Source of the DNA: an uncultured delta proteobacterium
GTDB lineage: Bacteria; Desulfobacterota; RBG-13-43-22
Direction: 5' to 3'
Length of the DNA stretch: 41,561 nt
Assembly: GCA_963790475.1 (NCBI GenBank)
Contig: CAWBOS010000004.1
Span: 1-41,561 of the forward strand
Shown: positions 1 through 41,561 of the stretch, one piece after another
Numbering within the stretch: position 1 is the first letter of the stretch
Layout of the letters: the number at the start of each line of letters is the position of its first letter
Position numbers and translations under genes: made by a program
The notes under the pieces: generated by a model
The model's database searches: none
Told to the model about the DNA's origin: nothing
The model's input: the letters and a program-made list of their open reading frames with translations, nothing else

Positions 1-393
1 TGATTATTTTACTTTTATTTTCCACCTTCTAATTACCATAAAGACAACAAATTTGATACTCCTTTTTTGACTACCATTAGAACTCTTGTCTTTTCTCGAA
101 AGAGGAGGGTTGATAATTTCCGGGCTGCGTCCGGTCGACTTTTGTTTCCATGGCGGTGCCAGAGATAAGAACGAAATCGTCAGGGTCAGGCCTATGCGCT
201 GGACTACTGGACAACCACAAAAGGGGGGCACTATTGAGAGTAGGGGGCTGGGGATGGAGTTCGGCAGCCTGATTCTGCGTGTATCGCTGTAGAGGGGAAT
301 GACTTCCGGATGACCGTCGATTTCCAAGGTCACCTGATCCCGAACAGGTACCAGGAGACCGTAAACCGGCTTTATTCTCCCCAACCAGCCCAA

Positions 394-432
394 AATAAAA
401 ACGGGCAAGTCCTTGAAAACTTACCCGTTATT
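394..432 (-). terminator. Probable intrinsic terminator after tRNA-Leu
   Basis: Minus strand reads AACGGGTAAGT-TTTCAAGG-ACTTGCCCGTT-TTTATTTT directly after the tRNA CCA end. Confidence 0.6.
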
Positions 433-439
433 TTGTCTT

Positions 440-525
440 TGGTGCCGAAGGCGGGACTCGAACCCGCATGGAGTTACCCGCCACCCCCTCAAGATGGTGT
501 GTCTACCAGATTCCACCACTTCGGC
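440..525 (-). tRNA. tRNA-Leu (anticodon GAG)
   Basis: Reverse complement GCCGAAG-TGGTGGAATCTGGTAGACACA-CCATC-TTGAGGG-GGTGG-long variable arm-GCGGGTTCGAGTCCCGC-CTTCGGC-ACCA; encoded CCA; usual position downstream of secG. Confidence 0.96.
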
Positions 526-564
526 ACAGGAAATTCCCCTATTTGGTGATGGGTTTGTCCGGAC

Positions 565-912
565 TCAGTGGGAACAGCCGGAGCCGCCGGGGTCGGAGTT
601 AGCGGAGATCCTGTTGGGGTTTGAGTCGGTGTTGTTTGCTTTTGGGTTGCCGCGGAAGGGGTTCCAACCACCGAGGAACTGGACCCCGGGTCCGTACATA
701 AAAGCCAGGAGCAGAGAGGTGACCATAAAAACCGCAGCGGCGATGGTAGTCAGCTTGGTCAGAAACGTTGCCGCCCCACCGCTGCCGAAAACCGTCTGGC
801 TCGATCCCCCAAAGGCCGCTCCCATACTGGCCCCTTTTCCGGTTTGCAGTAAAACAATCATGATCAGGGCCAAACAAACCACTACATGAATAATTGTTGT
901 CAGAGTTGCCAT
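565..912 (-). CDS. secG: Preprotein translocase subunit SecG (C-terminal tail probably frameshifted near 687-690)
   Basis: VLLQTGKGASMGAAFGGSSQTVFGSGGAATFLTKLT signature; tpiA-secG-tRNA-Leu synteny. An alternative frame after the GGGG run gives SSSVV plus a Pro/Thr-rich tail. Confidence 0.93.
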   Translation of the reverse strand: MATLTTIIHVVVCLALIMIVLLQTGKGASMGAAFGGSSQTVFGSGGAATFLTKLTTIAAAVFMVTSLLLAFMYGPGVQFLGGWNPFRGNPKANNTDSNPNRISANSDPGGSGCSH

Positions 913-918
913 AACGAC

Positions 919-1691
<773 letters not shown>

Positions 1692-1747
1692 TCGCTTTCC
1701 TCCTTTTTTAACGGTCTATTGAGATTCTTGCCAATCTCCCGGCTTCC

Positions 1748-1823
1748 GTCTCCCCGGCGAAAGCCGGGGTCCAGACATCGTCCCGGTAACGAAATTCTAC
1801 GGATCCGGTTTCACCGGAATGAC
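1748..1823. repeat. Palindromic repeat family A (GTC.CCCCGGC-GAAA-GCCGGGG...CCGGAATGAC)
   Basis: Shares hairpins with the copies at 9828, 17608 and 36137. Confidence 0.75.
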
Positions 1824-1853
1824 ATCCTGAGATTTTTGCATCAGACAATATTC

Positions 1854-3060
1854 TCAGCTTTTATTGCTTTTCTCATCGAAAATATTTTCCAAGGCCAGTA
1901 TGCCGGGCAACTGTTTTCCCTCCAACAGTTCCAAAAAGGCCCCGCCGCCGGTGGAAATATAGGATATCTTGGAAGATTCACCGGCCTTATGGACAGCCAC
2001 ATCGGTGTCCCCGCCGCCGACAATGGTCAGGGCTTTGGAATTAGCCACGGTATGAACCATAGCCATGGTACCTTGTGAAAAGGGCTCCATCTCAAAGGCC
2101 CCCATGGGTCCGTTCCAGATAATCGTCTTGGCATTTTGCAGGACCTCGGAATAGAGCAGAGAGGTGGCCGGTCCGATATCCAGGATCATCCAATCTTCGG
2201 GGACTTCCTGAACGGTTGTGATCTTGGTTTCGGCCTGGGCATCAAAGATATTGCCGACCACACAATCAACGGGAAGATATAATTTAACCCCCAGGTCTTT
2301 GGCCTTTTTCATCAAGTCAGGGGCCATGTCGACCAGGTCTTCCTCCACCAGGGATTTGCCGACCTCATTATTGAACGCTTTTTAAAAAAGTATTGGCCAT
2401 GGCCCCGCCGATAACCATTTTATCGACATGGGTTAACAGGTTTTCCAGTGCCCCCAGTTTACTGCTGACCTTGGAACCGCCGATAACGGCCACCAGGGGA
2501 CGGGCCGGATTTTCCATGGACTGATGAAAAAATTTCAGTTCGTCTTTCATCAGGAATCCGGCGGCAGAGACCTGGGCATATTTGGCCACGGCCACGACCG
2601 AGGCATGGGCCCGATGGGCCACGGCAAAGGCATCATCAATGTAAATATCACACAATTCCGCCAGGGCCCGGCCGAAGGCTTCATCATTTTTTTCTTCTTC
2701 GGGATGGAAACGAAGATTTTCCAATAGGATTATTTCGCCCGACTGCATGCCCTCGATCATGGTTTTGACCTGCAGTCCCACGCAATCCGGGGCCAACTTA
2801 ACCTCCTTCTGGATCAAACGGCTTAAACGCCGGGCCACCGGGGCCAGGCTGAATTCATCAACTACTTTCCCTTTAGGGCGGCCCAGATGGGAGCAGAGGA
2901 TCACCTTGGCGTTTTCATCCAGGGCATAATTGATGGTCGGTAATACCCCCCGGATACGGTTGTCGTCGGTGATATTCAGATTTTTATCCAGGGGCACATT
3001 GAAGTCGACCCGGATCAGGAGCCTTTTATTTTTTATGTCGAGTTCGTTTAAATAGCGCAT
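1854..3060 (-). CDS. pgk: Phosphoglycerate kinase, split by a +1 indel in an A-run near 2380
   Basis: [28 protein letters not shown] and [10 protein letters not shown] motifs; removing one A restores [18 protein letters not shown] across the break. Confidence 0.95.
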
Positions 3061-3106
3061 GGGTCCCTCCTTAATAAAAGAGGTTAAAATTGGTTAACTA
3101 TAACTT

Positions 3107-3135
3107 ATGATAACAAAATGACCGAATAAAGTCAA
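3107..3135 (-). promoter_or_regulatory. Putative sigma70 promoter of the pgk-tpiA-secG operon
   Basis: Minus strand TTGACT-17 bp-TATCAT. Confidence 0.55.
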
Positions 3136-3240
3136 ATCCAAAAGAAAAATTATCATCATTAAATGAAAAAAAAATAGTTCAAAGAAATCGTTGTTTGCTG
3201 ACTTGTAAGGTTGGTTTTGGGGGAAGAAATGATGATCAAT

Positions 3241-3277
3241 AAAAAAATAGGGAACGGGGCTTATCCCCGTTCCCTAT
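3241..3277 (-). terminator. Intrinsic terminator of hppA
   Basis: ATAGGGAACGGGG-loop-CCCCGTTCCCTAT stem followed by a T-run on the minus strand. Confidence 0.8.
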
Positions 3278-3310
3278 CGCTTTAGGATCAAATGCGATTA
3301 TTTTTGAAAA

Positions 3311-5411
3311 TTATTTCCACAAGGAAATAACGATCGGAACAATCAACAAGGCCACGATGTTGATGACCTTGATCATGGGGTTGATGGCCGGACCGGCGGT
3401 ATCCTTGTAAGGATCGCCGACCGTATCGCCCGTGACCGAAGCCTTGTGACCATCGCTTCCTTTCTTATGGACTACGCCTTTGTCGTCGGTGACGCCGTCT
3501 TCAAAGGATTTCTTGGCATTGTCCCAGGCGCCGCCGCCGGAGGTCATGGCAATGGCCTGGAAAAGGCCGGTCAGGATGCATCCGATCAGAAGACCACCGA
3601 GCGCCTTCGGCCCCAGGCAAAAGCCGACAATGATCGGGGCTACGACCGGGATCAAGGCCGGAATCATCATCTCCTTGATGGCCGATTTGGTGACGATATC
3701 CACGCACTTGCCGTACTCCGGTTTGCCGGTCCCTTCCATGATGCCTTTGATCTCCCGAAACTGCCGACGGACCTCTTCGACAACGCCACCGGCTGCTCTA
3801 CCGACGGCCAGCATCAATCTGCCGCCGTAGTAGTAGGGGATCAGCCCGCCGATAAACAAGACCGGCAATGACTAAGGGATCGGAGAGATCGAAGGTGATG
3901 CCGCTTATCCCCTTGGCCAGTTCCCGCGCATATTCGGCAAACAGCACCAGGGCTGCCAGACCGGCGGAACCGATGGCATATCCTTTGGTGACCGCCTTGG
4001 TGGTATTGCCGACCGCGTCAAGCGGATCGGTAATGGCCCGTACTTCCGGAGGAAGCTCGGCCATCTCGGCGATACCGCCGGCGTTGTCCGTGATCGGCCC
4101 GTAGGAGTCGATGGCCACCACGATACCGGTCATGGAGAGCATGGAGACCGCGGAAAGGGCGATGGCAAACAGACCGCTGCTCACCCCATTGGCTTCACCG
4201 CTGAATCCGCCGCCGAGGCCGAAAGAACCGAGAATGGCGGCAACGATAACGAGGGCCGGAAGGGCCGTGGCTTCCATACTCATGGCCAGGCCGGCGATCA
4301 CGTTCGTGCCGTGGCCGGTGAGGCTGGCCTTGGCAATGGTCTTCACCGGTCGGAACTTGATTGGCCGTATAATACTCGGTGATCCAGACAATCAGACCGG
4401 TCAGGATCAAACCGATACAGGCCGTGCCGAAGATGCTCATGGGGGTGAAGCCGCCGGTATTTTCGGCAGGCAGACCGCTCATGAACCAGGAGGTTACGAA
4501 ATAAAAGGCGATGGCCGCCAGGATCCCGGCGACTGCCAGGCCCTTATACAGCGCGCCCATGATGTACTGTTTGGCTCCGAGTTTTACAAAGTAAGTACCA
4601 ATGATGGAGGCGATAATCGAAACACCGCCCAAAAGGAGCGGGAATTCGACCCAGGGACTGTCGGCCCCAAAAACCGACTTGGCCAGCAGCATGGCGGCCA
4701 CCAGGGTTACCGTATAGGTTTCATAAAGGTCGGCGGCCATGCCGGCGCAGTCGCCCACATTGTCGCCCACGTTGTCGGCGATAACCGCCGGGTTCCTCGG
4801 GTCGTCTTCCGGAATGCCGGCCTCAACCTTACCAACCAGGTCGGCGCCGACGTCAGCCGCTTTGGTATAAATACCGCCGGCGATACGGGCAAAGACGCTC
4901 ATCAGGGAACAGCCGAAGCCCAGACCGATCAGGGCATGGAAAGCCGCTTCTCCGGCATATGCCCTGGCAATCGAGAAATATCCGGCCAGGCCGATGATGC
5001 CCAGACCGACCACCATGATGCCGGTGACCGAACCGCCCTTAAATGAAAGGGTCAGCGCGGCCTGGATCCCCTTTTTTGCCGCCTGCGTGGTCCGGACATT
5101 AGCCCGTACCGTAACCCACATGCCGACAAAGCCGGCAAAGGCCGAGCCTACGGTCCCGATCAGGAAGCCTAAGGCCGTCCATAAGCCCGAGGGCTGGGAC
5201 CACGGCAATGATGATCAGCAAAATCACGGCCACCATGGCCACGGTCTTATACTCCCGGGTCAGAAAGGCGTAAGCCCCTTCCTTGACCGCATTCGAAATC
5301 TGCTGCATCCGGTCGGTCCCGGCGTCCTGTTTGGACACCCAGGCCGCAGTCACCAGGGCATACAACACGCCCAGAAGCGCCGCAGATAAGGGCAAATAAA
5401 ATAATGTTCAT
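3311..5411 (-). CDS. hppA: Membrane-bound H+-translocating pyrophosphatase, K+-independent type; several frameshifts
   Basis: [60 protein letters not shown] and [14 protein letters not shown] motifs across four ORFs; Lys in GNTTK marks the K+-independent subfamily. Confidence 0.93.
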
Positions 5412-5589
5412 GAACTCTCTCCTCCTTCTTTAGATTATTAAAATTTTTAGTAGAAAATAAATCAAAGGGTTACAAAAAATTTCTAAAATCGACCAGGAAA
5501 GTTATCCCACCTCCTTTTTTAAAAAACATGAATGATCTTGTGATTAAACTTAAGATATTACTTGTGAATTTCATTACAGAGTCCTCCCG

Positions 5590-5618
5590 CTTCTATCATA
5601 CCCCTATGGGGATGTCAA
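5590..5618 (-). promoter_or_regulatory. Putative promoter of hppA
   Basis: Minus strand TTGACA-17 bp-TAGAAG with a TG extension. Confidence 0.4.
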
Positions 5619-5819
5619 GATTTTTTCCGAGGATTTTTCCTCCTTTGCTTGACCTTCTCCTTTTTTCTTGACAGAATAGTTATCTTGGAAATAAGAGAGA
5701 TTATATAATTAAGGAAAAAACGTTTGGAGGCTGGAGTTCGGAGTCCGGCGAGAAGAATTTTACATCTCCTGGCCGGCTGAATTCAACCCGTTGGGTAATA
5801 AAATTTTCCGGAGGATTTT

Positions 5820-6056
5820 ATGGACAAAGAACAAGGGGAAATTAGCCGCATGCAGATCAATCCTACCGATTTTCTCCTTTTTTCAATCAAGGAATACAAA
5901 GGGAAACATTATATCGATCTGAGGAAATACGTTGTCTCGGACAGTTACACCGGATTTACTAAACAGGGAGTCCGGTTCGGCTCCGAGCTGTTCGGTGAGT
6001 TCGAAGAAAAAATAGGCTTATTGAAAGAAGCTTTAGCAAAAAGCGAATCAACATAG
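5820..6056 (+). CDS. PC4/YdbC-family ssDNA-binding protein
   Basis: EYKGKHYIDLRKY...TKQGV matches the PC4 fold consensus; GGAGG RBS. Confidence 0.8.
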   Translation: MDKEQGEISRMQINPTDFLLFSIKEYKGKHYIDLRKYVVSDSYTGFTKQGVRFGSELFGEFEEKIGLLKEALAKSEST

Positions 6057-6149
6057 ATCGCTTAAGGTTTCCTTTTTTTTGATCATTCCAATATTAGCCG
6101 GAATCCAGGTTCTTTTTGATTCCTGCGCCCCGGAAGGAGACGCATAAAA

Positions 6150-7452
6150 ATGTTTTGGGACGAAAAGTTTGAAACTATGCCTTTGGAAACCATGCAGGAT
6201 TTTCAACTGAAACACCTGCAACAAACCGTCGCCTGGGTGTACGAGAAAGTCCCTTATTATAAAAATAAATTAGATGATCTGGGGATTAAACCCCCGGACA
6301 TCAAGGAATTAAAGGATCTGGCCCAAGTTGCCCTTTTCCATTAAAACCGACCTGCGGGACTATTATCCCTTTGGTTTGTGTGCCGTCCCCCTGACCGATG
6401 TCGTCAGGATTCATGCCTCCTCGGGAACCACGGGCAAACCGATTACCGGTCCCTATACGGCGGCGGACTTGGACCAATGGGCCGAATGCATGGCCCGAAA
6501 TTTATACGCCGCCGGAGTCCGGTCCAGCGACATCCTCCAAAATGCTTATGGCATGGGACTGTTTACCGGTGGCTTGGGGTTTCACCAGGGGGGTGGTAAA
6601 GTGGGGGCCACCGTCATTCCCACTTCCTCCGGCCAGACCGAACGGCAGATAACCATCATGCAGGATTTTGGGACTACGGTCCTTTGTTGTACCCCTTCCT
6701 ATGCCCTGACCATCGCCGAAAAAGGCCATGAAATGGGGATCAATTTCAAAAACCTTCAGTTACGGATCGGGGTTTTCGGGGCCGAGCCCTGGACCTTGGA
6801 AATGCGTAAGGAAATCGAAGAGCGACTGGATATCAAAGCCTATGAGGCCTATGGATTGACCGAACTGATGGGCCCCGGGGTGGCCTTTGATTGCCGGGCC
6901 CAGGACGGCTATTTACATATTAATGAAGATCACATCCTGGCGGAAATCGTTGATCCCGTAACCGGGGAAGTCCTTCCTAACGGGACCAAGGGAGAACTGG
7001 TTTTTACGGCCATCCAACGCCGGGCCATGCCCTTACTGCGCTATCGAACCCGGGACATTACCTTGCTGAAAAGGGAAAGATGCGAATGCGGCCGGACCTT
7101 GATCAAGATGGAGAAGGTCTATGGGCGAAGTGACGATATGCTGATTATCAGCGGAGTTAATGTCTTCCCCTCCCAGATTGAAAGCCTTCTTCTGGATCAA
7201 AAAGGGATTGAACCTCAATACGTGATCATAGTCCGGAAAAAGGGTTATTTGGACACCCTGGAAGTGAATGTGGAAGCCAAACCGGATATCTATCAGGCCG
7301 GAGCGGAAAAAATTAAAGAGGTGGAAAAAAATATTGAGACCCACATGAAAGGGTTGATCGGTATCAGCATCAAAATCCGATTGGTTTCTCCGGGGACCAT
7401 CACCCGGAGTGAAGGCAAAGCCCAAAGGGTGATAGATGAGAGGAAGATGTAA
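6150..7452 (+). CDS. paaK: Phenylacetate-CoA ligase family protein (+1 indel near 6322)
   Basis: HASSGTTGKP, AYGLTE, RYRTRD and GRSDDMLIISGVNVFPSQIE; the N-terminal ORF 6150..6344 joins after removing one C. Confidence 0.88.
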
Positions 7453-7541
7453 AAACGTTAGGCGTTAGGCGAAATCAATTCTAAAATCCATTTACATAGA
7501 AACCGTTCTCGCCAAACGTTAATCTATAACAGGAGTTATTG

Positions 7542-8708
7542 ATGAAAATTCATGAATACCAGGCCAAAACAATTTTTTCCCGATATGGAATCCCCGTTCC
7601 CAAAGGGAATGTAGCCATTTCAGTGGAAGGAGCAGCTCAGGTATCCCGGGAGATCGGCCCTCCTCCGTATATCATTAAAGCCCAGATCCATGCCGGCGGC
7701 CGGGGCAAAGGAGGCGGGGTTAAAAAGGCCCAGGGGATCAATGAAGTGGAGAAAGTATCTAAAGCAATCCTGGGAATGACCCTGGTAACCCACCAAACCG
7801 GATCGGAAGGGAAAAAGGTCAGTAAGGTATTGGTTGAAGAAGGGCTGGAGATCGAGAAGGAGTTTTATGTCGGGATCATCATGGACCGGGCAAAGGCCTG
7901 TCCGGTGATTATGGTCAGCCCGGCCGGCGGAATGGATATCGAGGAAGTGGCCGAAAAAACCCCCCACCTGATCAAAAGAGAATGGATAGACCCGGCTATC
8001 GGTTTTCGACCCTTTCAAGCTCGTAACCTCATTTATAGTCTGCCCCTTTCCGCCCCCTTGATTAAATCCGGCTTAACAATTTTGAATCAATCGGTCAAGC
8101 TTTTTGAAGACTACGATTGTTCCCTTCTGGAAATCAATCCCCTGGTGGCCACCAAAGACGGCCGTCTCATCGCCTTGGATGCCAAAATTACCTTTGATGA
8201 TAATGCGCTTTTCCGGCACAAAGATCTGCACGAACTCCTCGATCCTGCGGAACAGGACCCTTTGGAACTGGAAGCCAGCCGCCATAACCTGAATTATATC
8301 CGCCTAAACGGAAATATCGGGGTTATGGTCAATGGGGCCGGCCTGGCCATGGCTACCATGGATATCATTAAATTATACGGGGCGGAACCGGCTAATTTCC
8401 TGGATGTCGGCGGCGGGGCCAATGCCGAGACGATCGCCAAAGGGTCGGAGATCATCTTATCCGATGAACGGGTTCAGGCCATTCTGGTCAATATCTTCGG
8501 GGGGATTTTGCGCTGTGATGTCCTGGCGGAAGGTCTCATTGAAGCCGCCCGAAAGATGAAAATTAAAGTGCCTTTGATTATTCGGTTGGAGGGCACTAAC
8601 ATGGAAAAAGGGAAGGAAATGTTGAATCAATCAGGCCTTAATTTTTCAGTAGCCCAGACTATGGGCGAAGCGGCCCGAAAGATCAGCCAGTTGGTAAGCA
8701 GAAGATAG
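7542..8708 (+). CDS. sucC: Succinyl-CoA synthetase beta subunit
   Basis: MKIHEYQAK, KAQIHAGGRGKGGGV, NGAGLAMATMD, PANFLDVGGGA, NIFGGI. Confidence 0.96.
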   Translation: MKIHEYQAKTIFSRYGIPVPKGNVAISVEGAAQVSREIGPPPYIIKAQIHAGGRGKGGGVKKAQGINEVEKVSKAILGMTLVTHQTGSEGKKVSKVLVEEGLEIEKEFYVGIIMDRAKACPVIMVSPAGGMDIEEVAEKTPHLIKREWIDPAIGFRPFQARNLIYSLPLSAPLIKSGLTILNQSVKLFEDYDCSLLEINPLVATKDGRLIALDAKITFDDNALFRHKDLHELLDPAEQDPLELEASRHNLNYIRLNGNIGVMVNGAGLAMATMDIIKLYGAEPANFLDVGGGANAETIAKGSEIILSDERVQAILVNIFGGILRCDVLAEGLIEAARKMKIKVPLIIRLEGTNMEKGKEMLNQSGLNFSVAQTMGEAARKISQLVSRR

Positions 8709-8790
8709 CTCATTGCGGATAGCTCGGAGGGAAAACATAATTTAACCTTCCGTCTTTTACTATGTGCTATCAGCTATGAGCTATGAGCTA
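8706..8790. repeat. Inverted pair of heptamer arrays (TAGCTCA / TGAGCTA)
   Basis: tagctca..tagctcg facing gctatcagctatgagctatgagcta. Confidence 0.65.
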
Positions 8791-8843
8791 AAAGGAATAA
8801 AATAAAAACCGTCAAAATAGATGAAGAAAAGAGAGAAGGATTT

Positions 8844-9716
8844 ATGAGCATATTAGTAGGCCAGGACAGCCGGGTTCTGGTTCACGGAATCACCGGGAGG
8901 GAAGGTAGTTTTCATACCCAGCAGATGCTCAGCTATGGAACCAGGGTGGTGGCCGGAATGACCCCCGGAAAGTCAGGGCAAAGCGTAGAAGGAGTACCGG
9001 TTTATGATACGGTTCAGGATGCCGTGCGGGAACAGGGGGCCAATTGTTCGGTCATCTTCGTACCCCCGGCGGCAGCCGCCGATTCCATCCTGGAGGCCGC
9101 CGCCGCCGGGATCGGGGTTATTGTCTGTATCACTGAAGGTATTCCCACGCTGGATATGGTCCGGGTCAAACACTATTTACAAGATAAACCCTCCGTCCTG
9201 ATCGGTCCCAACTGCCCCGGTATCATCACCCCTGGGGTCTGCAAATTGGGCATTATGCCGGGCTATATATTCCGGCCGGGACCGGTGGGCGTTATTTCCC
9301 GCAGCGGGACCTTGACCTATGAAGTGGTGGATCAGATCAGCAAACTAGGAATGGGCCAGTCCACTTGCATCGGTATCGGTGGAGATCCGATCATAGGACT
9401 TTCTTTTATTGACCTCTTAACCTATTTTGCCCAGGATGGACAAACCCGGGGCGTGGTCCTGATCGGTGAAATCGGCGGGACGGCGGAAGAAGAGACCGCC
9501 CGTTTTATTCAGGACCATTTTCCTAAACCGGTGATCACTTTCATTGCCGGTCAGACCGCCCCCCCGGGACGCCGAATGGGCCATGCCGGGGCCATCATTT
9601 CCGGAAAATCAGGAACGGCCCAGGAAAAAATGGCCGTCCTTCAAGCCGCCGGCATCCGGGTCGTTATGGATTTGACCAAGGTGGGGGAAGTGGTTAAAGA
9701 AGTGATGAAAGGGTAG
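8844..9716 (+). CDS. sucD: Succinyl-CoA synthetase alpha subunit
   Basis: [28 protein letters not shown] and RMGHAGA (phospho-His). Confidence 0.96.
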
Positions 9717-9723
9717 AAAGCTT

Positions 9724-9779
9724 GGGGTTGCGAGTTACGGGTTGCGGGTTATGAAACTCGAAAACCCGGGACTTGTAAC
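9724..9779. repeat. Heptamer array TGCGGGT/TACGAGT-type with a degenerate inverted partner
   Basis: ggggttgcgagttacgggttgcgggtt ... aactcgaaaacccgggacttgtaac; the same unit occurs at 36119-36295. Confidence 0.65.
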
Positions 9780-9827
9780 GTTAGTCCGAAAATAACCCTG
9801 GATTAATCTCCGGGCTTGTTCTTTCTC

Positions 9828-9929
9828 CGTCATGCCGGACTCGATCCGGCATCCAGAGGTTTGCGTGGTTTCTTCAGCCTGGATTCCGGCTGGAGTCTAT
9901 CCCGCACCTAACGCGGGACCGGAATGACG
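9828..9929. repeat. Palindromic repeat family A
   Basis: CGTCATGCCGG...CTGGATTCCGGCTGGAGTCTATCCCGCAC...GCGGGACCGGAATGACG; the 3' half is almost identical to 36202-36251 and to the reverse complement of 17639-17688. Confidence 0.85.
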
Positions 9930-10045
9930 ACTTAACTCACTGGTTATAAAAAATTTTCATGCTTCGTGGGGCCACGCCCCTGGCGGGGGCATGACGCTTT
10001 GATGTAAAGGGAAATGCCTGCCTTTTATATACACAAGATGTAAGG

Positions 10046-10183
10046 GAGATTTGAAAAATGTTCAATTTTGTTCAAGATCAAGGAAGACGAAAATTTTAAC
10101 CAGAGGAATACTTTTAGTATTTTGAGGATTAAAATTTGAGTCTGACGCAGAGATTGGGCAAAAGGGGACATTTTTCAAATCTC
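10046..10183. mobile_element. MITE-like palindromic element, family B
   Basis: Perfect 16-bp terminal inverted repeat GAGATTTGAAAAATGT / ACATTTTTCAAATCTC; truncated second copy at 21612. Confidence 0.75.
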
Positions 10184-10196
10184 TCACTAAGGATTC

Positions 10197-10736
10197 ATGA
10201 AAATCCTCCTCCATATCTGCTGTGCCCCATGCACCATTTATCCTTTGCAAGCCCTGCGAAACCAGGGTTTTCAGATTACCGGCTATTTCTATAATCCCAA
10301 TATCCACCCCTTCAGGGAATATCAGAAACGCAAGGACACGCTAAAGGAGTATGCCGGGATTTGTAAGCTGGATATTTTTTATGAGGAAAAATATGATCTG
10401 GAACTTTTTCTGGACCAAACCCGGCCCTGGGGTCCGGAGCGTTGTCGAACCTGTTACCAAATCCGTCTGGAGGCAACGGCCCGGCAGGCCAAGGGCCAAG
10501 GCTTCGATGCCTTCAGCACCACCCTCCTTTACAGCCGTTACCAAAAACATGACTGGATCAAAGAAGTGGGTACAGAGATCGGGGAGCGTTTTGAACTCCC
10601 TTTCCTTTATCAGGATTTCCGGCCGGGTTGGGCGGAAGGAGTTCAAAAATCAAAGGAACTCGGTCTGTACCGCCAGCCCTATTGCGGCTGCATCTTCAGC
10701 GAAAAAGAACGTTTCGCAAAGAAAGAGAAAAAATAA
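10197..10736 (+). CDS. queH: Epoxyqueuosine reductase QueH
   Basis: LLHICCAPC, FYNPNIHP, RCxxC, FSTTL, LYRQPYCGC. Confidence 0.93.
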   Translation: MKILLHICCAPCTIYPLQALRNQGFQITGYFYNPNIHPFREYQKRKDTLKEYAGICKLDIFYEEKYDLELFLDQTRPWGPERCRTCYQIRLEATARQAKGQGFDAFSTTLLYSRYQKHDWIKEVGTEIGERFELPFLYQDFRPGWAEGVQKSKELGLYRQPYCGCIFSEKERFAKKEKK

Positions 10737-10783
10737 GGGTGACAGGATTAAATCTTTTTATTTTTTGCTTAATTTAGATGGCT

Positions 10784-10848
10784 GTCCAACCAAGAAATCA
10801 GCGGGAGGCCCGCTATTGGGGCGACCCGCTGACATTGACGGGTTGCTT
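10784..10848 (-). other. Integron attC-like site (last in array)
   Basis: Minus: AAGCAAC-CCGTC-AATGTCAGCGGG...CCCGCTGATT-TCTTG-GTTGGAC, downstream of the nitroreductase gene. Confidence 0.6.
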
Positions 10849-10925
10849 CTTCTACCGCCTCTAGAGTTCATAATCCTGCAGCTTTTGGGGATTTCCACAA
10901 TCTGATGAGCATCCTTCTGTCCACT

Positions 10926-11564
10926 TCACAGCCAACTTACTGATTTTGCCAATGTAGGATATTCGACGGCAGAAGGTTGGTAGTTGTCTGACGGATATCC
11001 CAGCGCGCATCCATCAAGGGCATATTCCTCTGTGGGAATATTCAAGAGTCTGCAAAAATCCGGGTCACCATCCATTTGCGTCGTTGCACTAACAAGTTGA
11101 AGGCCAATACCGAGTGACGTTGCTTTCAGCCACATATTCTGCAGGCAGTAGCTAAGTGATTGTGCGGCAATTGGAGGCATTCCTTTTCTTTCTCCGACAA
11201 CAACAAAATACGGTGCATTACCGACACCGGATACGCCTTGTTGTCCGATTCGCTTCATATTCTGCACAAAAGGAACAGGTCCCACCTTCTTTTCAAGTTC
11301 ATCGGCAACCGTTGCCATCCGCTTCTTGAGAATATTCGCTACGGCTTCCATAGCTGATGACGAGCTTCGAATCACGAATACCTTTCTAAAGTCAGGTTTC
11401 CCCGCAACTGCAAGTGCTCCAAAAGGGGCTAACAGGCCCGCTTGGATTATTGCTTCAATAGCCTCTTTTCCTGGCGGGATAGGGCTAAATACTCTTACTG
11501 AGTGCCGTGCTCTTACAATGACATCGAGAGCTGCAGTATGTTCGGAGGTGATGTTTTCAAACAT
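10926..11564 (-). CDS. Nitroreductase family protein (cassette gene)
   Basis: RHSVRVF, AGLLAP, LQNMWLKATSLGIG and ALGYP motifs; AGGAG RBS. Confidence 0.88.
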   Translation of the reverse strand: MFENITSEHTAALDVIVRARHSVRVFSPIPPGKEAIEAIIQAGLLAPFGALAVAGKPDFRKVFVIRSSSSAMEAVANILKKRMATVADELEKKVGPVPFVQNMKRIGQQGVSGVGNAPYFVVVGERKGMPPIAAQSLSYCLQNMWLKATSLGIGLQLVSATTQMDGDPDFCRLLNIPTEEYALDGCALGYPSDNYQPSAVEYPTLAKSVSWL

Positions 11565-11598
11565 GTTGTTCTCCTTTCATGTGTCATCTCTTGGCTAC

Positions 11599-11687
11599 GC
11601 CCAATGCGGCGTTGACCCGTGGCACGCAGGTTGCGGGGCCGAAGGCTATGCAAACAAGTGACATTGGGTCCAATGGCCTGGTTGGTG
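11599..11687 (-). other. attC-like site, repeat copy 1 (non-canonical ATT core)
   Basis: Minus: CACCAAC-CAGGC-CATTGGACCC...GGGTCAACG-CCGC-ATTGGGC; near-identical to 14025..14113. Confidence 0.6.
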
Positions 11688-11758
11688 CCGCTGCGGCGGC
11701 GCCGACCGGGACATGGACCCCATAGGGGGCAAAGCCGCATTGCCGACGACGCAGTCGG

Positions 11759-11830
11759 CGACAACGTTCAGGGTGTGGATTTCGACGGTCGCGCAGCGGA
11801 TGGCGAATACCCACCACCCTGTTGTTAGCC
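11759..11830 (-). other. Integron attC site of the GNAT cassette
   Basis: Minus: GGCTAAC (contains the stop codon)-AACAG-GGTGGTGG...CCACACC-CTGAAC-GTTGTCG; the L boxes pair with one extra base, as in canonical attC. Confidence 0.8.
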
Positions 11831-12337
11831 AGCCGCTTTGAATCCTAAGTGGAACTCAACGATTCCCTGGGGGATGTGTCCATCGAATGACATGGCAAAG
11901 AAGACGTCTTCCGGAACTCCCTCGTGGACAAGTCCCCGAGTGTTCTGGAATCCGAAACGCTTGTAGTACTCCGGATGCCCCACAAGGCAGCATCCCCGGG
12001 CACCAAGCCCTTTCAGCCGTGACAGTCCCTCTTGTATCAACGCCCCGCCAATCCCCTGCCGCTGGTATTCGGGCAGAACCGATACAGGCCCCAGTCCGTA
12101 CCAACCCGGAGAGCCGTCGGACATCGTCACCGGAGAAAACGCGATATGTCCAACTACGCGCCCATCCATCTCAGCCACGAGCGAAACAGTTAGGGCGTTG
12201 GAGGCGCGGAGCGCGGCAATGATGAACTGCTCCGTGTGATTGCTGATCGACAGAGTACTGAATGCGGCGATTGTGACGTCGGCAATGGTACCGACATCGG
12301 CATCGGTCTCACTCCTGATAACTATCCCGGTCCTCAT
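11825..12337 (-). CDS. GNAT N-acetyltransferase, YhbS-like (cassette gene)
   Basis: VVGHIAFS, LGPVSVLPEYQRQGIGGALI, VGHPEYYKRFGF; start at 12337 after a GAGAGGA RBS. Confidence 0.9.
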   Translation of the reverse strand: MRTGIVIRSETDADVGTIADVTIAAFSTLSISNHTEQFIIAALRASNALTVSLVAEMDGRVVGHIAFSPVTMSDGSPGWYGLGPVSVLPEYQRQGIGGALIQEGLSRLKGLGARGCCLVGHPEYYKRFGFQNTRGLVHEGVPEDVFFAMSFDGHIPQGIVEFHLGFKAAG

Positions 12338-12355
12338 GCGATTCCTCTCTTTATT

Positions 12356-12439
12356 GTCTAACGTGTTTGGCATGAGCGGCGGTCAAGGACCGCTCTTTAC
12401 GCAGATACTAACGCCGTCCGCTCGATGCCATTTTTAGCC
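12356..12439 (-). other. Integron attC site
   Basis: Minus: GGCTAAA-AATGG-CATCGAGCGG...CCGCTCATG-CCAAACAC-GTTAGAC; the L boxes pair with one extra base; R'' has AAA instead of AAC. Confidence 0.7.
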
Positions 12440-12607
12440 AGGAGCAGATGCCGGCTGAATCTCGAAAGACAGTGCTTTGCGCTTGGGATACAGACGCTTG
12501 ATGAGGGCGCCCAGGTCTTCTAGCGCAGCGCGCTGGTCCTCGATTGCGCCGTCAACTGATCCGTATAGACCGTCAATCAGCTGCTTCAGAATCACTACCT
12601 TGGCCAT
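12434..12607 (-). pseudogene. Probable 3' remnant of an unknown cassette gene
   Basis: Short ORF (AKVVILKQLIDGLY...SAPG) whose TAA lies in the R'' box of the attC at 12356-12439. Confidence 0.35.
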
Positions 12608-12689
12608 CGGCCGTACGGCTGGGCCGCCCCCTGGGTAGCCGATCAGCGGCATGCCGCGGCGGCTGTCTGGCTGGCCCTGAGCTGATCCG

Positions 12690-13085
12690 CTACTGCCAGC
12701 GATCGAGCGAGGCGATCTGGATCAGATTGCCGCAGGTGTCGTTCACCACCGCGATGGTCGAGCCGGTGACTTTGGTCGGCGGCATGGTGAACTCCGCGCC
12801 CGCCGCCTTCATCCGGTCGTATTCCCGCTGCACGTCGTCTACATAGAACATGGCGGCCGGCCGGCCCTGCTCGAACATCGCCTGCTGGTAGGCCTTAGCC
12901 GACGGGTTGTCATTCGGGGCGAGCTGCAGCTCGACGCCGTCGGGCTCCTCGGGTGAGGCTACGGTGAGCCATCGGAACGGCCCCTGGGTGACGTCGGCTT
13001 TCTTCACGAAGCCCAGGACATCGGTGTAGAAGCGCAGCGCTTTCTCCTGGTCGCCCACGTAGATGCTGGTCACTTTGATTTTCAT
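12690..13085 (-). CDS. VOC/glyoxalase family protein
   Basis: IYVGDQEKALRFYTDVLGF, WLTV, FYVDDV, DTCGNLIQI; visibly more GC-rich than its neighbours. Confidence 0.9.
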   Translation of the reverse strand: MKIKVTSIYVGDQEKALRFYTDVLGFVKKADVTQGPFRWLTVASPEEPDGVELQLAPNDNPSAKAYQQAMFEQGRPAAMFYVDDVQREYDRMKAAGAEFTMPPTKVTGSTIAVVNDTCGNLIQIASLDRWQ

Positions 13086-13202
13086 GGTGCTTTCTTCCTG
13101 TCATATCGGTTCGGTGTGGTTCGTCACTATGAATGTTTTTCGAGAGTGTTGAGCTGCATGCCGAGTGCCGTTTGTGCCTGGATCAGCACTGAGTACCTCG
13201 AA

Positions 13203-13424
13203 TTATCGTCGAATTGTTTCCTTTCCTTCGGTATGAGAAACCGTCACAAGGCGACCTTTCGCAGAAACACCAAAAGTAATAAAACGTTCTTCATAAATTG
13301 AATGATCGGGATCGAGACCGGTTGCAGCCATAGGGTCACTCAATGCGGTGGCTGCTTCCTCAAAAGAAACCCCATGCTTCTTAAAGTTGTTTTTTGCCTT
13401 CCTCGGGTCCCATTCGATTTTCAT
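13203..13424 (-). pseudogene. BrnT-family toxin, C-terminally truncated, no brnA
   Basis: EWDPRKAKNNFKKHGVSFEEA, EERFITFG; ends at IRR instead of the usual IRIISAR. Confidence 0.75.
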
Positions 13425-13437
13425 GTTCCAGATTATA

Positions 13438-13707
13438 TCATGTTCTTGGAATCATGTCTCGATAGTAATTCTCGTGAGGCCCAATCATAACAAACTCCAA
13501 ATCATCGCCAACCCTTCGATAGGATAGCAAATGGATTGTTTTGAGTTTGAATTTGTGTACGGAAACGCCTCTCAAGTCACCCTTCTTTTCTTCGCTTACG
13601 CCGGGGTCTTCTGCTATTTTCTTTATTTCTCTATCCAGTGAATCCTTTTCGGACTTTGACATCCTCTTTACTTTTTTCTCAAATGACCTTGACTGGTAAA
13701 TTCTCAT
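13438..13707 (-). CDS. RelE/ParE-family toxin
   Basis: EEKKGDLRGV.VHKFK...IGPHENYYRD signature; extreme C-terminus possibly replaced. Confidence 0.8.
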   Translation of the reverse strand: MRIYQSRSFEKKVKRMSKSEKDSLDREIKKIAEDPGVSEEKKGDLRGVSVHKFKLKTIHLLSYRRVGDDLEFVMIGPHENYYRDMIPRT

Positions 13708-13713
13708 ATCTAA

Positions 13714-13932
13714 CTATCCAAACTTATATTCGGTCTTCTCGTTCTCATCCAACTCGTCCAACCCAATCAGGATTTCCTTTATGAGGGAATATGGCAAGTC
13801 AGGATTCTCTTCTGCGCATTTGCCCATGCGTGCCCAATGCTCAATCTGACCGGCCAAAGACCTGTGATCGATCCGCCCAAATCTTTTTGCCTCACTTACA
13901 AGTTTTTCAGATATTCTTACTGCTGTGGCCAT
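13714..13932 (-). CDS. ParD-like antitoxin
   Basis: HRSLAGQIEHWARMGKCAEENPDLPYSLIKEIL; GGAGG RBS; directly upstream of the toxin. Confidence 0.85.
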   Translation of the reverse strand: MATAVRISEKLVSEAKRFGRIDHRSLAGQIEHWARMGKCAEENPDLPYSLIKEILIGLDELDENEKTEYKFG

Positions 13933-14024
13933 GGAAGTTCCTCCAAACGGTAATGTTACAATATGCTATCATTTTATATTAAAGCGTAGCATAATGCAAC
14001 AATAGATTGCTCATTCATTCTGAG

Positions 14025-14113
14025 GGGTAATGCGGCGTTGACCCATGGCACGCAGGTTGCGGGGCCGAAGGCCATGCAAGCAAGTGACATCGGGTCCAAT
14101 GGCCTTGTTGGTG
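14025..14113 (-). other. attC-like site, repeat copy 2 (non-canonical ATT core)
   Basis: Minus: CACCAAC-AAGGC-CATTGGACCC...GGGTCAACG-CCGC-ATTACCC. Confidence 0.6.
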
Positions 14114-14321
14114 CCGCCTGCGGAGGCGACAACCAGTTATTGAGGAGTTTCTTTATAAGTATCAAGAAGTTTTGAGTTGTCAATGTCAGTACTGAAATGC
14201 CATCTCATATCTCTTTAATATCATTATTTTTCGACAGTTTTCCAATATCCCATTTATTTTCTTAAGATCTTCTGTTCAAGTCAGGTGTCTCACAGTCCTC
14301 ATCATCTTTGAGAAAAATCCC

Positions 14322-14364
14322 TTGACTGCTTTTGCGCACCCGATCTAATGTGTATTAGATACAC
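14322..14364 (+). promoter_or_regulatory. Putative vapB promoter with operator palindromes
   Basis: TTGACT...TCTAAT overlapped by ATCTAAT-GTGT-ATTAGAT and GTGTA-TTAGA-TACAC inverted repeats. Confidence 0.55.
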
Positions 14365-14385
14365 ACCAAAAAGGGGAGCAATTCA

Positions 14386-14586
14386 GTGAGAACTAACATC
14401 ATCATTGATGATCTTCTTTTGGAAGAGGCTTTTTCCGTCAGCCAGAGCAAAACCAAGAAAGAGATCATTCATGAGGCCTTGAGGGAAATGATCCGGTTAA
14501 GGAAAAGGAAAGACTTAACCGAACTGGCCGGACGTATCTCTTTTTATCCGGGTTTTAGCCATAAGACTTTAAGGAAAACCGGATGA
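14386..14586 (+). CDS. VapB-family antitoxin
   Basis: MRTNIIIDDLLLEEA...TKKEIIHEALRE pattern; GTG start after AGGGGAG. Confidence 0.85.
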   Translation: MRTNIIIDDLLLEEAFSVSQSKTKKEIIHEALREMIRLRKRKDLTELAGRISFYPGFSHKTLRKTG

Positions 14587-14627
14587 TTTCGTTGGATACC
14601 TGTTTTAATGCAGGACCTACACCATAG
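14583..14627 (+). pseudogene. Stub of a VapC/PIN toxin
   Basis: ATGA overlap with the vapB stop; reads MISLDTC (PIN start xxxDT) and stops after 14 codons. Confidence 0.55.
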
Positions 14628-14650
14628 CCTGCTTCTAAAGTCAAACCATT

Positions 14651-14992
14651 ATGCACGAACTTTCGCTGGCCCAAGGTATTCTGGATATTGTGGAGCAGGA
14701 GATGAGACGTCACGGGGCAACCCGGGTAAGCCTCATCCGGCTGGATGTCGGAGAATTTACGGCTGTGGTCCCGGAAAGCCTCTCTTTTTGTTTTGAAGTG
14801 ATCACTAAAAACACCCCCTTCGAAGGGGTCAGACTGGAGTTGAACCCGGTTCCACTCACCGGACGATGTAAGGGGTGCGGTGAGGAATTTAAGATCCAGG
14901 ATTATACCTTTATCTGCCCTCGGTGTGAATCCAAAGATATTGAAACGATTGCCGGCAAAGAACTGCTGATAAAAGAGATTGAGGCGGAATGA
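14651..14992 (+). CDS. hypA: Hydrogenase nickel metallochaperone HypA
   Basis: MHELSLA N-terminus, CxxC...CPxC, GKEL. Confidence 0.95.
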   Translation: MHELSLAQGILDIVEQEMRRHGATRVSLIRLDVGEFTAVVPESLSFCFEVITKNTPFEGVRLELNPVPLTGRCKGCGEEFKIQDYTFICPRCESKDIETIAGKELLIKEIEAE

Positions 14993-15008
14993 GGGGGCCC
15001 AAAATATT

Positions 15009-15201
15009 TTCACCGCAAAGGCGCGAAGAGCGCAGAGAAAACCAATTTTAATCAATCCCGTGAGTGGCGGGATTGAGCAAAACAACTCTGGCCTCCGGCC
15101 AAATATTCTCCCGGAGGGTAGTAACAAAGCTTTTGTTTGCCGGCCCTCTCACCGGCAAACACAAATTATCTTCTTTGCGCTCTTTGCGCCTTTGCGGTGA
15201 A
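15009..15201. repeat. Long palindromic element, family D
   Basis: TTCACCGCAAAGGCGCGAAGAGCGCAGAGAA / TTCTTTGCGCTCTTTGCGCCTTTGCGGTGAA arms with internal hairpins; related to 20261..20527. Confidence 0.8.
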
Positions 15202-15252
15202 TTCATCGTGGTTCACACAGGTCCTCTTTCAAAAAGCTAAACAAATAAAAGA

Positions 15253-17562
15253 ATGAAGATTAGATATCATGTTTCCATCCAGGGGATTGTGCAGGGGGTA
15301 GGATTTCGCCCCTTCGTTTATCAACAGGCCAAGGCCGGAAATTTAACCGGCTATGTGACCAACACCTCCCAGGGGGTGGAGCTGGAGATTGAAGGAGAGT
15401 CTGAAGCTGTTGAAAATTTTTTACAGGCCCTCCAAAACAATCCCCCTCCCCTGTCCCGTATCACCGGCCTTCAGGTTACCCCCCTGCCCTTGGCTCATAA
15501 GCCTCAATTCAGCATCCTCCAAAGCATTATCCAGGAGGAACGGTCAGCCCTTATTTCTCCGGATATCGCTACCTGCCACGATTGTTTAAGAGAACTCAAA
15601 GACCCGACGGATCGCCGCTATCAGTATCCCTTTATCAATTGCACCAATTGTGGCCCCCGTTATACCATCATTCAGGATATCCCCTATGACCGGGCCAAAA
15701 CCACCATGGCCGCTTTTATCATGTGTGCCGAGTGTGCCGAGGAATACCACTCCCCCTTGAGCAGAAGGTTTCATGCCCAGCCTAACGCCTGTCCCCAATG
15801 CGGCCCTCAGGTTTTCTTGCACAACGAACTTGGGCTTTTGGTGAACGTTACTGATCCCATCCTGGAAACCGCCCGGCTTCTTAAGCAAGGGCGCATAGCC
15901 GCTATCAAAGGTCTGGGGGGATTTCATCTGGCCGTGGATGCCACGAATGAAGAGGCGGTTCAGCGTTTAAGGGCCCGGAAACACCGGGAGGAAAAACCCC
16001 TGGCTTTGATGTCCAGGGACCTGGAGGGTATAACCACCTATGCCCGGGTGGGTAATAAAGAAAAAGTTGTTCTCGAATCCAAAGAACGTCCCATTGTTTT
16101 GCTGTCCAAGAAATTACCCAACTTGATCGCCCCTTCGGTGGCCCCCGGCAATCAGTATTTTGGGGTCATGCTGCCCTATACCCCTGTCCATCACTTACTT
16201 TTCGATCATGATTTTACAGCACTGGTCATGACCAGCGGGAATCTCTCCGAAGAGCCGATTTGTCTTGAAAATGAAGAGGCCTTCCGGCGTTTAAAGGGGA
16301 TTGCCGATTTCTTCCTGGTCCACAATCGCGAAATCTATTTGCGCAGCGATGATTCCATCGTTCAGAAAGTATCCGGCCGTCTTCGGCAAATGCGAAGGTC
16401 CCGGGGTTTTGTGCCCATACCGATTTTCTTGAAAGAACCGATCTCCCCCATACTGGCTTGCGGGGCCGAGCTTAAAAACACCATTTGCCTGACCAAAGGC
16501 AATAGGGCCTTTCTGAGCCAGCACATCGGGGACCTGGAAAACCTGGAAACCCTGGATTTTTTCAAATTGACCGTCAATCATTTAAAGCAGATCCTCCAGA
16601 TCGAACCGGAGATCATCGCCTATGACCTGCATCCCGATTATCTGAGCACCCGCTATGCCCTGGAACAAAAAGGGATACGCACCATAGGTATCCAGCATCA
16701 TTTCGCCCATATGGTGGGCTGCATGGCCGAACACGGGCTTGATGAAAAAGTGATTGGCCTTTCTCTGGACGGGACCGGATACGGACTTGACGGCCGGATC
16801 TGGGGCGGAGAAATTCTGGTCGGGGACTTGTCTTCCTTTGAACGGAGAGGCCATTTTGCCTATCTGCCCATGCCTGGAGGGGCCAGGGCCATCAAAGAAC
16901 CCTGGCGCATGGCCGTCAGCTATTTATATCAAGCCTATGGGGAAGACCTTTGGGAACAACCCCTGCCTTTTTTGAAAAGGTTGGAGCGCTCCAAGGTGGA
17001 TACCCTCGTGAAGATGATCCGGCAAGGAATCAACAGTCCCCTGACCTCCAGTTGCGGACGCCTCTTTGACGGAGTGGCCGCTTTAATCGACCTGAAGGAA
17101 ACCGTGGCCTTCGAAGGCCAGGCGGCCATGGAACTGGAGATGATTCAGGGGAAGGAAACGGTTTCTTCTTATCACTGGGAAATCATCGAAGAAAACGGGA
17201 TCCATATCATCCAACCGCCGGCGATCATAAACGGAGTGGTCGAAGATGTAATCAAGGGAAGCTCCCGAGAACGAATCAGCCGCCGGTTTCATCTAACCTT
17301 GATGGAAGTCCTGACTCAGATCTGCAAAACGATTAGGGAGGAGTCCGGAAGGGGAAAAGTGGTTTTGGGCGGAGGAGTCTTCCAGAACCGGACCCTCTTA
17401 GCCGGCATGGAGGAGAGGCTTCAAAAAGAAGGCTTTCAGGTTTACAGCAAGGCCTTGATCCCCTCTAATGATGGAGGGATCGCCCTGGGCCAGGCAGTAG
17501 CGGCCCATTATATGAGTAAAAAATCTAAGGAGTCAGAATCCAGGAGTCAGAAGCCAGAATAA
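15253..17562 (+). CDS. hypF: Carbamoyltransferase HypF
   Basis: GIVQGVGFRPF acylphosphatase domain, zinc fingers (NCTNCGPR, HAQPNACPQCGP), KGLGGFHL, QHHFAH, NDGGIALGQ. Confidence 0.97.
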   Translation: MKIRYHVSIQGIVQGVGFRPFVYQQAKAGNLTGYVTNTSQGVELEIEGESEAVENFLQALQNNPPPLSRITGLQVTPLPLAHKPQFSILQSIIQEERSALISPDIATCHDCLRELKDPTDRRYQYPFINCTNCGPRYTIIQDIPYDRAKTTMAAFIMCAECAEEYHSPLSRRFHAQPNACPQCGPQVFLHNELGLLVNVTDPILETARLLKQGRIAAIKGLGGFHLAVDATNEEAVQRLRARKHREEKPLALMSRDLEGITTYARVGNKEKVVLESKERPIVLLSKKLPNLIAPSVAPGNQYFGVMLPYTPVHHLLFDHDFTALVMTSGNLSEEPICLENEEAFRRLKGIADFFLVHNREIYLRSDDSIVQKVSGRLRQMRRSRGFVPIPIFLKEPISPILACGAELKNTICLTKGNRAFLSQHIGDLENLETLDFFKLTVNHLKQILQIEPEIIAYDLHPDYLSTRYALEQKGIRTIGIQHHFAHMVGCMAEHGLDEKVIGLSLDGTGYGLDGRIWGGEILVGDLSSFERRGHFAYLPMPGGARAIKEPWRMAVSYLYQAYGEDLWEQPLPFLKRLERSKVDTLVKMIRQGINSPLTSSCGRLFDGVAALIDLKETVAFEGQAAMELEMIQGKETVSSYHWEIIEENGIHIIQPPAIINGVVEDVIKGSSRERISRRFHLTLMEVLTQICKTIREESGRGKVVLGGGVFQNRTLLAGMEERLQKEGFQVYSKALIPSNDGGIALGQAVAAHYMSKKSKESESRSQKPE

Positions 17563-17868
17563 CCAAACACCCAAGAGAAGTATTCGTTGCCTTTCTCTCT
17601 TTATATGGACTCATAAAAGTCGCCAGAACTCGAGGAATGTCATTCCGGTCCCTCATCAAGTGCGGGATAGACTCCAGCCGGAATCCAGTGTCATAAATTG
17701 GTTATATTTATCCTGGACCCCGGCTTTCGCCGGGGTGACGACTTTTTACAAGTTTGTCTTTTTTATTTGACTTCTAACAGGAAGTAAAAGAAAAGCAACC
17801 GGAAATTGTAGACCATTATCTGAAAATTTTTTTATTCTGGATTCTGAATTCTGACTCCTGTATTCTGT
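17529..17868. repeat. Inverted heptamer arrays (GAGTCAG/AATCCAG ... CTGGATT/CTGACTC) enclosing a family A element
   Basis: ggagtcagaatccaggagtcagaagccagaa at about 17530-17559 and ttctggattctgaattctgactcctgtattctg at about 17835-17867. Confidence 0.75.
17608..17753. repeat. Family A element inside an outer ACTC..AAAAGTC / GACTTTTT.C.AGT inverted repeat
   Basis: Reverse-orientation counterpart of 36137..36282. Confidence 0.8.
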
Positions 17869-17875
17869 TTTTCAA

Positions 17876-18769
17876 ATGATCGCTTCGCTTCATCCCTGCA
17901 TAACCAAAGACCTCAATATTCTTTGTGCCGGTCGGTCCCTGACTCGGCGGGAAAAAAACCGGCTGAAAAAAGCCCGGGCTATTATTGTCTCCCAAGGGGT
18001 GACCGCCGAAGTCTACCAGGATTGCCGCAAACTGGTCCCTCATGTCTTTCCTAATTATGACCTCCGATTTCCAGGGGAGGGAAAGGTGGGAGACAATTTA
18101 CTTTTTGAGTATTTCCAAGTCCCCCATCCTAAAACAATTATTTTTCAAGACCGGAAATCCTTGTGGGAAAATTTTCCGGATCTGGAAATCCTGCCAACCC
18201 TTTTATCCGGCTACCCGCTGATATTGAAGGCCAACAGCGGAGGTGAGGGGGCCTTTGTTTTCTTGATTCATTCCCAACAGGAATTGATCGAGAGACTGGA
18301 AGTAATACCCAAAGGCCCCACTCCTTCAGGAGGATTTATTCTGCAGGAACGGATCGATCATGGAGGAAAAGACTTGAGGGTGGTGGTTCTTTTTGATACT
18401 CTCTATGCCTACTGGCGCATTCAGCCCAACCCGGATATTTTTTTGACTAATCAGAGCCGGGGAGGACGGATCGAATTTGACGGAGATGTCATTCTGAAGG
18501 ACCGGGCGGTACAGGCGGTCAGGGGGTTTTGTGAAAGCAGCGGGATCAATCTGGCCGCATTGGATATTATCTTTGATCGAAGAGACAAATCTTCTGTTCC
18601 TTTATTTCTGGAAATCAATTATTATTTCGGCAGAAGGGGACTGGGGGGCTCCCTGCGTTTTTATGAAATGTTTGAACAGGCGACCGACCGCTGGCTGGCC
18701 ACCTTGCCAAAAGAGAACTCAAAGAATAACAGTTCAAGATCCAAGGGAAACCATTGGCAATGCACTTAG
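17876..18769 (+). CDS. ATP-grasp (RimK-like) ligase
   Basis: YPLILKANSGGEG, FILQERI, DLRVVV, TN, AALDIIF and LFLEINY motifs. Confidence 0.8.
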   Translation: MIASLHPCITKDLNILCAGRSLTRREKNRLKKARAIIVSQGVTAEVYQDCRKLVPHVFPNYDLRFPGEGKVGDNLLFEYFQVPHPKTIIFQDRKSLWENFPDLEILPTLLSGYPLILKANSGGEGAFVFLIHSQQELIERLEVIPKGPTPSGGFILQERIDHGGKDLRVVVLFDTLYAYWRIQPNPDIFLTNQSRGGRIEFDGDVILKDRAVQAVRGFCESSGINLAALDIIFDRRDKSSVPLFLEINYYFGRRGLGGSLRFYEMFEQATDRWLATLPKENSKNNSSRSKGNHWQCT

Positions 18770-18813
18770 AGCTTATACCGTGAAGTAACTATACCCTTTA
18801 TGTGAATTTTTAT

Positions 18814-18938
18814 CAGGTTGGTCAAAAAGGCACAGATGCAAGGCGTCTGAAATCTCGAGGAATGAGTCGTACAAGTTAGTACGTCGCAATGACGAGGGAT
18901 GAGGGCAACGCCGCAGATCTGCCTTTTTCAACGACCGG
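18814..18938. repeat. Structured repeat, family C
   Basis: AAAAAGGCACAGATGCAAGG...CGTAC..GTACG..GCAA.GACGAGG...GCAGATCTGCCTTTTT; homologous to 35210..35333. Confidence 0.8.
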
Positions 18939-18952
18939 ACAAAGGAGTTTTT

Positions 18953-19189
18953 ATGTGTCTGGCTGTTCCCATGAAAGTTAAAGAAATTACCGGCAACTCC
19001 GCCGTTGTCGAATATGAAGGGACCCGGCGTGAGGTGCGGTTGGATCTGGTTGATCCCAAGCCCAAGGTCGGAGATTATGTCATCATCCACGCCGGTTTCG
19101 CCCTGCACCTCATTGATGAAGAAGAAGCCCAAGAAAGTCTGAAAACCTGGAAGGAAATCCTGGCCGATGCCCATGAAACATTTGAGTGA
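18953..19189 (+). CDS. hypC: Hydrogenase chaperone HypC
   Basis: MCLAVP start after AAGGAG; VGDYVIIHAGFA. Confidence 0.95.
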   Translation: MCLAVPMKVKEITGNSAVVEYEGTRREVRLDLVDPKPKVGDYVIIHAGFALHLIDEEEAQESLKTWKEILADAHETFE

Positions 19190-20255
19190 ATACCGGGACA
19201 AAGACCTGGCCCGGAAACTGATTGCCGCCATTCAGAACCAATCCAAAAAGCCGATTCGGCTGATGGAGATCTGCGGGACCCATACGGTAGCGATTTTCCG
19301 ACACGGTATTCGTCAGGTCCTGCCGGCCACCATTCAACTCATCTCCGGTCCCGGCTGTCCGGTTTGCGTAACGGCTACGGAAGAAATAGACCGGGCCGTC
19401 AAGCTGGCCGGGTATCCTGAAGTCATGATTACCACCTTCGGGGACCTGGTCCGGGTCCCCGGGTCCCATTCTTCGTTGCAAAAGGAACGGGCCTCCGGGG
19501 CTGATGTTCGCATGGTTTATTCCACCTTTGACGCCTTGAAACTGGCCCAGGAAAATCCAGACATGAAAGTGGTCTTTCTGGCCATCGGCTTTGAGACCAC
19601 CGCCCCGACCATTGCCGCTGCCGTATTGGAGGCTGCGCGACTGGGCCTGGATAATTTTTTTATTTTATCGGCCCACAAACTCCTTCCACCCGCCCTGGGC
19701 GCTTTATTGAACTCCGGAGATTTGAATCTCCAGGGTTTTATGTATCCCGGGCATGTAACCACCATTATCGGCACCTCGGCCTATGAACAGGTTGCCGAAA
19801 AGTACGGGGTACCGGGCGTGGTTTGCGGTTTTGAACCGGTGGATATCCTGGAAACCATTCTCCTGTTGGTTCAGCAGATCGAACAGGGCCAGGCTCGGGT
19901 CGAGATCCAATATAAACGAGGGGCCGACGCCATCGGGAACCCCAAGGCCCTCCAGGTGCTGAACCGGGTATTTGTTCCCTGCGATGCCCCCTGGCGTGGG
20001 CTTGGAGTTATTCCGGCAAGCGGGCTGACCTTACGGCCGGAATACCGGGCCTTTGCCGCCGAAGATCATTTTGATCTTCAAGTCCCCCCGGCTAAAGATC
20101 ATCCGGGTTGTGCCTGCGGTGAGGTCCTGCGCGGGGTCAAGACCCCCTTGGAATGTAAACTTTTCCGAACGGTCTGCCTGCCGGAAAACCCTCTCGGCCC
20201 CTGCATGGTTTCCACGGAAGGGACCTGTGCCGCTTACTTTAAATATAATGAATGA
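19173..20255 (+). CDS. hypD: Hydrogenase formation protein HypD
   Basis: MEICGTHT, GPGCPVC, GFETTAP, PGHV, GPCMVSTEGTCAA. Confidence 0.97.
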   Translation: MKHLSEYRDKDLARKLIAAIQNQSKKPIRLMEICGTHTVAIFRHGIRQVLPATIQLISGPGCPVCVTATEEIDRAVKLAGYPEVMITTFGDLVRVPGSHSSLQKERASGADVRMVYSTFDALKLAQENPDMKVVFLAIGFETTAPTIAAAVLEAARLGLDNFFILSAHKLLPPALGALLNSGDLNLQGFMYPGHVTTIIGTSAYEQVAEKYGVPGVVCGFEPVDILETILLLVQQIEQGQARVEIQYKRGADAIGNPKALQVLNRVFVPCDAPWRGLGVIPASGLTLRPEYRAFAAEDHFDLQVPPAKDHPGCACGEVLRGVKTPLECKLFRTVCLPENPLGPCMVSTEGTCAAYFKYNE

Positions 20256-20260
20256 TAATT

Positions 20261-20527
20261 TTCACCGCGGAGGCGCAGAGGACGCAGAGACTCTTTTCTT
20301 CAAAAATCAGGAGAGGCCGATTTTTGAAAATCCCGCTTCCAGCGGGACCTGCGGCACCCGGGGAACCCTCGTTATCGCGAAGCGACAGTTTGTTTTTTCT
20401 TTGGCGGTATCTCCCGCCAAAAAAAAATTGGTATTCTCTGTGTACTTTGTGTCTGTGGTGAAAAAATTCAGGCTTTAAATTGAACTAAAATAATTCTCTC
20501 TTTGCGTCCTTTGAGTCTTTGCGGTGA
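20261..20527. repeat. Long palindromic element, family D (composite)
   Basis: TTCACCGCGGAGGCGCAGAGGACGCAGAGA left arm with two degenerate right arms (about 20435-20462 and 20495-20527). Confidence 0.75.
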
Positions 20528-20548
20528 GGGTAGTTAAAGGAATTCCCA

Positions 20549-21559
20549 ATGGCTTTCGATAAAATATTACTGGATCACGGCAGCGGAGGACGGGCCTCCC
20601 ACGAACTGATTGAACGATTCTTTGTGCCCCGTTTTCAAAACCCTTTCCTGAATGAAATGAACGACAGTGCGGTTTTCGATCTGAAGGGTGGGAAACTGGC
20701 CTTTACTACCGACAGTTATGTGGTGGACCCGATTTTTTTCCCGGGAGGGGACATCGGCTCTTTGGCCGTTTGCGGCACCGTCAATGATCTGGCCATGAGA
20801 GGGGCGCGTCCTTATTACCTGAGCGTCGGGTTTATCATTGAAGAAGGGTTTCCCCTGTCGGATTTGGAGCTGATCCTCATCTCCATGGAAAGGGCGGCCA
20901 AGGAGGCCGGGGTCCAGATCGTCACCGGGGATACCAAGGTGGTCCCCAAAGGGGCCGCCGACAAAATTTTCATCAATACCTCGGGAATCGGACTGATTCC
21001 CGAAGGCCTCGATATCGCCGGGCAGAACGCCAGGCCCGGGGATGCCCTCTTGCTTAGCGGGACTCTGGGAGATCACGGCTTGACCATCCTTTCTAAGAGA
21101 GAAGGCCTAGCCTTTGAATCCTCTTTGAAAACGGATGCCGCCCCTTTAAATCACCTGGTCCGGGATATGCTCCAGGCCGGACCGGACATCCATGTTTTGC
21201 GGGATCCCACTCGGGGAGGCCTGGCCACGACCTTAAATGAAATTGCCGGTCAATCCCAGGTGGGATTGGAAATTTGGGAAGAGGCGATTCCTGTTCGGGA
21301 CAGCGTGGCCGCCGCTTCTGAGATTCTTGGTCTGGACCCCCTTTATGTGGCCAATGAAGGAAAGCTGATCGCCATTCTCCCCCAGTCTCAAGCCCAAGCC
21401 GTTCTATCCGTGATGAAGAAAAACCCTTACGGGCAGGACGCTGCTATAATCGGGGAGGTGAAAGGAAAAAACCCGGGAAGAGTGGTTATGAAAACCGTCA
21501 TTGGCGGCAAGCGCCTGGTGGATATGCTGACCGGGGAACAACTGCCAAGGATTTGCTGA
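20549..21559 (+). CDS. hypE: Hydrogenase maturation protein HypE
   Basis: HGSGG, TTDSYVVDPIFFPGGDIG, RDPTRGG, C-terminal LPRIC. Confidence 0.97.
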   Translation: MAFDKILLDHGSGGRASHELIERFFVPRFQNPFLNEMNDSAVFDLKGGKLAFTTDSYVVDPIFFPGGDIGSLAVCGTVNDLAMRGARPYYLSVGFIIEEGFPLSDLELILISMERAAKEAGVQIVTGDTKVVPKGAADKIFINTSGIGLIPEGLDIAGQNARPGDALLLSGTLGDHGLTILSKREGLAFESSLKTDAAPLNHLVRDMLQAGPDIHVLRDPTRGGLATTLNEIAGQSQVGLEIWEEAIPVRDSVAAASEILGLDPLYVANEGKLIAILPQSQAQAVLSVMKKNPYGQDAAIIGEVKGKNPGRVVMKTVIGGKRLVDMLTGEQLPRIC

Positions 21560-21611
21560 AGATTACTGTCGAAGATAAAAAACTGGGTACGTTCAGGCCG
21601 AACGTAGCGCC

Positions 21612-21673
21612 GAGACCTTTGAAAAATGTTCAATTTTGTCCAAGGTCAAGGAAGACGAAAATTTTAACCATAG
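21612..21673. mobile_element. Truncated left half of a family B element
   Basis: TTTGAAAAATGTTCAATTTTGT.CAAG.TCAAGGAAGACGAAAATTTTAACCA matches 10050-10108. Confidence 0.75.
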
Positions 21674-21683
21674 GGTGAGTACT

Positions 21684-22016
21684 TCAACCTGCAAAAACAA
21701 CCTCGCCTTCGTGGGCATATTCGGCCATGAGGGTTGTTTTGTTTTCATATTCTTCCGGGGTCATGGTAATAATATCGAGGGGCACCATGAATTTTTTGAT
21801 GGTTCGGATTTCTGCATCCTTCGTCAGGTCGGCACGCCTGAAAATATTCTTTCGTTTGAAATCCTCGGAAACAATGACGATGTCGATATCGCTTTCTTCG
21901 GTTGCTGTTCCTTTTGCCTGAGAACCGAAGACTATGATCTTGGAGACCTTCAACCCCTTTTCTTTTAGACAATCAGATAGAAAACGAACTACCTCCTTTG
22001 CTCTTTTTTGAGCCAT
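21684..22016 (-). CDS. Minimal nucleotidyltransferase (MNT) antitoxin
   Basis: IIVFGSQAKG...SDIDIVIVS; has its own AAGGAGG RBS and ATG at 22016. Confidence 0.85.
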   Translation of the reverse strand: MAQKRAKEVVRFLSDCLKEKGLKVSKIIVFGSQAKGTATEESDIDIVIVSEDFKRKNIFRRADLTKDAEIRTIKKFMVPLDIITMTPEEYENKTTLMAEYAHEGEVVFAG

Positions 22017-22295
22017 TTTAAAACCTCCTTGCTCTGAACAAGCAATTGTTCGGTTCTTTGTTTGGTATAAATCATCAGGCAAGTTTATTCCGACTGCCTC
22101 AATGAGGTAAAGGAGGTTATGAACCTTCGGGGGTATAGTGCCCAGTTTTTTTTGGTATAAACCCTTCAGAGCCTTCTCGATTGACAAATGACACATAAAA
22201 ACCACATAAACAAATTTCTTGGCAGCGAACATTGCTTCCGCAGTCTTTATATCATATTCCGCCTGTTTAAACCATTCTTCCGGTCCTTTGGCCAT
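21989..22295 (-). pseudogene. HEPN-domain protein with an internal deletion, now read in frame into MNT
   Basis: EWFKQAEYD, CHLSIEKALK, HNL; the native C-terminal helix YTKQRTEQLLVQSKEVLKWLKKE survives in another frame. Confidence 0.7.
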
Positions 22296-22472
22296 TTTTT
22301 CTCTCGATTCGTTATTTTATTCCCTAAATTGTTTCCGAAAACCCTGGCGCCCATTCTACCAGATGGCCTATGAGGACTTCAAGAAGGTTGTTTGAAAAAG
22401 GATTAAATTTAAATCCATTTAGTTTTTTTCAAGGCACAAAGATCGCCTTGGTATTCCGTTTTAATTCGCCGA

Positions 22473-22500
22473 AATGTGCAAGATTCAAGACCCCGACCCC
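22473..22500 (+). repeat. REP-like end motif TTCAAGA-CCC-CGACCCC
   Basis: Inverted counterpart of GGGGTCAAGTCTTGAA at 24057-24072. Confidence 0.45.
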
Positions 22501-22509
22501 GTTTCGATT

Positions 22510-22926
22510 TCATTCCAGGTATTCCGAGTTATAGGGATATTTGGCCATAGCCGTCTTATGTCGTCGAAAACCAAGGTTGATGTAAAAAGGCTCATTTCCA
22601 AAGGTGGACGTAAGGTGAACACAGAGGTGCTCATTTCCTTTCATCAACTCTGAAATAATTCCTTTCCCAATCCCCTTCTTCTGAAAGGCGGGAAGAACAC
22701 CGACATCAAAAATGCTCCCGTAACATATACCGTCAGTCAGCATCCGCCCCGCGGCAACCAGTTTCTCTTTGTCCCAGGCCGTTACGACTTTGTCGCTGGC
22801 TTGAAAAGCCTCTCGAATTTTGTTTGCGTCTTTCTCCTTACCATAGCCCCCGACCAAACCCACCTCTCCGTACAACTCGGTAAGTTTCGTCCATTCTATC
22901 CACTTTATTCCGATTTTATATTCCAC
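22510..22926 (-). CDS. GNAT N-acetyltransferase
   Basis: LVAAGRMLTDG, IFDVGVLPAFQKKGIGK, FYINLGF. Confidence 0.87.
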   Translation of the reverse strand: MEYKIGIKWIEWTKLTELYGEVGLVGGYGKEKDANKIREAFQASDKVVTAWDKEKLVAAGRMLTDGICYGSIFDVGVLPAFQKKGIGKGIISELMKGNEHLCVHLTSTFGNEPFYINLGFRRHKTAMAKYPYNSEYLE

Positions 22927-22941
22927 CGTTCAAATCCCTCA

Positions 22942-23076
22942 CATAGATGCTACAAATTCAACTGTGCGGGAAGTACTGGCAATGACATAGAAAATCAATC
23001 AATTAGGCAATGAACACCACAATGTCCGACTATCGTCAAAATGCCAGCCGCATCAGGCTGGAATTTATTGTTAGCG
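22942..23076 (-). other. Degenerate attC-like site
   Basis: Minus: CGCTAAC-AATAA-ATTCCAGCCTGATGCGG-CTGGCA...TGCCAG..CCGCACAGTTGAATT-TGTAGC-ATCTATG; no intact GTT. Confidence 0.45.
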
Positions 23077-23176
23077 TTTCAAGATTTATTTACTCTATTA
23101 AACAAACGACTAAGCCAGATTTCAATTAGTAATAGCTTTTCAACCAATTAAATAATTTAATCAGCATAAATGAGTG

Positions 23177-24034
23177 TTACTTCCTCATTGCAAACCTGAT
23201 ATACCGGCTCACTCCTTCTTCCCATATCGGAATGCTGTAATTCAACTCTTTACTAAGCCTTTCATTGGACATGGCTGAGAATCCGGCACGCTGTGCCTTT
23301 GTCTTGAAAGTATTCATGGGTACGGGGATGACAAGGTTTTTGTATCCCGCCTGCCTTATAAAATATTTTGCCACCTCATAGCGTGATGCATAGCCGCTAT
23401 TCGTCAGATGAAAAAGGCCTCGAAGTCCTCTGTCAATGCTCATGAGTGTGGTTTCGACAATGTCACCGGTGTAGGTTGGCACTGAAGTCTCATCGGCGCT
23501 GATTTTGAGTATTAGATTATTCTGTGCCCACTGTGATAGTTTGTATAGAAAGTTTTGTTTGCCCGGGCCGAAGACCCAGCTGAGACGGAAGATGAGGCAG
23601 TTATATGTTTTTGCTCTTGCCGCTTCTTCCCCACTTAGTTTGCTTTTGCCATATATGTTCAGAGGGTTTGTCTCATCTTCTTCCGTATAGAGGCCCTCCT
23701 TTTTACCGTCAAAGACATAGTCGCTACTGTAGTGAATAAAAAGGATTTTTCTTTCATGACAAAGTCCAGCGAGCAGTCCAGGGGCACTGCTGTTTACAAG
23801 ATAAGCGGTGTCGGCATTGTCTTCAGCATCGTCAACAGCATTGTAGGCGGCACAGTTTATGAGGATGTCCGGGTTGACAGCATCAAGTATCCGCGTCATA
23901 GAGTTTCTATCTGTAATGTCACAACTTTTTTCGTCGGGAGCGATAAAATTCATATTTCTTTCAGTCAGTATTCGCTGAAAATCATTGCCCAGCTGACCGC
24001 CAGATCCAGTTATAAGTATTTTTTGTTTGTTCAT
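23177..24034 (-). CDS. rfbD: dTDP-4-dehydrorhamnose reductase
   Basis: ILITGSGGQLG, INCAAYNAVD, SSDYVFDG, YGKSKLSGE, PTY. Confidence 0.92.
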   Translation of the reverse strand: MNKQKILITGSGGQLGNDFQRILTERNMNFIAPDEKSCDITDRNSMTRILDAVNPDILINCAAYNAVDDAEDNADTAYLVNSSAPGLLAGLCHERKILFIHYSSDYVFDGKKEGLYTEEDETNPLNIYGKSKLSGEEAARAKTYNCLIFRLSWVFGPGKQNFLYKLSQWAQNNLILKISADETSVPTYTGDIVETTLMSIDRGLRGLFHLTNSGYASRYEVAKYFIRQAGYKNLVIPVPMNTFKTKAQRAGFSAMSNERLSKELNYSIPIWEEGVSRYIRFAMRK

Positions 24035-24078
24035 AAATTTTGGGGTCATAAATTTTGGGGTCAAGTCTTGAAATATCA
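24031..24078. repeat. 15-bp tandem duplication (TCATAAATTTTGGGG x2) plus REP-like GGGGTCAAGTCTTGAA
   Basis: Directly visible; contains the rfbD start codon. Confidence 0.7.
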
Positions 24079-24231
24079 CTTTATATTTGCCTCTGTCTTG
24101 GCTATCACCTTGCTGACAGTAGTATAATGAATTCCCAAATAGTCAGCAAGCTCTTTTAGGGTATATCCTTGTCTCAAGTGAGCATTAAGGATGCCTGTAT
24201 TTCTTTGGGCCTTTCCCAAATTCCTTATCTC
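24076..24231 (-). pseudogene. C-terminal HTH remnant of a REP-associated tyrosine (Y1/RAYT) transposase
   Basis: Start-less frame RNTGILNAHLRQGYTLKELADYLGIHYTTVSKVI followed by TTTCAAGACTTGACCCC; recognised from memory of this family. Confidence 0.6.
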
Positions 24232-24510
24232 CTATAATCCATTATAATCCATTAAAGATAATTTATAATCTCCTGACAGATTCTTACAACAATTCAATTT
24301 ATTCTCGCTGTATATCATGTCGTTTTTCAGGATATACAGAAAAAGAGAGTTCTTCGGGCTGGCCATCCCTCTGCAATGAAGAAGTAAAATTTAAACTCTC
24401 AAATCAAAGATCGTTTTTCCGATAAGCAAGTTGTCCCTTTTTTTCCCACCCCAAAAACAAAAAACCCCATCTCCTTATAAGTTGATATGCTGGGGGCACG
24501 GCCATCTTCC

Positions 24511-25299
24511 CTATATTCCTTTTTCGCCCAGCCATTCGATTATTCTATCGGCTACGATCGGCCATTTAGTTTCCAACATCATATCATGGGCCATTCCTTT
24601 GAAGATTTCAGGCTTTTTGTTATAAGCCTTTGCCGTGGCTTCAATTTCATCAGGATGAAATATGGCATCCTGCTCCGCTCCGAGTATCAGCAAATCCGTT
24701 GAAACTTTTTCAGGATTGGGCAGTTTGAAAAGCATCATATCCAGGAACGCCAGATAAGATTCATCCTGCAGAAGGTTGAAATATTTATCCAGCCTTTCGG
24801 AAGGAATGTCCGCAGAGAAGAAGGCTTCTCGCGTGAGTTCGGCCGTGCCGATAATCGGATAAAGGCTCCAGGTCAGGTTGGCCTTCAAAAAAGCCAGGGG
24901 GTGACGCCGGGCGATACCCAGGGTTGTTCGAAGCACCCCTTTGACCGGAACCGAAGCCAGCAGCACTGCCGCAGGAGCGGCCTGCTCCTCCAAATATTTC
25001 TGAACCACCAGACCGCCCATTGAATGTCCGACCAGGACCGGCTTTTCCGGTAACTGGCCAACCACTTGGGCCACATCCGCCACATAATCAGCGATGCGCA
25101 GCCAACTGTAATGGGCTGGTCCATCGCTTTTTCCATGCCCCCGTAAACTTAAAGCGTAAGCGGCATATCCCTTTCCGGCAAAATAAGGCAGGAAGTTTTC
25201 CTCCCAGCACCAGGCCCCATGCCAAGCCCCATGGACAAAGAGAATTGGTGTCGGACGAGAAACCCCTTTTGGCTCATGGGAAATAATTTCCAATTTCAT
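24511..25299 (-). CDS. Alpha/beta hydrolase
   Basis: FVHGAWHGAWCW, LRGHG, GHSMGG nucleophile, Asp and His (AHDMML). Confidence 0.9.
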   Translation of the reverse strand: MKLEIISHEPKGVSRPTPILFVHGAWHGAWCWEENFLPYFAGKGYAAYALSLRGHGKSDGPAHYSWLRIADYVADVAQVVGQLPEKPVLVGHSMGGLVVQKYLEEQAAPAAVLLASVPVKGVLRTTLGIARRHPLAFLKANLTWSLYPIIGTAELTREAFFSADIPSERLDKYFNLLQDESYLAFLDMMLFKLPNPEKVSTDLLILGAEQDAIFHPDEIEATAKAYNKKPEIFKGMAHDMMLETKWPIVADRIIEWLGEKGI

Positions 25300-25319
25300 A
25301 ATGCCATCACTCCTAACCG

Positions 25320-25676
25320 TTAAGGTTTTGTCCTGGCAAGTGGTCCAGGATGGGATGTAGTGAGATGGGCTTTCTTAAAAGCCTTGAGATCCTTGACCTC
25401 AAAAGTGTAGGCCCTGCCTGCCTTACAAGCGGACAAACGTCCCGATTTTACCCAACGTCTAATAGTCACCGTAGAAATTCCCAGATACTCCGCCGCCTGT
25501 TTGAGATTAAAGGGCTTCCTGGAGAGTTCTTCTTGCCAGGATTGGAGGTTTAAGATTTCAGGAGTTTCCGAGGGGGCTGTCTTTATCCCGAAATGTATAA
25601 TATGAAAGGCAACTTTTTCTCGTTCATTTATGGGAAGACGGTATATTTCTTTGAGGATTTTTTCTGCATTCAGCAT
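25320..25676 (-). CDS. Excisionase-like HTH DNA-binding protein (probable antitoxin)
   Basis: FNLKQAAEYLGISTVTIRRWVKSGRL; starts 1 nt after the stop of a RelE-like remnant. Confidence 0.8.
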   Translation of the reverse strand: MLNAEKILKEIYRLPINEREKVAFHIIHFGIKTAPSETPEILNLQSWQEELSRKPFNLKQAAEYLGISTVTIRRWVKSGRLSACKAGRAYTFEVKDLKAFKKAHLTTSHPGPLARTKP

Positions 25677-25677
25677 T

Positions 25678-25849
25678 TTACTCTCCAATTTCTTTTAAAT
25701 AATTCTTGAGGTTTTTATAGAAGTTTTCATGCGGCCCAACCTGATATAGGAGTAAGGAATCTTTTTCTCGTTTGTAGGCCATTAAAGTCACCTGGTGGTT
25801 CATGATAAATTTATAAATCCTGAAACCTCCGAGGTCGCTTTGTTGGCAT
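25678..25849 (-). pseudogene. RelE/ParE toxin remnant lacking its N-terminal half
   Basis: Frame SDLGGFRIYKFIMNHQVTLMAYKREKDSLLLYQVGPHENFYKNLKNYLK resembles the toxin at 13438; upstream ATG is out of frame. Confidence 0.7.
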
Positions 25850-26018
25850 TTGCAGTATTATCATAAGTGTTATCTAATCATAAGTTGTCATAACTTGTCA
25901 ATTGATTTTAAAACACCTCCACCTGCCCTTGACAAAGTAAACACTATTATGAGACGGTTAGTAGGCGGAATGGCCGATCCAATCTGATTAACAACATCTA
26001 AATTTAAAGGAGGAGACG

Positions 26019-26786
26019 ATGAAAATAACCAATCGAACGGCACTGGTGACCGGCGGGGCCTCCGGCCTGGGGGCAGCAACGGTAAAGAGAATCAACGCGG
26101 CGGGAGGGAATGTTATCATCCTGGATGTGCAGGAACAACAGGGGCAGAGCCTTGTTTCGGAATTGGGGAAAACCGCTTATTTTTGTAAATGCGATGTTAC
26201 TTCTGAAGAGGATGTCAATAAGGCGATTCAGAAGGCTAAAGAACTGTTCGGAGGTGTTCATTTTTGTGTCAATTGTGCCGGAACCGGCTGGGCGGAGCGA
26301 ACGGTAAGCAAAACCGGGTCCCATAATCTGGAAATCTTTGAAAAGATAATACGTCTTAACCTGATTGGGACCTTCAACGTAGCCAGTAAGTCAGCCTTTG
26401 CCATGACCGCTAATACTCCGGATGAAAACGGCGAGCGGGGGGCAATCGTCAACGTGGCCAGTGCGGCAGCCTTTGACGGCCAGATCGGGCAAACGTCCTA
26501 TTCGGCTTCCAAGGGAGGTGTGGTCAGTATGACCCTGCCCATGGCCCGCGATCTTTCCGGCCTGGGAATTCGAGTGAACACCATCGCACCGGGTCTTTTC
26601 CAGACTCCGTTGCTGGCCATGCTCCCTCCGGACAATTTAAAAGCCCTAAACGAGTCTGTGCCGTTTCCCAAACGTCTCGGAAAACCCGAGGAATTTGCCC
26701 TGCTGGCAGAGCACCTTCTGGTCAATCCCTACATCAATGGCGAGACGATTCGCTTGGATGGGGCCATACGCATGGCCCCTAAATGA
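26019..26786 (+). CDS. SDR oxidoreductase, 3-hydroxyacyl-CoA dehydrogenase type II-like
   Basis: TGGASGLG, NCAG, NLIGTFN, AFDGQIGQ, YSASKGG, IRLDGAIRM. Confidence 0.9.
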   Translation: MKITNRTALVTGGASGLGAATVKRINAAGGNVIILDVQEQQGQSLVSELGKTAYFCKCDVTSEEDVNKAIQKAKELFGGVHFCVNCAGTGWAERTVSKTGSHNLEIFEKIIRLNLIGTFNVASKSAFAMTANTPDENGERGAIVNVASAAAFDGQIGQTSYSASKGGVVSMTLPMARDLSGLGIRVNTIAPGLFQTPLLAMLPPDNLKALNESVPFPKRLGKPEEFALLAEHLLVNPYINGETIRLDGAIRMAPK

Positions 26787-26797
26787 TAAAGAAGTAT

Positions 26798-26891
26798 CGA
26801 GTTCGGAGTTTGAAGAACTTTTCTTTTAAGATTCTTACTCCGAACGACTCGACTGAGCTCGCCGAAGTCTCCGAACTCATTACTCCGAACC
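26798..26891. repeat. Inverted heptamer pair (GTTCGGAGT / ACTCCGAAC) with an internal GACTCGACTGAGCTCGCCGAAGTC insert
   Basis: Visible in sequence; the same unit (gagttcggagt) occurs near 5734. Confidence 0.55.
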
Positions 26892-26924
26892 CAGGTTTTA
26901 AGAACCGATAGGGAGAAAATAATC

Positions 26925-28160
26925 ATGTATCAATGGAACGAAGAGCAGGTCATGATCCGGGATGCCGTCCGAAAATTTATCGAAAAGGAAATCAAACCCC
27001 GATTGGAGGAAATGGAACACGGAGACAGTCCGCCTTATCCCTTCATTCGCCGGATGTTAAGCACCTTCGGCATGGATGTCATGGCCCGGGAAAATTTTCA
27101 AAAGCAGATCGAGTTTGAAAAACTGGCCGAGGAAGCCAAAGCCAAAGGCCAGGAGCCCCCACCCAGGAAAAGAAGAGAGGGGGGTGACAGCTCTTTAATG
27201 TTGATCCCCATTATAGAGCTTTGCCGCTACTGTCCCGGTCTGGTGACGGCCATGGGAGTCAGCATGAGTCTGACACCCGCGGCCATCAATGCCCGGGGTA
27301 CGATTGCCCAAAAGGAGCGCTGGGTTCCGGAACTTCTGACCATGGAGAAGATCGGGGCCTGGGCCATCACCGAACCTGATTCCGGGTCCGATGCCTTCGG
27401 TTCGATGCGGGCCACCGCCCGGCGCGATGGGGATGGGTATATTCTTAATGGATCGAAGACCTTTATAACGAATGGGCCCTATGCCGATACCATCGTTTTT
27501 ATTTGCAAGCTTAACGAAGGCAATGAACTCAAGGACCGTAAGATATTGTCCTTCGTGCTGGACAAAGGCCTGCCCGGTCTGGAGCAGTCCAAACCTTTGC
27601 GGAAGATGGGTATGCACAGTTCCCCGACCGGCGAATTATTTTTAACCGATGTGCGCGTAGGCCGCGAAAGATTGATCGGGGAAAGAGAGGACATTCCCTC
27701 CAGCGGAAGAGAGGGGGCCAGGGAAACATTCTCCATGGAACGATCCGGAGTGGCGGGCATGGCCCTGGGCATAATTGAGCGATGTCTGGAACTGTCCATC
27801 GATTATGCCAGGACACGTGTTCAATTCGGCCGGCCGATCGGTGAGTTTCAGTTGATCCAGTTGAAGCTGGCTAAAATGGAAGTAGCCCGGTTGAATGTGC
27901 AGAATCTGGTATTCCGCTCCATCGAAATGATGCAGGATGGAAAGGGCCTGTCCCTGGCCGAGGCCTCGGCCATGAAATTGTATTCCGCCCAATCGGCCAC
28001 TGAGGTGGCCATGGAAGCGGTACAGTTATTCGGCGGTAACGGCTACATGGCCGAGTTTCAGGTCGAACAACTGGCCAGGGATGCTAAGGCCCTGCAAATA
28101 TATGCCGGGACCGATGAAATTCAAATCACCCACATCGCCAAAAATTTATTGCGTAACTGA
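26925..28160 (+). CDS. Acyl-CoA dehydrogenase
   Basis: AITEPDSGSD, LNGSKTFITN, RVQFGRPIGEFQ, GGNGY, IYAGTDEIQ. Confidence 0.93.
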   Translation: MYQWNEEQVMIRDAVRKFIEKEIKPRLEEMEHGDSPPYPFIRRMLSTFGMDVMARENFQKQIEFEKLAEEAKAKGQEPPPRKRREGGDSSLMLIPIIELCRYCPGLVTAMGVSMSLTPAAINARGTIAQKERWVPELLTMEKIGAWAITEPDSGSDAFGSMRATARRDGDGYILNGSKTFITNGPYADTIVFICKLNEGNELKDRKILSFVLDKGLPGLEQSKPLRKMGMHSSPTGELFLTDVRVGRERLIGEREDIPSSGREGARETFSMERSGVAGMALGIIERCLELSIDYARTRVQFGRPIGEFQLIQLKLAKMEVARLNVQNLVFRSIEMMQDGKGLSLAEASAMKLYSAQSATEVAMEAVQLFGGNGYMAEFQVEQLARDAKALQIYAGTDEIQITHIAKNLLRN

Positions 28161-28209
28161 AAGAGTCATCAAATATCTTTTATACGTTTGATCTAACCGA
28201 AGGAAAGCC

Positions 28210-29232
28210 ATGAAATTCAAAAGCCTTAATAAAGAGACCGTCCTCTTGACCACCCAAAAGGATAGGACCGAGCAGCATATCTCCAGTGAAATCCGTTTCG
28301 ACCCCTTGACCGGTCGGACCGCCAGGATTTGCCATTTTATGAAACTTCATTGGGAGAAACCCGATTTCGAGGCCCTGGTTGCCGGGACCGAGGACTGGTG
28401 TCCGTTTTGCGCGGACAAGGTGCTGACCGTGACCCCCTGTTTTCCCAAAGAACTCATTGCCGAAGGTCGAATGCAAAAAGACGACATGGTCATCTTCCCC
28501 AACAACGCCCCTTACGACAGTATCGGGGCCGTGGCTACCTTCGGCTCCCGTCACTATATCCCTATGACGGCTTTTAAGCCGGAGCACCTGGCTTCGGCCT
28601 TCGGCTTTGCGCTGGACTTTTTCAGTCGCATCGAAAACACCGGTCATCCGGAATCCGTGTATCACCTGATCAACTGGAACTATATGCCGCCGGCCGGAAG
28701 TTCTCTCATCCACCCCCATCTGCAGGTCTTTTCCACATCCTCCGCCCCCAATCTGATGCGGCAGGAACTGGAAGCCTCAAAGCATTACCTGGATCTCCAC
28801 CGATCCAACTTCTGGGACGATCTGGTGGTTGCCGAAAGGCAATCCAATAAACGCTATCTGGGGAAGATCGGTCGATCGCACTGGATGACGGCCTTTGCCC
28901 CTATGGGCGTGGCTGGGGATGTGCTGGCGGTCCTGGAAGAAGACAGGTGCACGCTGGACCTCAACGCGCAGGATCTTTTGGACCTGGGCACCGGTTTGGT
29001 AAAAGTCATCACCGAATACGATAAAATGGGGATCTACAGCTTTAACATGAATTTTTTCACCGGGACGAAAGCCGATGGCCATTTCCGCTTTCACCTGCTC
29101 TTTTCACCCCGCACCTTCTTCAGTCAGAAACTGGGAACGCCGGATGTCGGGGCCTTGCGCAACCTGTTCAATGAAACCCTGTGCATGGCCTACCCGGAGG
29201 AGATCAATAAATTGCTGAAGAAAGGTTTTTAG
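28210..29232 (+). CDS. GalT/HIT-superfamily nucleotidyltransferase
   Basis: EIRFDPLTG, CPFC, FPN, AGSSLIHPHLQ. Confidence 0.8.
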   Translation: MKFKSLNKETVLLTTQKDRTEQHISSEIRFDPLTGRTARICHFMKLHWEKPDFEALVAGTEDWCPFCADKVLTVTPCFPKELIAEGRMQKDDMVIFPNNAPYDSIGAVATFGSRHYIPMTAFKPEHLASAFGFALDFFSRIENTGHPESVYHLINWNYMPPAGSSLIHPHLQVFSTSSAPNLMRQELEASKHYLDLHRSNFWDDLVVAERQSNKRYLGKIGRSHWMTAFAPMGVAGDVLAVLEEDRCTLDLNAQDLLDLGTGLVKVITEYDKMGIYSFNMNFFTGTKADGHFRFHLLFSPRTFFSQKLGTPDVGALRNLFNETLCMAYPEEINKLLKKGF

Positions 29233-29361
29233 ACCCCTCTCCCTTCTTGGATTGTTTTTGACTATGCTTCCCTGAAGTCCTATCAATATTTCCTATTTGC
29301 ATTATAGGTCTGAAATCATTAAGATCGTTTTCAATTATTTTGGAAATGACCTTAAATTCCC

Positions 29362-29529
29362 ATGTTGGTTAAAAGCAATTTTTTGAATTCCCTTTTTTTG
29401 CCCTTATCCTGGCCCCCCTTTTTGATACGCCTGGCTCTGGGGCTTGTTTTTATTTATGCCGGCACCGTCAAACTGTCAGCCCACAGGGCCTTTGCCCGGA
29501 TTATTTCCCGGCGAATTGTCTTTAAATAA
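29362..29529 (+). pseudogene. Truncated MauE/DoxX-family membrane protein
   Basis: LIRLALGLVFIYAGTVKL...FARII first-helix motif; stops after 55 codons. Confidence 0.6.
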
Positions 29530-29587
29530 AAAACCTCGGTTGGAATCATATCTCATCTATTAACAAATGAATAATGGAGGATAGTCT

Positions 29588-30862
29588 ATGTCTACACCTT
29601 ATGATGCCATGTGGGAAAAATTGAACTTGGACTTGGATGCCCATGCCGGATTATTGGAGGTCTTGGGAAAATTTTACGGTGATATTTATTTGAGTCAGTC
29701 CGGTCGGCTGAAAGGAATGGAATACCTGGACTTTGTCCTGTCCGAGGTCCATGGCCTGCGCATTAAGGAACTTCAGGAGGCCAAGGCCCGGGGGAAAAAG
29801 GTGATCGGAACCTTTTGTGTGTTCATCCCTGAGGAAATCGTCCTGGCCGCCGATGCTATCCAGGTGGGTTTGTGTGCCGGGGCCGAGGCCGGGCAAGAAG
29901 CGGCCGAAAAGGTCCTGCCCCGCAATACCTGCGCTTTGATCAAATCCTTTGTAGGCTTTAAGTTGTCCAAACTTTGCCCCTACATCGAATCCAGTGACCT
30001 GGTCGTGGGGGAAACCACTTGTGACGGGAAAAAGAAGGCCTATGAAATTTTTGCCGACTATGCCCCGGTCTATGTGATGGAAATCCCGCAGATGAAAAAC
30101 GCCTGCGACCGGGACCTCTGGAAAACCGAGGTCTTGCGTTTTAAGGACAAGATCGAGGAGATCACCGGTAAAACCATTACCGCCGATAAGCTGAAAGCCG
30201 CCATTAAATTAGTCAATGAACGCCGGCGGGTCCTGCAGCGGTTAAATCGTTTGCGGGCGGCTGTTCCCACCCCCATTTCCGGTCGGGATGTTATTTTAGC
30301 CAATCAGATCAGCTTTTATGATGACCCGGTTCGCTTTACCGCCAAGATCAGCGAATTGTGCGATGAGTTGGAAAAGCGGGTTAAGGCCGGAGAAGGAATC
30401 GTCCCCAAGAAAACGCCTCGCCTTATGCTTTCCGGATGCCCCATGGCCGTACCGAACTGGAAGTTGCCCTTCGTCGTCGAATCCTCCGGGGCGGTCATCG
30501 TCGGAGAAGAGTCTTGTATCGGAACCCGCAACACCCGTGATCTGGTGGATGAATCGGGACAAACGTTGGAGGCCATGCTGGACGCCCTGGTAGAACGCTA
30601 TATGCGGATCGATTGTGCCTGCTTTACTCCCAACAACGAACGCCTGGACCATATCGTCGAGATGGCCAAGGATCTGAAGGTCAACGGGGTTATTCATTAT
30701 GCCTTATCCTTTTGTCAGCCTTATGCCATGGAGACTTATAAGGTGGAAAAAGCCCTGCAAAAGGCACAAATTCCTATGCTGCCCATTGAAACCGATTACA
30801 GCATGGAAGATGTGGAGCAGTTGAAGACCCGGGTGGAGGCCTTTGTGGAGATGGTTCGGTAA
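29588..30862 (+). CDS. Double-cubane [8Fe-9S] cluster protein (DCCP; 2-hydroxyacyl-CoA dehydratase fold)
   Basis: MWEKLNLDLDAH, VHGLRIKEL, TFCVFIPEE, GLC, PRNTCALIKS, ETTCDGKKK, ESC, CAC and FC; matches my recollection of Carboxydothermus DCCP. Confidence 0.8.
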   Translation: MSTPYDAMWEKLNLDLDAHAGLLEVLGKFYGDIYLSQSGRLKGMEYLDFVLSEVHGLRIKELQEAKARGKKVIGTFCVFIPEEIVLAADAIQVGLCAGAEAGQEAAEKVLPRNTCALIKSFVGFKLSKLCPYIESSDLVVGETTCDGKKKAYEIFADYAPVYVMEIPQMKNACDRDLWKTEVLRFKDKIEEITGKTITADKLKAAIKLVNERRRVLQRLNRLRAAVPTPISGRDVILANQISFYDDPVRFTAKISELCDELEKRVKAGEGIVPKKTPRLMLSGCPMAVPNWKLPFVVESSGAVIVGEESCIGTRNTRDLVDESGQTLEAMLDALVERYMRIDCACFTPNNERLDHIVEMAKDLKVNGVIHYALSFCQPYAMETYKVEKALQKAQIPMLPIETDYSMEDVEQLKTRVEAFVEMVR

Positions 30863-30874
30863 TAGATTTTGAAT

Positions 30875-31648
30875 ATGATAATCCGAGGAAGCATAGCAGG
30901 CATCGATATAGGGTCCCGGTCTATAGAACTGGCGGTCATGAATGAAAATCATGTTTTACACGAGGCCAAAGTACCGACGACCTTTGATCCTCTGGGCCAG
31001 TGCCGGAAAATTATGAAGGGAATTACCGCTGATCATATTGTTGCCACGGGATACGGACGGAGACTTTTTGCCGAATCCTGCAGGGATCAGGCTGTTCAAA
31101 CGGTGACTGAAATTCAGGCCTATGCCCTTGGGGCCAGATATTTATTTCCGGAGGTGAGGACTGTGCTCGATATCGGAGGGCAGGACACCAAGGTCATTCT
31201 CTTGGGTAAAAATGGAAAGGTCTCCAAATTTGAAATGAATGACCGATGTGCGGCCGGAACAGGAAAGTTTTTGGAATTTATGGCCACGGCCCTGCAAATT
31301 CCTCTGGATACTTTTGGGGATTTCGCCCTCCGGGCAGATAAAAGAATACAGATCAGCAGTATGTGCACTGTCTTTGCGGAAAGTGAGGCCACCTCCTTGA
31401 TGGCCTGTGGAGAGCGCCCGGAAAATATTGCTATGGGACTCCATTCAGCCATTGTTCAACGAACCCTGTCCATGCTCGGACGGGTGGGAAGGGAAGCCCC
31501 CCTGGTCTTCGCCGGAGGGGTGGCCCATAACTCTTGTGTCCGATCTTTAATGGCAGAAGGGCTGAAATTTCTGCCACTGATTCCTGAAAATCCCGACATG
31601 GTCGGGGCCATTGGAGCGGCCCTGTTTGGAAACGGCAGTTCATTGTAA
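30875..31648 (+). CDS. ATP-dependent [4Fe-4S] activase (DCCP reductase, HgdC/BadF type)
   Basis: GIDIGS, ATGYGR, LDIGGQDTK, MNDRCAAGTGKF, CTVFAESE, GGVA. Confidence 0.9.
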   Translation: MIIRGSIAGIDIGSRSIELAVMNENHVLHEAKVPTTFDPLGQCRKIMKGITADHIVATGYGRRLFAESCRDQAVQTVTEIQAYALGARYLFPEVRTVLDIGGQDTKVILLGKNGKVSKFEMNDRCAAGTGKFLEFMATALQIPLDTFGDFALRADKRIQISSMCTVFAESEATSLMACGERPENIAMGLHSAIVQRTLSMLGRVGREAPLVFAGGVAHNSCVRSLMAEGLKFLPLIPENPDMVGAIGAALFGNGSSL

Positions 31649-32094
31649 TCAGTTTAAGAGGTTCCCATTCAATCAATCCAGCGTATATGAAAGAAAAAGA
31701 TGACCTGGCATATCCCTAATCACCCTATCGGAACCGCCTGCGACTTAAAAAACGATTTCTGAGAATGATTCCAGGAGGGCTATTCCAGACAAAAATTTTC
31801 CAACTCCCCCCAAATTCTCCCCAAGACTTCTGATTGCCTATCTTGATTCTTCTGTTTCTGGCGGCCCACCGCCTTAGGCAGATTGGCAAAGAAATAAGCC
31901 TCATGCAGGGGGTGGGCCCGTAACACTCAAAACCCGGGACCAGGATGATGAATCCCTGCTAGTCCGCGGGTTGATGCGCGCCTTCCTGCCGCTCCGGCGC
32001 AATTATTTAAAGGCTTTGACCAGGGACAAATCTTTGCTATGATTGAGGCGGTATAAAGACCAATGCCAATTTTTCAGTTACCGAAGATTTAATT

Positions 32095-32823
32095 ATGGGA
32101 AAAGAAATTGGGGATTATTCTTTAATCATTCTGGCCGGCGGCCGGTCCTCACGGATGGGGACGCCCAAGGGTTTGTTGGATTATCACGGACACCCCTGGC
32201 TGGTGGAGCAGCTTGAGCGCTTCAAGGCCGCTTCCGGGAAGCGGGTGATAATCGTCCTGGGCTTTTATTATGAACAGTACTTTGAACAAATGCCCTGGTT
32301 ACGGGAAGCAGAAAAAGGACCAATAGACCAACTCGGACTGAAAATTTCAACAACCATTAATCCGAACCCCGAACACGGCCAGTTCTCTTCCCTGCAGTGC
32401 GCCGTTGCATCGTTAAAAAATAAACCCTCGAGTTTGGCTGCACGCCGAACGCCGAACGCCGAACGTTTTTTCATTTTTGAAAAATTACCCGGAGCCTTTA
32501 TCCTCCCCATCGATGTCCCCTGTCCGGGGGAAGAGGTCTTTCAAAAATTGGCTGAGGACTTCAGCCCTTCGATTGACGCGGTTATTCCCCGATATCAATC
32601 CAAGGGTGGACATCCTGTTTTCCTTGGCGGTGATTTCCTTAGCCGCCTGGCCGAAGTCCCTCTCACATCCCCTTTTGCCCGTCTCGATCTGCAAATTCAA
32701 TCCCTTCCTGAAGATCGAATAGCGCTGGTTTCTGTCAATGATAAGAGCATCAGTTTGAATATGAATTCGATGAACGAGTTTCAGAACTATGCCCAAACAG
32801 AGAAAGAGTCATTCAAGACTTAG
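32095..32823 (+). CDS. MobA/MocA-like NTP transferase
   Basis: IILAGGRSSRMGTPKGLL, NPNPEHGQFSSL, PIDVP, GGHPV. Confidence 0.85.
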   Translation: MGKEIGDYSLIILAGGRSSRMGTPKGLLDYHGHPWLVEQLERFKAASGKRVIIVLGFYYEQYFEQMPWLREAEKGPIDQLGLKISTTINPNPEHGQFSSLQCAVASLKNKPSSLAARRTPNAERFFIFEKLPGAFILPIDVPCPGEEVFQKLAEDFSPSIDAVIPRYQSKGGHPVFLGGDFLSRLAEVPLTSPFARLDLQIQSLPEDRIALVSVNDKSISLNMNSMNEFQNYAQTEKESFKT

Positions 32824-32844
32824 ATTTCGCGTTCCAACTTTCTA

Positions 32845-32889
32845 TTGACTTGGTTAAGTACCTCTGATATGGTTCCAAAATGGTTCCAA
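32845..32889 (+). promoter_or_regulatory. Putative TA promoter with direct-repeat operator
   Basis: TTGACT-17 bp-TATGGT overlapped by ATGGTTCCAA x2. Confidence 0.55.
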
Positions 32890-32909
32890 TATATTTCTGA
32901 GGAGTTTTT

Positions 32910-33149
32910 ATGGCCACCATTACCGTAAAGAATATTCCGGACAACCTTTATGAGGAAATCAAAAAAAAGGCCAAGTATCACCGGCGGAGTCTTAACAAGG
33001 AGATCATCTTCTGCCTTGAATCAGCAACCGGAAGGGAACCGGTTGATGTAGACTCCCTGATTAACCAGGCCCGTCATCTAAGGGAAAAAATCACATTCCG
33101 CATTTCTCAAAAGGAATTGTCCTTACTGAAAAAGGCGGGACGACCTTGA
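32910..33149 (+). CDS. FitA/Arc-like ribbon-helix-helix antitoxin
   Basis: MATITVKNIPDNLY...HRRSLNKEII; ends GRP with its stop overlapping the toxin start. Confidence 0.85.
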   Translation: MATITVKNIPDNLYEEIKKKAKYHRRSLNKEIIFCLESATGREPVDVDSLINQARHLREKITFRISQKELSLLKKAGRP

Positions 33150-33548
33150 TTGTCGTTGATACCAATATCATTGCTTACCTCTGGATTCCGGGTGATTTTA
33201 CAGTTCAAGCCGAAAAAGCTCTCCGCAAGGACGCAGACTGGTGTGCCCCTCTGCTTTGGAGATTCTGAATTTCGAAATATTCTGGCCGGCTTTCTGCGCA
33301 GCAAAAAACTTTCTTTGGAAACAGCCTTTCAAATTTTGGAGGGGGCCGAGTCTCACATGAAAGAAAGAGAATTTGCAGTTGCTTCCCATCAGATTTTGAA
33401 TTTGGTGCTTTCTTCCGCTTGTTCCGTCTATGACTGCGAATTTGTAGCCTTGGCCGAAAATATAAGGATTCCCCTGGTTACTACGGACAGGCAAATTCTA
33501 AGAGATTTCCCTGCCATTGCCGTTCCTTTGGAAAAATTTATCACCTAA
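33146..33548 (+). CDS. VapC/PIN toxin, frameshifted by +1 near 33263
   Basis: TTG start MIVVDTNIIAYL...APLLWR, then SEFRNILA...YDCEFVALA...LVTTD in the next frame. Confidence 0.8.
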
Positions 33549-33589
33549 TATTCACCCAAATATGGTGCCGGGACACTTACGAACTGAAT

Positions 33590-35095
33590 ATGCAATTTAG
33601 ACCCACTATCCCCTCTCCCCAACGGGCCCCCCTGCCCAGGAAGCTGAAAACCTTTTTCTTCCTTTCCCTTGGCCTATGGCTTTTTTTCCTGGGTCTGTGG
33701 ACCTATCAATCCTATCACCCTCAAGCCGGCAGGGTCACCGGGGACCCGGCTCCACAAAGAATTCTGCTCCAGGATTCCGAAGACTGGATGTCCATCTATT
33801 TCAACAAGCAAAAAATCGGTTACTCCCATACGGTCAAGCAACGTTCGTCCGAGGGATATGTTATCAGCCAGGATCTTTTCTTAAGACTTATGGTCCTGGG
33901 ATTTCCCCGTCAGATGCATCTAACCTATACCGCCTCCCTGGCCTCCGATTTTTCATTAAAAGATTTCGATTTTAAAATGAGTTCCGGTTACCTGGTTTTT
34001 TTCATCAAGGGTACCCTGGAAAAATCCAATTTAAAATTGACCGGCGATCTGATGGGCCAATCCCAAGCCCATAATCTTCTTCTAAAGGAGCCCCCCCAAC
34101 TTCCCCTGACCCTCCCTTACCAGGTCTATAGGGCCCAAATGAAACCTGGAGATCGAACCTCTTTTTCTCTTTTCGACCCGGTCCTGATGGCCCCCCAGCC
34201 GGTCACCATCCAGGCCGGCCCCACGGAGGTACTGACCCTGGAGGATGGAGTGCATTCGGGACAACGTTTTGACATGATTTTTCAGGGTACCAGAATGACG
34301 GTCTGGATCGATTATAAAGGCCGGGTCTTGAAAGAAGAAGGTTTAATGGGATTTCGTCTGGTTCGGTCCACTCCGGAAAAAGCCCGCAAGATGGATCAAG
34401 GTTCAGGCCCTGATTTGGCAACAGAGATGTCCATCCCGGTCCGGAATCCTCCTGATCCAAAAACCGTTAAAAAAATAATACTCGATCTTTCACCGGCCCT
34501 TCCCGATATTCCTCAAACCGAAGGCCGGCAAAGGGTCTCTGGAAGCCGGGTAACACTTGAACGAGGCTCTTTGACACCGGATGACACCTATACTCTTCCT
34601 TATCAACGGGGAGATCGAGACCGGTATCTGGCCGACCATCCGGCCTTGTCCCTGAAAGACCCCCGCCTGCAAAAAGCGCTGAAGGAGGCCCTGGGTGATG
34701 AAAAGGACGCTCACCGGGCCGTCGTTCGTTTAAACACCTGGGTCTTTCGTCTATTAAAAAAAACACCCACCCTGTCTATTCCCCGGGCCGTGGAAATACT
34801 AAGCCGGCGGGAAGGGGATTGCAATGAACACGCCACTTTGCTCTTGGCCTTGCTACGGGCCGCGGGGATTCCCTCCCGTATGGTCCTGGGGGTCACCCTG
34901 TTGCGAGATCGTTTTTTCTATCATGCCTGGGTGGAAGCCTATATAGGACTTAAGTGGATCAGTCTCGACCCGACCTTTAATCAGGCCCCGGCCGATGTCA
35001 CCCATCTGAAATTGGCGGAAGGATTGGAGGAAGGGATGGCTTCTCTAATGCCCATCATCGGAAAATTGAAAATTGAGATCGAGTCTGCGTTGTGA
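33590..35095 (+). CDS. Membrane-anchored transglutaminase-like protein
   Basis: N-terminal hydrophobic helix; GDCNEHA, HAWVE and LDPT triad. Confidence 0.85.
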   Translation: MQFRPTIPSPQRAPLPRKLKTFFFLSLGLWLFFLGLWTYQSYHPQAGRVTGDPAPQRILLQDSEDWMSIYFNKQKIGYSHTVKQRSSEGYVISQDLFLRLMVLGFPRQMHLTYTASLASDFSLKDFDFKMSSGYLVFFIKGTLEKSNLKLTGDLMGQSQAHNLLLKEPPQLPLTLPYQVYRAQMKPGDRTSFSLFDPVLMAPQPVTIQAGPTEVLTLEDGVHSGQRFDMIFQGTRMTVWIDYKGRVLKEEGLMGFRLVRSTPEKARKMDQGSGPDLATEMSIPVRNPPDPKTVKKIILDLSPALPDIPQTEGRQRVSGSRVTLERGSLTPDDTYTLPYQRGDRDRYLADHPALSLKDPRLQKALKEALGDEKDAHRAVVRLNTWVFRLLKKTPTLSIPRAVEILSRREGDCNEHATLLLALLRAAGIPSRMVLGVTLLRDRFFYHAWVEAYIGLKWISLDPTFNQAPADVTHLKLAEGLEEGMASLMPIIGKLKIEIESAL

Positions 35096-35209
35096 AGATT
35101 TGGCAACTACGCCTCAAGATATTATTCGAATTGAAGCCCTTAGGGAATTAGTGTAATAAGTAGCACTTGCGAACAAATGTCCACAAAATATGGATAGTGC
35201 AATATTTCA

Positions 35210-35333
35210 AGGTTGATCAAAAATGCCCAGATGCGAGGCCCCCGAAGGTCAGAGGAGTGAAGCGTACTTTGCTGTACGCTGCAACGACGAGGAACGAGGG
35301 AAACAAAGCAGATGGGTATTTTTCATCGACCGG
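35210..35333. repeat. Structured repeat, family C
   Basis: Homologous to 18814..18938. Confidence 0.8.
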
Positions 35334-35341
35334 ATCAACTT

Positions 35342-36085
35342 ATGATACGGATTAACCACCTCACCAAACAATTCGGTCCGCTGACCGCGGTTGATAATCT
35401 TTCTCTGGAGGTGTCTCCCGGAGAAATCTTCGGATTTCTGGGTCCCAACGGGGCCGGCAAGACAACGACCCTGAAAATCATGGCCGGGGTTCTGGCCCCC
35501 ACAACCGGAGATGTGGAAATTTCGGGATTCTCCGTTCTTAAAGATCCCTCCCGGGCCAAAGCCCTGACCGGCTACATCCCCGACCGGCCTTACTTGTATG
35601 ACAAACTCACCGGTTTGGAATTCCTTCATTTTGTCGGGGGCCTTTACGGGCTCCTGCCCCAAGAGACCGACAGCGAGATAGAGGAACGGCTGAACTTGTT
35701 TGATCTCTGGGACTGGCGAAATGAACTGATTGAGAGCTTTTCCCACGGGATGAAGCAACGACTGATCATCTGCTCGGCCCTGATGCACCACCCCCGCTGC
35801 TTGATCGTTGACGAACCGATGGTGGGCTTGGACCCTAAAGGAGTCCGGATCGTGAAGCGACTTTTTCAGAAAGAAAGCGCCCGGGGAATGACTATTTTCC
35901 TTTCAACACATACCCTGTCCACGGCGCAGGAGATTTGCGGGCGGATCGGAATCATCCAAAAGGGAGCCCTGATTGCCCTCGGTTCCCTGGAGTCCTTTTC
36001 CAAGGAGGCGGACTGGAAGGCCAAGGGACTCGAAGACCTTTTCTTGAAGCTGACCGGAGATGTGGATGAGGAGTCTCTTGATTGA
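35342..36085 (+). CDS. ABC transporter ATP-binding protein
   Basis: GPNGAGKTT, FSHGMKQR, LIVDEP, STH. Confidence 0.93.
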   Translation: MIRINHLTKQFGPLTAVDNLSLEVSPGEIFGFLGPNGAGKTTTLKIMAGVLAPTTGDVEISGFSVLKDPSRAKALTGYIPDRPYLYDKLTGLEFLHFVGGLYGLLPQETDSEIEERLNLFDLWDWRNELIESFSHGMKQRLIICSALMHHPRCLIVDEPMVGLDPKGVRIVKRLFQKESARGMTIFLSTHTLSTAQEICGRIGIIQKGALIALGSLESFSKEADWKAKGLEDLFLKLTGDVDEESLD

Positions 36086-36118
36086 CCTTTTGATCAGAAA
36101 TATTTGAAATATTGTCTT

Positions 36119-36295
36119 TGCGGGTTACGAGTGATGGACTCGCAAAAAATCGTCACCCCGGCCAAAGCCGGGGTCCAGGAGATCAAAACTACTTAAAATC
36201 ACTGGATTCCGGCTGGAGTCTATCCCGCACTCGATGCGGGACCGGAATGACTAATGCGGGTTTCGGTGACTTTTTGCGAGTTGCGGGTTGCGGGT
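36119..36295. repeat. Family A element with outer inverted repeat (36137..36282) nested in a TGCGGGT heptamer array
   Basis: tgcgggttacgagt-gatggACTCGCAAAAA...[family A]...TTTTTGCGAGT-tgcgggttgcgggt. Confidence 0.8.
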
Positions 36296-36387
36296 CCTTA
36301 GAGACCAGGTTTCAATTTCCAAACTCACTACCAATAATCCGTACCCATAACAATATCTTATATATAAATTCTCAGATAATGGTTTAT

Positions 36388-38085
36388 ATGAATTTAAAAG
36401 AAATTTTTCTCCTCCTTCAACCCCGAATCCTGGGGTTCAGAAACCGTCTCAATAAAATACCGGGGACGCGTTGGAAATTTCTGCTTTTTATCGCCATCGG
36501 CCTGGCCTTTTGGGCCGGGATTTTCTATGCCTTCTTCCGTATCCTCAGTTACTTTAACGGGATCCCGGGTTTCGGTGAAGTATTGTCCCGGAAGGTTTTA
36601 TCCATGATCCTGCTGACTTTCTTTACCATCCTTATTTACAGCCATTTGATCACCGCCCTTTCCAACTTTTTTCTTTCCAAGGACCTTTCCCTGATCCATG
36701 AAACCCCGGTCCCCAGGCTGACCCTGTTTTCCGCCCGATATCTGGAAAGCTTGTTCGATGCCTCCTGGATGGTCATCCTGATGGGCTTGCCGATCTTCCT
36801 CTGTTACGGGATTATTTTTCAGGCCCCGGTCGGGTTTTATATAAGTTTGCCTTTGATATTTCTCCCCTTCGTCTTTCTGGCCGGAAGCCTGGGAATTTTG
36901 ATCACCCTGTTGTTGACCGCATTTTTGCCTGTCCGCCGGCCCCGTGATCTGCTGGTGATCCTAAGTATCCTGATGGTCACCCTGTTGTTTATGGTCTTTC
37001 GTCTTATGCGGCCGGAGCAATTGGTCAACCCCGATCAGCTTTCCACTCTGGTCGAATATTTGGGAGGCCTGACCGCCCAGGAGTCACCCTATCTTCCCAG
37101 TTCCTGGGCTAAAGAGGCCTTCTGGTCTTTTCTGAAAGGAGATTTCTTTTCGGGGTTGTTGCCCTTAATGGTGCTGTGGAGCAGTACCTGGTTGGTATTT
37201 AACACGAATCTCCTCTTGGCCGAACGGTATTATTTTTCTTCCTATTCCCGAGCCCAGGAAGGGGCCTACAAAGGAGTCCAGGTTAAAAACAGGTTCGATC
37301 CCCGGTTGTGGAGGTGCTTACCCTTTTCTCCGGGGATGACCGGGATGATTCTGAAGGATGTGAAGACCTTTTACCGGGACAAGACCCAATGGTCTCAGCT
37401 TTTCATCCTGATAGTACTGATTATAATCTACGTCTATAATTTCAGTGTCCTGCCCCTTCACAGGTCTCCCTTGCCTACCCTTTACTTAAAAAATTTCATT
37501 GCCTTCCTGAATTTGGGGCTAGCCGGGTTTGTCCTGGCTTCAGTGGCGGTGCGGTTTGTTTTTCCGGCGGTCAGTGCCGAAGGCTATGCCTTCTGGATGA
37601 TCCGCAGTTCCCCCATTTCTTTAAAAAAGTTCCTCTGGTACAAGTTTATCTTTTACTTCATCCCCTTAATGATCCTTTCCGAGGTTTTGATTTATTTTAC
37701 CAACCGGCAATTGCAGGTCTCATCCAGCATGCAATGGATCTCCTCCCTGTCCATGATCAGTTTGGACTTCGGTTTGGTGGGTCTGGCTATCGGCCTGGGG
37801 GCCATGTATCCCCAATATGGTTCGGAGAACCTGGGACAGATGCCCACGGGTTTTGGCGGATTTCTTTATATGATTTTTTCCCTGGTCCTGATTGGATTGA
37901 CTATCGGCCTGGAAGCAGGTCCTGTCTATCGTTTGCTGATGACCGAAATTCGATCGATCCCCTTTTCAACCTTGGATCGCTGGTGGATGATTTCCTCTTT
38001 CGGAGGAGTACTCATCCTTCACCTGTTCACCAGTTGGTGGGCCATGAAAAAGGGAATACAGTCCATTAAACAAACCATAACCTGA
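36388..38085 (+). CDS. Putative ABC-2 type permease (duplicated membrane domain)
   Basis: Many hydrophobic helices; FLSKDL, KDVKTFYRD and VSAEG motifs; follows the ATPase. Confidence 0.85.
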   Translation: MNLKEIFLLLQPRILGFRNRLNKIPGTRWKFLLFIAIGLAFWAGIFYAFFRILSYFNGIPGFGEVLSRKVLSMILLTFFTILIYSHLITALSNFFLSKDLSLIHETPVPRLTLFSARYLESLFDASWMVILMGLPIFLCYGIIFQAPVGFYISLPLIFLPFVFLAGSLGILITLLLTAFLPVRRPRDLLVILSILMVTLLFMVFRLMRPEQLVNPDQLSTLVEYLGGLTAQESPYLPSSWAKEAFWSFLKGDFFSGLLPLMVLWSSTWLVFNTNLLLAERYYFSSYSRAQEGAYKGVQVKNRFDPRLWRCLPFSPGMTGMILKDVKTFYRDKTQWSQLFILIVLIIIYVYNFSVLPLHRSPLPTLYLKNFIAFLNLGLAGFVLASVAVRFVFPAVSAEGYAFWMIRSSPISLKKFLWYKFIFYFIPLMILSEVLIYFTNRQLQVSSSMQWISSLSMISLDFGLVGLAIGLGAMYPQYGSENLGQMPTGFGGFLYMIFSLVLIGLTIGLEAGPVYRLLMTEIRSIPFSTLDRWWMISSFGGVLILHLFTSWWAMKKGIQSIKQTIT

Positions 38086-38177
38086 TAGGGAAGACCAACC
38101 GAAACACGATTCGCCGATTGACTAATTGGCTGCATTAGTTTATTATTTTAAATATTTGATCCGGTTAAAAGGTGGTT

Positions 38178-38888
38178 ATGTCTTTTCGAAATCTATTCTT
38201 CTTGCCTTGCTATATTATCCTTACCATGGTGTTCAGTTTGGTGGCCCTTTTCACCACCTTATTTGATGCGAGTGGTAACCACTCGCATCGAGTTGCTGTC
38301 CTCTGGGCCAGGATTTCTTTGTTTATCGGCGGGGTAAAAACCACAATTTTCAACCAGGAAGTTCTCATTCCCGGCCAGTCTTATATCTTTGCCGCCAACC
38401 ATCGGAGTGCCTTTGATATCCCGGTGCTTCTTGCCAAGCTGCCGATTCAATTTCGTTGGCTGGCCAAAGAAGGCTATTTTAAAATACCCCTGTTTGGCTG
38501 GGCCATGAAACGAACCGGTTATATTTCCATCAATCGTTCCAATCCCAAGCAGGCTTATCAAAGTCTGATCGAGGCCGCCCAAAAGGTTAATGAAGGGACT
38601 TCAATAGTTATTTTCCCGGAAGGGACCCGGCAGGCAACGGACAAGTTGGGAGAGTTTAAAAAAGGGGGGTTTACTTTAGCCTTAAAATCAAAAAAACCTC
38701 TTGTTCCCGTGGCCATAAAGGGAAGCGGCCGGGTACTCTCTAAAGGCGAATATCGGATAACCCCGGGGACCGTAACCATTGTATTAGGAAACCCGATCCC
38801 CACCGAAGGTTATCAGAAAAAGGATGCTGAGATTCTGATGAAAAAGGTCAGGGAAGCGATTGAAGAGAATATGGCTAAAGATATATGA
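38178..38888 (+). CDS. plsC: 1-acyl-sn-glycerol-3-phosphate acyltransferase
   Basis: NHRSAFD (HX4D), FPEGTR, FKKGGF. Confidence 0.88.
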   Translation: MSFRNLFFLPCYIILTMVFSLVALFTTLFDASGNHSHRVAVLWARISLFIGGVKTTIFNQEVLIPGQSYIFAANHRSAFDIPVLLAKLPIQFRWLAKEGYFKIPLFGWAMKRTGYISINRSNPKQAYQSLIEAAQKVNEGTSIVIFPEGTRQATDKLGEFKKGGFTLALKSKKPLVPVAIKGSGRVLSKGEYRITPGTVTIVLGNPIPTEGYQKKDAEILMKKVREAIEENMAKDI

Positions 38889-38934
38889 GGACCGGCATTT
38901 TTTCCAAGAATCCAGAGTAAAAGGTAGGAAATAA

Positions 38935-40617
38935 ATGGACCAAGACACCTCGGTGCGAACAAAGGCTGGCCTGGAGATCATCCCCCTTGGAGGTTTGGGA
39001 GAGATTGGGTTGAATATGCTCCTGATTGAATATGAGGAGAATATTCTGATTATCGATGCCGGCCTGATGTTCCCGGAAGACTATATGCTGGGCATCGATA
39101 TTGTCATTCAGGATTTCAGCTATCTGTTAAAGAACCAAGAACGGATCAGGGCCATTGTCCTGACTCACGGCCATGAAGATCATATCGGGGCCTTACCTTT
39201 CCTGCTCAAAGAGATATCGGTCCCTGTTTATGGCTCCCGGTTTACCCTGGAACTGGTCAAGGAAAAATTGAAAGAACATCACCTCCTGGGACAATCCGAT
39301 CTACGGATGGTCTCCCCCAAAGAATTCCTGACCATCGGGCCTTTCCAACTGGAATTCATCCGGGTCACCCACAGCATCCCGGATGGTCTCGGCCTGGCTA
39401 TCCAAACCCCGCTGGGCACCTTGATCCATTCAGGGGATTTCAAAATCGACCAGACCCCTTTGGACGGCGTGATCACCGATATCAATACCTTTGCTGCTTA
39501 CGGGGCCAAAGGGGTGTTGGCCCTCATGTCTGATTCCACCAATGTCGAGCGGGAAGGACATACCCTGCCGGAAAAACGGATCGGCGAGACCCTGGACCAG
39601 ATCATGCGTGACTGTGAAGGCCGGGTTATCGTGGCCGTCTTTGCCTCCAACATCCACCGAATCCAGCAAGTGGTGAATTCGGCCGTCCGCTATCAGCGCA
39701 AGGTTGCTTTTAACGGAAAAAGCATGATTACCAATTGCCGGATCGCCCAGGAAATAGGGCTGTTAACTATTCCCCCCGGGGTGGAACTGTCACTGGGAGA
39801 GATGCTCCAACTGCCTGATTCCCGGGTTACCATGATCACCACCGGCAGCCAGGCCGAACCCATGTCCTCTTTGACCCGGATCGCCCGGGACGACCATAAG
39901 CAGATAAAAATAAAAAAAGGAGACACGGTCATCCTTTCCTCCCGCTTCATTCCCGGAAACGAAAAAGCTATTGACGGTCTGATCAATAACCTGTATCGCT
40001 TCGGAGCGGAAGTTATTTATGAAAAAGTTTCCGAGATCCATGTTTCCGGTCATGCCAACCAGGAAGAATTGAAGTTGATGCTTCATCTGACCCGCCCGAA
40101 ATATTTCATCCCCATCCATGGAGAATACCGCCATCTGGTCAAACATGCCCAACTGGCTCATAAGATCGGCATCCCTAAAGAAAATCTGATTCTGGCTGAA
40201 GACGGCCAGGTCATCCGTTTTGATCAGGAGGGAGGCCGGATTGTGGATCAAGTGGAAGTCGGCCGGGTCTTCGTGGATGGGAAAGGGGTAGGCGATGTAG
40301 GCAGTCTTATTTTAAGGGACCGGCGACACCTTTCCAATGAAGGGTTGGTAGTAGTCCAGGTAGTGCTGAACAACCAGACCGGCGAGCTTCTTTCCGGGCC
40401 GGACATCATTTCCCGAGGATTTATCTCCGAAGAAGAGTATCCTCAGTTGATCCAGGAGGCTAAAGAAATGGTCTTAGAGATCTTGTACCTCAGACAAAAA
40501 GAGGGTATAAAGGACTGGTCCGAGATTCAGGAAGAGATACGGAAGACCTTGAGGCGTTTTTTTGATCATTCTCTTGACCGCCGGCCGGTAGTACTGCCTT
40601 TGATCATACCGATGTGA
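38935..40617 (+). CDS. rnj: Ribonuclease J
   Basis: PLGGLGEIG, THGHEDHIGA, HSIPD, DSTN, HVSGH, PIHGE. Confidence 0.96.
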   Translation: MDQDTSVRTKAGLEIIPLGGLGEIGLNMLLIEYEENILIIDAGLMFPEDYMLGIDIVIQDFSYLLKNQERIRAIVLTHGHEDHIGALPFLLKEISVPVYGSRFTLELVKEKLKEHHLLGQSDLRMVSPKEFLTIGPFQLEFIRVTHSIPDGLGLAIQTPLGTLIHSGDFKIDQTPLDGVITDINTFAAYGAKGVLALMSDSTNVEREGHTLPEKRIGETLDQIMRDCEGRVIVAVFASNIHRIQQVVNSAVRYQRKVAFNGKSMITNCRIAQEIGLLTIPPGVELSLGEMLQLPDSRVTMITTGSQAEPMSSLTRIARDDHKQIKIKKGDTVILSSRFIPGNEKAIDGLINNLYRFGAEVIYEKVSEIHVSGHANQEELKLMLHLTRPKYFIPIHGEYRHLVKHAQLAHKIGIPKENLILAEDGQVIRFDQEGGRIVDQVEVGRVFVDGKGVGDVGSLILRDRRHLSNEGLVVVQVVLNNQTGELLSGPDIISRGFISEEEYPQLIQEAKEMVLEILYLRQKEGIKDWSEIQEEIRKTLRRFFDHSLDRRPVVLPLIIPM

Positions 40618-40726
40618 GGAAAGGGCAGGTATAAGGTCTCCGGTATACGGTTTTCCTTAAACCTCCTGCCTGCCCGCAGGCCTTGGACCTTAAACCTTAT
40701 TTTGCTATTATAACTGGAGCTGATCA

Positions 40727-41561
40727 TTGCCTAAAGAAGACCGTCCGCAAAAACCCATCTATTATGAAATCCTGGGGCTGGTCCTGGGAGCCGTGGGGAT
40801 ATTGATTCTCCTGGCCCTGATTTCTCATCACCCGGCCGATCCGTCTTTCAGTTCTCCCCAGATGGGTGATCTGCCAATAAAAAACTGGGTGGGAAAGATC
40901 GGTTCCTATTCCTCAACCTTCCTGTTTGAATCGTTGGGCCTGGCCTCCTTCTGGCTCAGTTTCATCTTTTTTCAACTGGCCCTCTATTCCTTTCGCAAAG
41001 ACTCCCTTCCTTCACCTGTCTGGCAGGCGACAGGATACGTTTTATTGATATTTTCTTTTGCGGCCTTACTTTCCCGAGGGGAACAAAATTTCCAATACTT
41101 CGGCTGGAATTTCCCCTGGGGAGGGATCCTGGGCCAACTGATTTTCCACTACTCCTCCCTGTTATTAAATCCGCCGGGGACCCATATTTTTTTGCTGGTT
41201 ATTCTATTGACCGGGTTTATCCTGATCACGCGGGTTTCCCTGGCCCGAGTAGCAGAGAGGCTTCATTCCCGGTTGTTGGATCAGACCAGCCGCCTGCGGG
41301 ATTCGTATCAAAAAAATAGAGAGCGAAAACGTAAAGTCAAGTCTTTAAAGGCGGAAAAAGAAATCCAGAAGGAAAAGAGGCCCACCCGCCGACTATCGTC
41401 CAAAGTCCGGTGCTCAAACCGGCCGCGCCTCTGCCCCGCCCCCAGCCTTAACAGGAACAATTCGTTTTCATGAAAGACCCCGGCGATTTTGAGCTGCCCC
41501 CCTTATCATTATTGGATACTTATGAGAAAAACGATCAGGAGGTCCAACAGCAAAGCCTGCT
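40727..41561 (+). CDS. ftsK: DNA translocase FtsK, 5' part (4TM region); runs off the window; frame break near 41380
   Basis: DPSFS, NWVGKIG and GGILG motifs; the downstream frame continues FELPPLSLLD; rnj-ftsK synteny. Confidence 0.85.

Follow-up and report, generated by a model that had tools for sequence, protein, structure and literature searches.

The two near-identical repeats in the window (the whole stretch of 41,561 nucleotides that was analysed) are probably each a complete gene-less integron cassette of one family, here called E, which consists almost only of its own attC-type site. This reading is directly supported by the anatomy of the elements, their position in an array, both junctions, the conservation of an ATT triplet and the reuse of downstream cassettes behind canonical G↓TT sites. 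A preliminary description of this DNA had taken the repeats for attC-type sites in a cassette array with the minus strand as top strand, and this is supported by our analysis. The element does not appear to be the attC of a neighbouring gene, but a whole cassette that starts at the G↓TT of a canonical attC or attI-type site.

Twin elements in an integrase-less array

The resemblance of the stretches 11603-11707 and 14029-14134, on which the preliminary description was built, was found again by three routes: pairwise alignment gave 92% identity, a repeat finder gave an ungapped match of 89 nt at 94%, and in a search of the window's own genome 14029-14134 matched the first repeat (copy A) at 92% with E=2.2e-36. 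The exact 13-mer GCGGCGTTGACCC is present at 11606 and 14032 only; thus the likeness of the twins goes far beyond chance. On the minus strand copies A and B both close on GGGTCAAC-GCCGC-ATT and then part, with GGGC in copy A and ACCC in copy B, exactly as first noticed. Two measures had to be revised. Between the L' box (GGTCAAC) and ATT lie 5 nt (GCCGC) and not 4 nt, and the element is not confined to about 105 bp: in comparison with 38 other E members the homology of copy A, a long form of 160 nt, continues to 11764, and the 105 bp common to the twins therefore lack part of the whole element.

Table 1. Features of the cassette array and of the two E copies
Feature	Position	Strand	Remarks
attI-type site with promoter-like TTGACA box	14133..14260	-	ends ...CAATAACTGG; crossover between 14133 and 14132
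E copy B, short form, gene-less cassette, 102 nt	14031..14132	-	TTGTCGCC... through ...GGGTCAAC GCCGC A
Copy B inner R'' CACCAAC	14107-14113		plus strand GTTGGTG
Copy B R' box ATTACCC	14031-14025	-	
parD-parE cassette	13438..14030	-	opens TTACCCC at 14030; Pfam
ParD-like	13714-13932	-	Pfam
ParE-like	13438-13707	-	Pfam
brnT toxin gene with own promoter-like site	13203..13460	-	gene 13203-13424; promoter-like site 13460-13432
Glyoxalase-family gene and 72-aa ORF	12434..13085	-	12690-13085 and 12434-12652; no intervening attC
Canonical attC	12356..12439	-	R'' GGCTAAA over stop codon; R' GTTAGAC; crossover between 12362 and 12361; read from sequence
GNAT acetyltransferase cassette gene	11825..12337	-	Pfam; start 12337 read from sequence
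Canonical attC of GNAT cassette	11759..11830	-	R'' GGCTAAC over stop codon; R' GTTGTCG; crossover between 11765 and 11764
E copy A, long form, gene-less cassette, 160 nt	11605..11764	-	
Copy A 5' hairpin H3	11764-11740	-	
Copy A outer R'' CGGCAAT	11739-11745		plus-strand coordinates; hairpin H2 comes next
Copy A inner R'' CACCAAC	11681-11687		plus-strand coordinates
Copy A L'' arm	11658-11674		
Copy A L' GGGTCAAC	11611-11618		
Copy A spacer GCCGC	11606-11610		final A at 11605
Copy A R' box ATTGGGC	11605-11599		
Nitroreductase cassette	10926..11604	-	opens TTGGGC at 11604; gene 10926-11564; Pfam
Canonical attC of nitroreductase cassette	10783..10848	-	R' GTTGGAC; array end; queH converges from left

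The array lies on the minus strand and holds three canonical attC sites with GTT and two E sites within 10783-14132 (Table 1); brnT is joined to parE with no attC between them. No integrase gene adjoins the attI-type site, next to which vapB at 14386 (plus strand) and then hypF stand instead of intI (Pfam). A cluster of attC sites lacking an integron integrase has been termed CALIN (Cury et al. 2016, PMC4889954), and with at least two attC sites and no integron integrase nearby the array of the window is a CALIN. The integrase is missing from the genome as well, where none was found above the model cut-off (best 105 bits against a cut-off of 265), and present activity in this host is therefore doubtful. 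Compared with CALINs as set out in the available text of PMC4889954, the array still has an attI-type site and a promoter at its head; compared with a complete integron, i. e. intI beside attI and array, it has the attI-type flank and lacks intI. Within the host's taxonomic family, 6 of 21 genomes encode an integron integrase above the cut-off. In the integrase-bearing loci examined no assembled E copy adjoins intI, with five of the six contigs stopping 0.3-2 kb past it, and a fold-based attC finder found no array at the intI locus of genome G009.

A genome without an integron integrase would also suit an alternative in which E is a fossil, i. e. an attC-only cassette that a G-to-A change inactivated and that, instead of recombining at its own A↓TT, multiplied or persisted by duplication, by homologous recombination or as a hitch-hiker of neighbouring cassettes. 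Integrase-less arrays may be decaying, as the available text of PMC4889954 has it, and with IntI1 a change of the first G in one partner only lowers recombination 1000- to 10000-fold, i. e. by 3-4 orders of magnitude (PMC2811028, available text). We nevertheless regard a fossil as unlikely, on account of how E is distributed and of what lies at its ends.

Family E and its junctions

Of 20 genomes searched in the host's taxonomic family 19 contain E, and a search of 20 other families of the phylum found it in none of them. Among 72 distinct copies, which are related by descent so that their counts do not equal independent events, the R' triplet is ATT in 57, ATC in 4, GTT in 3 and a single variant in 8. 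The 57 ATT copies are spread over 17 genomes and 4 genera, and the three GTT copies sit singly among them in the tree; thus ATT is the normal state of the family. The preliminary description had named GTT in other copies as an observation that would count against a variant class of attC. Such copies do exist, yet being scattered in this way they leave the variant class standing. A state held throughout the family does not look like inactivation, and neither does the conservation of at least 90% at the L' box, spacer and ATT columns of the alignment.

The attC consensus is RYYYAAC/GTTRRRY. E departs from the conserved pair of AAC in R'' and GTT in R' on one side: the inner R'' is canonical (CACCAAC), the R' is mostly ATT, and the outer R'' of the long forms is AAT. 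A pattern scan of the genome contigs with GGGTCAACGCCGCNTT returned at least 120 loci. Among the matches listed three are true E by profile; the remaining ones among these were rejected as chance 15-mer matches, so that the scan provides no wider census of ATT against GTT. Two motif-plus-inverted-repeat attC finders, used for a count of first bases, gave no signal above the reversed-sequence control.

At its 5' end E starts at the G↓TT of the preceding site, which is a canonical attC for copy A and the attI-type site for copy B. Full-length copies lie downstream of a 55-75-nt canonical attC or an attI-type site, and the base preceding TTGGCGCC in 15 of them is G in 12, A in 1 and T in 2. Nine of 64 copies follow an attI-type flank (BLAST). 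They are first in their arrays, at the place of recent insertions, which again argues against a fossil. The same type of flank adjoins an integron-integrase gene, divergent from it, in G019:C17 (L064), the contig of which breaks off there with ...ATATTG↓T, and it precedes non-E cassettes in G011:C70 and G000:C10:1654916.

At the 3' end E closes with A↓TT, after which an RRRY-like flank follows. In 57 copies, whose flanks are otherwise unrelated, the four bases after ATT are R in 50, R in 44, R in 40 and Y in 44 (p = 5e-5, 0.02, 0.19 and 3e-10, respectively, against a purine background of 0.64). Three of the downstream cassettes were met again behind canonical sites. The cassette downstream of copy B (TTACCCCTCAGAATGAAT...) follows ...CTACCCG↓TTACCCTCAAAATTAAT, a canonical attC, in G001:C179, where the homologous parD-parE cassette opens at the same TTACCC as in the window; the cassettes downstream of the E copies of G016 and G019 sit after canonical ...G↓TT at G000:C12:869239 and G000:C15:132457. 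In all three the homology begins at TT. These three independent cassettes lend comparative support to a crossover at A↓TT. The view that this is the crossover-equivalent position, put forward for the twins, is supported, and the position is conserved in 57 of 72 copies. The diversity of the downstream contexts (57 different ones, with an RRRY-like flank) and the sharing of cassettes with canonical sites exactly from TT on would be hard to explain for a fossil.

Since E starts at the G↓TT of the preceding site and ends at A↓TT, it can be regarded as a complete ORF-less cassette, running from the TT after one crossover through the first base of its own R' box, with ends that would restore a paired R box on circularisation. 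No ORF overlapping E had a Pfam match, and the alignment of the copies shows scattered single-base indels.

The same ends bear on a further alternative, a non-integron mobile repeat of the MITE or REP type that is moved by another recombinase or transposase and happens to target attC and attI cores. The long form does carry 16-nt terminal inverted repeats, many other tyrosine recombinases are encoded in the genome, and a cluster of three tyrosine recombinase genes stands some 2 kb away from one diverged E copy. However, there is no target-site duplication, the ends obey the cassette rule (G upstream, A with the element, TT opening the next unit), the layout of boxes is that of attC, and an unsystematic look across the loci noticed no consistently linked recombinase gene. 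We therefore hold such a repeat to be extremely improbable.

Contigs of other metagenomes depart from the window at exactly 11603 (4 contigs from 2 runs), and one metatranscriptome contig departs at 11762. No contig skipping E was seen among the public contigs compared, which carry no information on strand or transcript ends. Contigs from RNA libraries cover parts of the region; this is no demonstration of transcription. Relatives of the nitroreductase cassette in G008 were set aside as junction evidence: their homology starts only at the ribosome-binding region, in other contexts, and hence says nothing about the junction. The junctions at L119, L108 and L114 were too diverged to read. The partner site at G000:C13:214107 itself ends A↓TT.

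Folding of the element

The plus strand, which is the bottom strand of the array, folds better than the top strand, as is usual for attC sites. For 177 nt the predicted energy is -54.6 kcal/mol (z -5.05, equalled by none of 200 shuffles), as against -40.8 kcal/mol (z -1.58) for the minus strand; reduced to minimal sites of 92-94 nt, copy A folds no better than shuffles (z 0.43). The imperfect inverted repeats L'' and L' form a stem. Its 15 pairs are paired in 91.6% of cells over 57 copies, compared with 27-44% after shifting the 3' partners along the entire structure tested, and one of them is compensatory (A-U in 35, C-G in 13 copies). Hairpin H2 has 84% of cells paired, and the 5' end of E pairs with the R'' region as H3/H2. 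At the exchange base the R-box pair is U.G in 52 and C-G in 5 of the 57 copies and never unpaired. Because the constant core keeps the canonical inner R'' (AAC), the folded plus strand has a T.G wobble at the exchanged base.

For copy A and L029 the predicted minimal site comprises an R box, a small internal loop and a bulged L box. The central spacer is predicted to be partly paired, as a 2x2 internal loop and a 3-bp helix, and the bulged bases appear to depart from the classical attC pattern of extrahelical bases on the R''/L'' arm of the bottom strand and an unpaired central spacer: in the consensus two bases of the plus-strand 3' arm are unpaired, one of which is missing in copies A and B. 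The preliminary description had placed several substitutions at bulges or in G.T pairs of the plus strand. This is true only in part: copy A shows G.T at alignment pairs 23-73 and 42-55, and copy B shows A.C at pair 23-73 and G.A at pairs 100-108 and 94-113. Over the family the minority pairs G.T and A.C, counted in columns with Watson-Crick as the commonest pair, number 33 and 34 in the L box, 22 and 9 in the terminal hairpin and 42 and 21 in hairpin H2, which means no strand bias of substitutions in the L box and a moderate one in the other two.

Being strongly structured, and often located between the promoter-bearing attI-type flank and the first gene, E could alternatively act on RNA, as a cis-acting leader or small RNA module (regulatory 5' UTR, attenuator or antisense RNA) of the downstream cassette or array transcript that is no recombination site at all. 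Yet the strand that folds better runs antisense to the genes of the cassettes, a promoter scan found no promoter-like site inside E on either strand, and no Rfam family matches at E. Furthermore, downstream cassettes exist without E from the same TT, and the 5' end of E coincides with a canonical G↓TT. A role as RNA module is thus quite improbable.

Comparison with known sites and possible mode of exchange

The layout of E as a gene-less cassette is as follows. The top (minus) strand opens with TT, directly behind the G with which the G↓TT of the preceding site starts, and continues with a self-paired leader, which measures 19 nt in short-form and about 75 nt in long-form copies. The constant core then consists, in this order, of R'' CACCAAC, 7 nt of spacer, the L'' arm, a terminal hairpin of about 30 nt, L' GGGTCAAC, GCCGC and the final A; TT and the RRRY-like bases that finish the R' box are property of the next cassette. 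For the exchange a scheme can be proposed. In the folding bottom (plus) strand the base 3' of the presumed cleavage point in the R box would be T, not C, and is expected to form a T.G wobble pair with the canonical G that the inner R'' provides. Cleavage by an integron integrase would take place at AA↓T. A C arriving from a canonical partner would then form a perfect pair with the inner R'' G, and the outgoing T would dock by wobble on the G of the partner. After replication A would remain with E and G with the upstream site, which is the pattern observed. That an integrase still performs the A↓TT reaction, and with what efficiency, we only infer.

Going further, E may be a self-propagating gene-less 'parasite' of the integron system, which uses a T.G wobble in place of the supposedly invariant G/C. 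The half-changed R box would keep up exchange with canonical G-type attI and attC sites, and exchange of E with E (A with A) would form a semi-private network moving blocks of several cassettes, for example the 2.4-kb block between the twins. We offer this as a tentative idea, which has somewhat more against it than for it.

According to PMC2811028, all integron sites characterised share the GTT/AAC triplet, and conservation of the attC triplet is also stated in PMC4889954, each in the text available to us. From the work on IntI1 a site with an altered first base would be expected to lose its normal partners. In the same study (Frumerie et al. 2009, PMC2811028, available text) G-to-A substrates were still cleaved in vitro, and the same base in both partners fully restored recombination. 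The engineered attC and attI sites share with E the A in place of G at the crossover base. However, they were altered on both sides of the R box (ATT with AAT), whereas E keeps the canonical G on the R'' side, is natural and adjoins G-type sites; the available text of that study does not report the half-changed state with a wobble. In the literature searched, as far as its text was available, we found no description of natural attC sites with an ATT core. A natural multi-copy lineage of A-type attC beside G-type sites is a ready-made test of how strict the GTT rule is in other integrases, and E points to a half-changed solution by wobble.

ORF-less cassettes, gene-free and bounded by recombination sites like E, are known from an oral metagenome (PMC6557892) and from Vibrionaceae superintegrons (10.1101/2023.11.21.568050). 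Going by the available text of these two sources they were reported for promoter activity, whereas E has no promoter-like site; its 102-160 nt are nearly all recombination site and self-paired leader, and it is multi-copy in four genera. E shows that a cassette is reducible to the recombination site alone. Detectors of attC trained on GTT sites may miss or mis-bound E-like sites, and cassette counts in these lineages could therefore be off.

With canonical attC sites (59-base elements) E has in common a variable terminal hairpin flanked by paired R and L boxes, the better folding of the bottom strand, and the position at cassette boundaries in one orientation, where the first base stays upstream and TT opens the next cassette. 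It differs from them by A for G at the first base of R' in most copies, the wobble at the exchanged base, the spacer predicted as partly paired, the apparently non-classical bulged bases and the lack of a gene. The VCRs of Vibrio are long homogeneous attC repeats of sedentary chromosomal integrons, exceeding 100 nt, with a complex terminal structure and GTT, and end gene-bearing cassettes. E resembles them as an attC type that is conserved and specific to its lineage, exceeds 100 nt and has a complex terminal structure; in contrast to VCRs, which sit on gene-bearing cassettes and carry GTT, E stands alone between canonical short attC sites.

Twin elements and the family they belong to

The twin elements reported in the preliminary description are present: 11603-11707 and 14029-14134 align with 92% identity, and a repeat finder gave 94% over an ungapped stretch of 89 nt between the two copies, A and B. 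On the minus strand both end in GGGTCAAC GCCGC ATT and then diverge, into GGGC... in copy A and ACCC... in copy B, as described there. All neighbouring genes are on the minus strand and represent cargo typical of cassettes, with G+C contents from 0.68 to 0.40. Three GTT-type attC sites are likewise read on the minus strand. Thus the minus strand is the top strand of the array and the plus strand its bottom strand, as had been assumed.

Features of the cassette array around copies A and B
Feature	Position	Strand	Remark
Nitroreductase gene	10926-11564	minus	
GNAT acetyltransferase gene	11825-12337	minus	
72-aa ORF and glyoxalase-family gene	12434-13085	minus	
BrnT gene	13203-13424	minus	
ParE-like and ParD-like genes	13438-13932	minus	
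Ordinary attC	about 10848-10783	minus	R' GTTGGAC
Ordinary attC of the GNAT cassette	11830-11759	minus	R'' GGCTAAC over GNAT stop codon; R' GTTGTCG
Ordinary attC	12439-12356	minus	R' GTTAGAC; read from sequence
attI-type site before copy B	14133-14260	minus	ends ...CAATAACTGG

The genome that holds the window comprises 6.34 Mb in 20 contigs and has no integron integrase; the top TIGR02249 match scores 105 bits, below the cut-off of 265, and the middle part of the model is missing from it. Thus the array is a CALIN, an attC cluster without integron integrase. CALINs and the conservation of the attC triplet are already described in the consulted part of PMC4889954.

The elements belong to a family, E, with about 12 copies in the window's genome, several of them paired at a spacing of 0.8-2.4 kb. 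Within the host's taxonomic family (four genera), 19 of the 20 other genomes searched contain a match; among 20 genomes that each represent a different further family of the phylum, none does. Of the 21 genomes of the host's family, six encode an integron integrase that scores above the cut-off. At least three public records, labelled Syntrophobacteraceae, delta proteobacterium and Pseudomonadota MAGs, hold true E copies. Rfam at gathering thresholds matched nothing at E; the sole match in the window is a tRNA (443-525).

We derived the extent of E by aligning 39 distinct copies. Copy A proves to be a long form, extending to 11764. Read on the plus strand, long forms begin with AAT GCGGC GTTGACCC and a bulged hairpin, followed by H2, a hairpin rich in G+C, then a stretch complementary to the left end and a third hairpin (H3) closing in ...GCGCCAAC, beyond which the copies diverge. 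Medium forms lack the outer R''-like box, and short forms such as copy B end directly after H2. All forms share, on the top strand, R'' CACCAAC, 7 nt of spacer and the L'' arm; the terminal hairpin comes next and is followed by L' GGGTCAAC, then GCCGC and a final A.

Because its 5' end (TTGGCGCC) is complementary to its own R'' region, ORFs over it match no Pfam family, single-base indels are dispersed across the alignment and a promoter scan found no promoter-like site within it, E appears to be a complete gene-less cassette, of 160 nt in copy A (11764-11605) and 102 nt in copy B (14132-14031). Pairing of the 5' end with R'' accounts for hairpins H3/H2 in the integrated state, and a fully paired R box would be rebuilt in the circle. 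The parts consulted of PMC6557892 and 10.1101/2023.11.21.568050 already report gene-less cassettes, mainly for promoter activity.

Two further observations concern the array genes. The gap between parE and brnT, which has no adjoining brnA partner gene, is 13 nt and holds no attC; homology of parDE relatives stops at 13452, 14 nt ahead of the parE stop, that of brnT-segment relatives starts at 13444-13458, and positions 13460-13432 hold a promoter-like site, GAGACA-17-TATAAT with TG. The nitroreductase gene has close relatives (84-88%) 4-5 times within one related genome (G008: C14, C22, C23, C30; L094-L097). Three of these copies have nearly identical flanks on both sides, pointing to a repeated mobile unit and not to a cassette.

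Ends of E and position of the crossover

We compared 72 distinct E copies from the window's genome and loci of relatives, which are not a census of all E matches. The triplet after GGGTCAAC GCCGC is ATT in 57 copies, from 17 genomes, ATC in four, GTT in three and a single variant in eight. The four bases past ATT follow the R' consensus in mutually unrelated flanks: purines in 50, 44 and 40 and a pyrimidine in 44 of the 57 copies (p = 5e-5, 0.02, 0.19 and 3e-10 in base order, against a purine background of 0.64). The preliminary description had regarded GTT in other copies, or shared sequence beyond ATT, as speaking against an ATT core; the flanks are indeed unrelated and ATT prevails, but the three GTT copies do not fit. 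A tree of 57 copies, itself poorly resolved, places each of these alone among ATT copies, and one is nearly identical to two ATT copies of the same genome. This scatter argues that ATT is the normal state of the family and not a decay product of single copies.

The 300 nt downstream of all 72 copies were screened against all sequences compared here; five matches started at most 5 bases from the junction, and seven cases were inspected. The cassette with parDE that follows copy B opens with TTACCC and has the same start behind ...CTACCCG in a relative (G001:C179). The cassettes following copies in the relatives G016 and G019 start TTATGC and TTAATAAC, and occur in the window's own genome (G000) behind ...TTTTTCG (C12:869239) and ...GTGCAACG (C15:132457), respectively. 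For a fourth cassette the partner site, at G000:C13:214107, is an attC of another kind, outside E, that itself ends ...GGCGGCA|TT; in three other cases divergence at the junction is too high for reading. The three clean cases indicate that the final A of E takes the place of the canonical G and that TT opens the next cassette, which bears out the earlier proposal of a crossover at A|TT instead of G|TT. Among public metagenome contigs, four from two runs part from the window precisely at 11603 and one does so at 11762; none of those compared with the window skips E.

At the 5' end, copy A starts TTGTCGCC directly after the G of the R' box of the GNAT attC (crossover 11765|11764). The base preceding TTGGCGCC in full-length copies is G in 12 of 15, A in one and T in two, and upstream lies a canonical attC of 55-75 nt or an attI-type site. 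By BLAST, attI-type flanks precede 9 of 64 E copies; in two of the nine the flank is of a second type, located by the integrases of G001, G002 and G004. In G019:C17 the flank found before copy B adjoins an integrase gene in divergent orientation and reaches the end of the contig with ...ATATTG|T; it also precedes non-E cassettes (G011:C70, G000:C10:1654916). At G000:C10:1796994-1797450 an attI-type site lies upstream of an E copy with no adjoining integrase gene; its promoter region is that of the intI-linked loci of G001, G002 and G004.

Two non-E attC sites also end at A|TT: that at G000:C13:214107 (...GGCTGAATGGCGGCA|TTATGC) and one upstream of the E copy at L034:811 in G005:C28 (...GCTGAGCCGTACA|TTGGCGCC). 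Thus the A-for-G core may extend beyond E within the host's bacterial family.

Predicted structure and a probable recombination route

Folding of both strands favoured the plus strand: for 177 nt of copy A it gave -54.6 kcal/mol (z -5.05), a value reached by none of 200 shuffles, versus -40.8 kcal/mol (z -1.58) for the minus strand, and 121-nt pieces showed the same difference. In the minimal site of copy A and of one G016 copy, the R box is predicted to be separated by a small internal loop and a 3-bp helix from an L box with bulges; for copy A this fold was no better than shuffles (z 0.43).

In an alignment of 57 copies, 91.6% of cells are paired in the L-box helix, where one pair is compensatory (A-U 35, C-G 13). 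The corresponding share is about 90% in the hairpin stems of E and 84% in H2, which also shows switches from U.G to U-A and to C-G. The exchanged base of the R box is always paired, as U.G in 52 copies and as C-G in five; the two A-U pairs of the R box are kept in 53 and 52 copies, and the first two flank bases are paired in 48 and 42. Substitutions show a moderate strand bias, with minority G.T versus A.C counts of 22/9 for the terminal hairpin and 42/21 for H2; the L box, at 33/34, has no bias.

A likely interpretation is that the folded plus strand is cut between A and T of AAT. Since the constant R'' side of E retains G, the incoming C of a canonical partner would pair perfectly, and the T of E would dock as a wobble on the partner's G. 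After replication of the recombinant bottom strand, E would retain A and the upstream site G. This is the pattern found at both ends of E; we infer that an integrase would carry out the reaction.

According to the sections compared of Frumerie et al. (PMC2811028), IntI1 accepts any first base that is the same in both partners, altering one of them alone causes a 1000- to 10000-fold loss, and cleavage of G-to-A substrates persists. In those mutants both sides of the folded R box were changed, whereas E is half-changed, a state for which these sections hold no result. The off-site insertion consensus GWT, in the part consulted of Loot et al. (10.1101/2022.09.11.507474), again stresses G. E would be attC-like in behaviour and obeys the cassette junction rule of attC sites, but departs from their conserved triplet. 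Literature searches, with subscription journals and supplements outside their scope, found no paper on natural ATT-core attC sites.

In the assembled intI loci of relatives no E copy adjoins intI; all but one of the six contigs stop 0.3-2 kb upstream of or past it, and these ends look as if repeats break the assembly there. The integron-integrase frames of relatives (L070, L073, L074, L058-L062, L064) measure 389-524 aa against a 315-position model, indicating a long N-terminal extension.

Other repeats and recombinase genes

Two intergenic repeat families occur in the window, one at 9879-9928, 17639-17703 and 36187-36251, the other at 1747-1774, 17711-17753 and 36138-36180. Their members are 28-65 nt long, 88-96% alike and found in either orientation, each with a short G+C-rich hairpin. 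There are also a 57-nt direct repeat (95%; 10050-10106 and 21618-21674) and a pair of inverted repeats of 29-33 nt around segments of ~130 nt (15006-15038/15172-15200 and 20258-20290/20499-20527). Elsewhere in the window's genome, three adjacent tyrosine-recombinase genes lie at each of C10:824457-826020, C13:39964-41528 and C13:166296-167859; a diverged E copy (C10:827893) is found ~2 kb from the first of these clusters.
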